DNA from: Cyanophora paradoxa CCMP329
Lineage: Eukaryota; Plantae; Glaucophyta
Length of the DNA stretch: 47,208 nt
Direction: 5' to 3'
Assembly: GCA_004431415.1 (NCBI GenBank)
Contig: QPMI01000293.1
Location: 1-47,208 of the forward strand
Shown: positions 1 through 47,208 of the stretch, piece after piece
Position numbering within the stretch: the first letter of the stretch is position 1
Layout: each line of letters starts with the position of its first letter
Translations under genes and position numbers: made by a program
Notes under the pieces: generated by a model
Database searches by the model: none
What the model was told of the DNA's origin: nothing
The model's input: the letters and a program-made list of their open reading frames with translations, nothing else

Positions 1-2168
1 CCCGTCCGCCCCGCCCCGCCCCGCCCCTCCCTCGCTCCGCCCCTTCCGAGCCGGCCGGCGCGCCAGGGTCGGTGGCGTCGCTGTGGCGGGCCTTCCCGCG
101 GCTGCGGGCGGCGGTCCTCTGCGTCTGGGCCCTCCGCTCGCCCTTCGCCCCCGACGCCTTCCGCGACGTCGTGCGCCGCCGCGCCCGCGCGCCCGCCCTG
201 CCCCCGCCCGAGCCCGCCCCGCGCAGCCGCCGAGCCTGGAGTCGCTGGAGCTGACCGAGGCACACCCGCGCTTCTGCCCGGGCTCCCTCCTCGCCGCCCT
301 CGCCCCCGCGCCCCGCGCCTCCGCCGGTGCCCCCGCCCCCCGCATCGCCGCCCCCTGCCGGCGGCCGCTGAGGGCGGGGCAGGCTGGTGGTGCGGCACGG
401 GGTGGAGTGCGGGGGGCGGGAGGGGTGGGCGGGGGCGGGGTGGACGCGGGTGGCGGGGCCCCTCTCGCGGGTGCTGGGGACGTGCGGGGCGCACTGCCTG
501 GAGGAGTTCCACGTGCCGGCGCTCGCCCCCGGGGCCCTCGCCTCGGACCCCCTCCCCGCCCTCCGCGCCGCCTCCTTCGTCTCCGACCCCCGCATGGTCC
601 GCCCCCGCCCGCCCGCCCGCCCCGCTCTCGCCGCCCAGTTCACCCCGGCGCAGCTCGAGGAGAGCCAGCAGCAGGAGGCGCCGCCGGGCCTGCTCGAGGC
701 CTCCTTCCCCCTGGCGCCCATCGACCCCCAGCGCGTTGCCGCCGCCCTCGCAAGCGTGCGCTGCGCGCCCCCCGCTCCTCCCCGCCGTTGCGCCGACGGG
801 CGGGGCAGGTGCGGGAGACGCTGGAGGCGGTGCGGGCGCCGCGCGGGTTTTACCGGGCGCCCCTCACGCCCCTCCTCCCCTTCCGCTCCCTCCGCGTCCT
901 CCACCTCGGCCCCGGAGGCCCGCCCCGCCCCGCGCGCCCCAGGCGTCGCGCGGGGCTGACGGGGGCGCAGTGGCGCTGGGCCCGGAGGCCCCGCACGGGA
1001 CGCCGGAGACGCTGGGGGCGGCGCTGCGGGCGTGGCCGCTGCTGGAGGAGCTGCACGCCGCCGCCGCCACCTTCCGCGGGCAGGAGGCCCTCGACGGGCT
1101 CCTGCCCCCCGAAGAGGCCCAGGCCGCGGCGGCGGGGCCCCGGCGGCCCCGCTGGGGCGCCTGCGGGACCTGCGCCTCGGCGGCCTCAGCCGCATCGCCG
1201 GGCCCGAGCTCCGCCGCCTCGCCGCCGCCCTCCGCGCCCAGGTGGCCGGCCCCCGCCCGCCCTCCCCGCGCGCGGCGCTGGCTCTGACGGGGCGGCAGGG
1301 GTGCGCGCTGCGGGGGCTCGAGCTGGGGGCCTGGGGGCCCTGTGAGCGGGGAGGAGTGGGAGGCGCTCGCCGGGGCCCTCGGCACGGGCCGGCTTTTGCA
1401 CCTGGGCCTGCCGCACGGCCCCGCCCTCTCGGAGGAGGCGGCGTGGGCCCTCGCCCCGCCTGCTCCGCCCTCCAATCCCTCCACCTCGCCCACTGCCGCC
1501 CCGCCTCCGCCCCGCCCGCCCTCCTCGCCCTCGCCCGCGCCCCCGGCCCCGCCCTCCGCACCCTCTCCCTCCGCGCCGCCCCCGCCTTCGGGGACGCGGA
1601 GGGCGTGGCCCTCGCGCACGCGTGCCGCCGGCTGGTCTCGCTGGACGTGACGGGGACGGCCGTGGCGGCGGCGGGGGCGCGCGCCCTCGGGGGCCTCCCC
1701 GAGCTCCGCTCGCTCGGCTGCTGCCTGACGGAGGAGGTGCTCGCCGGCCTCCTCGCCGCCGGCGCGGGGCGCCCGGGGAGCTCCCTCTCCGAGCTCCGCG
1801 CCCTCTCCTGCTGCGGCCTCGGCCGCCCCGCCTGCGCCGCCCTCGTCGCCGCCATGCCCCGCCTCCGCCGCATCCTCCTCCCCCACCCGTACGCCAACGC
1901 CCACTGGGGCCCCGCCCAGCTGCCCGCCCGCGTCCCGGCGCCGTGCGGCGTGGCCGCCCACAGCGGGACGGCGACCGTCTCGTGCCTGCGGGCCATGCGG
2001 GACGACATCGCCCGCGCCGCCGCCGCCGTTCGCCCGGGCCCGGCGTACCCCCGCTTTCCGGGCGATGCGCGGGGGCGCGCGGCCGGCGCGCGGCTGCTGC
2101 CCCTCGACCTCGTCGACGAGGCCGGCCGCAGCCTCGAGCCCCCGCGCTTCTACCCCGGCGCATACTAG
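1..2168 (+). CDS. Leucine-rich repeat (RNI-like/FBXL-type) protein, 5'-partial, multi-exon
   Basis: Spliced exons give repeated LxxLxL units (LESLEL, LRVLHL, LEELHA, LRDLRL, LRGLEL, LQSLHL, LRTLSL, LVSLDVTGT, LRSLGC). The window opens inside a C-rich intron. Stop TAG at 2166-2168. Confidence 0.75.
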
Positions 2169-2645
2169 CGCAAGCAGCGGTGGTTGTGCCTGCATTTTGA
2201 CGCGACACACGACGTCAGCTCGCTGTCTGACTAGCTGTGTTCGATTCACGTACGCGTGCATCTACGTATACGCCCGGGCATCTAGGAATGCCATGGCCAG
2301 CGCTAGCTGCATGCATATGCCTGCGCCGATTCTAGATCTCGGTCTACCCCCCCTCCTGGTGTGAACGGGTTCTTTCTGCACGGAGTCGACAAGGCTTAGT
2401 GGAATAACGCCTGATGAGGTGAGCTAATGAGATGGCTTGAAGATCTCACGTGAAGACGGAGATCTGAGTTCGACTCCGGCCGATTCATTGGCGAGCGCGC
2501 AGCCCTCAGCAAGAAGCCCTCGTTTCCTGCAACGATTTCTAATCCCGAACGGCGCAGTGCAGCGACTCTGCTGCAGCGTTAAGATCGTGAGCTTGCGTAG
2601 AAGCTCGAGGCCGGGCCCGACTGCACGTATGTCCACGGTTAACTC

Positions 2646-5600
2646 ATGAAGATCGTCACAACCGAGGTGCGCAACGGGCGCCGGTCGCAGCGCCGAGCGC
2701 CAGGGGCCGACCGCGCCCCGCCAGTGTGTCGACGTGGAGCAGTTCCGCCGCCAATTGGCTGATATCGCCATTGGGCGAAAGGTGCCAAGGATGCGGCGCC
2801 CGCTCTGCCCACTTCGCCCCAACGTCTCTCACTCAGATTGCTGGAGCGTGGCTGCGCACCGACTGTGACATCTCGCACGAGGTGCCGAGCGCGCGCTCTC
2901 AGTGCGGCGCGACGGCTTATGGCTCCCCTCCAGACGAATGTCGCCGCCATCCAGCAGGCGATCCTCCGGAAAACCATCGCGGCCGTGCGGCGCAAGGGCA
3001 AGTACCTCTGGCTCGAGTTCGCGGAGGGCCGGCCCTCGCCCCTCTTCATGTTCAACAGTGCGCATGCCGCCGCCCTCGCACCGCGGGGCCGGCGGCGACG
3101 GGGCGCGGGCGGGGCGGGGCAGTGGACGGGAAGATGATCTTCTACCGGGCGCCCACGGCGCGGCCGCCGTCGTGCGCGCTGGAGATCACCCTCGACGACG
3201 GCGCATGCGTCTCCTTCGCCTCCAGCCGCAAGCTCGGCCCGCCCCGCCCCGCCCCGCCCCGCCCCGCCCCGCCGGGGGCGGCGGGTGACGGCGGGGGCAG
3301 GCAAGGTGCACCTGGTGCACGACCCCGACAAGGACTCCCTCCTCAAGGACCTCGGCGCCGACCCGTGCGCCCCGCCCCCTCCCCGCCGCCCGCCCTCCTC
3401 GGTGCGAGGGGGCGGGGGGGCCGGCGCCGCAGGATCGACAGCTTCCCCGAGCTGCCCGCCTTCCGCAAGCAGCTCGGCGCCCGCTGCGCCGTCGTCAAGG
3501 CCCGCGCGCCCCGCCCCGCCCCGCGACGCGCCGGGGCTGAGGGGCGGCAGGCGGTGATGCTGGACGACGGCTTCATCGCGCACTACGCGAACTGGATGGC
3601 GGACGAGGCCTGCTTCCAGGCCCGCATCGCCCCCCAGGTCCCCGCCAAGGACCTCTCCGACGACCAGGCACGCCCCCTCCCCCCCGACCCGGGCCCCCCG
3701 CCCCGCCCCGCCCCGCCTCACCGCCGCCCCCAGGTCGCCCGGCTGCACCGCGCCATGGGCGACGTCCTCCGCACCGGTGCCCGCCCCGCCCCCGCCCCCG
3801 CCGGGGGCGGGGCCGGGGCTGAGCGGGGGGCAGCGCTGGAGGTGAAGGCGTCGAAGGACTACCCGCGGGGCTGGCTCTTCCACGTGCGCCACCTGCGCGA
3901 CGCCTCAGACGTCCGCCTCGAGGGCCAGCGCGTCCTCTACGAGGTCCCCCCGCCCCGCGCCCCGCCCCCCGCCCCGCCTCACCGCGCCTCCCCCCGCCCC
4001 CGCAGGTCGTCAACGGGCGCGTCACCGTGCTCGTCCCCGCCCTGCAGTACGGCTACGACAAGTACGTCGGCAACCGCCGCGAGGCCGCCGCCGCCGCCGC
4101 CGCCGCCGCGAGGCCGGCGGCGACCCCGCCGGGCCCGCCAAGGGCCGCAGCCGCAAGGGGGCGCCCCCGCCCCTCCCCGCCCCCTCCCGGCCCCTTCCCC
4201 ATCCCCTCCGCCTCGTCCTGTTCCGCGCCCCCGCCGCCGGCATCATCCGGGCGCCTCCATCGTCGCCCGCCCCCGTACCCCGGACAGCCCCGTACCCCGG
4301 GCAGCCTCCGTACCCCGCCCCCGGCGCCTCTTTCGCGGTCGGCGCTGTGCCTCTGGTCGGCCGCGGCCCCCTCGCGGGGGCCGTCCCTGCGGGCCCCCCC
4401 GCCGGCCCCTCCGCCATCCGGCCCGGCCCCGGCCCCGGACCCTTCCCGACGTACGGCCACGCCCCTCCCGCGGGGTTCGCCCCGGGGGCCGCCCCGCCAA
4501 CGTATGCTCCCGCGCCGCCCCAGGGGCCTCCCCCGCCCGGGGGCGGCGGGCTGCCTCCAGCCTCCGCCCCCGGGTCCTCCTCCATGGTACAGCCGGGGGC
4601 GGACGCCTCGCAGCCCGGGCAGCCGCCGCCGGCGCTCCAGCCTCCATATCAAGCGTCCGCGGCGGCCTCGGCCGCTGCAGCGGCGGCGGCCTTGGCGATG
4701 CAGGAGGGCGGGGCGGCGGCGGCGCACGACGTGCTGCACGGGCGCGTGATGGTGAAGCGCGAGCGCGAGCAGCGGGTGCGCACGGCGACGCCCAAGGCCG
4801 CCCAGCTCGCCGCCATCTCCCAGCAGCCGCCCCCGCTGCCCGTCCCGCCGCAGCGCCCCCAGCGCAGCCGGCGGCAGCGGGGCGGGAGCTTCTCGCCGGA
4901 GGTGGCGGGGAGGGCGCGGGGCGGGGCAGGGTGCGGGGGCGGGGCGGGGGCGGGCCCCGGGGCGGCGGCGATGGAGCTGGAGGGGACTCGGAGCTGGACT
5001 CGGGGGGCGAGGGCGAGGACGCGATGGCCCTCGACGCCCGCCCCGCCCCTCCTTCACCCCGCCCCTCCCTCCCCGTCCCCGCCTCCGGGGCCGCCGCGGG
5101 GCCGCCGGCGCCGATGATGACGCTGATGCCGCTGGACGCCCTCGCGACCGTCGCCGAGGCCGCCCGCGCCGCCGCCCACGCCCCGCGCGACGACCCCTCG
5201 CCCCGGAGCCCGCCCCGCCGTCTCCAGCACCGGCGCCGCCGTCGCCCTCCCGCACCCCATGTTCTTCATGAACCAGGCGAGCCTGCCCCGGCCGCGAGCC
5301 TGCGCCCTCCCCCCGCCCCTCAAGCGCGCCGCCTGCTTGCTTCTAACGGCGGGGCGCAGCGGCACCTGATCGAGCACATGCGGCGGCGGGCGGAGGAGGA
5401 GGTGGCGGCGCGGGGCGGCTCGGAGGACGAGGAGGACGAGTGGGCGGGCCCGGACGACGAGGAGGGCTCGGGCGGCGAGGCCCCCGCCCGGCCAGCGCCG
5501 CAAGCGCGCCCTGCCCCCGCCCGCCGCCGCGACCGCAGCGGCCGCGGCCCCCGCGGCGGCCCGGGGAGCCCCGCGCCAAGCGCGTCAAGGCGAGCAGCGC

Positions 5601-5914
5601 GCTGCCGTGGCTCGCCGGCTCGTGCGCGCTGACGGGGCGCAGGTGCTGTACCCGGTGCCGGTGCCGATGTACGTGCCGCTGCCGATCCCGGTGCCGGCGA
5701 GCATCACGGACCCGGCGGAGGCGATGCGCTTCGCCCTCGCCGTGGTCGAGGAGGCCGCCGAGGGGGTCTCGCTGCTCGCGGGCCCCCCAACTGGCAGGCG
5801 GCCGCCGAGTCGGCCTTCCGCTCCCGCCACGAGGCCGACGCCCAGGCCGCCGCCCGCGCCGACCTCTCCCCTTCCACATCCCCAGACGCCCCGTTCCTCG
5901 CCACCAACATGTAG
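2646..5914 (+). CDS. Fpg/MutM-like DNA glycosylase-fold protein (plant/fungal zincless-finger type) with divergent N-terminus and long Pro/Ala-rich C-terminal extension
   Basis: Spliced translation: MKIVTTE|CVDVEQFRRQL...AVRRKGKYLWLEF...FNMDG...FASSRKLGKVHLV...LGADP...MLDDGFIAHYANWMADEACFQARIAP...YPRGWLFH...VNGRVTVLVPALQ, colinear with plant/fungal Fpg. There are 10 introns within the domain. The 3' end (TAG 5912-5914) needs homopolymer indel correction. Confidence 0.8.
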
Positions 5915-6257
5915 CCCGCCCCGCCCCCTCGAGCCCGACGCCCCGGCCCCGCCTGCCTTAAGCCCCCCCCCCCCCCCCCCCCATCCGACGAAATCTCAAG
6001 AGTCTTCAAGTGTAGCCGGCGCCAGCTGTAGCCTGGATTGCTGCGCGCTGCGTGCGGACCGAGCGCTAGCGCTGCAGTAGTAGCGCATGCAAATCATCGA
6101 AGCATTGCCTTTCGCAAATCGCGATCGCAGGCATCGGAGGAAGGTTCGTCTGGCCTGCGAAGCGAACCAACCGCAGCATTGCGAACGGCGGCCAATCATG
6201 ATCATGAGCATAGTCGCATTTGGACACACGTACTCAAAACGCAGGTCCGGGCAGGTC

Positions 6258-6262
6258 CGGGC
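6258..6262. repeat. Left target-site duplication CGGGC
   Basis: CGGGC immediately precedes TGTAGTGC at 6263 and recurs immediately after ...GCACTACA at 16402. It does not extend to 6 bp. Confidence 0.9.
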
Positions 6263-6371
6263 TGTAGTGCGCCAAATAAAATGGCGCGCCATCTTATTTT
6301 TATGGCGCACGCTTTTGAGCCATCGCAGAAAAAAAGGCGCCGGCCAGCGCAGCCGGAGCTTTGCGTTGGGG
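6263..6371 (+). repeat. Left terminal inverted repeat (~109 bp)
   Basis: TGTAGTGCGCCAAATAAAATGGCGCGCCATCTTATTTTTATGGCGCACGC...GAGCTTTGCGTTGGGG is the reverse complement of 16295-16402, with one substitution and one 1-bp indel. Confidence 0.95.
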
Positions 6372-6657
6372 AGTACTGCTAGGCTAGCTGTCGCGATCGA
6401 AATCGCCTATCATTATAGCCTACCGCCGGGCTACCGGTATAGGACCGCACTGGCGGGAAGCGGTCGGGGAGCCGCGCGCGCGCACCGAGCCCGAAGGCGC
6501 GGCCCTAGGCACATCAGCAATGAGGTGGTGGGAGCATCCAGATGTCAGAGACCTTCCCAACAAGTTCGAATGCAGGTGTCCACCCGCAGAGAATCTGTCC
6601 GGGCTCTGCGGCAATAACTTCCTGTGCAAGACTCTGTTTCCTAACATTCGCATCGAC

Positions 6658-9600
6658 ATGCCCAGCAACGCAGCAGCGGCATCGTCATCGCAATCGAGCA
6701 ACCAACAGCAGTCAGCACCATCGAGCGGCCAGCAGGCGCCGTCCACCTCGAGCGGACAGGCGGCGAGTTCGAGCAGTAAGCCGCGTAATCGAAAGCGGCC
6801 AAATACTAGTGAACCGCCGCGGCCGCGCGGGCGCCCTCGGAAGCAGCCACCAGCACCTGCAGCTGTGGGCGCAGATGGCGCAGCAGCTTCAGAATCACAG
6901 CCAGCAGAGGCAGCGGCTTCGAGCTCGAGCTCGAGGCAGCAACAACAAAAGAAGGGCTCGGCCGCAGCAGCCGGCAAGCGCATCGACACCACCGAATTTC
7001 GCCACCGAGTCCAGCGGATGTTCGCCGAATCCGAGGCGCTGAACCGGTCCCAGCAGCATCAGTGCAGCGCGTAACTTTCGAAGAATATCGAGCCGCTATA
7101 CAGCGTGTGAAGCCCGGAGCGGTGCTGCTATCTCGCGCCGACATCGAACACGTTAAGTACATCCTCGAAAACCCGGACGCGCCCGAGCCCAGCGGCAGCC
7201 CAGAGCATGTGAAGCGGGTGAAGAATTGGCGCGAGTTCATGAGGGGAAGTACACGCTGCGCGAGGTTCCAGATCCGACAGACAACCTGACAGCGGAGGAG
7301 CTCGCCATGCCCAACCCGCGGCCAAGGCGCAAGCTTCGGCTGGTGGTGGAGAAGCAGGTTGACAACCGCTTGAAGCGAGGAAATTCGGGCGACGCCCCCC
7401 ACTGGGCAGGGAGCTGGTGTGTGACGAGGACATTTTCATCTGCATCCAGGTGCGATCGCGGTACAACGCAATTCTCTGCGCACGCGCAACGCATCTTCAA
7501 CGCAAGCGTTGGGTTGCTAGCGTTGGACATTCTCAACACATGCGTTGACCATGCGTTGAACAGAATACATTTTAATTTTTATGTCCACTGCATTGCACTG
7601 TTTGTGACGCGGTCATGATCGTGCGCAGCGCGAACACCTTGAGAGCGGGCACAAAGGTGGCACCGGTGTATACAACAATGCGAAGCAAAGGTACGCGATT
7701 CCTCGCTACCTGGTCCGCATCTACGTCAAGATTTGGTGAGTTTTCTGTCCACCGACAAACCAATCGTGACTAAGACTCACCTGCGGTCGTGGGGATGGGG
7801 CTGCAGTCCAGTCTGCAAGCTCAAGAACAAGAGGAGGCAGCCCGACGGGATCCTCCATCCAATCAAGGTGATTGGTTTCTGGGATCGGGCAATTGTCGAC
7901 TTCTTTGAGATGCCCAAGGCATGGGGCCCCTGCCCCGCATGGTGAGATGTTGTTATTGATGCGCCTGGCCGCGTGTTAAAATTTACCTGGGAGTTGCAGG
8001 AGTGGCTGCCGGGTGGAAGTGGAATGAGAGCTCAGGCGAGCTCGAGAGGGTCTGGTACTGGAGCAAGCAGTGCACGTGTGCCGGTACGAGAAGAAAATCC
8101 CGGATCCCGAATTTCCGGGCTGCTACAAGACGGTCTTTGTCACGGACGTCATTCCGCGATTCTGGCATTTGTCCTGGCCATAAAGGTCAGTTTTCGGCAC
8201 GGTCATGCGCAGATTTCTGCATCCGGTAACGAACAACGGCGAACGCAGGACCACTACACTCGTTTCCTCATCTTGGAGGCTTGCGAATCAAAGTGCGCAG
8301 GCGAAGTTGCTGATCGTCTTCGCGAGAAATTTGCCTACTTCGGCGCATGCACAATCCTGTCCTGCGACAACGGATCGGAGTTCAAGAATGATGTGAAATC
8401 CCCCGTTATCTCTTGTAAACTTCAATATTAATTATGTTAACGGAGTATGGCAGATCATGAAGGTCCTTATGGCGGCCTACCCGAACTCGTCCATCGCCTA
8501 CGGGAAACCGTACACTCCAGAGCACCAGGGCTCTGTGGAGCGCGCGAACAGGGACTCGAAGCCGACGCTCGAGGCTATTTGCTACGAACGCCGGAACCAG
8601 AATGCGGAGGACTGGGCGAACTGGGCCCTAGCCATTCCCGATGTATTTAAAATCCTTTCCATACCCCATTTGAAAATTCCAAGTGCACTGATCGATGCTG
8701 GATTCTCAGGCAATGGAGTCCCACAACAGCATGAAGTTCGCGAACGGGCACAAGATGACACCCATCGAGGCCATGACCGGGCGCAGACCTTCACGAAGGC
8801 CTTTGGGAATTGAGCCACCGTCGGATCCGACAAGGCCGTACACCGAGAAGGACATTGAGGACCTCCTCGGAGTGCGCAACGGAATGTCTGCGCATCCCAA
8901 CGCATGCGTTGGTAATTGTGTTGTCAGGTTGCAAACATGGAGGAAGTGAACAGAGTGTGCGATGACATGGCGAAGTACGAAGAAGATATCGCCAACGCTC
9001 TTCTGCAGAGGGCGGAGAGCCCGCTCTTGAAGGATATCCCGGTGTTCTACGTAGTAAGTGCCGTCAATTCATTGCAAATTTTGTCGCACTCTCATCCAAC
9101 GCATTCTCAACGCATGCGTTGGACAGATCGATCAGTTTGTGCGTGCATTCGGGAATGTCCAGGCATGCGCACGGCTTGCCGTGTACAGAGACCAGATGAA
9201 GGCGTGCGCGGAGAAGCAGGGAGCAGGTCCTGTTATCTACAGTATCGGGGATCGTGTGGCCGTCCTTGTCAAACAGCTCGGCATGCACGTCCTCCTACAA
9301 GCAAGGGTACCTGGGATCGTCACAGAAGTGGTGGACGTCCCGCATGGCCTCTACACGATCAGGACGATGGCGGGTTTCATTGACACTCCCATTCAGGGAG
9401 CACAATTGATCAACATGAACCTCGTGGGCGGTACGTGCAGGGGTAGTCCCATTTGCACGAATGTTGCACACTCATCAAAAAACTGGTGCAGGTATGCAGA
9501 CAATCTGGAAGACAATTGAGGAGAACCGTGCGAACAACATAATGAACGGCACCGTTCCTCTCATGACAGCATTCAAGAGCTTCTGTGGCCAGGCCCCCGG

Positions 9601-10974
9601 TCTCGACGTGGACCCGTGCAAGTGCAGGGATGGCTGCCTTCCAGAGAAATGCGGCTGTTTCACAAGCGGCCTGGTGTGCTGCTCGAGCTGCCAGTGCAGC
9701 AAGTACGGGTGCAAGAACAAGCGTGAGCGCATCTACCCGGAGACGGCCAGTGTCGGGGAGAAAATCATTCCGCGCCAGCGTGGCGCAACGGCAGAATCGA
9801 TCGTCGCCGACAATGCAACAGCAGATGGCCCTGTCGACGACAAGTACGGCCCATCCCGTCTGTTGATGGGATACGACGGGTGCGTTTTTGTAGCAACGCA
9901 AAGCACACGTTTGCGTTCTTCAATTCAACGCTTGCGGTGCAGTTGCGTTGGACTTCCTCTTCTAATTTCCTTTTTCTCGCAGCTTCTGGCCCCTGGCATG
10001 CACACCACCAACAAGCCCTGCAGGCATTCCTCCGTGCTGCAAACCTGCCGCACACAGGTAACAAGGAGGCTCTCAAGCTGCGAATTCTAGCTTATCTCAA
10101 GAAAGAGGAGGAGGATGCCGCTCAGCGTGCAGCCCAAGCAGCCGCAGCACGTGCAGCCCAAGCAGCCACAGCCCACGCTCCGGCCCCACCCGCCCCGTCT
10201 ACTGCTGCGGCCCCGCCTGCCCATCTCCTGCTGCGGGCCCGCCCGGCCGTCCCGCGCTCCTGCCCGCCCGCCCCGTCTCCTGCTGCGGCCCCGCCCGCCC
10301 GTCTCCTGCTGCGACCCCGCCCGGCCCGTCCCGCGCTCCGGCCCGCCCGCCCGTCTCCTGCTGCGGCCCGCCGCCCGTCTCCTGCTGCGGCCCCGCCCGG
10401 CCTGTCCCGCGCTCCGGCCCCGCCGCCCGTCTCCTGCTGCGGCCCGCCCGCCCCGTCTCCTGCTGCGGCCCCGCCCGGCCCGGCCGTGCTGCGGCTCCGC
10501 CCGGCCCACGCCGCCACCTCTGCCGCACTATGCACCTGGGTGGTGCTGCCCCTGTTGGGTCAGCCCAATTGCGAGGGGTCTTGGCCCAGTCCCAGGGGCG
10601 GTTCCGTTATTGGTCCCCACTCCCTCTGGGCCGTCTTTCTCTTCTTCTACCCTGCCATCCTCTGGATCCAGCTCTCCCATTCGTGGGCCAGTTCGAGTTG
10701 GGCCCGCACCTCGGGACACACACGGGGTGCCTGTCCTCCCCAACTCCGGGCCAAGTTACACGCAGGCAGAGCTTGAAGCCGCCTTGGCAGCACCATGTTA
10801 CCCACTAGCCCTCAGTCTAGGCTAGCTATGTCCTCGAGCCCTGTGCGCCCAGTTATGCCCCCGGCACCCAGCATGGAGCAGCAGATGCAGCAGATGCAGC
10901 AGATGATGCAGCACTTTCAGATGATGATGCAGACATTCCAGCAGAATATGGCCAACACTAGGCATGGTGTATGA
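6658..10974 (+). CDS. Transposase: retroviral-type integrase (KRBA2/SCAND3-like) with AT-hook, HHCC, DDE core, SH3-like, CXC Cys cluster, SAP, Pro-rich and Q/M-rich tail
   Basis: Motifs in order: RPRGRPRK; EHLESGHKGG...KICPVC; RAIVDFFEMP; QDHYTRFLILEA...FGACTILSCDNGSEFKN; GKPYTPEHQGSVERANR; YSIGDRVAV; CKCRDGCLPEKCGCFTSGLVCCSSCQCSKYGCKN; LQAFLRAANLPHTGNKEALKLRILAYL; ends MEQQMQQMQQMMQ...HGV*. About 10 introns and several homopolymer frameshifts. An alternative in-frame ATG lies at 6520. Confidence 0.9.
10185..10505 (+). repeat. GC-rich minisatellite in transposase C-terminal exon
   Basis: Repeated (ccgcccgccc)cgtctcctgctgcggccc units interleaved with cggcc(c/t)gtcccgcgctcc, encoding PAPSPAAAPP-like repeats. 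Confidence 0.85.
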
Positions 10975-11308
10975 AGTGTTTGTCAGAAATTTGCTTGAAA
11001 GGGAACTGACAGAGATGCGAAAATTGAAAGGAACTGAGAGAGGGAACCGGGTGTGCAACGGAAACGCAACGCATGCGTTGGGAATGCGTTGTGTCCTGCC
11101 AGGCTGCATGCAGCGCGCGCTCGGCTGGGGCGTGTCTTATACATATATACTCTTCTTCTTCTTTAGGAATCATGTACTATAATTTATACTTTATTGCTAC
11201 TACTACTATACTTTATTGATACTACATTCATTGTCATAGTACAATTTTAGATCTTGAACACGACTATAGCTAGTCTACTTGTGTGCGTGCGTTTCAAGAA
11301 CCCTGGCT

Positions 11309-11496
11309 GTAGTTCGCTTTAAGAACCAGACTAATGTGCTTCATGACTCATAATCGTAGTTCGACATTAGAACCGGACTACTAAGCTTCATGACTCATGA
11401 TCGTAGTTCGACTTTAGAACCGGACTACTAAGCTTCATGACTCATGATCGTAGTTCAACTTTAGAACCCGACTAGTTAGCCTCATGACTCATGATC
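11309..11496. repeat. Four tandem copies of a 47-bp unit in the spacer between the two convergent transposon genes
   Basis: Unit gtagttcgactttagaaccggactactaagcttcatgactcatgatc starts at 11309, 11356, 11403 and 11450. The outer copies are more diverged and there are no spacers. Confidence 0.92.
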
Positions 11497-11859
11497 GTTG
11501 GACGCATGATTGTAGTACAAATCTGAGAACTCTAGAATACTACAAATTGCTTCAGAGCTTCTCGAGTACTTGTCTAGTACTTGTGACTACAGATCTAGTC
11601 ACTGAGTTACCTACTAAACTCATCCTTCGAGTTCGAGCGGCCAAATCCTTTGAATTTCCATCCCACTCGACTAAGCAGTATCCACTTCACTGTGAGCACG
11701 TCCAGCCTGCCCACACTTCAACTTTCATCCCCATCAGTACCACAAGTACGACTTGTAAAGTAAGACTTGTAAATTGTGCAGAGAACACAAGCTGACTCAG
11801 TGAAGCAGTTGCACAATGGCTACTTTCTGCACATTAATCTACTTCTACTTCAACAGAAT

Positions 11860-14800
11860 CTACTTCTTGAGCATGAAGATGTCCCACTTGTGCCACCAGT
11901 TGTCCTTGCCCTCCACTGTTCCCTCGTTGAAGTCCGATATTTCGCCACGCAGCGGCCGCGGGTGTGGCCGGTACGAGATAGAACGGCGGAAGGTCCTGCG
12001 ATCCTCCACCTTTCCTACAGTGACCGCGGGGCCATTCCGAAGTGCAAAAGTCATCTCGCCCTCGGCGTCCGTCTCCTCGTGCTGCATCCAACACGTGAGC
12101 AGCGGAAACGCAACGCATGCATTGGAATTGCGTAGTTACCTGCAGGGCTAGGAAGAGTTCGTACTCGGCATCCCAATCGAGCTCTACCTGAGCGTACTGC
12201 ACGTAGTAAACCGTGGATGTGTCGAAGTGCAGGACGCGCCCGGGTGCCTGTCCGTATGCTGTCTTGGACTGGTCGAATGGCACGAGGATGGTGTGTTCTC
12301 TCTCCGTACTCCTCCTGCCGCGAACCACGAGACGCGTTCGTGGCTCGAGATCGAAATGCGGCGGCCATCGCAGCTTGAGAACTGTTTTCACGATCTGTTT
12401 CCGTCCGTTCCAGATGTGCGTTGCACCTCATCTGCGAGGGCCTTCTTGGAAATGCGGCCCCCACCAGGTGCCACAAAATCGGGTGAGGCCTCAACGCGTG
12501 GTTCACATCTCTGCCAAGACGTGTAAGTAATAACGCAATGCCCACAAAATATGCCGTTGCACGCACACAACACCGCCGCCGTCTTCCGGAGACGGCTGGA
12601 CATACAGCTTTTTGTCCGTTCTGCATTTGAAACACGGCAACGCAATATCAACGTTAGCGCTGGAAAAGCGTTGTGTAAGCGTTGAAAAGTTATGCTCGCC
12701 TCAGAATGGGTCTCGAGAGTTGCGGGCGGGCATCCTCTGCGGCTCCTTCTGCGACGTTCAACCTGCAGACATTATCTGAATATTTTGTGACGTGAATGGG
12801 GCATTGCATACCGCGTGGGAGTGCTGCAGGTTCGGACAGCGTCTAGAAATGTGTCATCGACGGCGACGGGGACGACTTCACGCTTGCCCCGTTTCCTGCC
12901 ACCGTCATCCTGTTTGACTGGCTGAAATATGTATGGCGTCATATATTGGACAACCTCGTCCCCCTGTTTAATGGCGGCCCCGATGATGATGGGGTCATCC
13001 CGCGGCCACTCAATGACCACAACGAGGGGGCCTCCCCCCGACGATGTCTCCGCTGCGAGACGGGGTTCGAGCTGGGCGTACTTGTGCGTGTTGCACAGCC
13101 TCCAGGGGTGCGACGTCACCCCTGGTTGGTGATCCCATACCGCAACAACTTGCTCCGAGCCCGGAGGGAGGTCGTCGTTGGGCTTTGTGAAGCACAGATA
13201 CGACGACTTCGCATCGTATGCACTTATGTGCTCTTGTTCGCGGATGAAGTGCTGAGCACGACTGAGACTGAGAGGTTTCTCCGTTCTGATTTACAACAAC
13301 GCTACATCAACGTATGTACAACGCAAGCGTTGAGTATGCGTTGCAATGCTATGCTCGCCTGAGAAAGGGTTTGGATGAAAGCTCCAGGATCGAGCCGCCG
13401 TCTGTAGAGTTCGAGCTGCACATGTATAATTACAGTCTGATTTATTACAGTACCGATTGTATAATAATTTGCGAGGACTGCCCGTGCGCACCCGGTTTCC
13501 TGGTTTACGTAGGCCAACCGGCCCCGGGCGGGAGGGAGTATCTTGGGGGCGAGTGGACTCTCTCCGCCTGACTTGGCTTTTGCGCGCTCTGCCTTGCTGC
13601 GAAGCTGCCGAAAGCTGCTCTGCTTTCCAGGATTGAGAAGCTTGGGAAGGGGCGGCAGCTGTCGGGGATTTGGGATTATTGGCTCCGCCGCCAGCTCATA
13701 TGCAGCCTTCCTCTTCTTTCGGCTCTTCTCTGCAGGCGCCTCTGCCAGCTTCTCCGCTGCCACCGCCTTGTCCTTCTCCTTCAACTTCTTCTCGGCCGCC
13801 TTCTGCGCTGCGTGATTAGAACTCTTTCCTATGCCAGGCGCTCGCACAGAGTGACGCGAAAAACTGCACCCTCTCCTGTGCTGCCGCGGCAGCCTCTGCC
13901 TGCGCCTTCGTTTTCGCGGCCTCCTTCTCGGCTGCAGCCTTCTTTGCTGCCGCCGCCTTCTCCTTCTCCTTCGCTTTCTTCTCGGCCTCCTTCTGCGCTG
14001 CGTTATTAAAACTGTTCCCCAGGCCCGGAACGCTCGCAGAGAGTGCCGCGCAACACTGCACCTTTTCCTGTGCTGCTGCCTGCTCCGCCGTTTTTGCGGC
14101 CTGCTTTTCTGCTGCGGCCTTCTTCGCTGCCGCCGCCTTGCCCTTCTCCTTCGATTCGCCTCGGCCTCCTTCTGTGCTGCGGTATTAAAACTCTGCACTA
14201 TGCCCGGGACTGGCACAGATTGCGTTTTTAAGACTGCACCTTCTCTGTCATTGCTGCGGCCTTGGGCTTCTTCGCCTCCTTCTCCATCTCCTTCTCCTGC
14301 TTCTTGCGCTTCCCTGCTTTCTGCTTTTCCTGCTTCGCCTCCTGACCCTTCGTCTCTGCCTTGCGGTTGCGCTTCCTCGAGCTTGCCGCCTCTGCGTCCT
14401 CGTCCTCGTCCTCGCCCTCGTCCTCGCCCTCGTCCTCGTCCTCATTCCCGCTCTCGTTGTCGTCCTCGAGCTTGTCCTCTACGTCATCCTCCTCGTCGGA
14501 CTCTGCGGGCACGGAATCAACGAAAATTGCGCTGTATCTTTGCAACGCAATCAACCAACGCAATACCAACGCTTGCGTTTTCGATGCGTTGTGCATGCGT
14601 TGTACACATTGCGCACCTTCGTCTGTCGGGGGGGCGCGGACGCGTGCCTTGCCCTTCTGCTCTGCCACTTTCCTTGCCGGCTCTGCAAGTGCAAAAGTGC
14701 GCGTGAGCCTTGTGCCAACACGGAGGGAAGTTGATTACGTCAACACTATTCATCGTATGTCAATCAACGTATGCGTTGAGAGGTGTTGAAATATGCGTTG

Positions 14801-16178
14801 GGATTGCGTTGGAACAGCGTCGCGTACCTTCGCACGAGTCGTGATGTTCGATTTCCTGCTTCTTCTTGCAATTGGCCTTCCTCTTCGCCCCGGTCGCCTT
14901 GTACCTGCGTGGTAAATTGTTTCCACCGGTCAGTTTCGTATGTGTTGCTCGAAATAATGGAACTCTTGCTCACTCTCCGCTGTCCACCTTGTCCTTGCCA
15001 TCCATCCAGCCGGCTACGTTCTCCTCCATCGCCGTCAGCTTGTGAGTCCCTAGGATGAAGTCGGCGACATCCAGAATGCCGGGTCGCGAGATGCCCTCAA
15101 GCTTGTAGTGGTCGTCCGGCACCTCCTGCTCCGCTTTCCTCATCCTTAGAATGCACAGTCTGTTCGGAGTGTACGCATCAGGGGCGTGGCATCGTTGCCC
15201 CATCTTCAACGCACGCACATGTTCTCAATGTTATGAAAATAGATCTCTTTCTTGCATCTCGTGAGGGATTGAAGGTGGCTGAGGTCCTTCTTGTCGAATG
15301 GGGTGAGCAGCGGCCGCAGTCTGCTCAGCGTGTCGTGCGTTTTGCGGGTGCCGCCCCCGCACTTCTGCATCCGCGAGAGAGCGTGAGCTCGAGATATAAA
15401 CTTAAATTCTAGCTCGATAACTGAAATGAAGGGACGGCACCTTCAGAAACAGCCAGGCTCGCGGGCATGTCTCCGGAGTGTACTCCCCCCCCGATCCCTC
15501 GATCGGCTCGTCCCACAGTAGCCGCACGACGTCCCGTGCCGTGTTGCAGTCCCAGTGCCGCGCTTGCCATCCGTGTCCTCCTTCAGGTAGTTCGCGCCTG
15601 TCGCCGCCCTCTTCTTTGCTCGAGGTTCACCTGCAGAGGCGAGCGCAGCTCCGACGGATGTCTGGACCTGCAAGCGCAACACCTCCACGAGCGAACTCAG
15701 CTGCGCCGAGTCCGACGAAGTCGCCGCCTGAACCGGCTGCTGCGCCTTGCCGCGCTTCATGAGCTTCACAAGTTCGGGGTCGGCGTTGCTGTCGCCGTCC
15801 TCGTGCGCTGGCTGCATGTCCCGCCGCACGACGTAGAAGAAACATCCGGGACTGAGCTTCGGCAGCTTCCGAGACGCAGTCCTCAGATCGAGGGTGTCCG
15901 CCTCCGGATCGTAGAAGTACAGGTCCAGGCCCGCAGGTCCGACGGATTGCGTGAAGCGGAGCTGCCGCTCCGCATCCTTCATGAGCTCCGCAGGCCATCC
16001 CGTGCCTCCCTCGACCTCGATGGTCACCGTCGCTGCGTCACGGGCAAGGTGCACGCGCGGTCGGGCATCATGATCAGCGCGGCGCCCGGTGCGCGCCTTC
16101 GCATCACAGCTCAAGAGTATCGAACCTTTGGTCGTAGTAAGGCCCTTGCTTGGCCACTTTGCCCTTCTTGGGCGCCAT
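11860..16178 (-). CDS. Transposon ORF2: large multi-exon protein of unknown function (N-terminal domain, acidic tract, K/A/E-rich repeats, C-terminal globular region)
   Basis: Starts MAPKKGKVAK at 16178. Most exons join in phase (e.g. HDSCE|EPARK, TDE|ESDEEDD, ETG|SNSTDGG, PFLR|TEKPL, PILR|TDKKL, LALQ|HEETD). Ends WWHKWDIFMLKK* at 11860. No family recognised. A few joins need indel correction and the join near 15200-15290 is unresolved. Confidence 0.7.
13803..14290 (-). repeat. Three tandem exon+intron units (~180-190 bp) in ORF2
   Basis: Three homologous phase-0 introns (gtgcagt...taat..cgcagc(g/a)cag; e.g. 13803-13869), each followed by a KEAE/KAAE-type K/A/E exon. Confidence 0.85.
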
Positions 16179-16294
16179 GTGCGGACCGCCCCGCCCGCTG
16201 CCGCAGTGCTGTCTGCCGGCTGCTGCTGTGCGCACTACCTACTAGCCTAGTAGTATAGTACTATTGCATCATACGCTGCGAGTCGTAGTAACCC

Positions 16295-16402
16295 CCCCAA
16301 CGCAAGCTCCGGCTGCGCTGGCCGGCGCATTTTTTTCTGCGATGGCTCAAAAGCGTGCGCCATAAAAATAAGATGGCGCGCCATTTTATTTGGCGCACTA
16401 CA
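16295..16402 (-). repeat. Right terminal inverted repeat (~108 bp)
   Basis: Ends ...CCATTTTATTTGGCGCACTACA, an inverted copy of 6263-6371. Confidence 0.95.
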
Positions 16403-16407
16403 CGGGC
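16403..16407. repeat. Right target-site duplication CGGGC
   Basis: Identical to 6258-6262. Confidence 0.9.
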
Positions 16408-16880
16408 TAAGACCAGAAAACGCGGAACCAGTGTTAAAAAATAAACAATTTTTGGAGAATTTTATGGCAAAAGTTAGAATTACGGAAGAACAAGCAAAAC
16501 TAATAAAAGAGAAAGCTAGAGCAAGAGCTGCGCGATAAAATGTCTGAATTAAATGAGTTAATGGAAGTTATTACAAATCGCTTCCATTCAGGTCTTGCAA
16601 GTTGCGAACGAAGTGGTTTCGGTTACCGGTACCAGACCGGCTCCATAAGCGTCCTTCGGGATCGGCGACCTGCCGCTGCGCTGGCCATGCCTGCAGGAGC
16701 ATAGCTGCAGCTATTTTTGAGCGCGAGGGCCCGTAGAAGTAGATAGCAGAGCTGCAGCAAGATTCAGGAAGCCGGGCGCCGGCGCGCGCGAGGCCTAGGC
16801 GTGCCCCGATTCATTGGGAGGCCTGAGTGGAGATCCGCGTCCGTCCGCTTCATTTCTCGCTGTTGCGAGGTAGCTGCATC

Positions 16881-19800
16881 ATGCGTATGCGCGGGGACGC
16901 CTTAGCTACGCGCGCCTCGCGGCGCATCTGCACCAGCCGTTTTTCTTGGTGCTTCGGCTCGGCCCGGTGGATCGCTCCGGCGCTTCTCCTCCTGGCTGTG
17001 CTGCAGTCTGCCGAAGCGCAGGGCGTGCCCCCTCCGACGCGCGTCGGGCCAAACCGGCCGCTCCCGGCAACAACGAAGACGGCCGGCAAGTTCAGGCTGG
17101 CTGCGTTCCTGCCGGAGAGCGCGGGGGCGGCGCGCGTGCGGGCGGGCTTTGTGTTTGCGGTGGACCTCATCAACAATGACACATCGATCCTGCCGCAGCA
17201 CCTCCTCGAGCCCCTGTGCGCACGCCCGCGCGCCACACGCGACACCACCCGAGCCCGGCCCCTCGATGCCCGCGCTGCTCCGCCCTGGGCTCCCCCCGGG
17301 TGAAGCCGTATCTGCACGCTGCAGCTGACGGGTTGCGATTGGCGAGCAGGATCTTCAGCGTCGGCGTCGGGTCAGTGAACGCGCCCCAGCAGTCGGTGCA
17401 GCTCCTCGAGCACAGCTTGACGGCCGTGATAGGTGCGCTCCCTCGCGCTCGCTCGCATCCGCTCTAGATCCTCGCCCCTCCGTCTTATCGTGCCCGCCCC
17501 TGGGCCCGCGCGTGCTCAGGCCCCACAACGTGCGTCTCGCTCGAGCTCGCGCGCCGGCGCCGCGCGCCGCCGCCGACGCCGGAGCCGCGGGCAGGTCGTC
17601 TGTAGCGAAGCCGGCGGCCTTCCTCCTGCGCCCCTACAGGCTCGTCCAGATCAGCCCTGGTGCGCCCTCGCCCTCGGCGCCCGCCGCCGCGGCCCCGCGC
17701 GGGGCGCGGTCGTGGGGTCTGATGGAGGGCGGCCCCGCGGGACAGCCGCCACGGACCCCGAGCTGAGCCAGAAGAGCCTGGTGCGTCCCGCCCCCCCTTC
17801 CCCAGCCTCGCCGTCCCCGCGGCGCCGCCCCGCCCGCTCACATCCCTGACCCGCCCTCCCCTCGCGGCGCCCGCTCCCAGTACGACGGCTTCCTGCGAAA
17901 CATTCCGTCGGACGTGCTGCAGGGCCCGGCGCTGGCGCGCACGATCGTGGGCCTCGGCTGGCGCGCCTGCGGCGTCCTCTACGCCGACGACTCCTACGGC
18001 CAGGCCCGCCCCGCCCCGCCCCGCCCCCGCCCGCCGTGGAGAGCCGCCTTGCAGCTGACGCGCGCCGGCGCCGCGCAGAACATCGCCAAGTCTTTCATCA
18101 CGGAGGCGCAGAGCATCGGGCTCCGCGTCGGCGCCTTCGCAACCTTCTCCGACGGCGCGCCCGCCCGCCGCCGCCTCGCGCCCCGAGCCCAGCCGCCCCA
18201 GCTGAGGGCGGCGCAGCGAGCCCGGACAAGACGCCGCAGCTGCTGACCATCAAGGCGGCATCCGTTTTCGTGATCGCCGTCTTCTCGGTGAGCCGGGAGC
18301 GCGCGGGGCGGGGCGGGCCGACCGCGGCGAGCTGAGGGGGCGGGGCAGGGGGCGGCGAACCAGTCCTCCATCTTCGAGTCGGCGGAGCGCGTCGGCATGC
18401 TCGCTCCCGAGTACATCTTCCTCGGGCCCGCCCGCCCCGCCCGCCCTGCCTCAGCTAGCGCTCGGCCCCGCTGGTGCTGACGCCCGTTTGCAGGGGCGAC
18501 GGACTGACGGCCGGCCCGCGCGGCGTGCCGCACGCGATGCTGCAGGGCGCCCTGGGGCTCCAACCCGAGACGCAGGCCGTGCGCCGGCCGCCAGCGCCGC
18601 CCCGCCGCGCCGCGGGGCCGATGCGGGGCGGGGCGCGGCCGCGGGGCGCAGGCGACGCCGCAGACGGCGTCGTTCCTCGACCGGTGGGCGGCGCAGAACT
18701 CGAGCGACTACCTCGGGGCCGGCGTGCGCGTAATCGACGTCTACCCCGCCCTCACCGTCGACGCCGTCTACATGGTGCGCGCGCCGCCCCGCGCTCGATC
18801 CCGCCGCCTCCGGGAGCGACGCGCGGCGCGCAGGTCGCCCGCGCCCTCCACTCGCTCCTCGCCGAGGGCGCCGCCCTCAACGGCTCCTACGCGCGCGTGG
18901 GCGAGCGGGCGGCGGTGCCCTTCGGGGCGCAGCTGAAAGGGCGGATCATCTCGAGCCCGATCGAGGGGATCTCGGGGGGCATCGCGCTGGACGCCAACGG
19001 CGACCGCGTCGCCCCCTTCGTCCTCGTCCAGTACGACGTGCGCCCCGCGCCCCCCGCCTCTCCCGCCCCACGCGCCGCCGCCGGCGAGGCCGGGGGCCGC
19101 GGGCAGGGCGGGGCGTGGAAGCGGGTGGCGCGCTTCACCTTCGCGGGGGGCCTCGAGCCCAAGGAGCCCCCCATCGCCTGGCGCGGCGGCCTCAAGCCCT
19201 ACGACGGTGCCCCGCCCCCGCCACCCCGCCCCGTTCGGGCCGCCGCCGTGCGTGGAGGCTGACGCGCGGCAGGCTCGTGCGCGGCGGGGTCGTCGTTCGC
19301 GGTGGGGGCGGACGGGAGCCCCGGGTGCCGCCTCTGCCCCGCCGGCGCCTACTCGCAGCTGGGCTTCCGGGAGTGCCGCCCGTGCCCCGCCGGCTCCTAC
19401 TCCGCCTCCCCCGGCTCCGACCGCTGCGTCCTCTGCAGGCCCGCCCGCCCGCCCCGCCCCCGCCCCCGCCCCCGGGCCCCCTCTGAAGGGCGGGGCACCG
19501 GGGGCAGCCCGGGGACGGCGGCGGGGAGGAACGGGTCGTCGGCGTGCGAGGCGTGCGGGGCCGGCAGCTTCGCGGCGGCGGCGGGGGCCGTGGCGTGCGC
19601 CCCGTGCGAGAGGGGCACGTACGAGAACCGCGCCGCCTCCGTCGAGTGCACCCGCGCCGACGTCGACGAGTACGTCCCGGCGCCCGCCTCCCTGTGCGGC
19701 CCCGCCCCCTCCCCGGCCCCTCCCCGTCTCCCGCTCGCCTCGCCTCTCCTGATGCGGCGGCAGGCGGCCGGTGAAGTGCCCGGCGAACTCGCGGACGAAC

Positions 19801-22800
19801 CGGCTCGGGAGCTACAACATCTCCGAGTGCACCTGCACCGAGGGCCCGCCCGCCCCCGACCGCCGCGCGCCGAAGCCGTCTGAGGGAGGCGCGCAGGCCA
19901 CTTCAGCATTGCGCCGATCGACGGCGTGCGCTTCACCACGTGCTTCGACTGCGTGCCCGAGGGCGGCACCTGCGACGGCGGGCCCTTCATGCGAGTCCAG
20001 GAGGGCTACTGGCGCCTCCCCTGGGTCCGCCCGCCCGCCGGCCGCCCTCGGCCCCGCCCCCGGCTCTCCCGCCGGAGCGCGGGAGCGAGGTGCGGGGGCG
20101 TGCAGGACTACTCGACGCTGGTGCGGTGCGAGAACGGCGGCTGCCTCGGGGGCCTCGAGTCGTCCTGCGCCACCGGCTACGAAGGTAGACATTCCATCCA
20201 GTACCGGCCCCTGTTTCAACTAAAGCGGGGCAAAAAAAAAAAGGCGTCTTCTGCTCCACCTGCGGCGCGGGCTACGGCGTCTCCAACAACGCGCGCCCCG
20301 CCCCGCCCCTGCCCCTGCCCGCCCCGCGGGGCCGCTGAGGCGGGGCGGGGGCGCAGTACAACTGCCAGTTCTGCGCGAGCCCGTCGGCGAGCGCCGGCAT
20401 CCTCCTCGGCGGCCTCCTCGGTGCTCCGCCGCCCCTCCCCCTCGTCCCCCCCTGCTCCGCCCCCCGCTCTCGCCGTCTGAGGGGGCCGGGGGCAGGCTAT
20501 GTCGTGCTGGCGGCCTTCCTCTCGTACTCGGCGATCCGCTCGAGCTTCAGCCGCGCCTCGCAGATCACCATCGTCCTCCGCCTCCTCATCGACCACCTCC
20601 AGTTCAACAACTTCGTCCAGGCCCGCCCCGGGCCCCGCTCGCGATTAGCCCGCGATTGGCGCGTGCCGGGGCGCGGGGTGACGGGGGCGGGGGCGTGCGC
20701 AGAGCATCCAGCTGCGGTGGCCGAACCTGCTCACCTCCGTCCTCTCCTTCTCGTCCGCCATCAGCGACCCCGTCGCCGCCATCTTGAGCGTCGACTGCGT
20801 CATGGCCTCCGCCGACGTGCGTCGACGCCCCTCCCGCCCCCCACGCCGCGCCCCCCTCACGCCCCCGCCCCAGTACCCCCGCGACCGCGTCTACTTCCTC
20901 AAGGCCGGCACGTCGCTCCCTTCCGAAACCCGTCCGAGGTCCCGCGCGACGGCGGCTGACGCCACAGTGCAGCGGGGTACCTGGTGCTGCCTGCGATGGC
21001 CATCGTCCTGCCCGTCTTCGCCGTCTCCGTCATCGCGTGGGCCACCTACTTCCGCAGCCGCAGCCTCGCCAAGCGCGACCGGCCCGCCCCGCCCCGCCCC
21101 CGCAACGCCGGCCCTCCGCTGCCGCCCCTGACGGCCACCGCAGCGCCCAGGTGTACGACGCGTCGGTTGCGGAGGCGGAGGCGGGGGCGGGGCCGCCGGC
21201 GGAGGCGCCGGGGGAGGGCGGGGTGGGGACGGGGAGGACCGGGGAGGGGGCGATGACGGGGCGGAGGAACCCGCGCTCGCTGCGGGAGATGGGCGCCGTC
21301 ACCGCCCGCAAGGTCACCCGCGCCTTCTGGCCCGAGCCGTCCGCCCCCGCCCCGCCCCGAGAGCCCGAGCCCGAGCCCGAGCCCGGCGGGGCTGAGGCGG
21401 GGGGCGGGCGGGCAGGGTGCAGCCGGCGACGCGCCCGAAGACGGCGGAGGCGCGGGCGTTCAGCGCGAGCTGGGCGGACTACTACATCGTCTGCGCGCTC
21501 GTCTCCATGTTCCTCATCCAGCCCTCCGTCTCCTCCACCGTCCTCGACCTCTTCCGCTGCAAGACCCTCACCGGCGCCCGCTCCGGCCTCGCCCGCTCCT
21601 TCGTCCGCGGGAGCATGTGCGCCGCCCTCGAGCTCCCGCCCCCCCGCGCGCCGCCCAGGTGCGACTCGGAGGGGGCGGGGCAGGAACACGGAGTGCCTGA
21701 GCGGGGAGCACGTCTGGTGGCTCCTCGCCGTCACCATCCCCGGCATCCCCATCGTCGTCGTAGGCGCGCCCGCCCCGCCCCCTCCAGCCGGCGCCCCGCC
21801 CCGTCCGTGCAGCCGCCGCTGACACCAGCGGGGCGCGCAGGGATCCCCCTCGCCGGCTCGGTGATCCTGTGGCACTGCCGCGGCTCGCGCCTGCAGGAGC
21901 CGCGCACCTGCTTCCGCTACTCGTTCCTCTTCGAGGGGTACAAGCCGCGGTACTTCTACTTCGAGATCGTGCAGATCTACCGCAAGCTCTTCCTCGTGTA
22001 AGCCCTCCCCCCGCCGGCGCTGGGGCCGGTGCCGAGGGGCCGACGCGGGGCGGGGGCGGGCAGGCTGGTGTCGGTGTTCATGGCGGACCAGCCCGAGGGC
22101 CTCGCCTTCGTCGTCCTCGCCTTCTTCATCAGCACCGCCGGTGCCCCCGCCCCCTCCCCACCCGCCCCCGCTCCCGCCCCCCCGCCCCCGGCCTCATCAC
22201 CGCCGCGGCAGGCCTCGACCTCTTCGTGATGCCATTCGGTGCGGCGCCCCTCCCCTCTCCTCCCCCGGCCGCCTCTGCTGGGGCCGAGGGGGCGCTGTGC
22301 GCGGGGCAGAGGATCGGCTGGTGAACGGGCTGAACCTCGCCTCCGTCTGCATCAACCTCTTCACCATGTTCTGCGGCATGGTCTTCCAGGCGCGCCTCTC
22401 CGCCCCGGCGCCGCCCCCTGCACCGCCCCGCCCCCGCCCTTCCCCCGCTGACTCGCCCCGCCAGCTGGATACCTTGACGAACTCATCGCTCGCCGCCGTC
22501 GCCGTCATCCTCGCCTGTGCGCCCCCCGAGGACCGCCCCCGCCCCTCCCCGCCTCACCGCCCTCCCTCCGCCCCCCGGCAGTCGCGAACTTCCTGTTCTT
22601 CGCGGGGGCGGGGGTGGTGCTGCTGCGGGCGGTGCTGCTCGCCGGCCTGCGCCGCTTCGGCTTCCTCAAGGCCCCCGCCACCAAGGAGCGCGTCTACCGC
22701 CTCCTCCGCTACTCCTCCATCACCGAGGCCCACGTCGCCAAGTCCCTCCGTCCGCCCCCCCGCTGCTTCCCGCCTCCCGCCGCGCCCCGCTGACCCCGAG

Positions 22801-23388
22801 CCGGCATCCGGCGCGCGCAGAGACGCTGCGCTCGTCGGAATCGCTCGCGGCCGCCAACGAGGCCGCCGAGGCCGCCGTGCGCGCCCCCCGCCGCCCCGCC
22901 GGCCCCACCGCCCCGCCCCTCACGCCCCCGCCCCTCGCGCCCCGCCCCGCAGGGAGCCCCGAGGGGAGCGGGAGCGCGAGGGCCGCGCGGGGGCGGCCGT
23001 GCGCAAGACGGCGACCTTCAAGGGGGAAGGGGGCGACGGGGAGGCCGCCGTCGTGTCGCTCACGGGGTTCGCGGAGGAGCGGGGGGCGCCGCGGGCGCGG
23101 CCGCCGGTGCTGCTGCCGCTCGACCGCTCGGGGAGCTCGTCGGGCTCGCCGGCGGGGGCGGTGCCCTCGCTGGGCGCCGACCTCGAGGAGCTGGAGCCGG
23201 CGACGGCCTTCCCCGCCGGGGGCGAGGGCCCCGAGCAGACGCCCGTGTACGAGGTGCTCCCCGCGGGGCCCGGGGCCGGGGCGGGCGAGTTCGAGGGGCC
23301 CTGGGCGGCCCCCGCCCGGGAGCCCCTCCTGGAGGCCGGGGCCCCCCGCCACCGCCACCCCGCCCCCGTCTCCCTCGAGGAGGCCTGA
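16881..23388 (+). CDS. Membrane receptor-like protein: signal peptide, Venus-flytrap (ANF_receptor/PBP1) domain, Cys-rich (GCC2_GCC3/ephrin-receptor-like) repeats, multi-pass TM domain
   Basis: Signal peptide LLLLAVLQSAEA. Flytrap motifs AGFVFAVDLINNDTSILP, LVQISP, ATDPELSQKSLYDGFLRNIPSD, LGWRACGVLYADDSYG, EGISGGIALDANGDR. Cys repeats CPAGAYSQLGFRECRPCPAGSYS. TM region RLLIDHLQF, LDLFRC, FRYSFLFEGYKPRYFYFEIVQIYRKLFLV, MPF. More than 25 introns. Confidence 0.82.
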
Positions 23389-23648
23389 CGCCCCCTCCCG
23401 GCCCCTTCGTCCACAGTTAGTCGCCCTATAGATATAGCTAGTTGTTCGCGCCGCGCCTGTGTATCTCCCCCGCCCGTGCCGTGCCTCTATGCGCCCTCGC
23501 CAAATCCGTATACGCATGCAGCCACGCCCGCTCGGCCTGTGCATGCCGCCCCGCTGCAGCCCCGCGGCGCCGCACGGATTCGGGATGCAGTGAGATGCAT
23601 TACGGCTCTGGCTCGTTGTGGGCGGGTGGAGGGCGGGGCGGGGGGGCT

Positions 23649-25067
23649 CTACGCGAGGGAGAGGTCGTCGGGGTCGATCTTGCCGGCCTTGAGGTCCGCC
23701 CACGACTTGTGCGTCTCCGCGATCACCTGCGCCCCGCACCAGCCCCGTCACCGCGAGGCGGGCCCCGCGAGGCACGGCAGGGCCGCCGGCACCTTCATGG
23801 CGTAGGCCTTGTCCTTGGCCTCGCCGCCGAAGGCGTAGTCGTTGAGGGGCTTGCCGTCCGGGACCTTGTACTCGCGGAACCAGGTGCGGATGTGGTCCAC
23901 CACCCCCGGGAACACCTTCTCCACGTCCCCCAGGTCTGCCCGCCCCCGGCCCCGCCCCGCTCGCGCCCCAGAGGGGGAGACGGGAGACGGAGTGGAGGTG
24001 GCGGGGAGGGGATGGCGAAGGACCGCACCGTTGACCTGGGAGGCCTTGGGGTCGTCGGTGCGGATGGCGATGACCTTCCAGTCGCACTCGCCCTCGTCGA
24101 TGAGGCCGAGCACGCCGAGGACCTTCACCGCCGCCACCGTGCCGATCGCCATCGTCTTCTCCCCGATCTCAACCACGTCCACGGGGTCGTTGTCGCCTGC
24201 CCCGCCCCGCGTTCAGATCGCACTGCCCGCCCCGGCGGCCCCGCCCGGCGCACCGCCGCAGTCGGTGTCCGGCTGGGTGTGGTTCGGGTCCTCCCAGGTC
24301 TGGGGCAGGCAGCCTGCGCGCCCAGGCCGCGTCAGCGCCGCGCTGGGCGGCCGGCGGGGCGCCCTCGGCACCGTAGTTGAAGGGCATGTCGCCGTAGGTG
24401 TAGTACCTGCCGCCCCGCGCCGCGCGTCAGCCGGCCCTCCCCGCCGCCGGCCGCCCGGGGAGGCGGGGAAGGGGCGGACCGGAGGGCGCCCTTCTTCGTG
24501 TCCTGCTTGATGGGCGTGGTCTTCTCGTCGGTGGCGACCTCCATCTTGGCCTTGGTGCTGCGCGTGCCGCCTTCGCCCCCCGCGCCGCGCCGGCGGCTCG
24601 CAGGGCATGGGCGGCGCACTTCTTCGGGATCTCGAAGACGCCGTTGACGACGGCGTTGGCCTGGTCCACGTACAGGGGGATGTCGTGCCACGGCGAGATG
24701 CGCTTGCCATCCTTCTGGATGAAGACGCGGTACTCAAGGGTCTCCGGGGTGCCGACCGGCTCAGCAGTGATCGCGCTCATGCGCACGACCATCTGGGACC
24801 TGCCAGCGAGCGTCGGTTGGGCATTCGCAACGGGTGGCGAGTGCGCGCGGCTGGGTGGCGTGCTCACGCGGTGAACGAACGCGCCGCCTCATAGCGGATC
24901 GTGCGATCGCCGAAGAAGCTCTTCTCGAGCTTGGACGGGCGGACGGCGGCCGAGGCGACGGCGAAGGCGCGCTTCACCGGGGAGGCCGCAACGTGCGAGC
25001 TGATCCGAGCAATGCGGGCGGCGGCACGGCCGATGGGGGCGAGCGGGACGGCGAACGCGACCTCCAT
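23649..25067 (-). CDS. PPA: Soluble inorganic pyrophosphatase (family I, eukaryotic type) with plastid transit peptide
   Basis: Eight exons splice cleanly with seven GT-AG introns: ISPWHDIPL, EIPKNTKAKMEV, IKQDTKKGALRYY, FNYGCLPQTWEDP, GDNDPVDVVEIG, LIDEGECDWKVIAI, WFREYKVPDGK. N-terminus MEVAFAVP...KSFFG...VVRM/S. Confidence 0.97.
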
Positions 25068-25148
25068 TTTTGACGAACTACAGATCTGCCTCTCGCGTAC
25101 CCGGCTACGTCTCGTCCCCCCGGGTCTGGCGCTCCTCGCGCGGCTGCG
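25068..25148. promoter_or_regulatory. Putative bidirectional promoter/5'UTR segment between divergent PPA and NOL11-like genes
   Basis: Only 81 bp separate the two inferred start codons (25067 minus, 25149 plus). Confidence 0.55.
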
Positions 25149-28100
25149 ATGCTGTCTGAGTCGGAGATCGCGTCTTTCCTGCTCCCGGAGCCCAGCAGCT
25201 CCGTCGTTGGGGCTAGCCGGGGCCAGCGCCGGCGGCACATCCTCCTCACCCTCACCCAGGCTGTCCAGGTCCACGATGTGCGTGACCCGCTTGCTTCAAG
25301 CAGTCACCTCGCCGCCCCCTCGCCCCCCTGGGCTCCAAATCGCGCCGGCCCTGATCGCGCGTCGGCGCCGCTCACCACGCGTCCCGCGCGCACGCAGGCC
25401 GAATCGCGCCAGATCATTAAGAGCTGGACTACGAAGCCATCGGCGCAGTTCTCGCTTGCGGCGGTCTGGCGAGACGGACGCATCTACGCTGTGCAGAAGC
25501 GGAACACGCTGATCTGCTGGTCCGAGGTGGACGAGGCGCTCGATCGCGCCAAGACTCGCACGGTCGGCGCCTATTGTGATCGATACGCCGCCCCGAGTGC
25601 TGACTTCCCGGGCGCCGCGCCTTCGCCGCGCAGTTCGATGGCGAGATCAGCTACGTACGCGCGCTGGAGCGGGGCCCGGTGCTGGTCGTGACGGCGAGCG
25701 GGACGGTGAGCGCTTGCGACCCGGCGACGCTGGCGGTCCGGTGGACGGAGTCGCTGCTCGACGGCGAGGCCTCCTCGTGCGCCGCGGCCGCCGCAGCGCC
25801 CCGCCGCGCCCTGCCGACGCCGCCGGCCGGCAGGCACGGCGCGGTGGCGGAGCACGTGTTCGCGCACAGCAGCGGGGCGGGGGACGGGGTGTACGCGGTG
25901 CTGCGGCGCGGGCACGAGTACACCCTCGCCGTTCACCTCGTCGTCCACGAGGAGAAGGGCGCCCGCAGGCTCCTGCCCCAGGGCTCCTACCCCCTTCCCG
26001 GCCCCGCCACCGCCTCGAAGGTGCGCCCCGCCCGCAAGGCGGCCCGCCAAGCCGGGGCCCGCCGGGGCGCCGACGGGGCGCGCAGAAGCAGCACGCGCGG
26101 CTGGTCGCGTGCGACGTGCTCCCCTCCGCCGCCGGCGCCCTCGCCCTCCTCTGTGCGCCCCGCCCGCCCGCCGCCGCCACCGCCGCCTCGTCTCGCGTGG
26201 CCGACGGCGGGATGGCGGGTGCGCAGGGTCGGACGGGAGCTGGGAGGTGCACGCCTTCGCGGCGAACCCGCTCGCGCAGACCGGCGCCGCCCTCGTCCGC
26301 CGCGTCCACCAGCGCCTCTCCTGCTTCGAGCTCCCCGCCCCAGCCGCCCCCGCCGCCAAGACCCGGCCAAGGGCAAGGCCGGGAGGCCGGCGCGGGGGCC
26401 CCGCGGGGCCTGCTCCTGGCGGCCGTGAGCGACACGCACGTGGCGATCGCCGGCACGCGCGCCGGCTCCTCGAGCGGGGAGAGTGCGCGCGCCTCGCGGG
26501 GCCCCGGGCGCGGGCGGGGCGGGGGCTGAGCGAAGTGCAGAGCTGCTGACGGTGTGGGACGCGGTGTACGGGTCGGCCCACGCGGTGCACGCCCTCGCGG
26601 AGGCCGACGAGGGCCCTGCCCCTCCGCCCCGCCCCGCCCCGCCCCTGGGCCCTCGTCGCCGTGCGGCCCCGCGCCCCGCCCCGCCGCGCGTCCCTCGGCC
26701 ACGCCGCGGGGGCGCTCACGACGAGCGCAGCTGGCGAGCTGCGTCAAGGGCGCGCCGGCGGTGGGGGCGGAGCAGGGGCGGTGGGGTACCTGGCGGTGTG
26801 CGGGGCGAGGAGCCTGCGGGCCTGCTCGCTCGCGCTGCGGCCGGCGACGCTGGCGGCGGCCCTCGCCGGGCACGAGCGCACCCGCGCCCTCGCCCCCCAG
26901 GAGCCCCTCGCCGCTGCCGGCGCCCCGCTCCAGGCCGCGCCCCTCGACCTCAGGGTCCGCCCCGCCCCGCCGAACTCGGGGGCGGCGGCTGACGCGGGGC
27001 GGGGCAGGGGCTGGCGGGGGAGGCGGACCTGGCGGCGCTGGCGCGGGGGGCGCGGGAGGAGCAGGAGCGGGAGGCGGCGGCCGTGCGGGCCCTCCTCGAG
27101 GCCTCCTTCCCCAACGAGGCCGCCTTCCTCGCCGCCTTCCGCCCCTGGGCCGCCGCCCGCCTCGGCCCAGCCCCGTCCCCGGCCCCCGAGGCGCCGGCCG
27201 AGGCGGACGCCAACAAGGCGGACACGGGCGCGAAGAAGGGCAAGAAGAAGGCGGAAGCCAAGGCTGAGGCCGAGGCCCCGGCGGCCGCCGCCGCTGCGGC
27301 GAGCCCCTCAAAGGCGGCCAAGGCCAAGGGCAAGCCGGCCGCCAGCGAGGTGCGAGGGCGCGGCCTGCCGCGGGGCGCCGCGGGCGGGGCCGAGGGCGGG
27401 GCGGGCAGGGGCGGGGCGTGAACGGGCCGTACGTGGCGGCGCTGGCGGAGAAGTGCGCGGGGGCCGGCTACTGGACGGCGCTGGGGGAGCTGCTGGGGAC
27501 GGGGCGGGTGCAGGCGTCGGAGGGCCTGCTCAAGGCGGTGCTCGAGTCGGGGCGGGGGGAGGCGCTGGAGAGGTACCTGCTGCAGGCCGCCGGCGTGCCC
27601 GAGTGGGAGGCCATCCGCGCCCTCCGCCACCTCCTCGCCCTCGACCCCTCCTCCCCGGGCCTCGCCCCCCTCGCCCGCTCCCGCGCCCGGCTCGCCACCG
27701 CCCCCGCCCCCGCCCCGCTCCTCGCCCGCGACACCCCCATCGAGCATCTCCTGTGCGCCGCGCCCCGCCCCACGCCGCCGGCTGCGGAGGCGCTGACGCG
27801 GGGCGCAGGCGGGCGCTGGTGTGCCTGCCGCGCAGCGACCTCTTCATGGTGCAGTGCCTGCGGGCCCTCTCCGCCCGCGAGACCGCCGTGCGCCTCGCTC
27901 TCACGCCCGCCCTCGCTCCGGGCGCCCGGGGCCTCACGCGCCGGCGGGCAGGTGCTCCTCCGATTCCTCCGCAAGTGGCTGCGCCGCTACGTGCGGCACC
28001 GGGAGGGGGAGTGGCGGGCGGCGGGGGCTGCGACGGGCGAGCGGATCCCGTCGCTGGGGCAGCTACTGGACTGGGCGGGGATGCTGCTGGACGCCCAGTT

Positions 28101-28358
28101 CGCGGCGCTCGCCCTGCGCCCCGAGCTCAGGCCCCTCGTCACCGACACCGCCGCCCTCTGCCGCGCCCTCACACTCTCCTGCGCCCGCCTCGCCCCCATC
28201 AAGGTCCCCTCCCCGCGCCCCCCGGCCCAAGCCCTAGCCGTGCCCCCGACCCAGTCCGCCGCTCCGCGCAGGACTACATCAACTTCATCGTGGCCGAGAA
28301 GGGGCCCCTCCCGAGCCGGCCCATCGGCGCCTACACCGTCGAGCTTGTCGAGCTGTAG
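25149..28358 (+). CDS. NOL11: Nucleolar protein 11 (NOL11/Utp8-like)
   Basis: N-terminal IIKSWTTKPSAQFSLAAVW...YAVQ...LICWSE. C-terminal LRFLRKWL...IPSLGQLLDWAGMLLDAQFAAL and terminal GAYTVELVEL*, which match my recollection of NOL11-family signatures. Confidence 0.75.
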
Positions 28359-29144
28359 CCAGCTTCGAAGTTTCTCGCTGGCATGTAGCGCCGGCATTCT
28401 CTTGAATCGATCTCTCTCGCCTACGCGAGCGCCCCCCTCCTCGAGGGCGGCCGCGCCCTCACGGGCGCGCGCCGCCATCGCGAACATGTATACGTGAGCA
28501 GGCCGAAGGCAGGAGCTGGCGGCCGCGGGCCGGCGCGGGGGTAGCGATCGCGACCTGGCGGAGTTGCAGCTGGCGCGGGGGCCGCAGGGGGGCGGTCGAC
28601 GTCCGGATCCGGAGAAGAGGACCGGGCCCGGAGGCGGCGGCCGAGCCTCGGAGCTCGAGTGGGCCCGGCCCTCCTGGCGCTCCGAGGCTCGCGATCGGGG
28701 GTTCCTTCGCCGACGAGCTCTCGAGGCCGCCTCCTTCCATGCCACCTTCCGCCCCTAGCTTCGAATTCGCGTGCATGCGTTGCAATTGGTGGAGAGCGTC
28801 CCAGCTGCAGCTGGCATCTGCAAGACCCCATGGCCATCTCTTTCCACCTGGGGGGGCAATCGGGGGATACACGTGCACGGCACGCATCTCGAAATTTGAA
28901 GACAGCAAGCGACTTCGACGCGCGATCGCGTAGCCCGAATCAAGTATATTCTTCGGCGGTGGCGTGTGCGTCTACCAGCTTGCGTCACGACGAGTGTAGG
29001 CCGCGGGTGAAACACTGCGCTATTCGAACGCGCCCCAACTACCGAACGCGAGCGCCTCGCGCCCTAGCGCTCTTTCGATTCCCTCCTCTCAGCGCCCGAG
29101 CGCGGGTTCGTTCATCGACGAATGCTGATGCACTTGACACGCTG

Positions 29145-32100
29145 ATGGAGGTGCCTGGGTGTTCTTGCTTCGCTCTGGCGAATAGACTAGGTTTTCGAAT
29201 CTCAAATCGCACGCGCTCTGGGCGCAGGTCGAACAAGCAACGACCTCACTCGCGGGGGAGGCCCTTCCGGTGGATTATTGCCTCACAGGCTGGCGACGAG
29301 TGCAGGCGGTTCTGCAGCAGTGCCTCGAGACATGCGGATCGGACTACAGCAGGAGCGATCCTGCCCAGCTTAGCAGTTGTTGCGGGTGCGAGCTGTTTCG
29401 CGCAGCTATGCCGATGCTGCTGTCACGTTTGTTGCTCTGACAGAGCGGGCAATTCAACGTCTATGTGGGCCTTTTGGTCGCTCTGGAATCGCCAGCTCAC
29501 TTGTTCACGCAGCATCATCACGACCCTCCTGCCTCTCGCTGGGCAAGATCCGAGAAGCGCCTCGCTTTGGGAGTGCTCGGCGCGATTGATTGCTGCTTCC
29601 GGAGCTCCCGAACAAGCTCTCCGAGTGCGCCTTTATTTTCGAACGCCGTTCTTCGCCTTGCCTGATCGACCTCCGTGCGCTTCTCCGAACAGGTTCTGCT
29701 CGCCGCGTCAGCAGTGCCCTTCGCAGATGCAGATCGCTCGAAGCTGGCCGACCTGGCTTCGGCTGAGGCGCTGCGGGCCGCTGACTCTGCTTTGCAAGAG
29801 CGCGTCGTATCCAGGTTCGCGAGAGCCTTTCTTGCCTCCCGCCATCCGGACGCGCTCTCGCGGCGAGGTTGCGCCTATCTCTTCCCGCTTTCTTATTTGC
29901 GGCTCGCCGCTCTCTTGCCCTCTTTCGCGCCGGTTCCTGTCCTCCGTCAGTCTGTCGGGGTTGGAGGCCAGCTCGAGCAACTCGTCGTCGTCTATCGTCC
30001 GCATCGCGGGGCTGAACAGCCTCCCCTCGTGGTCTGCTTTCAAGCAGACCTTGGCGCCCGTGTGGGCCCGCGTCAAGGCCGACCCCGCGGACGCGGGGGC
30101 CGTCCAGGTGAGGCCGCCGGCCCCGCGCATCGAGCCCCGCTCGAGGATCCCTCCCAACGCCCGAGCAGCAGCTCGTTTCGCTCTTCGAGACCGCGATCTC
30201 GGAGACTTCCCTTCGCTTTGACGTGCTCGCCGATGATGTGCGCGCCGCTCACATCGAGCTCGGCTGCGACCCCATCTTCTTTCCCCTCTGGCGCCTCGTC
30301 TGCAGGCTCATCAAGGCCGGCGTCTCGGTCCGCTCCCCGCCAGCCCCCGCCCGCTGGCCCCGCACCGCTGACAGGCGGGGCAGGAGGTGTACGTGCTGCC
30401 GGCGTGCGAGCGGCTAGCGACGCGGTTGGCGGAGTTCATCGGGCGGCTGCAGCTGCAGCAGGAGGGCCGGGAGCGCGCGGCGGCCGTCTTCGCGTCGTTC
30501 GCGTCGTTCCTGAGCCGCTGCGCGACGACGACGTTCGCGCCGTGCCCGGAGGCGTGGCGCCTACTCGGCATGATCCACGAGGCCATGCACGGGCCCCTCT
30601 TCGGCGACCGCTCCCTCCCGGAGGCCCTCTCCATCGCCCAGGGGTCCGCCCCGCCCCGCACCGCCCCTCCCACACCACCTGACGCCCCCGCTCGCAGCAT
30701 CTACCACGACGGTCTGAGCTACTGCCCGCCAGAGCGGCCGCACCCCGGCCTCGTGATCGCCGGCGCCTCTGTGCAGGCCCGCCTGCAGCCCGAGGCCTTG
30801 GACCTCGCCCGCGCCTACTTCCAGCACGGTGCCGCACCCGCCGCCCCGCCGCCCCCGCACGGCCGGCGCGAGCCGGGGCGCAGCGGTGGAGCGGTGGACG
30901 GGGGTGAGCGGGGAGGAGGCGGGGGCGGGGGAGGCGCTGCAGACGCTCTTCGGGGAGCACATCCGCTTCGAGCGCGCCCTCCGCCAGTGGCGCCAGGTCC
31001 AGGCCGTCCACGAGCTCGCCTGCTCCACCCCGGCCGTCCGCCCGCCCCCACGCCCCTTCCGTTTCCCGCCCCGTCCTGCCGACGCCGCCGCACAGCTGGC
31101 GTGCCAGGCGAAGACGTGGATCGAGTACGCGCAGCACTGGGTGGAGCGCAAGAGCGTGCAGAACGCGCGGCACGTCTACGCGCGGGCGCTCGCGTCGCCG
31201 CACCTGCGCGCGCCCGAGCAGGCGGCCGGCGAGTGGTCCGAGGAGCTCGAGCGCGTGCTGCAGGCGTGGCTCCTCATGGAGCGCCAGGGCGGCCCCGCGG
31301 AGCTCTCCGCCCGCGACCTCCGCCGCCTCGCCGCCCAGGTCGAGGAGCTCAAGGTGCGGCGCCCGCCTGGCCCCCGGCCCCGCCGCTGAGCAGCGAGGCG
31401 CGTGGGGCAGGGCTCGGGGCTCTCGCTGGCGGATCTCGCGGCGGGGGACGAGAACCTCGTGCGCGGCGGCGTGCTCCACGACGGGCCCGCCGACTCGCCG
31501 TCGGCCGCCCGCACCAGCGGCGGCTCGCCCGGCCCCGCCGCGGGATCCTCGGGGATCCCAACACCGGCGGCGGGGAGCCCGGAGCCGGCTGGGGGGCCCT
31601 CGGAGACGCCGGCGGCGCTCGTGCGGGTGATCAGGCCGCTGGAGGGGGAGACGGGGCGGAGGAGGAGGAGGAGGAAGGGGCCCTCGAGGCCGGCGAGCTC
31701 CCCGACGAGCCGGCCCCCGCACCCGCCCCTGCCGCCGAGCCGGCCCCGAGCGCCCACGCCGCCGCCGAGGAGGGCGGCCGGGCGCGCCGCAGCAGCGGCG
31801 CGGCGGCCGAGGACGGGCGCCCCCAGGACGGAGCGCGCGATTCGGCGGCCGAGGCGCCGCGCGCGAGCGGGTCGCGGGAGGCGCGGGCGGACGGGGAGGT
31901 CGAGGACGGCGAGATCGGCGAGGAGGCGGCGGCGGCCAAGGTCGAGTCGTCGAGCTCGCGGCGGCGGCGGCGGCCCGTGCTCGACGACGATGAAGAGGGC
32001 GGCGGGATGACAATGCGCGCCGACCGCGAGCAGGCGCTGCAGCAGGAGCAGGCCAAGCGGGCGAAAGAGCGCGAGCGGCGGGAGCGGGAGCGGGACCGCG

Positions 32101-34990
32101 AGCGCGAGCGCGAGCGGGAGGAGGAGGAGCGGGAGCGAGAGCGCGAGCGGGAGAAGCGGAAGGAGCGGCGGGAGCGGGAGAAGCGCGAGGAGCGCGGCCG
32201 CTCGCGCCGCGACAAGGACCGCGACCGCTCCTCGTCGCCGGAGCGGACGAAGAAGAAGTGCGCGGGGCACCTCGCGTGCGGGCCACGGTGCGCTCACGGG
32301 CCCCGCAGGAAGAAGAAGAAGACACGCTCGCCGTCGCGCTCTAGCTCGCGCTCCCGCTCCCGCTCGCGGAGCCGGGAACGCGGCCGCAAGCGGCGCGACC
32401 GCTCGCGCGAGCGCTCGCGCTCGACGGGCCGCTCGCGGGAGGCCGACGAGCGCAAGGAGAAGAAGAAGGCGAGCCGGTGGGAGCCGGCGCCGACGCAGGC
32501 CGCAGCCAAGCCGGCGGCCGCCGCCGCCACCACCGCGCCGGCCGTCTACTACGTGCCCCAGCCGGTCTACGCCGCCGTCGTCCCCGGCGGCGCCCCCGCC
32601 TACGCGGCAGCCGCGGCAGCCGCCCCCCGGCCGGCCCCCGCCCCCGCCGCGCCGGCTCCCGTAGCCCCGGCGCCGCCTGTCCCGCTCCGCCTCCCCTCGC
32701 TCCTCCACGGGCCCATCCCGCGCCCGCAGACCTCCCTCATGCACCTCCTCCCGGGCGCCCCCGGGCGCTACGCCCCTCCGCCCCCGCCCGGCGGCACCTC
32801 GTCGAGCTTCCCTGGCGGCCCTCCGGGCGTGGCAGCTGGGGCCTCGCCACCCGCCCTCGCGCCTCCGGGCGTGCCGGGGATTTTCGCCGCGGCATCGGCG
32901 GCGGCGGCGGCGGAGGAGCTGCCGCCGGGGGCGGATTCGATGCCGGACGGCCTGGACGACGAGCTGCCCCCGGGCGTCGAGCCGGCCTCCTTCTACGCAG
33001 CCCCGGCCCCCGCCCACGCCCCGCCCCCGGCCTGGGCAACTCCCGCCCCCAACCCCCTCCTCGTTCCGCCCCCGGCCCCGTCCCCAATTCCTGCTGCGCC
33101 CCCGGCGCCGGTTCCCATGCCCCTCCCGCCGCCCGGACCCCCAGCCGCTCCTGCCGTCCCTCACGCCCCTGCCCCCGTCCCCCTCCCGCCACCTTCCGAC
33201 CCCCCCGCGGCGCCCGTGTTCGCCCCGGCGGCGGCCCCCGCGATCACGATGGCGGGCAAGCTGGCGGCGCCGATCATTCTCCCCCCGGGGGTGCCGGCGC
33301 TGACACCGGTGCTGCCCCCGGTGGCCTCGTCGGCCCCCCCGGCGCCCAGCCCGACCTCGTACACAGCCCTCGCCGCCGCCATCCCCCGCCCCGCCTCCGC
33401 CGCCGCCCCGGCCCCGCCCTTCGCCGCCCCCATCATCCTCCCCCCCGGGGCGCCCCCCCTGCGGCCCGCCACCGCTCCACCCAGCGTCCCCTTCGGGGCA
33501 GCCCAGCGATCGGCACCCGTCCCGCTTCCCATGCCGGGCGCCGCCGCCGGCCGCGGCGCCGGCGTCTGGAATGGCCCCGCTGCAGGCGCGTGTTGCGTTT
33601 CCCGGGCCCTCGCGTCGGCTGATCGGGGCGCGCAGGCTCGGCGCCGTGGGGCGCGGCGGCGGCGGCGGCCGGCGCGGCGCGTGCCTCCCGCTGGGACACC
33701 TCCAAGGAGGACTACGAGGTGAGCAGCCCAGGCGCGGCCCCCCGCGCCGAGCTCGACGCGGCGGGGCAGCGGGAGAAGGAGAAGGAGGAGCGGGACAAGG
33801 TGAAGGAGAAGGGGCGGGACCGCGACGGCCGCCGGGAGCGCAAGGACCGCGACCGCCGCTCCCGCTCCCGATCGCGCTCGCGCTCCCGCTCGAGAGAGCG
33901 GGAGGAGCGCGAGCGCCGCGAGCGCGAGCGCGAGCGCGAGCGGGAGGAGCGTGAGCGGCTGGAGAAGGAGAAAGCGGGAAGCCGCTTCCAGCGCGGCTCC
34001 TTCCGCGGGCGGGCCCCCGAGACGGTGCGCCCTCGCCCAGCGCCAGCCGCCGGCGCGGGCCGGCCTGGGAGAGGCGTGAGGCGGGGCCGGGGTGCAGGCG
34101 AAGCCGGGGCAGCACGACGAGAAGTTCTCGCTGGACGCGAAGCTGCTCGAGTCGTTCTTGAAGCAGAGCGCGGAGAAGGCGAAGGAGGCGGAGATGCTGG
34201 GCGCCCTGCTGCGGCAGCGGCCCGAGGCCGACCCCGCCGCCATCGCCATCGCCCAGCGCGAGGAGGCCCTCCGCCACACCCTCCGCGCCATGCGCCCGCC
34301 CTCCCCCGCCGCCTCCTCCGGGCCCGCCACACCCCGCGGCACCCTCCCCCTCGCCCCGGCCACGGCCCTCGCCCCCGCCGCCCCCGCCCCAACCTTCATG
34401 CCGGCGCTACCGCAGGCGCCGGCGCCCTTCGGGGCGCCCGCTGCGGGGCCCGGCGGGAGGCGGCAGCGCTGCCGGCGGCGCTGCAGCGGGACGTGCAGAC
34501 GGCGATCCTGCGCGAGGGGCGGCGCTGCTGCAGGCGGTGCACAGCCTGCCGCACATCCAGGCCGCCAAGGCCGCCGAGCAGGAGCCGCGCCGCGCCGAGC
34601 TCGCCCGCCGCCACCAGGCCCACCGCGACGCCCACGAGCGCCTCGTCAGGTGCGCCCCGCCGCCTCTCGCCGCTGCGCTCGCGCGGGGCCGGCTGACGCG
34701 GGGGCAGGGAGCGGCGGAAGGGCAAGGGGCCGGAGGAGCTGCTGGCGCTGGCGGCGGTGGAGGAGGCGGAGCGGGAGGAGGCGGGGCGGGCGCTGCGGGA
34801 GGAGGCGGAGGCGCTGGAGGGGGCGCTCGCGCGGGAGCTCTCGGAGGGGACGCAGCGGGCGATGGCGCAGGCCGGCGTCCCGGGCTTCTTCGTCACGAGC
34901 GACCCGACGCTCGTCGCCCAGCAGGCCGCCGTCCTCGCCTGGATCGCCGCCCACGGCGACCACCTCCTCGCCGCCGGCCGCCTCCCCTAG
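29145..34990 (+). CDS. Large protein with HAT/TPR-like repeats, RE/RS-rich and Pro-rich regions and a C-terminal DGCR6-like domain
   Basis: HAT-like LFGEHIRFER and TWIEYAQHWVERKSVQNARHVYARAL; RSRSRSR/ERERE tracts; C-terminal TQRAMAQAGVPGFFVTSDPTLVAQQAAVLAWI. The start and single-gene model are inferred, and indels are present. Confidence 0.6.
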
Positions 34991-35413
34991 GCCCCCGCCC
35001 CCAGCGCACCCCGCCAGATCACTTCCGCCTTGCTCGATCCCCATCCCCGATATTTTTCCAATACAGCACTCCAACCGAGCGCCCGACAAGCGGCATGCTT
35101 CAGAACTTGTCGTTCATGGATTTTTGACGCCGCACGCGATGTCTGCTAGCCGATTTGACTAGCGCTGGCTGTGTTCGCGTCCATCTACGCCCGAAATCAG
35201 CTTTTTGGACCGGACAGAGTGCGCTCTTCGAATTCTTTGAAACAGGCGTTCATGCTCTACAGACCGACATAGAGAGCTAGCCAGCTCAGGGCACTGTACA
35301 CGTGACGTCGATATCGAGGATGCAGCTAGAGCCGAGGCACGATCGCCTGGGGGCGTCGCCAGCAGCCCGGCGGCACGGGGACCGGCCGGCTCCGTGGCGG
35401 CCGGGCCGGGGCC

Positions 35414-36815
35414 TCACACGGACTGCGGCAGCTGGTCGTACTGCGTGCCCCGCGCCCGGTACCTGCGCACGCGGCCTCAGCGCCGGCGGGCGCAACGCAG
35501 CCGCGACAAAGCGCCGGGCCGCACAGGTGGAACTGCGTGAAGATCTGCGGCGGGGCGGGGCGGGGCGGGGCGGGGGTGAGGGGAAGGAAGGGGTGCGGGG
35601 GGGCCGGGGGGCGGGGCCGGGGAGGGGGCGGGGCGGACGGTGAAGTCGAAGCAGAGGGTGCCGACGGAGCCGATGATCCAGGGGAGCTGGCCGTAGAGGA
35701 CGACGGGGTCCATGGAGCGGATGAAGATGGCGAGGGCGTACGTCAGGTTCCCCATCACCGCCGCCACGAACATCCCGATCGCCAGCCCCTCCGTCGACTT
35801 CCGCCGGAACTGCGCCCCCGTCGGCCCCGCCGCTCCCCCGCGCGCCCCCGCCGCCGCGCACGTTCTTCACGATCTGCGGCAGGCGCGAGGCGAGGTAGAG
35901 GAAGGCGGAGCCCCAGCCGACGGCCACGCCCAGCTGCACCGCCCACTCCGAGTCCAGCGGGGCGCGGCAGATCGGCTCGTCCGAGCCCGGCGCCGGCACC
36001 GGCGGGTGCGGCTTGGCGAGCTGCAGGAGCACGCGGCCGCCGGCCGCCAGCGACGAGTCCGGGACCTCCCAGGGGGCCGGCGCCAGGCTGCGGGCCGCCA
36101 GCGTGACCGTCATCAGCGCGGCCGCCACCATCCGCGTTGCCTTGCCCGACGGCGCGCCGGCCGTCCCGTACGAGGACCCAGCCGAGTCGGCGATACTGCG
36201 CGGGGAGCGCCGGCGGTACCAGTTCGGGCCCGCGGGGCGCCGCAAGGGGCGCCGCGCGCGTACGAGGGCTTCTTGAATACATAGTTCTTCAGGTGATAAT
36301 AAGTGTACTGCGAGATCACCACGGTATCCATGAAGACGAAGTACACTGCGGGGCGCGCGGAAGTCAAGACGGGGAAGCCACAACGCAAGCGGCGTGCGCA
36401 CCGGCCGTGTAGATCTGTGTCGGGAGCTGTTGCGTAAGGATCGCACCGATCTTGGGGGCCCTGCAGTCAGAACGCGCAGATCGGCAAAGGGTCAGCACAC
36501 GCAGACCAGGTTAAGGCTATCGCCCACGAGCCAGATGGCGAGGAATATCGGACTGAGCGCTTCCGCGCTGCTGTTCTTGTAGTTCTCGATGACTTGCCTG
36601 CGCGCGAGCAGCGGTGACGCGACTGTTGCAAGAAGACGGCTAGATCGCAGCACCCGCACGCACGGGGTCTGGCAAAAGATCCAGAAGCAGATTGAGGAGA
36701 GGCCGACGATGAAGCTCAGGTTATCGCGAGAGCCGTAGAGGCAGTCCCCGAACCACGTCGCGACCCTTGGCAAGTTTAAGTGATCGACCGCGACCTCAGG
36801 ATCCGTACGCACCAT
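35414..36815 (-). CDS. PQ-loop lysosomal/vacuolar cationic amino-acid transporter (PQLC2/LAAT1/Ypq family)
   Basis: First PQ loop GLSSICFWIFCQTP|QVIENYKNSSAEALSPIFLAIWLVGDSLNLV. Second loop GWGSAFLYLASRLPQIVKN|FRRKSTEGLAIGMF...GNLTY...QLPWIIGSVGTLCFDFT|IFTQF. C-terminal YDQL motif. Confidence 0.93.
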
Positions 36816-37124
36816 TTCAGGTACGGCTGGCCGTTGCGCTCCGCAGGGACGCATCGACACATGTCTATTGCGGCCTGAGGGCCGGCCGGACACAATCGAT
36901 CGCGCTAGCAACCGGAGGCTCGAATCCGTCGCGGGTCAATATTAATTCGAACTTGGAAGACTGTGAAGACCGGACTCAGCTTGACAAAAATGTTCTTTAG
37001 CAGCAGGTTTGCAACTTTGCCTCACTGTATCACAGCGCGCGGCGCTGATCATAGAATGCCGCCCGGACTGACGGGTACATAAACTAGCCAGCTACCAAGC
37101 GAAGCAAGCTAAGCAGCAGTGCGT

Positions 37125-39429
37125 ATGCAACTAGCAGAGTCAGCGGAGGAAGATGGTCCACCGCGGGCGGAGGAGCGGAGCGGCGGGCGCGAGACCCGCG
37201 CGGCGTTGGCGAAGGAGCTCATCGGCTCGCGCGTGCGCGCGCCATCGACCTTGATCGTGCGCGCGCTCACGCGCCACGCTACAGGTCCAGGATCGAACTG
37301 GCACGGCACACTCGGTCGAACGCGCCATGCGCGACCTCGCCGCTGTGTGCCTCTCGTCGTACGGTCCCGGCGGCAGGCGAGCGACGCATCCGATTTCGTT
37401 ATACTGCTGCTCACTCGCGTGTGCAGGTGGAAGCTGATCCAGAAGGGCCCGGATGGAGGGACGACGCTTCTCTCCTCGCTCTCCAGCCGCGTCCTGGAGT
37501 TCCTGGAGGTGACGAACCCTGCGGCGAAGGTGCTCGTGGAGCTCGTAGGGCACCAGCAGAAGCAGTGCGGGGATGGCGGCCTCTTCGCCCTCTCCCTCGC
37601 CGCCGAGTGGGCCCCGCGCTGGCCCCGCCCCGCACCGCCGCTCCCCGCCGACGCCGCGACAGGCTCGTGGCAGGGGCGTCGGCGCTGGCGATGCCGCGGC
37701 ACGCGCTGCTGGCGGCGCACGACGTGGCGGCGCAGTGGACGAGCGAGTACCTCGACTCGCCCACGTGCGCCTGCCGCGTGCCGCTGCGCTGGAGCGACGC
37801 GCGCGCCATGGCGGCCGTCGTGCGGGCGGTGCTCGCCCCGAAGGGCGTCTCCCGCCTCAGCCACGAGGCGCTCTCCCGCCTCTGCACCCTCGTCCTCCGC
37901 GTGCGCCCCGCCTGCCCGCCCGGCGCCGCGGCGGCCGTCCCCGCTCAGCGCGCCGCGCAGGCGTTCGTGTCGGCGATCCCCTCCTCGGGGGCGGCGACGG
38001 CGCCGGTGGTGCGGACGCTGGGCGTGGCGGGGCGCGCTGGGGAGGAGTGCGAGTGCGTGGAGGGGGCGGTGCTGGTGGACGTGTGGCCGGCCCGGGGCCA
38101 CCCCCGCTCGACTCCTTCGCCGCCGCCCCGCCGCCCTCTTCGACGTCAACCTCGAGCCGCCCCGTGCGCCCGCCCCCGCCCCCGCCCGCTCCGCCCCGCC
38201 CGCCCCGAGCCGCGGCGGCGGGCAGTGGAGGCGGCGACGGCGGAGGTCGAGTGGCGGGGCGGGGCGGCGGCGTGGAGCGTGGCGGGGGCGCGGGCGGCGG
38301 CGGTGGCGGCGCTGGCCGCGCGGGTGGAGGCCTCGGGCGCCCGCATTCTGCTCTGCCAGCGCGTCATCGACCCCGCCCTCCAGGAGACCCTCCACCGCCG
38401 CGTCCGCCCGCCCCCTCCCGCCCGCCCCGGGGCCCCCCTGCCCCCCGAGCGAGCCGCCGCAGGGCGTGCTCTGCCTGGAGCGGCTCTCGCTGCGGCACGT
38501 GGCGGCGGTGCAGGGCGTGACCGGGTGCCGCCCCATCAGCTCCCTCGGCCCGGCGCCCTCTCCCGCGAGGCCCTCGGCCGCGTCGGGGCCCTGCGCGAGC
38601 GCTGGCTCGCCGGGCGGCGCTACACGGAGATCGAGGCGGCCGAGCCGGCGCCGGCGGGGGCGCGCCCCGCCAGCACCCTCCTCCTCTGCGCCCCGGACGA
38701 GTCGGCCGTCGAGGAGCTGCAGGCCCGCCCCGCCGCCCCGCCCGCCCCGCCCCGCCGCCGACGCCGCGCGAGGCGCAGGCGGCGGTGCAGGGGGCGCTGG
38801 CGGTGCTGACAGGCTGCCTGACGACGCCGGCGGCGCTGGCGGGGCCGGCTGCTTCGAGGTTCACCTCGCCGCTCACCTGCGCGCCAAGGTGCGACGCCCC
38901 CCGCCCCCCGGCCCCCGCCCCCCGCCCCCCCGCCCGCCCACGGGCCTTGCAGGCGGAGCGGCTGGAGGCTGGCGGGTGCCTCCCGCCGCGGCTCGGTGGC
39001 CGCCCTCCTCCGCGACTGGCCCCCGCTGCGCGCTGAGGGGCGCGGGGCGCAGCGGGGTTCACGGCGCGGCAGATCGGGGAGGGCGTGCGGGGCTTCGCGG
39101 GGAGCCTGGAGCGCGTGGCCGGCGCCCTCGCCCAGGGCGCCGGCGGCCTCTCCTGGCGCGACGCCGCCGACCAGCTCGCCGCCGCCAACCGCGCCACCCT
39201 GCCCCCGGCCCCGCCCCAGCCCGCGGCCCGCGGCGCACGCGGCTGTTCGGGTGGGACTGCGAGGCGGGGGCGCCGGGGTGGTGGCGGCGTGGGAGGGGGC
39301 CGGGGAGGGGGCCTGCGGGAGGCGACGGTGCTGGAGGCGCTGCAGGCGAAGCGGCAGGCGCTGCTCGCCGCCAAGGAGGCCGCCGCCGTCCTCCTCCGCG
39401 TCCGCACCGTCGTCGTCGACACAAACTAA
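37125..39429 (+). CDS. MKKS: McKusick-Kaufman/Bardet-Biedl chaperonin-like protein (BBS6)
   Basis: GDGGLFALSL, EYLDSPTCACRVPLRWS, LVLR|AFVSAIP, LLCQRVIDPALQ, TGCRPISSL, TLLLCAPDESAVEEL, AGAGCFEVHLAAHLRAK and terminal VVVDTN* parallel MKKS (DCGLF, CGCRIPVDFS, CQKVIHP, GGGCTETHLAA, VIEDKN*). Confidence 0.88.
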
Positions 39430-39466
39430 AGTCCCCGCGGAGGCCTCCCGAGAACCCCGCGCCCGC

Positions 39467-40050
39467 CGCAACGTCTTCCTCCTCGACCCCGCCGACGAGA
39501 CCTTCGACCGCATCCACGTCGGCGCCTCCTGCCCCCGCGAGAAGGCCCGCCGCCCCGCCCCGCCCCGCCCCGCCGGCCGGCCTCGCGCGAGCGCGGGGGC
39601 AGGTCAAGGCGCTGCAGGCGCTGCTGCGGCCCGGGGCGTGCTGGTGACGCCGTGCGGCTGCGAGCTGCTCCGCATCCGCAAGGACGCCGCCGGCCGCCCC
39701 CTCGCCCCGAGGTGCGCCCCGCCGGCCGCCCCGCCGGCGCCCCCGGCGCGGCTGGAGCGGGGCGGGGCGGGGCAGGTGCTGGCGAGCGTGCGGTACGGGG
39801 ACCTGCAGGTGCCGACGGCGGTCGAGGTCATGGCCGCCCGCTTCGCCTCCGAGCGCAAGAGCGCCCTCGCCATGCCCCAGGCCCGCCCCCCCGCCCCGCC
39901 CCCCCGCCCCGCCCCGGCCCGCCCCGGCGCGCTCTGAGGGGGCGGCAGCTGCCGGCGTCGCTGGCGGAGGACCTGCGGAAGCTCGCGGGGGACGCCGCGG
40001 CGCCGTACGCCACCGCCGAGGGCCGCGCCGCCCTCGCCGCCGCCCTCGAG
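39467..40050 (+). pseudogene. Orphan fragment of a protein-L-isoaspartate O-methyltransferase-domain (PCMT/PCMTD-like) gene, retaining three introns
   Basis: RNVFLLDPADETFDRIHVGASCPREK|VKALQALLRPG(G)VLVTPCG...|VLASVRYGDLQVP corresponds to PIMT motifs II/III and the C-terminal VRY motif. There is no ATG and no SAM-binding motif I. It begins about 40 bp after the MKKS stop. Confidence 0.72.
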
Positions 40051-40379
40051 GCCCCGCCCCGGCCAGCGGGCCCCCGACCCCGATCGCGAGGCCCCCTTCC
40101 CGGCCGCCATATGCATGGAGACCGTAGAGGCCGCGGGTGTGCGCTGCCCACGTGCAACGACTTCGACGGTGATGCCTCGGGCCACTGGGCCTTCTACAGC
40201 TGTAGCCTAGGCCTTAGCTTCTATGGCCTCGAGGCTACGTCGCGCGTGCCTATGTGGGGCGTACCAGTATATGCAGCGCAAGCGCTAGCGCATATGGCTG
40301 CCTGTCGACGTCATGTTAGCGCTATAGCGCTATAGCTAGCGCTGGCTGGCATGCTGGATGGGCTCCACAGGACAGTGGC

Positions 40380-40950
40380 AGCCGCTGCATGCTCTTGCCA
40401 GTGAGCTTGGAAGTATGAAACTTGAAAAGCTTGTACATGTGTATTTCTGATTTGACATGTTGTTTTCTTCATTTGCCAAGTCACTGAGTGAAGTGTACAA
40501 TTCCTAAGCTTCTTCAAGGCTTGCAAATGTTCATGATCATGATCATCGGATCATGATCAGTGTCTTAGCTTCATGACCAGTGCTCAGCTTCTTCCGAAGT
40601 TCTCGCAATTGTTCAGTCACTGAGTGCTAATTATAAGCTTCGAGTTTTTCCAAGGTTCTCGCAATTGTTCAGTGCTTAGCTTCTAAGAGGCCTTCTCTTT
40701 ACCAGCCGAGAATTAAAAGGTCAAACTCCGCAGCAACTTGATCGCGATCGTGATCGCGGGGGGGTACGCCAGCGGATCTTCGTTCGGGCACTAGTACTAG
40801 TACTGTCGCTATACGCTTCGCCGAGAGAGCGCGCTAGCCGACCGCACTGTCACCACAGCACGTAGTACGCGCCCACGGTACCGGCCGCGGAACGTGCACT
40901 TGGTGACTAAGCTCTACTTTCTCTGCTGCAAGGCTTTCTCTGCTGCAAGG
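40380..40950. repeat. AT-rich intergenic island with short direct repeats
   Basis: gttctcgcaattgttcagt at 40599 and 40655; agtcactgagtg at 40479 and 40615; a (catgat)n run; 17-bp tandem duplication ctttctctgctgcaagg at 40917-40950. Confidence 0.6.
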
Positions 40951-41206
40951 CTACGCGTTCGTCCCGATGAAGCGATAGCACGTCGTCTTTGAAGTGCAGA
41001 GTACGTTTTGCGGCATGGGACAACAAAACTGGGTGCGTAAGTCGATTTTCTGCAGCGAGAGCGCTTCCCTACCACGCGTACGATTGGCACCGTCAAGCGT
41101 GTAGCTAACAGAATCATCCTTCAGGTTGACCGGGCCCGGGCCTGGAGGCGCCGCTGCGAGTTTTTGGTGTTCCGAGTCGCGTGCGTGCCCCGGGTCACGC
41201 CAAAGC

Positions 41207-44200
41207 ATGATCAGCGAGCGCCCTGATTTCGTGCGCGACAGGTACCTGGTGTTCTGTGAAGACACGTACGCGCTGCTGAAGTCCATTTCTGTGCGTTAAA
41301 TTAAACGGATATCGATCCGAGCGGGTGCGGATGCGCAGGTCGGACAGCTACGACAAGAAGGCGCTCGTGGTCCTCGAGAGCCTCCAGTTCGCCGTCTTTC
41401 CCCTCTTTTCGCTGCTTTCCGGGGCCGGCGTCTGGAAGGGATCGACGGGGAACTGGCTCTTCGGATTCGCCTTCACAAATTCCTTCGGGTGCGCTAGCGT
41501 TGGGGGCACAAGAGGGCGCCGGCGCTCCTCTGCGTGACGCCGGCGCCGTTGCGTGGGGCGGCTGCAGGGTGTACAAGGCGGGGGTCCCATTGTGCGTGCT
41601 CTGCGCCTTCGCGCTGCACTGCTTCAAGCTCTACGAGCACTTCCGCCACGGCGTGCCCGTCGAGGATTCATGGCTTCTCATCTACAGGCCCGTCCCCGTC
41701 CCCCGGCCCCACCCTCGCGCAACCCGCCCTCCTCCCGGGCCCGCGCCTGACCGCGTCCCCCGTGGCAGCTTCCGAGTGGTGTGGCGGACGCTGAAGCCGC
41801 TGTTCGTGGTGGCGGTGCTCGAGCAGTCGTTCGCCTCCGTCGCCGTCTGCTTGCGCGCCGGTGCCGCAGAGACGCTCTCGGGCTTCGGCATCGTGCGCGC
41901 GCCCTCGAGCTGGCGGCGGTGCGGAGGCGCGGGGGGCGGGGCGCTCAGCGAGGGGGGGGCGCTCAGGTCGTCTGCGGGGTGGAGGTGGCGGTGTGCGCCC
42001 TCACCGTGGCCGCCCTCCTCGTCCTCACCACCGTGTCCGTCCCCGCCCCGCCACTCCCCGCGCCCCACCGCCCCCCGCCCCGACCTCGCCCCGCCGCCCT
42101 CCAGCGACTACTCCCCCTCGGTCGCCGGCCCGTCGGGGCGGAACCGGGCGTGGTCGGGGTCGCTGCTGCAGGAGGCGGCGCGGCTGCTCTTCGTGCTCCT
42201 CAGCGTCGCCCACGAGATGCGGGACGCCTCGCGCGAGCTCGCCGCCCTCGCCACCCTCGCCGCCCTCGCCGCCCACGAGTGTCCGCACCGCGCCCCGAGC
42301 AGCCCCCGCCAGGCGCAGAGCGCGCGGCGAGCGGCGCGGGGGGGGCGGGGGCGCAGACGTGTACCTCTCGGAGCCGTCGCTCTGGCTCTCCCAGACGCGC
42401 CTCACCTCCTACTGCGTCGGCCTCGCCGCCGTCCTCCTCTCCGGACTCAGGGTCCGCGCCCCGCCCCTCTCCCGCGACTCGACCCTCACGCCTGCCGGCC
42501 CCAGAGCTTCGACATCGTCGCCGCCTCGGTGCCGCCCCTGGAGCCTCGCATGCCGCCCGGGGCTGACGGGCCCGCGCAGAGCGTGCCGGTGGGCGTGGCG
42601 CTGCTGGCGCCACCGCTCGCGTACGCGGCCTTCGCCGCCGCGCGCCGCCGCCACGCCGCCCTCTGCGCCGCCTCCTCCCCGGAGACCACCGCCGCCTGGC
42701 GCGCGCCCCCGCAGCTCCCCGCGAGCCGGGGGCGCGGCTGAGGCGGGGGGGCGCAGGGCGCTGGAGGTGCCGGTGGCGACGCGGCAGCTGAGCGAGGGCC
42801 AGGAGGTGGAGCAGGTGGAGGGGACCTTCGCGGCCGCCCTCGCCCGCTTCCCCGAGTCGCAGCTGCTCCGCGTCGCCTTCGCCGAGTTCCTGCTCTGGTC
42901 CAAGGACCCCTCCACCCTCATCCAGCACCTCTGCAAGCTCTCCACCGCCTCCCTCTGGTTCCCCTACCGCTACAGGCGCGTTTCCCGCTCCCTCCGGTCC
43001 GAGACGCGCCGCGGCGCGGCGCTGAGGGGGGGCGGCGGCGGCGGGGCAGGATGTACAGCATCAACCGGCGGCGCATTGAGGCCATCGAGCAGGCGCGCGG
43101 GCCCCCGCGGCCCGGAGCGCGCGGCTCGGCTCTGTCTGACGGGGGCGGGGGCGCGGTGGGAGCAGATGCTGGGGGAGTCGTCGCTGACGTTCCAGGAGGA
43201 GTTCAAGTTGGCAAAGTCGGTGCACATCGAGGCGCTGGCGCGCATCCGCTCCTTCTGGGAGATCCTCCTCCGCAACGACCTCGACCCCCACCTCCTCGCC
43301 CGCGTCCGCGCACCCCGCCGCCCCCGCCGCCCCGCCCGCCCCGCACCCTCAAGCCGCACCGTCCCCCGCGCAGGTCTCGGAGAGCGTTGGGCACAGCCGG
43401 CGGCGGGGCGACGCCAAGTACCGGCGCCTCCTCGGCCGCTTCCGCTCCCGCCGCCTCATGGCCGCCTGTCCGCCCCGCCCCGCCCCGCCCGCCTTCCCGG
43501 CGGGTGGCGCCTGAGGCGGGGCGGGGCAGACGCGCGGTTCCTGTCGCGGGTCTCGTGGGAGCTGGACCTGGCGGAGCGGTACCAGCGGGAGGCGGAGGAG
43601 CAGGCCAAGCCCGAGGGCGCCCCCGACGAGCCCGACGAGCTCTTCCCCGGCCCCGCCCCCGCCCCCTCCCTCCCCAAGGAGCCCACCGGTACCGCCGTCG
43701 CGCCCGCCGCCGCCCCCGAGGGCCCCGCCCGCGCCGCCCGCGCCACCATGCGCGGCAAGAGCGTCGGCAGCGGCAAGGCCCGCGCCTACTTCGGTGAGAG
43801 CGACTCCGGGGCCGCCTCGGCTGCGGGCGCCGCGGCGGGACCCGGGCCCCGGGCGGGGGCCGCCAGCGCGGGGCCGGGGCGCCTGCACGGCATCCTCAAG
43901 GCGCGGAGCGGCGGGCTGAAGTCGGCGCACAGCTCGCACGGCATCAGCGCGAGGGCCCTCTCGGCCATCGGCCTGGGTGCGAGCGCGAAGTCGGCCGCTC
44001 TCGGGCAGTCCGGCTCACGCGGTGGCGGCGGTGCGCAGGGTCGGAGGAGGACAGCTTCAGCGAGACGCTGAACCAGACAGCCGCCATGTCGGCCGAGGCC
44101 GCCAAGCAACAGGACCTGCGGGTGCGCGTCAAGCGGGCCTCGAACAGCGCGGCGGTGGACGCCCTCGCGCGGCGCACCCTCGCCGTGCTCCTCCTCGGCG

Positions 44201-47200
44201 TCCTCCTCGGGGCCGGCTACTACGCCTCGGTGCGCTCCCTGGTGGAGAACACGCGGGCCGTCGTCGGCGTGCTCGGCTCCTCCGTGGAGCGCACGCGCCT
44301 CTCCCAGGAGGCACCACTCCTCGCCCGCTCCCTCGCCGCCGCCCGCGCCCGCGGCGACCGCCCGGCCGCCGCCGCCGCCCAGGCCGCCCTCAAGGCCGCC
44401 GCCAAGCGCCTCCACGGCCTCCACAAGGTGGAAGCCCGCCGCCGCGCGCCGCGCCGCACGCGCCTCGCACGGGCCGACGCGCGGGGGCGCTCGGCGGGGG
44501 CAGCAACTGTACACGGACGGGATGATGAGCGCGCGGCAGCTGCGGGAGGTGATGGAGCAGCCGCTCGTGCGCACCCGCGACGCCCTCGCCGACGACGGCG
44601 CCGCCGCCACCCTCTCCCTCTGGGAGGCCCGCCCCGCCCCCGCCGCCCCCGCCCCCGCCCCCGCCCCCGCCCCCGCCCCGCCTCTGACGCGCCCCGTCAG
44701 TTCGGGAACCGGTACGTGAGGAAGGCGCTGGACGTGGCGGAGTACAACGGGACGGGCCCGCTCCCCGCGCACCACTACGCGTTCCTCGTGGAGAACGCGG
44801 AGGCGGCGCTCGCCTCCTTCTCGAACGCGACGCGGGTCTACTGCGAGAGCAACGTCAGCGCCGGGCGCCTCCGCCTCGCCCTCCAGCTCCTCTTCGCCGC
44901 CGTCCTCCTCGCAATCGTCTTCTCCGTGAAAGAATACCTCATCGCGCCCGTGCTGCGGGGCCTCGACCGGGAGCGCAAGCTGGCGGTGTCGGTCTTCGGG
45001 GCGATCCCCAAGGGGAACATGGCGCACCTGATCGAGGGGATCCGCAAGGAGGAGCTCGCCCTCATCGAGGAGGCGACTGAGTACGAGGAGGCCCTCGGGC
45101 TGCAGCTCGCGGGGCCCCGCCACTCGGTCGGCGCCCTCTCCGGCCTCGCCGACTCGAGCTTCGGGATCGCCTCGCTGGCGCCCCCCTCGAGCGCCAGCGG
45201 GCCCTCGTGCCTCGGGAACGGCGCCATCATGGCGGCCGCGCAGTCGGCGGCGAACCACGCGCGGACGGAGGCGCGGGACGGGGCCCGGCGGCACTCCCCG
45301 ACGGCGGTCTCGCTGGAGTCGCACATGTACCGGCGGGTCTTTTTCGGGCTCCTGCTTGTCGCCCTCGCCCTCCTGCTCATGCTCGCGCACGCCTTCTGGC
45401 TCGTCGGCCACGGCCTCGGCATCGCCAACGAGATCGCCGCCTCGGGCCAAAGGGGGGTACTCGTCCGGAGCCTTCACCTCTCCGCCGTCCACCTCGCCAC
45501 CGCCCCCGACGAGGCCGCCCGCGCCGAGAGCCGCGCCAAGATCCTCGCCCACGGTCCCCGCCCCCGCCCGCCCCGCCTCGTCGCCCCGCGGGGCTGACGC
45601 GGCGGGGGCAGCTCTGGTGCTCGAGGCGACGCACCAGGCCCTCGTCTTCGGCTCCGCCGCCGCCGGCATCGCAGGTGACCCCGCCCGCCCAGCCCCAAGC
45701 CTCGCCGAGCGGGGGGAGCCTGGGGCGCCTTGCATGCCTCCCCCTGCCCGAGCCCCGTGCCACGCATACGAACCCCGGCCCGCCCGGCCCACCGCCCACC
45801 CCCCGGGGCGGACATAACGCGCCCTGCGCGCTTTCCCTGACCTCAGTGGGGCACACCCTGCACATCGGCCAAGGTCTGCGGGCCTCGCGCCCGCCGGGCA
45901 CCCGGTCCCCTTGCCGAGTGCAGGGCGGGGGAGGGGGGACCGCCGCGAGGCGTTTGCGCGCAACCGCCGCTTGACGCGGGGGTTCCGGCGCAGCTTCCTC
46001 GCGGCGGTACGATGCGATGGAGGCGCTGATGTACTCGAGCCCCGCAACGGACGCCGACGCGTGGCGCCGCCACTTCAACGCCTCCGGGCCGGCCGCGCAC
46101 CTCGCCAACAAGACCGGCGACTACCGCACCGCGTGCGCCCTCGCCCCCGACGTTGGCGAGGGCGGGATTCGAGGCTGAAGGGACGGGGGCGGCGGGGCGC
46201 AGGTACTGCCTGGAGTTCTCGCTTTCGCGGTTCGTGGACGAGGCGCGTGCGCTCGCGCGGGAGTCGTCCGGGGCCCTCTCGGAGGGGAACGAGCACCTGG
46301 CGCACCTCGCCGAGGCGGACGGGGGCCTGCTCTCCCAGCAGCTCGACCTCGCCATCGCGCGCTTCTCGGGGGAGTCGCTGGCGCACCTGCAGCGGGGGAT
46401 GCGGCAGCAGGAGTCCCTCCTCCTTGCCTCCTTCCTCTCCATTGCCCTCGTCTTCCTCGCCGTCTTCCTCCCCGTCCGCCCCCTTTCTCCCTTCCCCTTC
46501 CCAAGCGCCCCCGCCATCGTCCCCGTCCCGTCTTTCTCTGAGGGAGCGCGCGGGCAGATTCTCAACGAACTGCGGGAGGAGGGCGACCTGACGCTCTCCA
46601 TGCTCTGGCCCGCCCGCCCCCGCCGCCCCGCGCGGGGAGCTGACATGGGCGCGGGGGCGCAGCATGGTGCCCGGGGAGGAGCTGGACAAGATTGAGGCGG
46701 TGCGGGCGTTCCTGGAGGAGAAGCAGGGCGGGGGCGGGGCGGGGGCGGGGGCGGGGCCGGAGGGTTTCGAGCGGCTGCTGGAGGCGTCGCGGCAGGAGAC
46801 GCGCTCGATCATGGAGGCCGTCTACGTCGGCATCGCCGTCTTCGACACCGGTGCCCGCCCCCGTGCCTCGCCCCGCCCGCCCCTCGCCTCCCTGAGGCGC
46901 GGCCGGGGCGGGCAGCCGGGGAGATCGCCCTCGTGAACCACGCGACGGAGCGCGCCTTCGGCTACAAGCGCTCTGAGCTCGTCGGCCGCCCCGCCTCCCT
47001 CCTCATCGGCCCCGCCCTTCACGGGTCCGCCAGCGCCCGCCCCCGCATCCCCCCTCCGCCGGCCGCGCTGCTCACCGGGGCGGGGGGGGCCAGGGCGCTG
47101 GTGCTGGGCTCGCGGGAGGTGGTGGGGCAGCAGCTGGAGATCACGGCGGAGCGGAGCGGCGGGGAGAAGTTCCCCTGCACCGTCGCCATCACCGACGTCG

Positions 47201-47208
47201 CCTCCGCG
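41207..47208 (+). CDS. TmcB/TmcC ('tiny macrocysts')-like multi-TM sensor protein with TPR-like helical region and PAS domain; 3'-partial
   Basis: N-terminal TM block. Helical region ALARFPESQLLRVAFAEFL, ALARIRSFWEILL, KYRRLLGRF...YARFL...AERYQREAE. Further TM pairs. PAS domain IMEAVYVGIAVFD...IALVNHATERAFGYKRSELVGRPASLLI...AERSGGEKFPCTVAI at the window end. Confidence 0.75.

Follow-up and report, generated by a model that had tools for sequence, protein, structure and literature searches.

A 10.1-kb cut-and-paste DNA transposon of Cyanophora paradoxa carries ten clusters of a short palindromic motif, built on a common head-to-head plan and concentrated in the element's non-coding sequence. 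We interpret these arrays, with moderate confidence, as probable sites on double-stranded DNA for a head-to-head dimeric protein. This is preferred to a function as RNA hairpins because the spacers between half-sites are non-complementary, broken palindromes are uncompensated and folding is only modestly above that of shuffled sequences. The analysis covered a window of 47,208 nucleotides (contig QPMI01000293.1), comprising the element and 37 kb of host DNA.

The element and its genes

Terminal inverted repeats (TIRs) and a target-site duplication place the element at positions 6263-16402 of the window (Table 1), and not at 6360-16305 as an initial sequence-only reading had proposed. The left TIR holds a 26-nt palindrome around GGCGCGCC, and the half-site CCAACGCAA forms the inner end of both TIRs (6363-6368 and 16298-16303), as that reading had noted.

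Between the TIRs lie two convergent, intron-rich genes, encoding a transposase with a CXC and SAP tail and an orphan protein, ORF2. In the exons of gene 1, an AT-hook, an H..H/C..C zinc finger, a D-D-E core and a GPY/F-like exon were recognized by eye, followed by a tail with a CXC cysteine cluster (~9600-9720), a SAP motif (~10020-10100) and Pro-rich repeats; apparent 1-nt frameshifts occur near 7240, 7400 and 8170. When exons were searched separately, the Pfam matches to rve (E 0.0026) and rve_3 (E 0.071) remained below the gathering score, and the comparison with PDB integrase cores gave an E of 0.046. The SAP match was just below cut-offs (E 5.6e-5), and that to TCR/CSRNP_N was weak. A spliced model, P0001 (EukProt Cyanophora tig00001128_g7192.t1), matches positions 8713-9880 of this gene. 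ORF2 comprises an acidic stretch, repeats of ~60 aa that are rich in K, A and E, and beta-rich C-terminal parts, with an apparent frameshift at 15551. It had no match in Pfam or PDB and no recognisable sequence-specific DNA-binding domain, and the spliced models of other copies P0003, P0004, P0005, P0008 and P0009 map to it with 87-100% identity.

Among DNA transposons, we class the element as Ginger-like and integrase-type. Ginger1 elements have TGTNR termini, TIRs of 40-270 bp and a GC-rich target, and their transposase resembles Gypsy integrases, with an H2C2 finger, a DDE core, a GPY/F motif and an OTU, Ulp1 or PHD tail (Bao, Kapitonov and Jurka 2010, PMC2836005). The present element agrees with them in its TGTAG ends, in TIR length (112 nt) and in the GC-rich target. 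Its gene 1 seems to encode a similar transposase, resembling Gypsy integrases and, by eye, combining a zinc finger, a DDE core and a GPY/F-like exon with further domains at the C terminus. It differs in several respects: the duplication is 5 bp (CGGGC, seen at this one insertion) instead of 4 bp (CCGG or CCGT); its 10.1 kb and two convergent genes contrast with 2.6-7 kb and one gene; gene 1 alone has ~10 introns, compared with 0-4; and it resides in a glaucophyte, while the Ginger1 elements described come from animals (PMC2836005). The transposase tail has CXC-like and SAP matches instead, and neither OTU nor Ulp1 was found in the element's proteins by Pfam profile search. Internal motif arrays are not described for Ginger1 (PMC2836005), whereas this element carries ten. 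In the literature library searched, no paper names both Ginger1 and Cyanophora.

Table 1. Coordinates of the element's features within the window.
Feature	Start	End	Strand	Location or basis
Left target-site duplication copy, CGGGC, 5 bp	6258	6262	.	Read directly; identical to 16403-16407
Left TIR, 112 nt, begins TGTAG; inner end, half-site GCGTTG (6363-6368)	6263	6374	+	Repeat search: 94% complementary to 16291-16402
Gene 1, integrase-type transposase, ~10 introns	6658	10974	+	Three-frame reading
Cluster A: 7 exact half-sites, two 14-mers (7498, 7534)	7464	7558	.	Gene-1 intron 7450-7627
Cluster B: perfect 16-mer 8897-8912; degenerate half-sites at -22, +19	8876	8922	.	Gene-1 intron 8871-8926
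Cluster C: F-F-R, ends 5 nt before acceptor	9097	9121	.	Gene-1 intron 9053-9126
Cluster D	9894	9950	.	Gene-1 intron 9880-9982
Cluster E: f-F-R-R, ~85 nt past gene-1 stop	11056	11091	.	3' UTR or central spacer, outside any coding region
Gene 2 (ORF2), orphan protein, ~1100 aa	11860	16178	-	Spliced models of other copies
Cluster F: partly decayed, 1 exact and 4 one-mismatch half-sites	12100	12135	.	Gene-2 intron 12141-12083
Cluster H: F f r R R, 11-nt register	12638	12684	.	GC-AG intron 12704-12618, gene 2
Cluster I: F f F R R, 11-nt register as in cluster H	13297	13343	.	GC-AG intron 13360-13287, gene 2
Cluster J: 5 exact half-sites	14543	14602	.	Gene-2 intron 14617-14505
Cluster K: central 14-mer (one mismatch), R at +30, +41	14765	14811	.	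Gene-2 intron 14826-14684
Right TIR; inner edge, half-site CAACGC (16298-16303)	16291	16402	-	Repeat search and sequence
Right target-site duplication copy, CGGGC, 5 bp	16403	16407	.	Read directly

Abundance and placement of the motif

Counted inside versus outside the element, and in coding versus non-coding sequence, the motif is element-specific and mostly non-coding in this window. CAACGC/GCGTTG is the top-ranking hexamer of the element, with 42 occurrences (8.3 ± 3.0 expected from second-order Markov simulations), while the host DNA contains 14 half-sites (20.3 ± 4.4 expected from such simulations), a single one of them in low-GC host DNA (windows ≤65% GC, 4.5 kb). The non-coding part of the element (~3.3 kb, ~33% of its length) holds 36 of the 42 half-sites (binomial p 2e-12). 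The exact 14-mer CAACGCWWGCGTTG was found five times in the window vs. 0.00 in its dinucleotide shuffles; when up to two mismatches were allowed the count rose to 12 (vs. 0.39 in shuffles), only one of which lies outside the element.

The nine palindromes listed in the sequence-only reading were all recovered at their positions, either exact (7498, 8898, 9108, 11067 and 13319, with 8897-8912 forming a perfect 16-mer) or with one mismatch each (7534, 12111, 14567 and 14765), and the search added two more, one at 9926 with one mismatch and one at 12649 with two. The half-site clusters that it reported at 9890-9950, 12635-12685, 14540-14605 and 14790-14812 are likewise present, and half-sites in the host DNA of the window are isolated (e.g. 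28777 and 36381) and never clustered. Its placement of the motif in the introns of both genes and the central spacer agrees with the non-coding counts given above, but a cluster is present in only about half of the introns; those of gene 1 without one are five between 7738 and 8708, plus 9431-9491. Clusters occur at ~1 per kb over the central 7.3 kb (7464 to 14811), and none comes closer than 1.2 kb to an end of the element. Each half-site contains one CpG, and several have decayed, some through CpG-to-TpG/CpA changes.

Seven clusters (B, C, F, H, I, J and K) fall in introns that are removed in gene models of other copies, which are independent Augustus/BRAKER models (method: PMC6704402). The introns of clusters B and C are absent from P0001 (junctions ...DLLG/VANMEE... 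and ...VFYV/IDQF..., respectively), cluster B filling nearly all of its 56-nt intron. The intron of cluster F is absent from P0003, P0004 and P0009 (...LALQ/HEETD...), that of H from P0003 and P0004 (...PILR/TDKK...), and those of I (...KPFLR/TEKPL...), J (...PTDE/ESDEE...) and K from P0009. Within introns, clusters are placed centrally or towards the 5' or 3' side.

Architecture and kinship of the arrays

The ten clusters follow a common plan, in which a central 14-mer CAACGC-WW-GCGTTG is flanked on both sides by half-sites in an 11-nt register. Each array contains 2-7 half-sites, F units then R units, so that polarity is head-to-head throughout and never tail-to-tail: among adjacent half-site pairs up to 40 nt apart, there were 7 FF, 8 FR, 9 RR and 0 RF. 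Half-sites of the same orientation are spaced by 11 nt (nine cases) or 22 nt (three cases), and F-to-R spacing is 8, 19 or 30 nt. When a single mismatch is tolerated, half-sites stand at offsets -11 and +19 in 6 of the ten clusters and at +30 in 3, and almost never at out-of-register offsets.

Eight of the clusters show no mutual likeness beyond the motif itself. Clusters E and F are 82% alike over 55 nt, and H and I, in duplicated introns, are 82% alike over ~50 nt; these shared flanks indicate that duplication does occur. Between H and I the orientation of the middle unit differs, the 11-nt frame being kept. All ten clusters may descend from a single ancestral cluster, and polarity and phasing are therefore not ten independent observations. 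Tandem Repeats Finder returned nothing at the clusters. An introner- or MITE-like mobile insert was rejected, since likeness between clusters ends at the motif array except in the two pairs and, by eye, neither terminal repeats nor duplications were seen at the intron borders.

The same phasing and polarity would fit binding by a host transcription factor or chromatin protein, its sites having been collected by the element as intragenic enhancers or insulators for expression in a very GC-rich, gene-dense genome. Such a factor would accord with element proteins in which no sequence-specific DNA-binding domain is recognised, and with a half-site that we take to be near the Myb-type YAACKG core. 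Sites would then be expected near host promoters too, yet the 37 kb of host DNA hold, if anything, fewer motifs than expected, and a half-site at the edge of both TIRs points to some involvement with the ends of the element. We consider a host binder unlikely.

It also seems improbable that the arrays are functionless, their palindromic unit having spread by local duplication, slippage or gene conversion and survived where coding constraint is absent. The common flanks of the two cluster pairs, the decay of several half-sites and the introns lacking the motif would all be compatible with such an origin. Against it, register and polarity are kept while spacers vary freely and eight clusters are otherwise dissimilar, the units of H and I have turned over inside a preserved frame, and no mutational process is known that would place phased palindromes in ten separate introns, along 7 kb, of two genes facing each other.

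Base pairing and folding

The sequence-only reading had offered splicing-regulating RNA hairpins as its alternative. Such arrays would act in the pre-mRNAs of both genes, affecting intron splicing or retention or feeding a small-RNA pathway. Nine of the ten clusters are intronic and the remaining one is in a probable 3' UTR, CAACGC can pair with GCGUUG in every cluster, the palindromes are identical on either strand, and the array makes up almost the entire intron 8871-8926. Hairpin geometry fits palindromic arrays equally well, and the pitch of A-form RNA is also 11 nt, which counts against a DNA-only reading of the register.

The tests of pairing were nevertheless unfavourable. Of 50 spacer positions between half-sites, 15 are complementary, no more than chance would give. 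In the central helix no pair has changed on both sides, and four of the six pairs show uncompensated breaks in one or two clusters; 44 of 500 shuffles reached the covariation score (eleven array sequences, all from a single element copy). Folding z-scores were all negative (-0.7 to -4.1), two segments folding better than shuffles (-3.0 and -4.1), but most lay between -1 and -2, as any palindrome would give. A hairpin would allow R-then-F order equally, yet none was found, and would give no reason for half-sites at the TIR edges or for arrays whose intron position is not fixed; Rfam yielded no family match for the arrays, and stems of 5-6 bp fall short of the length that Dicer-type processing needs. 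Spacer, compensation and polarity tests thus disfavour RNA hairpins, which we regard as the least probable of these explanations.

A putative protein binder of the arrays

Under the preferred interpretation of the arrays as protein sites on double-stranded DNA, a sequence-specific protein would grip the 14-bp core as a head-to-head dimer and then spread cooperatively to the half-sites on both sides, each at a distance of one helical turn, or 11 bp. Arrays would lie in introns and spacer because only that sequence is free to carry them. The binder would most likely be encoded by the element, either as the orphan ORF2 protein, which would suit a division of labour between transposase and accessory protein, or as an accessory domain of the transposase. 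Binding might mark and compact the element DNA, serving synapsis of the ends, control of the two convergent genes, or shielding from silencing by CpG methylation. The analysis shows that the motif is enriched, sits mostly in non-coding sequence, follows a common architecture and is free of base-pairing constraint; from this we infer the binding, the encoding of the binder by the element and its purpose. The sequence-only reading had likewise proposed that an element protein, ORF2 or the CXC/SAP region of the transposase, coats the element through the motif; element specificity and a build resembling protein sites agree with a protein-bound motif, but nothing in these results ties the arrays to ORF2, to the CXC/SAP region or to anti-silencing. 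ORF2 has no Pfam or PDB match, and the CXC/SAP matches are sub-threshold.

In C. paradoxa, 32% of CpGs and the majority of repeats are methylated (PMC12344493). It is conceivable, if rather doubtful, that ORF2 itself binds the phased palindromic arrays in the introns and the half-sites at the TIR edges, as an independently evolved form of self-recognition in a glaucophyte integrase-type transposon that blocks CpG methylation, in the manner of VANC, or self-insertion. In the latter case, ORF2 would compact the 10-kb element so that its own integrase could not insert into it.

Comparison with VANC and TnpA systems

In Arabidopsis, the motif of the VANDAL21/VANC21 anti-silencing system is highly enriched in a single transposon family and rare outside it, occurs in introns and in intergenic and terminal non-coding parts with high local density as a specific feature, and forms same-orientation tandem arrays (Hosaka et al. 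2017, PMC5735166). Systems of this type include an element-encoded protein that binds the motif and causes loss of DNA methylation. As there, the present motif is concentrated in the element's own non-coding DNA and rare elsewhere (within this window), an accessory gene stands beside the transposase, and the host methylates transposons. The analogy, drawn already in the sequence-only reading, thus extends to enrichment in non-coding parts but not to the build of the arrays, which here are short head-to-head palindromes with 11-nt phasing instead of tandem repeats. VANDAL21 is moreover Mutator-like, whereas this element is integrase-type and encodes an ORF2 with no Pfam match.

The second analogy made in that reading was with TnpA of the CACTA element En/Spm, an accessory dimeric protein whose motif occurs in both orientations, is distinct from the transposase's terminal sequence and is subterminal, lying no more than a few hundred bases from either end. 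TnpA has been linked to synapsis of the ends and to release from methylation. Its role as a regulator is discussed in bioRxiv 10.64898/2026.08.24.746577. Both systems have a reiterated short motif in both orientations. In the present element, however, each TIR is touched by a single half-site, the arrays occupy the interior, distributed across the central 7.3 kb, and the transposase belongs to another superfamily.

Significance

The established cases of sequence-specific self-marking of transposons through their own non-coding motifs are chiefly plant elements of the Mutator-like (VANC) and CACTA (TnpA) kinds. If true, a palindromic, helically phased version in an integrase-type element of a glaucophyte, a lineage that methylates its repeats, would suggest that this strategy arises repeatedly. 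It would also provide a small system open to testing, made up of a 14-bp site and two candidate proteins, and the element is of interest in itself as a two-gene, intron-rich, Ginger-like transposon in Archaeplastida.

Distribution and placement of the motif

The half-site, CAACGC in forward (F) and GCGTTG in reverse (R) orientation, was the commonest hexamer of the Ginger-like transposon, numbering 42, whereas second-order Markov simulations gave 8.3 ± 3.0, while the other 37 kb of the window held 14 half-sites, with 20.3 expected. The palindrome CAACGCWWGCGTTG, a 14-mer of the form CAACGC-WW-GCGTTG, was found in five exact occurrences (0.00 in shuffles) and in 12 with up to two mismatches (0.39 in shuffles), 11 of which lay within the element. 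These counts bear out the motif noticed in the sequence-only reading, which proved more regular than described there. Since the host DNA of the window at ≤65% GC (4.5 kb) contained one half-site, AT-richer DNA does not in general carry the motif in this window, and the explanation by low GC was dropped.

Non-coding DNA of the element, approximately 3.3 kb by reading, held 36 of the 42 half-sites (p = 2e-12); the six exonic half-sites were all isolated, and the inner edge of each terminal inverted repeat (TIR) was formed by one half-site. The earlier description of the motif as seeded through the introns thus holds as regards its non-coding location, although about half of the introns lack it. 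Half-sites were arrayed in ten clusters (A-F and H-K), located in introns of gene 1 (A-D) and gene 2 (F, H-K), except for E, placed ~85 nt past the gene 1 stop codon. Independent gene models, which other workers predicted on different copies, have the segments holding these clusters spliced out: B and C in P0001 (gene 1), H and F in P0003/P0004, and K, J and I in P0009 (both gene 2).

A metagenome scan with the array pattern CAACGC-N5-CAACGC-WW-GCGTTG returned nine matches, close to what chance would give, all of them bacterial and unrelated. The three that had two clusters apiece were direct repeats. In the marine metagenome contigs L002, L005 and L007, a direct repeat with CAACGC-N5-CAACGC flanks a ~215-nt segment resembling a tRNA 3' half, adjoined by a 569-aa tyrosine-recombinase-like ORF; this is probably the attachment repeat of an integrative element, unrelated to the Cyanophora arrays.

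Architecture of the arrays

The central 14-mer was present in all ten clusters, with at most one mismatch per half. Extra half-sites occupied offsets -11 and +19 in six clusters, +30 in three and -22 in two, and out-of-register offsets were hardly ever occupied. Neighbouring exact half-sites up to 40 nt apart were ordered FF (7), FR (8) or RR (9), and never RF; same-orientation spacing was 11 nt in nine cases and 22 nt in three. The half-site consensus reached about CAACGCAW.

Clusters may be of common ancestry. Similarity between them ended at the array, with the exception of the E/F and H/I pairs, which had a common flank of ~50 nt. The H and I arrays, located in duplicated GC-AG introns, shared the same 41-nt frame with the middle unit oppositely oriented, and this pair therefore reflects turnover inside a conserved register. 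Both introns begin with GCGAGC, are preceded by an exon of ~20 aa and are ~82% alike across ~50 nt, a resemblance that points to a local duplication within ORF2 as their putative origin.

DNA sites or RNA hairpins

The arrays are predicted to be protein-binding sites on DNA, the favoured reading, held at about even odds. The sequence-only reading had offered RNA hairpins as an alternative, which is not favoured. The 5-nt spacers facing each other in the putative hairpin were complementary at 15 of 50 positions, the chance level. In an alignment of eleven arrays from one element copy, no double-sided change was found in the central-helix pairs, four of the six pairs were disrupted in one or two clusters with no compensating change, and the covariation score was matched by 44 of 500 shuffles. 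When the ten segments were folded as RNA, z-scores ranged between -0.7 and -4.1 and lay for the most part close to -1.5, as any palindrome would yield, and no Rfam family matched the arrays. Moreover, the order GCGTTG...CAACGC would suit a hairpin equally, yet never occurs, and the position of the arrays within introns is variable. Taken together, and in a comparison resting on one element copy, the results on spacers, covariation, folding, Rfam, order and position speak for a dimeric protein that would recognise double-stranded DNA and for which neighbouring sites one helical turn apart would be cooperative.

Three further candidates were dropped: a branch-point or splice signal, given the variable intron position; an RY/Sph element, given a centre varying among AT, AA, TT and TA; and a Rbfox-type GCAUG, on account of the same variation and because Rbfox is not known outside animals.

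The element, its copies and its genes

The element stood out as a 10-kb island of ~55% GC, most 1-kb windows elsewhere having ~72-83%. As TIRs and CGGGC flanks bound this island, the real borders are 6263 and 16402, slightly wider than the interval first proposed. The immediate flanks had a lower GC content than their surroundings (~80%), and the element may be located in an intergenic stretch or an older repeat.

Features of the element and their positions in the window
Feature	Position	Strand	Description
TIRs, 112 nt	6263-6374 and 16291-16402		94% complementary; start TGTAG
CGGGC	both sides of TIRs		5-bp word; flanking duplication
TIR palindromes	6274-6299 and 16366-16391		imperfect, 26 nt, centred on GGCGCGCC
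Gene 1	6658-10974	+	Gypsy-integrase-like transposase, from reading of exons
Gene 1 coding tandem repeats	10172-10507		26/78-nt units; proline-rich tail
Gene 2 (ORF2)	16178-11860	-	orphan protein, ~1100 aa
ORF2 coding tandem repeats	13742-14220		180-190-nt units; K/A/E-rich stretches
GC-AG introns of ORF2	13287-13360 and 12618-12704	-	contain arrays I and H
Spacer tandem repeat	11309-11498		47 nt, 4 copies, 90% matches; AT-rich spacer separating convergent genes
Element flanks	6087-6262 and 16403-16830		few hundred bases, ~57-60% GC

Based on its ends, TIR length and integrase, the element is Ginger1-like (PMC2836005), whereas its 5-bp duplication, second gene, many introns and CXC+SAP tail are unmatched in the Ginger1 description (PMC2836005). 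Alongside its palindrome, each TIR carries about four GGCGC[G/A]C-like words, distinct from the CAACGC motif; both are probably transposase end-recognition sites. Given this different repeated word and separate palindrome in the TIR body, the CAACGC system looks distinct from end recognition.

Exons were searched singly rather than as a joined spliced model, and spliced proteins came solely from databases (P0001, P0003-P0009). Searches with minus-strand exons retrieved Cyanophora models located on further contigs (P0003, P0004, P0005, P0006, P0008 and P0009); with matches to models from several contigs, the element is multi-copy in Cyanophora. Contigs with copies of the family include tig00001128, tig00021720, tig00021127, tig00000769, tig00000219 and tig00001376 of the long-read assembly (Price et al. 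2019), and P0005 represents a diverged subfamily, ORF2 identity being ~90%. Neither blastn nor tblastx detected further copies or fragments within the window, a search for contigs encoding P0001 and P0003 found none, and scanning metagenomes for the TIR tip likewise yielded 0 matches. ENA members of the cluster of P0005 (an ORF2 model) were rejected as other copies, being bacterial SoxD-operon fragments clustered spuriously. The matches to Cyanophora proteins assign the window to C. paradoxa or a very closely related alga. Consistent with this, the published C. paradoxa genome has 67.6% GC, 9.2 introns per gene and a mean intron of 86 bp; its genes were predicted with RNA-seq-trained BRAKER1/Augustus (PMC6704402).

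By eye, gene 1 shows a finger of the H..H and C..C type, the D-D-E core and one GPY/F-like exon; further downstream come cysteines in a CXC-like cluster, then a SAP motif and a tail of proline-rich repeats. Database matches were weak, at E 0.0026 for Pfam rve and E 0.046 for integrase cores in the PDB. Against 1.84 billion representative proteins, exon 9127-9429 had a single strong match, P0001 (EukProt Cyanophora paradoxa tig00001128_g7192.t1; 99% identical), besides one weak repeat protein, and a protein search with exon 8457-8810 found no homologue.

Pfam searches with the ORF2 exons and P0009, and PDB sequence searches with ORF2, gave no match. AlphaFold predictions of two ORF2 parts had pLDDT values of 52.7 and 38.2, and Foldseek returned uninformative generic beta-sandwich matches, none at E ≤ 0.001. 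With its acidic run and K/A/E-rich repeats, ORF2 looks like a putative chromatin-associated protein. The last 25 residues of P0009 (tig00000769; 1100-1124) map to 6474-6548 on the minus strand, beside the element's left end. The copy behind P0009 could be a deletion derivative that lacks the transposase gene; alternatively, P0009 could be an Augustus artefact.

Apparent 1-nt frameshifts were observed in gene 1 (~7240, ~7400 and ~8170) and gene 2 (15551), and homopolymer runs coincide with at least the two at ~7400 and 15551; P0009, from another copy, continues through 15551 without a frameshift. They reflect either decay of the window copy or homopolymer errors in the long-read assembly.

Putative binder and comparison with known systems

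Both the identity of the binder and an anti-silencing purpose of the arrays are unsupported guesses. As the element carries two genes, a division between transposase and accessory binder, as in En/Spm and VANDAL, would be a natural guess by analogy. In C. paradoxa, 32% of CpGs and most repeats are methylated (PMC12344493), and each half-site contains one CpG, so that a candidate anti-silencing role is possible. The arrays bound by VANC, the anti-silencing protein of Arabidopsis VANDAL elements, are tandem repeats in the same orientation (PMC5735166), whereas those of the Cyanophora element are palindromic, with F followed by R; they would therefore be an analogue, rather than a member, of the VANC system.
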